A DNA stretch of 7,510 nt. Source: Paraspadella gotoi. Its lineage: Eukaryota > Animalia > Chaetognatha. Where the stretch lies: contig JBJCIZ010001289.1 of the NCBI GenBank assembly GCA_051294375.1, positions 1-7,510 of the forward strand. The letters run 5' to 3'. The notes beneath the pieces were generated by a model that was given only the letters and a program-made list of their open reading frames with translations, was not told the origin of the DNA and did not search any database. Made by a program: the position numbers and the translations under genes. This document shows positions 1 through 7,510 of the stretch, piece by piece (position 1 is the stretch's first letter; each line of letters starts with the position of its first letter).

Positions 1-140
1 CGATCGATCGCCGTTCTTTTTATTTAATCGAGCGGAGAATTGAGCGTGCGATTAATAAAAAAATTGCTGAGTAGAGGCACATAGAGCATTTAATGACAAT
101 AAATGTGAACAGACAAGAAAAGACATGTCAAATAGCGAGA

Positions 141-715
141 TCATGACAACCATACAACAAAGTGACCAACTAGGGTTAACCCCGTAGTGACGAAACCTTC
201 ATCGCCATATCCCCGCCCCCCGAAAATAGTCCGAAGGATGTTCTTCTTGGCGTGTTGGTCGGCTTTGTCCAGGAGAGACGAAATGACCTTTTTTGGTCCT
301 AAGAGTTGGCAATTGTCGTTTCTAAATGCGCGTCGCTGCACAGACTGCGGCATAGGACCCTTGCGTAGTTGGACGAAATGAAAATTGAGGTTCCGGGAAC
401 TGATTTAATGGTGCCGGCCGATGATGCAGAGGTATCGGCCGAGTGTGCGGCAGGGCTGGCCGTTTTTGGTGCCACCAGAGGAGGCTGAGGATAAGGCCGA
501 CGAAGAGGCGGAGAGGCCGGCCGTATAGGCCGTGGAGCTGGCCTTGCTTTGCCATCTCTGTTTTCCAGTGTCACCGGACGGCGCGAATTGCGGTGAGAGT
601 GGCACCCAGGAGGTTGTGATCCCCGTCGTCAAGAGATGTTGCGTATGGCATTGATGACGTCAATAGCAGCTGTCAATGCGTCTGCAATGTTTACTTCGCC
701 TTTTATTTTACTTAT
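141..715 (-). pseudogene. GC-rich coding-like segment of unknown identity (frameshifted exon or transposon remnant)
   Basis: GC-rich island in AT-rich context with overlapping short minus-strand ORFs. It is preceded on the minus strand by an acceptor-like TTTTCTTTTAG (about 716-726). No recognisable motif and no continuous frame. Confidence 0.2.
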
Positions 716-914
716 CTAAAAGAAAATTAAATAAATTTAATTTGGATAGTGATGAAGAGCTTAAAATCAGGTCAATTGAAGATAAGACATAACACTTTCA
801 TGTTCAGAAACGATCATTGAAAAATATTAACAAGTATGGCTTTTATTATGTGCAATACAATGCGCGCGATTAAAAACGACTTATGGTGGACTAAAATCCA
901 CCAACCGTTCATCA

Positions 915-987
915 GCGGCCAGTGGTGCCGGAGGCAAGTCATTCGCCTTCCAACCGAAAGGTCCGGGGTTCTAGTCCGGTTGTCGCC
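915..987 (+). pseudogene. tRNA-Gly(TCC)-derived sequence (SINE head) with Pol III A/B-like boxes
   Basis: A-box-like TGGTGCCGGAGG 923-934 and B-box-like GGTTCTAGTCC 967-977. Anticodon arm TTCGC-CTTCCAA-CCGAA 942-958. Acceptor-like GCGGC(915-919)/GTCGC(982-986). Stems are imperfect, so it is unlikely to be a functional tRNA. Confidence 0.7.
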
Positions 988-989
988 TA

Positions 990-1063
990 GCAGTTAAGAG
1001 GGACGTGGCGCTTAACCCGCCTGTAACACTGGGTTACAGCCTGATCCGAAGCTTAGGGACTGC
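990..1063 (+). ncRNA. Twister ribozyme, type P5 (slightly degenerate)
   Basis: P5 GCAGTT(990-995)/GACTGC(1058-1063); GA 1002-1003; UAA 1013-1015; GC 1019-1020; P3 CTGTAAC/GTTACAG; P4 CCTGA/TTAGG; L4 T-CCG-AA-GC 1045-1052. Deviations: the T1 partner is CGT rather than CGG, P2 is GAGG/CCC, and P1 is weak. Confidence 0.7.
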
Positions 1064-1067
1064 TTAT

Positions 1068-1193
1068 TAACTTTTAGTTCTCTCAAAAAAATTCCTTTTT
1101 TCCTTCTATTACTAAATCGATTTTCAATGAAACTTTTTGAATTAGTTCATTGGGTTGTTGCACTGAAGCTTTTAAATATTTATTAATATATAA
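1068..1193 (-). repeat. Dispersed AT-rich repeat, inverted copy of 5994-6113
   Basis: TTTTTGAATTAGTTCATTGG(G)TTGTTGCACTGAAGCTTTTAAATATTTATTAATATATAA is the reverse complement of the 5994-6052 stretch, and similarity continues to 6113. Confidence 0.85.
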
Positions 1194-1204
1194 CAAATAA
1201 CAAA

Positions 1205-1367
1205 ATAATTTACTTTGTCGGTCCGTCGGCCCGCCCCCTCAATATTGTTGGGCACTCACTTATATCATGTCAGAACATCGAATTATGATAAATTATGCAA
1301 AAAAAAAACGATATCCGTCCGTCCGTCTGGAATCATTTGAGTGGAAATGAGTTTAAATGGAAAAAAA
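1205..1367 (-). mobile_element. Partial HINE/DINE-1-like element, inverted relative to 3293-3795
   Basis: 1205-1327 is the reverse complement of about 3650-3786 (shared TGTCAGAACATCGAATTATGATAAATTATGCAAAAAA and GTCC repeats). 1340-1367 is the reverse complement of the core motif TTTTTTCCATTTAAACTCATTTCCACT. Confidence 0.6.
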
Positions 1368-1673
1368 CAAAAAACCTGTTTCACTAATTGATTATGCTTT
1401 TTTTCCTTTTATATTAAATGTAAATGCAGGATGTATTAATAAATCAAATAATTAATCAATTAATTAATCAATTAGTCAATTAATTAATCAATAATTAATT
1501 AATCAGTCAATTAAGTCAATTGTTATCAACATTATTCTCATTGTCGTCATTGCTTTTATCGTGGTTAGTGAGGAAAAAACCTAAAAACAAACATTTGGGA
1601 TCAAATTAATTAATTAATTACCTAATTAAATAATTAACTTGAATTATTTAATTATTAATGAATTAATTACCGA

Positions 1674-1718
1674 TAATGATCGTGGGCACATCCGACATTG
1701 TTTGCTCAAACTTGTTTT
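1674..1718 (-). repeat. Dispersed repeat, inverted copy of 5524-5567
   Basis: ATCCGACATTGTTT(T)GCTCAAACTTGTTT versus AAACAAGTTTGAGCAAACAATGTCGGAT. Both copies sit next to (TAAT)n low-complexity tracts. Confidence 0.8.
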
Positions 1719-1743
1719 TAAAAAATGGTATTTTTTAAGAACG

Positions 1744-1963
1744 GATTCCTATAGAGCTTGAAAAGTTAAGTTAAGTTATTACTACAATTTTTTTAAATTT
1801 TGACAATAAATTGGTTAAAAATAGAAAAAACCTTAAAAAATCATCATCATCATCATCATTGGCTGAATTTCATAGTTTTTTAAAATTTTCATCAATAAAA
1901 CCAAAAAAATTTAAAAATTTGTATTAATAACCTTTATCTAACTTTTCAAGCTCTATCAGAATC
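1744..1963. repeat. Fold-back (MITE-like) imperfect inverted repeat
   Basis: Arms at about 1744-1801 and 1906-1963 (ATAGAGCTTGAAAAGTTA / TAACTTTTCAAGCTCTAT, plus GTTATTACTACAA / TTGTATTAATAAC). A (TCA)6 tract lies near the centre at 1841-1858. Confidence 0.7.
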
Positions 1964-2446
1964 TAATAAAAAAAAATAATAAAACAATTTTAACTTTATA
2001 TAGTAATAAAATAATTTTTAAATGCTTCCGTGCGCTAATTAATAAGATAAATTTTAAAAATTATTTTCATTTTCATTATCTCTAACAGTCACTTAACCAT
2101 TATTTATTTGAGAGAACTTCTAGTTTTCAACCTGTTCCGGCCTACTGCTTATATTGAACGGTTCTGTCATTAATACATAACAATAATCACTGTATCTTCA
2201 GACTTATTGTTTTGAAAACATCCACGACGCCTTGTAGTTGCTTAAAATTTTAATTGTTTTCATTGTATGACGCAGAGACAGATCACGCTTAATTTCATGT
2301 GCAAAAAAAAAAATTATCGGTTATTGAATTTACTTTGTCTGACCATTTGTACTAACAAGCCAACCCTTCCTAACAGTTATGCTGGACAAATACATGCAAA
2401 TATGATACAGTAAAATACAGTTGTAAAAAGTTGAAATTTGGACTAG

Positions 2447-2700
2447 TGTGCGGTTAATTCACACTGCCTCACGTCCACCATCCTTCAGCCAAATCCATTG
2501 GCTCAGAGGGGGAACACACCATCCCAGGCGTAGTGTTCCATCCACAGTCCTAACGACTTCCCTCTGCGTTGGCAAAGCGGAGACCGTCCTAGGGTAACCG
2601 CGCCAGTGACTGGAGGCGTCACTGAGGGTCGGAAGCCCCCAAAGCCAACAGTGAATGCCCCATCCCAATGGGCATCACAGGCAACCCGGCTGTTGCCATA
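2447..2700 (+). repeat. 5' LTR (254 bp)
   Basis: Aligns along its full length with 2896-3137. Begins TGTGCG, ends GTTGCCATA. Confidence 0.85.
2568..2649 (+). ncRNA. Twister ribozyme, type P5, in 5' LTR; predicted cleavage U2595/A2596
   Basis: P5 GTTGGC(2568-2573)/GCCAAC(2644-2649); P2 GCGG(2577-2580)/CCGC(2598-2601); GA 2582-2583 preceded by one extra A; T1 CCG(2584-2586)/CGG(2630-2632); short P1 hairpin TC-CTAG-GG; UAA 2595-2597; GC 2602-2603; P3 CAGTGAC/GTCACTG; P4 GGG/CCC; L4 T-CGG-AA-GC. Confidence 0.8.
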
Positions 2701-2703
2701 AGT

Positions 2704-2712
2704 TGGTGAGCC
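2704..2712 (+). promoter_or_regulatory. Candidate primer-binding site (PBS)
   Basis: TGGTGAGCC starts 3 nt after the LTR end, and TGG complements tRNA CCA. It is compatible, with one G-U pair, with a tRNA 3' end GGCUCGCCA as in vertebrate tRNA-Arg(ACG). The tRNA assignment is tentative. Confidence 0.55.
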
Positions 2713-2895
2713 CTACTATCAACAACGCAACCTTCTCAAGGTTACGCTACGACAACGCATATTGCCCCTGGGTACGCTACGACAAACGCCTACCCCCACA
2801 ACTCAGCGCCTCTCTCTCTCTTGCCCACTATGTTAACAGTCTTGTCAGACACCTCTCAGGCTTGAGGAACCTGAGTGATGTCTTGGCCGGGATCC

Positions 2896-3137
2896 TGTGC
2901 GTATATTTCACACTGCTCACGTCCACCATCCTTCAGGCCAAATTCCATTGGCTCAGAGGGGAACACACCATCCCAGGCGTAGTGTTCCATCCGACTTCCC
3001 CTCTGCTTGGCAAAGCGAAGACCGTCCTAGGGTAACCGGCCAGTGACTGGAGCGTCACTTGAGGTCGGGAACCCCAAAGCCAACAGGCAGATGCCCATCC
3101 CAACATGGCAATCACAGGCAACCCGGCTGTTGCCATA
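2896..3137 (+). repeat. 3' LTR (242 bp)
   Basis: Copy of 2447-2700 with an 11-bp deletion (ACAGTCCTAAC) and many single-base indels. Confidence 0.85.
3007..3083 (+). ncRNA. Twister ribozyme, type P5, in 3' LTR (degenerate as read); predicted site U3033/A3034
   Basis: Homologous to 2568-2649 and keeps GA-CCG-TCCTAGGG-TAA, P3 AGTGAC/GTCACT and P5 TTGGC/GCCAA. P2 is disrupted and L4 reads TCGGGAAC, lacking AAGC. Confidence 0.6.
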
Positions 3138-3292
3138 CTAGATACTTTCTTTCTCTGAATTCTTAAACCATAAGCCATAAACGAGTAAGACGATGGGTAC
3201 AATTGAAAGTGATATGTCTCTAGATGATAAAAAATTTTTCTTTAGTTTTTATTCGAAAAGAAAGATTTACAAACAATAGTAAGCATAAATAA

Positions 3293-3795
3293 TAAAGATT
3301 CAAGTAAATGTGACTTATTTTTTTTCCATTTAAACTCATTTCCACTGGCACAATTCCATCAAAACTTTACATCTAGCTTCTTCACACACTTTCCTACCCA
3401 CACACAAAATTTCATCTCAATCTATCCATCCAATTATGATAAATTAGAGTAATTATTGGTTAAAATAAGTAAAAAGATTTTAGTAAATGCTATTTATTTT
3501 TTTTTCCATTTAAACTCATTTTTGTTCGCACTATTCCATCGAAACTTTATATTCGGCTTCATCACACACTCCTACCCAAACACAAAATTTTATTTCAATC
3601 CGACCATCCAATAACGAGTAATTGGAGTTTTTTGCTAAGGTGGGATGGATGGACGGACGGACGGACAAACGGAAGGACAGACATCGTTTTTTTGCATAAT
3701 TTATCATAATTCGATGTTCTGACAAGATAAAATGATTTACCGACAAGATTCAGGGTGCGGACCGACGGACCGACAAAGTGAATTATAGAGTCGCG
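3293..3795 (+). mobile_element. HINE/DINE-1-like (Helentron-associated) non-autonomous element
   Basis: Two tandem core repeats of about 179 bp (AAAGATT..AGTAAATG at 3294 and 3473; shared TTCCATTTAAACTCATTT, CCTACCCA.ACACAAAATTT). These are followed by a GGAT/GGAC microsatellite at 3643-3682 and the end ..GACAAAGTGAATTATAGAGTCGCG. The family call rests on architecture only, and the terminal hairpin is incomplete. Confidence 0.55.
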
Positions 3796-4238
3796 ATCCA
3801 CTGAAAGCAGAAAATATCAATCCAATGTCAGGAATGTTAAAATACAAATAAAAAAAATTTTGAACGACATCAGCCAAAGTTTTTTTTTAAAGAAAACAGA
3901 GCAAACAAATAATTACGGGAAGGGTTGCAAAAGGTTTCTATGTTAAATTTTTCCCCTTTTTTTCTGAAAAAAGAAAGGAAAGACAACAATTTAATATATC
4001 GCGAAGAAAAATCAATTGTCAAAATGAGATTGATATTGATTTTGTCATAAAAGTCGATAAAAGTAGATTGTCGAGAATGAAGATTTTATTATAGGAAAGT
4101 TTAAGTTAAACAACAAGTATACAATAAATAAAATAAAAGTTAACAATAAATGCTTTTTTTTCTGGAAAGAAAATAAATAGACTGTGGCAGCAAGACTTAA
4201 AGCTGCCTCACTGCTGTCCGTCCTCAGCCTCGTCTCAA

Positions 4239-4292
4239 TGGCTGAGCAGGCTAAATCATCTTATTCCATCCGTGCGTCCCGGGTTCAATCCC
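4239..4292 (+). promoter_or_regulatory. tRNA-type Pol III internal promoter (A and B boxes) inside the solo LTR
   Basis: A box TGGCTGAGCAGG 4239-4250 and B box GGTTCAATCCC 4282-4292 at tRNA-like spacing (43 nt start to start). TTCCA lies at the anticodon-equivalent position. Confidence 0.65.
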
Positions 4293-4306
4293 TGGGTATC
4301 CCGGTT

Positions 4307-4386
4307 CTGGCTTAAATGTGACGGTGTCGGTATAAACATGCCATTGACAGGAGGCGGTCACTGAGGGTCCGCAGCCCCTCCGCCAG
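4307..4386 (+). ncRNA. Twister ribozyme, type P5, in solo LTR; predicted cleavage U4333/A4334
   Basis: P5 CTGGC(4307-4311)/GCCAG(4382-4386); P2 ATGT(4316-4319)/ACAT(4336-4339); GA 4320-4321; T1 CGG(4322-4324)/CCG(4369-4371); P1 TG-TCGG-TA; UAA 4333-4335; GC 4340-4341; P3 CATTGAC/GTCACTG with one mismatch; P4 AGGG/CCCT; L4 T-CCG-CA-GC (CA instead of AA). Confidence 0.85.
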
Positions 4387-4684
4387 TTGGTGAGATACCC
4401 CGCGCCCCGGGTATCACAGGCTATCCTCCCGTTGCCATAAGACAACAATTTTATGTGTTCGCGAGAATGAAAGGAATAACGATTGTGAATAATTAATAAT
4501 GTACATAATCAAGATTGATTTTTATTTAATGTTTAGATTATATGAATAGACTAAATATATTTATATTTTTAATTTTATTTACTTTTTTTATTTATTTAAT
4601 TTATTTATTCCTTCTTTTTATATATTTTTCTTATCATTTTTATTTATTATTATAGGAAAGACACAGTTAAACTTGTTTATAAAG

Positions 4685-4935
4685 TTAGTTGGGAGGGCCG
4701 CCGTCCCGATTTATCAAAAGGTTGGCGTTTTCCCTTTGAAGCGCTATGGTATGGATAGCCTTTGAAAGAAGTATTTGCATTCCAAAGCGTTTATTTTCCC
4801 CCAACGCCTTGCATGTTGGTGGGCGAAGGCTTTAAGAAAGGGCAGGGCTTCCTTGTCCCAGCCACCGAATGTCTCAACAATTAGTGGTTGGAAAAAGATT
4901 CCCTGTGTTTGACAGAGAGCAACATGGGCGTTCTG
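4685..4935 (-). pseudogene. 3' end of a CRE-clade-like non-LTR retrotransposon ORF (C-terminus of the restriction-like endonuclease), 5'-truncated
   Basis: Minus strand reads NAHVALCQTQGIFFQPLIVETFGGWDKEALPFLKAFAHQHARRWGKINALECKYFFQRLSI then ALQRENANLLINRDGGPPN*. The frame is broken by a 5-bp duplication TATGG-TATGG at 4745-4754. An A-rich tail follows (T-rich on + at about 4560-4650). F.P..VET.GGW and FQRLS.ALQR.NA are typical of CRE-like elements. Confidence 0.8.
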
Positions 4936-5256
4936 GAGTTAGGGAATTTTTGAGCTGAGGCGATCTTATAACAGTACTAAATATAATAGGAATTATGATT
5001 GGAGAAGAGAAAGTAATAGGAAAAAGCTGAAATTGGAAGATGGATGTTGAAGAATGTAAATTGTAAAATGGTCTCAAGCCAAGTTTTTTTCTGGTAAACA
5101 TACATCGCGTGCTCAGTTTCAGACCGGCAAGAAACAGTTAAAAATAATTAAAAATGAATTAGATATGAAAAAGCAAAGATATGCGATTTAACGAAAAAAA
5201 AAGGAAGAATCTAATTTAGTAAATGGTATTGTAATGAGATATGAAATATGAAATCT

Positions 5257-5260
<4 letters not shown>

Positions 5261-5306
<46 letters not shown>
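5261..5306. repeat. (GA)23 microsatellite
   Basis: Perfect dinucleotide tract. Confidence 0.98.
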
Positions 5307-5311
<5 letters not shown>

Positions 5312-5743
5312 TGAGGAAACGCTTCGCTTAACTGCTCAAATGAGGTCGATTTAGTTTATTAAAAGCCGAACGCAAACGAACATAAAAAAAAGGCAGAATA
5401 TCGTATTCGATTAAAAATCCAAATGCTAACGAAGGAAATAAGGCGTGAAAACTCTCGTCACGTTATCTGTGATTGCGAAGTGTGATTGGTGATTGGATGA
5501 AATCCAAAGGAGACATTTTGTAGAAACAAGTTTGAGCAAACAATGTCGGATCTGCCTACGATAATTAATTAATTAATTAATTAATCGATTAATTAATTAA
5601 TTTTAATATGTAATAATTAATTTTAAATTATATTCAACTTATCATCATCGATGTCCTTAAATTGGTTAGGACAGTTATTAAATATGTTTTGTTTACATTT
5701 TATCAAAACAAACAAATATCCTCTATTTTATTTTATGTCTCCT

Positions 5744-5818
5744 TCTCTCTCTCTCTCACTCACTCTCTCTCTCTCTCTTCTCTCTCTCTTTTTCTGCAAT
5801 TGCGACGATCTTTATGCT
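5744..5818 (+). repeat. (CT)n tract followed by motif AATTGCGACGATCTTTATGCT
   Basis: The same unit recurs at 6346-6366 and 6452-6472, each after a (CT)n tract. Confidence 0.85.
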
Positions 5819-5910
5819 TTTCAGATTTTTTTAACTTGCATCATTTTTTCACATTAATTAATTAATTAATTCATTAATTAATTAAAACATTTATTAGTAA
5901 TCATTAATAT

Positions 5911-5974
5911 TAAAGATTCAAGTAAATGTGACTTATGTTTTTTCCATCTAAACTCATTTCCCCTGGCACAATTC
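5911..5974 (+). repeat. Partial copy of the HINE-like core repeat
   Basis: TAAAGATTCAAGTAAATGTGACTTAT...AAACTCATTTCC.CTGGCACAATTC matches 3293-3356. Confidence 0.85.
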
Positions 5975-5993
5975 GTCAATACTTTATATATTA

Positions 5994-6113
5994 TTATATA
6001 TTAATAAATATTTAAAAGCTTCAGTGCAACAACCAATGAACTAATTCAAAAAGTTATATTGAAAATCGATTTAGTAGTAAAAGGAAAAAAAATTTAAAGA
6101 GAACTAGAAGTTA
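5994..6113 (+). repeat. Dispersed AT-rich repeat, inverted copy of 1068-1193
   Basis: Reverse-complement match to 1068-1193. Confidence 0.85.
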
Positions 6114-6291
6114 TAAAAAGTATTCAATTTTGGCCCGCCTTACTAGATATTAGGCCTTACTAGATATATTGCATGTGATTAAACAATGTTATCGGAATAA
6201 TAATTTATCAATTTATGTATTTTGTAAGTATTTTAAGTATTTTTATTCAGTGAGTAAAATAACTTTTTTATTCGCTAATTTTTATCTCGGA

Positions 6292-6308
6292 CTCTCTCTC
6301 TCTTTCTA

Positions 6309-6344
<36 letters not shown>

Positions 6345-6376
6345 AAATTGCGACGATCCTTATGCTCATTTTACTG

Positions 6377-6454
<78 letters not shown>

Positions 6455-6472
6455 TGCGACGATCCTTATGCT
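6292..6472 (+). repeat. Two tandem units of (CT)n + AATTGCGACGATCCTTATGCT
   Basis: Motif at 6346-6366 and 6452-6472, each preceded by a long CT tract. Confidence 0.9.
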
Positions 6473-6544
6473 AGGAGTCTACGTCGTTCTTAGAAATCGA
6501 GGAAGACTTTTTCAATGAGATTTTCGTTAAAATCTGAACTACCA

Positions 6545-6930
6545 AATAATGTCAACGCCCCTGGGAAAAATTCAGGTAAAAAACAGATGTAAAAACACTC
6601 GATTCCGATCCTGTTACATCTCAAGGGCTCGCATTTTTTCTTTTGACAAATAACCATCATTTTGACATCAACCATCAGATTCAAATGGACTGGTCCACTC
6701 GGAAAATATTTTCAACACGATTTTATATATAAAATAAAGGGATTTCTCAACTTCAATACAATGTCAACGCATTTAAGGTATGTTGTCATTTTACAATTAA
6801 TTCGAATTCAGGAATCCGATAGCCATATGTCTGAAGGGCTCGCAAATTTTTCTTTTTCTTGTATTTAGCCATTTACATATCAAATGGTCAGGTTAAAGTG
6901 AAATAGTCCAGTTATTATCGCGAAATTTTA
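6545..6930. repeat. Degenerate tandem duplication, period about 211 bp
   Basis: AATGTCAACGC at 6548 and 6760; GA(T/A)TCCGAT at 6601 and 6812; AAGGGCTCGCA..TTTTTCTTTT at 6623 and 6834. Boundaries are approximate. Confidence 0.65.
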
Positions 6931-7176
6931 TTTAACATAAAAATAAAGGAGGAGAGAATGAAATTTTTATTAATAAGAAACTAAAGGAAAATCTTTTTCG
7001 TCAGCTTACTAGAAAAACTGATGTTCTTTTTTTTCCTGTTTATCATGTTTCAGCTGACGAGTGAAAGCAGTGGGCTCGGGAGTTAAACGCGGCAGCAGCA
7101 GTGGCAGAGAGCGGCAGAATTACAGAGCAGATAATCGCGCCATGGAAACCAAACAAATAAAACTTTGGCTCAGACA

Positions 7177-7510
7177 ACCTGCGACCGCGAGGAGGATGAG
7201 CACGGCGACCACGCCATGCACTGTCACGACGACCAGGGAGTTAGGGAGGCCGCCACAATCGAATTCGGGACAGAATCTATTCTGAGGCTCAATTCGCGAG
7301 CCTTGACCCGAAAAAAGGAGCACCGGGCCTCGTTCCAGATCCCAATCTCGCCCCGCGGACGTCTACATCCCTAACTGGATTGATGGCCGAAAAATGGCCT
7401 TTGACGTTTCTGTCGTCTCTCCCGTTCAAGAGCCATTGTTTCTCAGGCCGCCACCACCCGCCGCAGCTGCAATTGAATGCGCAAAACCTCCAAAATGCGC
7501 AACCACTTTG
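7177..7510 (+). pseudogene. CRE-clade-like non-LTR retrotransposon fragment: zinc knuckle and restriction-like endonuclease, frameshifted, runs off the window
   Basis: Joined across frameshifts: TCDREEDEHGDHAMHCHDDQG / GRHNRIRDRIYSEAQFASLDPKK / SRPADVYIPNWIDGRKMAFDVSVVSPVQ / AAAAIE / RKTSKMRNHF. Partial CCHC knuckle, RHN (7251-7259), RPAD (7349-7360) and DV.V.SP motifs of the RLE domain. Confidence 0.85.

What the first reader, a model, noticed from the sequence alone, without database searches (positions are those of the whole stretch)
2447..3137. Twister-based LTR retrozyme: miniature LTR element with a self-cleaving twister ribozyme in each LTR
Seen: two LTRs of about 250 bp (TGTG...GCCATA), a perfect 4-bp TSD CTAG, a PBS-positioned TGGTGAGCC, a 195-bp non-coding interior and a type-P5 twister fold in each LTR. 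Known: plant LTR retrozymes have this layout but with hammerhead ribozymes, yield circular RNAs and are thought to use Ty3/gypsy machinery. The twister-retroelement links I know of involve non-LTR elements. Inference: cleavage at U2595/A2596 and U3033/A3034 would excise a 438-nt monomer (2596-3033) holding one permuted LTR plus the PBS, with 5'-OH and 2',3'-cyclic phosphate ends suited to RtcB-type circularisation. I do not know of a described twister LTR retrozyme but cannot search the literature here.
Basis: partly seen in the sequence, partly recalled or inferred. Interest (0 to 1): 0.92.

Follow-up and report, generated by a model that had tools for sequence, protein, structure and literature searches.

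The report
Twister ribozyme in miniature LTR retrotransposons
A 691-base gene-less LTR retrotransposon and a related solo repeat 1 kb away carry, inside their terminal repeats, tRNA-type promoter motifs followed by a predicted self-cutting twister RNA, which would likely cut the transcript into a unit of about 440 bases that closes into a circle, a life cycle I found described only for plant elements that use a different ribozyme.

Summary
The element is real: LTRs 2447-2700 and 2896-3137, a 195-bp interior, a PBS and a CTAG target duplication. Both families hold a type-P5 twister fold. Between them, 7 of 7 two-sided changes in 29 predicted pairs stay paired, including a pseudoknot pair (0 of 200,000 random trials). 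Rfam does not recognise the motif, the 3' LTR copy is broken as assembled, and family A has two helix-end A-C mismatches. New points: each LTR has tRNA-type A and B boxes upstream of the ribozyme, which links it to Helenus TRIMs; and the P1 helix is a self-complementary 8-mer in both families, which suggests cutting as a dimer and a circle that does not re-cut itself. Two published wasp Helenus LTRs carry an unremarked hammerhead at the same place. Cleavage, circles and Pol III transcription are untested; the host is probably an invertebrate. I found no twister LTR retrozyme in ten literature searches. New variant of a known kind; interest 0.74.

The parts
2443..2446 (+). 5' target-site duplication CTAG
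2447..2700 (+). 5' LTR, family A (TGTG...GCCATA)
2499..2510 (+). tRNA-type box A motif (TGGCTCAG...GG)
   Evidence: this pattern occurs 3 times in the window on both strands, once per LTR
2535..2543 (+). box B-like motif GTTCCATCC (C in place of the usual purine), 36 nt after box A
2568..2649 (+). type-P5 twister fold; conserved G2582/A2583; predicted cut U2595/A2596; one extra base at 2579-2580 in this copy
   Evidence: domain order compared with Table 1 of PMC8501958
2587..2594 (+). P1 as a self-complementary 8-mer; no hairpin predicted alone, duplex of two copies -11.0 kcal/mol
2651..2677 (+). hairpin 3' of the ribozyme, kept in the second family with one compensatory G-C to A-T change
2704..2717 (+). 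primer-binding-site-like TGGTGAGCCCTACT; the same 14 bases follow the family B LTR in a public contig; tRNA not identified
2701..2895 (+). 195-bp non-coding interior
2885..2895 (+). weak purine tract before the 3' LTR (GGCCGGGATCC); not a clear PPT
2896..3137 (+). 3' LTR with boxes A (2949) and B (2984)
3007..3084 (+). damaged twister copy; 5' half and palindrome intact, P2, P4 and T1 broken; U3033/A3034
3138..3141 (+). 3' target-site duplication CTAG
4179..4182 (+). 5' target-site duplication AGAC of the solo LTR
4183..4439 (+). solo LTR of related family B (about 78% identical to the 5' LTR in aligned bases), boxes A 4239-4250 and B 4283-4291
4307..4386 (+). type-P5 twister fold of family B; G4320/A4321; predicted cut U4333/A4334; self-complementary P1 4325-4332
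4440..4443 (+). 3' target-site duplication AGAC; contigs join 4179 to 4441, skipping 261 = 257 + 4 bases (empty site)

Best explanation
This is a non-coding miniature LTR retrotransposon, present as two related multi-copy families, whose LTR holds tRNA-type A and B boxes followed by a twister-ribozyme fold; it is likely transcribed from those boxes, predicted to cut itself once in each LTR, and the unit released would likely be circularised and copied by a gypsy-type helper. Steps: (1) shown: LTR-PBS-interior-LTR layout, 4-bp duplications, solo LTR, conserved twister pairing. (2) inferred, about 0.65: RNA polymerase III starts a few bases before box A in the 5' LTR and reads through the 3' LTR. 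(3) inferred, about 0.8: well-preserved copies cleave at U/A, giving a 438-nt unit here (about 450 nt if the 3' LTR equals the 5' LTR) with one permuted LTR, the PBS, and no terminal repeat. (4) inferred, about 0.5: because P1 is a self-complementary 8-mer that cannot fold alone, the two LTR ribozymes cut efficiently only as a strand-swapped pair; the circle then holds a single, poorly active ribozyme and survives. (5) inferred, about 0.6: the ends are ligated and a tRNA-primed helper reverse transcriptase goes round the circle more than once to rebuild two LTRs, as proposed for plant retrozymes. This particular insertion is probably damaged or mis-assembled in its 3' LTR.
For: Layout and two independent 4-bp duplications; empty-site joint 4179-4441 in 2 contigs of X1 and 1 of X3. 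Descriptor hits at 2 places, 0 in 400 + 400 shuffles. Domain order UAA / 4-nt P2 / GC / P3 / P4 / 9-nt L4 / P2 / GA+3 nt equals that of published Schistosoma twisters. Families A and B: 27 and 28 of 29 pairs canonical; 7 of 7 two-sided changes canonical (3 in P2, 1 in pseudoknot T2, 1 in P5, 2 in P1); 0 of 200,000 random trials reach this, 1 and 3 of 200,000 without P1. 15 of 16 core positions are identical in both. The two pair-weakening bases of the solo LTR copy (4327, 4344) are read as the pairing base in over 99% of contig depth in X1 and X3. In the family A ribozyme stretch only 2 substitutions reach 8%, both in the P3 loop. Box A pattern 3 of 3 hits in the window lie in LTRs; box B 3 of 4. 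Strand-swapped dimer is 15.4 and 9.7 kcal/mol below two monomer twister folds. Precedent: plant retrozyme model (PMC4918200 Discussion); dimer cleavage of hammerheads with palindromic stems (PMC6765202 passages); P1-less twisters cleave inefficiently (PMC8501958).
Against: No Rfam twister model reaches threshold. The 3' LTR ribozyme is broken in this sequence. Family A keeps A-C mismatches at the first P2 pair and outer P4 pair even in the common version; family B has C where the consensus has A in L4. In two-dimensional energy the twister fold is far above the predicted minimum (-16.5 against -35.0 and -28.8 kcal/mol, pseudoknots not counted), and folding z-scores are weak (-1.40, -0.32). The covariation rests on two sequences, with pairs chosen by me from the consensus. 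The palindrome argument has modest statistics: given the outer two pairs, 14% of 8-mers are fully self-complementary. Family A box B is imperfect and its A-B spacing is short (36 nt); ARAGORN finds no tRNA. The PPT is weak and the PBS matches none of the tRNA primers listed for Helenus. The predicted circle is only moderately structured (59% paired; -128.9 against -116.6 +/- 5.6 for 30 shuffles).
Confidence: 0.6

Rival explanations
1. An ordinary linear-template TRIM in which the ribozyme is active but only trims or ends the RNA: cutting is incomplete, and molecules that keep a terminal repeat are the ones reverse transcribed. The ribozyme would replace the T-run terminator that follows the tRNA-like part in most Helenus LTRs.
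For: Neither family has a run of 4 T on the plus strand, whereas most published animal Helenus LTRs read by eye end in a pyrimidine- or T-rich tail soon after the tRNA-like part. The element keeps normal LTR, PBS and TSD features.
Against: Lack of a T4 run is not significant (807 of 2,000 shuffles also lack it). The 5' LTR ribozyme lies downstream of the promoter boxes, so it is transcribed too and cutting there removes the repeat needed for strand transfer (logic as in PMC4918200).
Confidence: 0.2
2. The twister is a passenger: a SINE-like or Penelope-related piece (promoter plus ribozyme) was captured into a TRIM LTR, and the ribozyme no longer works, at least in family A.
For: Rfam miss; two A-C mismatches in family A; broken 3' LTR copy; Kojima proposes that Helenus arises by SINE insertion into an LTR; Pol III promoter plus hammerhead is known in Schistosoma SINE-like repeats.
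Against: Five to seven compensatory changes arose between two families that share termini and PBS, so selection on the fold acted while it was in the LTR element.
Confidence: 0.13
3. Not a true LTR element but a partial tandem repeat of a non-LTR retrozyme or Penelope pseudo-LTR type that mimics LTRs.
For: Earlier unchecked notes of this scan report P5 twisters with palindromic P1 in Naiad Penelope-like tails; the PPT is weak and the LTR ends in TA, not CA.
Against: Two insertions with exact 4-bp duplications at the same boundaries, a solo LTR with an empty site, TG...TA termini with a 6-of-7 inverted repeat in the solo LTR, and a TGG-starting PBS shared by both families.
Confidence: 0.05

Closest known systems
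Plant LTR retrozymes (Cervera, Urbina and de la Pena 2016, PMC4918200; passages and Discussion read)
   Same: Non-coding, ribozyme in each LTR, PBS, 4-bp TSD, solo LTRs, predicted unit-length RNA without a terminal repeat.
   Different: Twister type P5 instead of type III hammerhead; smaller (691 bp; unit about 440 nt against 600-1000); tRNA-type promoter boxes; PBS is not the tRNA-Met type; weak PPT; host probably an animal; circles not shown here.
Helenus (TRIMp3; Kojima 2024, PMC10886601; main text parts 1-4 of 6 and supplement parts 1 and 5-10 of 11 read)
   Same: TRIM under 1 kb with tRNA-derived A and B boxes in the LTR, PBS, 4-bp TSD as in animal Helenus.
   Different: About 150 bases with a twister fold follow the tRNA-like part; 'twister' and 'self-cleav' occur 0 times in the main text; this family's PBS string has 0 hits in the supplement (line breaks could hide one). 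Two Synergus wasp families there carry, by my reading, a type III hammerhead at the same place.
Type-P5 twister ribozymes (class of Roth et al. 2014, not read; permutations as described in PMC10085705 and PMC6765202, passages)
   Same: Core nucleotides, both pseudoknots, helices P2-P5 and permutation.
   Different: P1 is a self-complementary 8-mer, not a normal hairpin; below all Rfam thresholds; activity untested.
Twister T-variants of Perere-3 in Schistosoma mansoni (PMC8501958; sections 17 and 18 part 1, passages)
   Same: Twister in a retrotransposon.
   Different: That is one ribozyme at the 5' end of an autonomous non-LTR element, making the 5' end for target-primed reverse transcription.
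Animal non-LTR retrozymes and Penelope hammerheads (PMC7761336, bioRxiv 10.64898/2026.07.22.740005, PMC6765202; passages)
   Same: Small ribozyme-bounded units in animals; dimer cleavage through a palindromic stem.
   Different: Type I hammerheads in tandem repeats with no LTR, PBS or PPT; the 2026 preprint has 0 occurrences of 'twister'.

Membership tests
TRIM (non-autonomous miniature LTR retrotransposon) | Two LTRs, under 1 kb, no protein coding | tested here: met
   691 bp; 254 + 195 + 242; the one 126-aa ORF has no Pfam match
TRIM (non-autonomous miniature LTR retrotransposon) | Short fixed-length target-site duplication | tested here: met
   4 bp at 2 of 2 insertions in the window; empty site for the solo LTR
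TRIM (non-autonomous miniature LTR retrotransposon) | PBS complementary to a tRNA 3' end | tested here: inconclusive
   TGG-starting 14-mer in the right place in both families; no host tRNA set held; none of the primers in Kojima Fig. S2 fits
TRIM (non-autonomous miniature LTR retrotransposon) | Polypurine tract before the 3' LTR | tested here: inconclusive
   Only GGCCGGGATCC; some published wasp Helenus interiors end in similarly weak tracts
Helenus (TRIMp3) | tRNA-like sequence with boxes A (TRGCY..YGG) and B (GGTTC) in the LTR | tested here: met
   TRGCY box A in 3 of 3 LTRs; GGTTC box B exact in family B, GTTCCATCC in family A; no full tRNA
Helenus (TRIMp3) | Transcription by RNA polymerase III | not testable with these tools
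   Also unvalidated for Helenus itself
Twister ribozyme, type P5 | Conserved core (UAA, GC, U..AGC loop, GA) with pseudoknots T1 and T2 and helices P2-P5 | tested here: met
   5' LTR and solo LTR: against the table; not met in the 3' LTR copy
Twister ribozyme, type P5 | Rfam twister model at gathering score | tested here: not met
   Best 15.2 bits (twister-P1, gathering 67.2); none for the solo LTR
Twister ribozyme, type P5 | P1 helix next to the cut site | tested here: inconclusive
   Only 2 bp possible within one strand; 8 bp between two strands
Twister ribozyme, type P5 | Self-cleavage at U/A | not testable with these tools
   Needs an in vitro assay
LTR retrozyme (plant type) | Type III hammerhead in each LTR | tested here: not met
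   Twister fold instead; no Rfam hammerhead match. So not a member by definition, though it likely works like one
LTR retrozyme (plant type) | Unit-length circular RNA accumulates | not testable with these tools
   Only contigs are held for the listed runs
LTR retrozyme (plant type) | Termini, PBS and PPT shared with an autonomous gypsy element | not testable with these tools
   No host genome held

The most novel reading that the evidence does not exclude
Animals harbour their own LTR retrozymes: Pol III-promoted miniature LTR elements whose LTR ribozyme is interchangeable (a twister in these two families, a type III hammerhead in two published wasp Helenus families). The twister version works as an obligate strand-swapped dimer through a palindromic P1, so it fires only when both LTRs are transcribed and leaves a stable circular RNA as the template for reverse transcription.
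Probability: 0.35. Interest if true: 0.88.

Novelty: new variant of a known kind. Interest (0 to 1): 0.74.

Why it matters
LTR retrozymes have been described from plants with hammerheads, and twister ribozymes in retroelements from non-LTR elements. A twister at the same place in an LTR element would show that the circle-forming life cycle does not depend on the ribozyme class or, if the host is an animal, on the kingdom, and it would give twister ribozymes a second biological role. The palindromic P1 offers a testable answer to how a circle carrying a fast ribozyme avoids cutting itself. It also suggests that part of the Helenus group, published without mention of ribozymes, are retrozymes, and that Rfam-based screens miss them.

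Tried and rejected
No whole genome is held for this window, so copies could not be collected and aligned. Rfam searches gave no twister at threshold; ARAGORN found 0 genes. A pattern for the shared LTR end found 0 matches in metagenome and viral contigs. A pattern for the ribozyme P3-P4 region gave 73, 34 and 1 loci in metagenome, prokaryote-genome and viral contigs; 0 of these 108 extend beyond the pattern or pass a relaxed twister test, so they were dropped as chance. No RNA holder was listed with certainty; runs X9 and X10 are only guessed to be RNA and are contigs, so they say nothing on expression, ends or circles. Contig depth was not used as copy number. No empty-site joint for the full element appeared among the joints displayed (15 shown, 200 more not shown). 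Absence of T4 runs is not significant. Minimum-energy folding does not recover the twister. Host identification from flanking protein fragments failed: 3 unnamed homologues, no Pfam match, weak Atlas hits labelled Eukaryota. Earlier scan notes hold no look-alike of either LTR and none with all the words of this architecture. In one search the P5 pairs of the solo LTR were mis-indexed; one search gives the corrected table. Supplement parts 2-4 (fungal families) and 11 of the Helenus paper were not read, only searched for six motifs; supplements of the Schistosoma paper and of the bioRxiv preprint were not seen and could list twisters in LTR elements (that paper notes LTR-type RT domains within 10 kb downstream of 1.6% of its variants).

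Full report
1. The observation. The window holds a 691-bp element with a 254-bp 5' LTR (2447-2700), a 195-bp interior and a 242-bp 3' LTR (2896-3137), flanked by CTAG on both sides. The LTRs agree at 226 of 234 aligned bases but have 16 gap events against 8 substitutions. So many small gaps suggest an error-prone long-read assembly; that is inference. TGGTGAGCC starts 3 bases after the 5' LTR. The predicted cut sites U2595/A2596 and U3033/A3034 bound 438 nt. One ORF of 126 aa crosses the element and has no Pfam match.

2. At 4183-4439 lies a 257-bp solo LTR, 78% identical to the 5' LTR in aligned bases, with the same GTTGCCATA end and its own 4-bp duplication AGAC. Public contigs join 4179 to 4441, skipping 261 = 257 + 4 bases: the empty site (2 contigs in run X1, 1 in X3). 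In run X9, contigs of this family continue into the same 14-base PBS as family A. Both families are multi-copy: 2,344, 771, 148 and 1 contigs of runs X3, X5, X9 and X10 lie on the 141-base ribozyme stretch of family A. This rules out a plain local duplication.

3. Is it a twister? Rfam says no at threshold: 0 matches at E<=1 in the window, a 15.2-bit partial twister-P1 match at 2601-2644 against a gathering score of 67.2, nothing for the solo LTR. The anatomy says yes. A descriptor written from the class consensus (recalled, then checked against Table 1 of PMC8501958) hits 2 places in 7.5 kb on both strands, U2595 and U4333, and 0 times in 400 shuffled windows and 400 LTR-composition shuffles. 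Both read, in P5 permutation: P5, linker, P2, GA plus 3 pseudoknot bases, P1, UAA, P2, GC, 7-bp P3, P4, 9-base L4, P4, P5. 15 of 16 core positions are the same in both families. Of 29 predicted pairs, 27 are canonical in A and 28 in B; 7 pairs changed on both sides and all 7 are canonical in B: three in P2, one in pseudoknot T2, one in P5, two in P1. Placing the same number of substitutions at random never did as well in 200,000 trials; without P1, 1 and 3 of 200,000. Caveat: two sequences, pairs chosen by me. The two weak spots of the solo copy (4327, 4344) are read as the pairing base in over 99% of contig depth in X1 and X3. In family A the extra base at 2579-2580 is absent in 72, 61, 14 and 1 contigs (37%, 42%, 51%, 100% of depth), and many other contigs are clipped there with loose ends that read the shorter form; the only substitutions above 8% fall in the P3 loop.

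4. Against. The common family A form still has A-C at the first P2 pair and at the outer P4 pair, and family B has C at an L4 position that is A in the published table. The 3' LTR of this insertion has lost a P2 base, a P4 base and the T1 guanine; public contigs hardly fit that version (depth 20 to 105 in bin 2993-3069 against over 700,000 in bin 2608-2684 for X1 and X3), so it is private decay or an assembly error. Energy models without pseudoknots prefer other folds by 12-19 kcal/mol. No cleavage or RNA evidence could be obtained.

5. Promoter. Each of the three LTRs has a tRNA-type box A (the only 3 hits of the pattern in the window) and a box B 35-44 bases later, 42-52 bases upstream of the cut site. 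Box B is exact in family B and imperfect in family A. This is the defining feature of Helenus, TRIMs with tRNA-derived LTR sequence and, in animals, 4-bp duplications and gypsy-type primers (PMC10886601). The paper's main text has no 'twister' or 'self-cleav' and names hammerheads only in a reference. I read the animal consensus sequences of its supplement by eye (parts 5-9): in nearly all, the LTR ends shortly after the tRNA-like part, and I saw no twister. Two Synergus wasp families (Helenus-2_SyJa, Helenus-2_SyUm) carry, by my reading, a canonical type III hammerhead after the boxes: GUC site, 7-bp helix I, CUGAUGA and GAAA core, complementary loops (2 of 5 hits of the core motif, the other 3 are in fungal sequences without the rest of the fold). 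The same order (boxes, ribozyme, LTR end, PBS) with two ribozyme classes argues that the arrangement is functional. It was not run through any tool.

6. The palindromic P1. In both families P1 is 8 bases long and self-complementary along its whole length, with different sequences. Alone it is not predicted to fold; two copies pair at -11.0 (A) and -10.9 kcal/mol (common B form; -1.5 for the window's variant copy). The two central bases are neighbours and cannot pair within a hairpin, yet they change together from U-A to C-G. A strand-swapped dimer is 15.4 (A) and 9.7 (B) kcal/mol below two monomer twister folds. Chance is not excluded: 14% of 8-mers with the outer two pairs are fully self-complementary. 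Precedents: hammerheads of Penelope elements with palindromic short stems likely cleave as dimers (PMC6765202), and twisters without P1 cleave inefficiently (PMC8501958). Earlier unchecked notes of this scan propose the same for twisters in Naiad elements; they are leads, not support.

7. Most likely mechanism. Transcription from the boxes in the 5' LTR runs through the 3' LTR (inferred). The two ribozyme halves pair across LTRs and cut both sites (inferred). [quoted passage not shown] Its two ends re-form one twister around the junction, ready for ligation; the circle has only the weak one-strand P1 and would resist re-cutting (inferred). A tRNA-primed gypsy-type reverse transcriptase copying more than one turn would restore two LTRs, as proposed for plant retrozymes (PMC4918200), and its integrase would make the 4-bp duplication. 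Confidence in the whole chain 0.6; in the LTR element 0.95; in a twister fold kept by selection 0.9.

8. Host. Not established. No genome is held. AT-rich DNA with microsatellites, a SINE-like repeat, fragments resembling non-LTR endonucleases (label recalled) and 4-bp duplications fit an invertebrate animal (inference, about 0.75); Atlas hits are eukaryotic but weak.

9. Novelty. Ten searches of the open-access library and passages of twelve papers found no twister in an LTR element. A 2026 preprint still defines LTR retrozymes by the type III hammerhead and places them mainly in plants; a 2022 paper lists twisters only for Perere elements; a 2020 review adds RTE elements; PMC10085705, PMC5680766, PMC12542633, PMC10226581 and PMC13725137 (passages) add nothing on LTRs. 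Subscription papers and some supplements are outside this library. Roth 2014, Liu 2014 and Lunse 2017 were not read. By definition this is not a plant-type retrozyme (no hammerhead), fits Helenus on its one testable feature, and likely works like a retrozyme: a new variant of a known kind. Interest 0.74.

Noticed in passing
PMC10886601 supplement DataS1, Helenus-2_SyJa-LTR and Helenus-2_SyUm-LTR: Both wasp LTR consensus sequences contain, by eye, a canonical type III hammerhead with complementary loops 3' of the tRNA-like boxes; the paper's main text does not mention it. Candidate insect LTR retrozyme already in Repbase.
   Followed up: partly
window 4183-4439: Solo LTR of a second twister-bearing family with its own 4-bp duplication and an empty site in public contigs.
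   Followed up: yes
window 2740-2786: Short direct repeat (about 16 bases, 31 apart) in the interior; contigs of X9 and X10 skip 2739-2769, so other copies have one unit.
   Followed up: partly
window 2488-2503 and 4223-4246: In both families box A lies in the 3' arm of a 6-7 bp hairpin.
   Followed up: no
window 915-1065: GC-rich stretch with a box B-like motif at 968 that looks like a tRNA-derived SINE; no meaningful Rfam match.
   Followed up: partly
window 1205-1330 and 3640-3790; 3277-3630 and 5895-5974: Copies of a high-copy interspersed repeat in opposite orientations with a (GGAC)n tract, recalling Helentron-associated elements (label recalled).
   Followed up: no
window 4744-4938 (-) and 7307-7510 (+): Short frames resembling the restriction-like endonuclease end of non-LTR retrotransposons (label recalled); 3 unnamed homologues for the first, no Pfam match.
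   Followed up: partly
window 1096-1207 with 5980-6090; 1674-1727 with 5514-5567: Long inverted matches 3.8-4.9 kb apart, probably dispersed copies of one repeat family.
   Followed up: no

Follow-up and report, generated by a model that had tools for sequence, protein, structure and literature searches.

Plant LTR retrozymes are non-coding elements with two LTRs, a 4-bp target-site duplication (TSD), a PBS and a purine tract; a self-cleaving ribozyme motif lies in each LTR, solo LTRs occur, and a Gypsy element serves as helper (PMC4918200). Their RNA is circularised, and the circle is then reverse-transcribed by the Gypsy helper (PMC4918200). The circles are thought to be closed by tRNA ligases and not by the ribozyme (PMC7229834). 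PMC7761336, PMC6765202, PMC7229834 and 10.64898/2026.07.22.740005 describe LTR retrozymes as hammerhead-bearing and mainly from plants; in animal retrozymes, by the same accounts, LTR, PBS and PPT are all missing. Helenus (TRIMp3), a separately described class, consists of TRIMs with tRNA-derived sequence in the LTR; its animal members have a 4-bp TSD and a Gypsy-type PBS, including Trp (PMC10886601). For the published Helenus families, Pol III transcription is putative, and Kojima assumed that their solo LTRs arise by recombination (PMC10886601). The CsRn1 lineage of Ty3/Gypsy is known from trematodes and insects (PMC2582038, PMC3630058). Twisters have been linked in print to non-LTR RTE elements such as Perere-3, whose variants, like the fold described below, are retrotransposon-linked and have a weak P1 (Liu et al. 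2021, PMC8501958). In contrast to that fold, they are P1-type twisters at the 5' end of a non-LTR RTE, one per copy, without LTR, PBS or tandem pair.

Here, we analysed 7,510 nt of AT-rich eukaryotic repeat DNA (the window), which holds three related G+C-rich units on the + strand at 2447-2700 (A), 2896-3137 (B) and 4183-4439 (C). We read them as a twister LTR retrozyme family, with a Pol III transcript that would be cut in both LTRs, circularised and copied by a helper; we put the probability of this full model at roughly 0.6. Its directly visible parts are the two LTR subfamilies, the 4-bp TSDs, the PBS, the G-rich tract, the A and B boxes, the twister fold with its compensatory pairs, and an empty site. 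The structural features of plant LTR retrozymes named above recur here, with helper, cleavage and circles predicted. The differences are a twister in place of the type III hammerhead, a Trp-type PBS in place of Met, a smaller size (LTRs of 254-257 nt and an interior of 195 nt), tRNA-type boxes in the LTR, thousands of copies as opposed to tens to hundreds, and a host that is probably an animal. No match to the Rfam hammerhead was found in the window. Because a twister fold stands where a hammerhead is required, the element would work like a retrozyme but lies outside the published retrozyme definition. In the open-access literature, no LTR element bearing a twister came up. We regard the feature as real, and as new in that it joins the retrozymes and Helenus.

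Two LTR subfamilies and their insertions

Units A and B are direct repeats enclosing 195 nt, with a CTAG duplication outside (2443-2446 and 3138-3141), and unit C stands alone between two copies of AGAC. The 254-nt 5' LTR of subfamily A (2447-2700) is followed by a tRNA-Trp-type PBS (2704-2713), whose first 10 bases match the CsRn1-lineage PBS in PMC2582038. The internal region (2701-2895) has no recognised protein and ends in a G-rich tract (2886-2895); the G-run before the 3' LTR is longer in family contigs than in the window copy. One overlapping frame was found in this region, without a Pfam match, and neither a gag with the CHCC motif nor a pol lies between the LTRs. The whole element measures 691 bp and has the architecture of an LTR retrozyme: two LTRs, a non-coding interior, a PBS with a purine tract and a 4-bp TSD. 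In pairwise alignment, the 3' LTR (2896-3137) is 85.8% identical to the 5' LTR with 24 gap columns. Its departures from its partner are mostly short indels, which may be assembly error and not a sign of age. Few contigs match the 3' LTR best, so its indels reflect either decay or assembly error.

Evidence on the family came from contigs of public runs (X1, X3, X5, X9 and X10) placed on the window sequence. In X1, subfamily A reached a depth of 101,232 at the LTR-PBS junction and 231,863-311,633 within the LTR; at this proportion, many subfamily A copies lie in full elements. Run X10, labelled organism B, yielded nine low-depth contigs covering both LTR subfamilies (2510-2738 and 4205-4388) and other repeats of the window; these come either from a close relative or from admixed material. 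The X9 contigs likewise cover other repeats of the window besides the LTRs; X9 and X10 may be RNA runs, but with this wider coverage neither was counted as a sign of transcription. A search of prokaryote genomes with the LTR-PBS junction pattern gave 0 matches.

The solo LTR of subfamily C (257 nt, 4183-4439) is flanked by AGAC at 4179-4182 and 4440-4443, and the sequence on either side is unrelated. It starts TGTGGC and finishes GCCATA, giving TGT...ATA ends with a 9-nt imperfect inverted repeat. Contig depth jumps at 4183 and drops at 4439 in 4/4 runs, about thousandfold over the flanks; in X1, it was 206,000-407,000 inside the solo LTR and 46-440 in the upstream flank bins (3954-4169). Among the contigs listed, the long ones had depths of 8-33, and the depth ratio near ten thousand points to a family of thousands of copies, with summed contig depth giving relative abundance only and no copy number. 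Many contigs exit the subfamily C unit exactly at its borders into unrelated flanks. In addition, one contig per run, in 4/4 runs, joins 4178 to 4440 and keeps a single AGAC; the joint skips 261 nt, that is, the 257-nt unit plus one AGAC, and was seen in 3/4 runs when both subfamilies were on offer. This is the empty site that the earlier note had asked for, and together with the sequence it bears out the claim of an independent insertion with these borders and an AGAC TSD. The empty site may be a paralogue, since the joint has a shorter side of just 24 nt and the flanking DNA is repetitive too. The claim that A and C share termini and near-identical length (254 and 257 nt) despite strong divergence also held, with 165 identities in 264 alignment columns (62.5%).

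A two-LTR parent of subfamily C had been sought as well, and public contigs supplied one. Among the contigs listed, at least 9 in X1, at least 12 in X3 and at least 2 in X9 run from the end of subfamily C into a PBS, although some in X1 may be subfamily A ends and the X5 row (6) is mixed. Past the subfamily C PBS, the X3 and X9 contigs carry sequence unlike the interior of A, as X9 repeats with both subfamilies on offer, and one X9 contig runs from a G-rich tract into the subfamily C LTR. We infer from these contig ends that subfamily C has two-LTR parents. The window's C copy differs from >99% of the X1 family depth at 4262, 4327, 4344 and 4380. It has thus drifted at four positions, one within P3, and the P3 mismatch at 4344 is private to it. 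A MITE reading of the 9-nt imperfect inverted ends was ruled out: the LTR unit also forms direct repeats around a PBS and a G-rich tract. In family contigs with a joint from 2888 to 2450, the LTR starts TATGG besides TGTGG, and the inverted ends of some copies are perfect over 6 nt.

From the solo LTR, the earlier note had deduced LTR-LTR recombination. That does not follow, since cDNA from a retrozyme circle has been proposed to yield solo LTRs directly (Discussion of PMC4918200), so the unit at 4183-4439 need not be a recombination scar. Its origin is either a recombination between two LTRs or a short cDNA copied off a circle, two routes that look alike in the present data.

The TGT...ATA ends, the 4-bp TSD and the Trp-type PBS agree with the description of the CsRn1 lineage (PMC2582038, PMC3630058), in which PwRn1 and AgCR have the same ends and TSD and a PBS starting TGGTGAG/CCCC. 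These matches argue for a helper of CsRn1 type and for an animal host, and the family is likely moved by a Gypsy element of that lineage, though no such helper came up. Unlike CsRn1 elements, the present one has no gag or pol of its own and would have to borrow both, and its PBS departs from the published motif after 10 bases. In another account, the LTR and its twister belong mainly to an autonomous CsRn1-type Gypsy element, with the solo LTRs and the short two-LTR element as by-products. Every end signal would fit this origin, and so would the dissimilarity between the sequence behind the subfamily C PBS and the subfamily A interior. However, the short subfamily A interior is itself very deep (120,181 in bin 2820-2889 of X1), Pol III boxes fit short RNAs. 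In the view of Kojima, the autonomous partners of such TRIMs are transcribed by Pol II and have no LTRs in common with them (PMC10886601). We regard an autonomous owner of these LTRs as improbable and keep to the helper-copied twister retrozyme.

Several other features lie in the window. Frameshifted C-terminal fragments of a non-LTR retrotransposon protein occupy 4694-4929 (- strand) and 7177-7510 (+ strand); they are 56-71% identical to proteins P0026 and P0029, which carry PF00078, and we take them to be CRE-like by motif. At 141-628 (- strand), a GC-richer stretch of overlapping open frames, with no match to Pfam or to P0026/P0029, is possibly another retroelement fragment. Three pairs of long inverted repeats, 80-89% alike (1068-1196/5991-6113, 1205-1329/3666-3786 and 1612-1727/5514-5622), are probably oppositely oriented copies of small non-autonomous DNA elements. 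At 3285-3628, a repeat present as two tandem units reaches a depth near 1 million in X1, and an imperfect palindrome of about 220 nt (1744-1963) is 71% self-complementary.

The twister fold and its paired changes

The solo LTR contains a type-P5 twister fold with a P3 at 4307-4386 (+ strand), recognised by a descriptor match, shuffles and a pair table. Its parts are P5 (4307-4311/4382-4386), P2 (4316-4319/4336-4339), GA (4320-4321), the T1 pseudoknot (4322-4324/4369-4371), an 8-nt P1 linker (4325-4332), UAA (4333-4335), GC (4340-4341) and an 8-nt L4 (4368-4375). The fold predicts a cut at U4333/A4334, LTR position 151/152. The counterpart in the 5' LTR of subfamily A lies at 2568-2649, with a predicted cut at 2595/2596. 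In the whole window, the twister-P5 descriptor matched exactly these two places on the + strand, with 0 matches on the - strand and 0 in the 3' LTR. When the solo LTR was dinucleotide-shuffled, the descriptor matched 0/40,000 of the resulting sequences, both strands included. Both subfamilies have the P5-type strand order with P2 and P4, subfamily A P2 taking a 1-nt bulge, and both form 3/3 Watson-Crick pairs in T1 and 2/2 in T2. Against the Rfam consensus, the conserved GA, UAA, GC and U...AAGC are all present, with one exception: subfamily C departs at the leading A of AAGC. A list of ten twister positions conserved at >97% was reportedly given by Roth in 2014. A 7-bp hairpin read from the sequence 3' of the twister (4394-4415) also has a counterpart in subfamily A.

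The GA, UAA, GC and 8-nt L4 said to be retained were all located in the solo LTR. As for the P1 hairpin, also said to be retained, its length of 8 nt is kept and its sequence is not: the counterpart at 2587-2594 is different, and the stem has just 2-3 bp, G-U pairs included. Both P1 8-mers are fully self-complementary if G-U is allowed; the idea of a twister dimer is weak nonetheless, because just the inner one or two P1 pairs exceed what a hairpin needs. In 2-8% of the subfamily C depth, position 4325 has a variant base with which the outer P1 pair would be lost. In other twisters, P1 is reported to be dispensable (PMC5408937).

The order P2(3')-GA-T1-P1 hairpin-UAA-P2(5')-GC-P4-L4, closed by P5, is that of the type-P5 twister (Rfam RF02684; L003-L005). 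The present folds differ from RF02684 in a P1 of 2-3 bp against about 8, a 7-bp P3, swapped T1 pairs, a C in place of A28 in subfamily C, and scores below the Rfam thresholds. Rfam gave no twister match for the solo LTR (4290-4400), even at E 10. For subfamily A it gave a weak twister-P1 match at 2601-2644 (15.2 bits, E 0.63; gathering cut-off 67.2), in an alignment that spans P3, P4 and L4. The short P1, the presence of P3 and the swapped T1 pairs may explain both outcomes. Among five viral loci with the canonical twister pattern, three are Rfam Twister-P5 (L003-L005), with long P1 and without P3. A separate search for relatives elsewhere yielded none. The P3-P4 motif pattern had 0 matches in metagenome contigs. 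A looser twister pattern had 34 loci, none similar to the window by BLAST; two of them pass a relaxed descriptor, but P3 is absent there and P2 has a mismatch. Five viral loci from this search had 0/4 P2 pairs.

Judged by the mutagenesis of Osa-1-4, the changes that set the family apart from the canonical twister are tolerated ones. Position 4372, the C of the L4 'CA', corresponds to A28 of Osa-1-4, where A28C has a relative activity of 1.00 and A28G of 0.48 (supplement of PMC5113685; matrix columns as we interpret them). The T1 swaps C27G/G47C and C26G/G48C keep 0.86 and 0.74, and the unpaired single changes 0.13 and 0.09 (PMC5113685 supplement). Since C4372 has no listed difference in four runs at the 8% threshold, the L4 'CA' is family-wide in subfamily C.

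Of the 28 twister pairs, A and C have 18 in common. Another 6 have changed in a compensatory way, 2 have a change in one partner only and can still pair, and 2 are broken. Random placement of the same 17 changes reached 6 compensatory pairs in 5/400,000 trials and expects 1.1 compensatory and 10.4 broken, in a test on two sequences, or lineages, with the structure fitted to both, which is not R-scape. Among the 19 pairs whose register is anchored by conserved loop bases, 4 are compensatory (null 10/400,000). The earlier note had described all its named helices as kept through paired changes. All are indeed present, and the covariation is smaller than described. In the 5' LTR of subfamily A, P2 forms only if one additional A is left unpaired ahead of GA, and about half of the subfamily A depth in X1 (153,360/311,633) lacks one G in P2; with the register thus shifted, P2 yields two clean compensatory pairs and not three. 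T1 and P5 yield one each, and the outermost P5 pair is lost. Even so, the claim of selection on the fold across two subfamilies is sustained by this two-sequence comparison, and the twister fold is very probably under selection.

Could the fold be a relic, or serve another structural role such as packaging or dimerisation, with no cleavage? The family would then be plain TRIMs, with solo LTRs formed by recombination. The lack of an Rfam match for the solo LTR, the very short P1 and the irregular P2 of subfamily A would suit such an account. In addition, the MFE fold of 4300-4392 (z -0.32) disfavours the active structure: P5 and P4 form, and P1, P2 and P3 are absent, in a calculation that ignores pseudoknots. 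The centroid fold of the subfamily A twister shows P5, P2, P1 and P3. Against a relic, the LTR has changed by 37% and yet preserves its catalytic GA and UAA, its two pseudoknots and the length of L4, the changes fall at tolerated positions, and other twisters manage without P1. An inactive fold is thus a poor candidate in our view, and the self-cleaving twister retrozyme is preferred.

tRNA-type boxes and the relation to Helenus

Upstream of the twister, the solo LTR has a tRNA-type box A (TRGCY..AG..GG, 4239-4250, + strand) of the motif used for Helenus (PMC10886601), and a T-arm with box B (4279-4295) with 5/5 stem pairs and a loop of 7 nt; its distance from box A, 44 nt, is the one usual in tRNA genes. 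In subfamily A, box A fits the motif pattern at 2499-2511, and a T-arm-like sequence at 2531-2547 has 4/5 pairs, GTTC after T and a 36-nt spacing from box A. Box A together with a T-arm occurred in 0/20,000 shuffles for each subfamily. A functional tRNA gene at the boxes was ruled out, as ARAGORN found 0 genes. The earlier note had overlooked both the tRNA-type boxes and the CsRn1-type end signals. At about 916-990 (+ strand), a further tRNA-like head, with a motif resembling box B, has the look of a SINE head by eye and fails the strict box patterns.

The element corresponds to Helenus in being a TRIM of <1 kb (691 bp) with a PBS and PPT and with 4-bp TSDs (CTAG and AGAC), and subfamily C carries a box A (TRGCY) and a box B (GGTTC). 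It is a Helenus-like TRIM, with Pol III transcription predicted from these motifs. Helenus also has tRNA-derived boxes of both kinds in its LTR, a TSD of 4 bp in its animal members and a Trp PBS of Gypsy type, and differs in that its LTR finishes ACA and the present one ATA (PMC10886601). In the text of PMC10886601, the word ribozyme stands just once, in a reference title, 'twister' is absent (0) and a hammerhead is unreported. The Helenus supplement contained no exact string match to the present family or to the canonical twister L4; of 14 AAGCCC places inspected, none lies in a twister context.

We inspected 12 published Helenus LTR ends, and 10 have a T-run soon after box B (supplement of PMC10886601). 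The other two, Helenus-2_SyJa and Helenus-2_SyUm from Synergus wasps, have a Trp-type PBS and are two of the five matches to CUGAUGAG in that supplement. At the place of the T-run, both have what we take, by eye and by the hammerhead consensus, to be a complete-looking type III hammerhead. Its loops I and II are presumably complementary over about 12 nt, again judged by eye. On this by-eye reading, these two LTRs resemble the present ones in having a ribozyme core directly after box B, so a ribozyme in that position is not unique to the window. No T4 run occurs in the 691-nt element or in the solo LTR, which is not significant, because 890/2,000 and 1,748/2,000 shuffles lack one too. The first T4 run downstream of the solo LTR lies in its flank (4449-4452) and may act as a Pol III stop for its transcript.

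The predicted RNA cycle and its meaning

In the full model, Pol III would initiate just upstream of box A, and the twisters of both LTRs would cut; the released unit (2596-3033, about 438 nt) would have no terminal repeat. A host ligase would close this unit into a circle, by analogy with plant retrozymes. tRNA-Trp would then prime the reverse transcriptase of the helper, whose integrase would insert the copy.

A competing possibility is that the active twister forms the 3' end in place of a Pol III terminator, leaving a linear TRIM RNA and no circle; after a cut in the 3' LTR and not in the 5' LTR, the two RNA ends would share about 100 nt of repeated sequence. It would account for ribozyme and T-run sharing one position in alternative Helenus LTRs (2 hammerheads and 10 T-runs among the 12 inspected), and for the T4-free element and solo LTR. 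The competing fold of subfamily C is also in keeping with it. Nor does the predicted circle stand out for its stability (59% paired, z -0.94, with the indel-rich 3' LTR included), against >70% paired reported for retrozyme RNAs (PMC4918200). However, transcription would run through a complete twister in either LTR, so cleavage is to be expected in the 5' one as well; the absence of T4 runs is not significant; and plant LTR retrozymes accumulate cut-to-cut circles (PMC4918200). We consider a role confined to 3'-end formation unlikely, and favour the circularising twister retrozyme.

A broader reading goes further, and we offer it tentatively, as doubtful on present evidence. Animals would harbour a so far unrecognised class of Pol III-driven, Trp-primed LTR retrozymes with an exchangeable ribozyme after the promoter, multiplying via circles, with circle-born solo LTRs and a twister that is maybe dimeric. 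As part of the same reading, the module would be a twister here and what we take to be a type III hammerhead in Synergus wasps.

Apart from the Schistosoma case of RTE type, most eukaryotic twisters have been given no role. As Rfam misses the present folds, more such motifs have likely been overlooked. The family is a small, tractable system, with a predicted ribozyme of 80 nt and a circle of known predicted size, and it offers a test of solo LTRs as primary insertion products against recombination scars. A twister in an LTR family of thousands of copies would make the retrozyme design independent of ribozyme class and of plants, and would unite two separately described classes, the retrozymes and Helenus.
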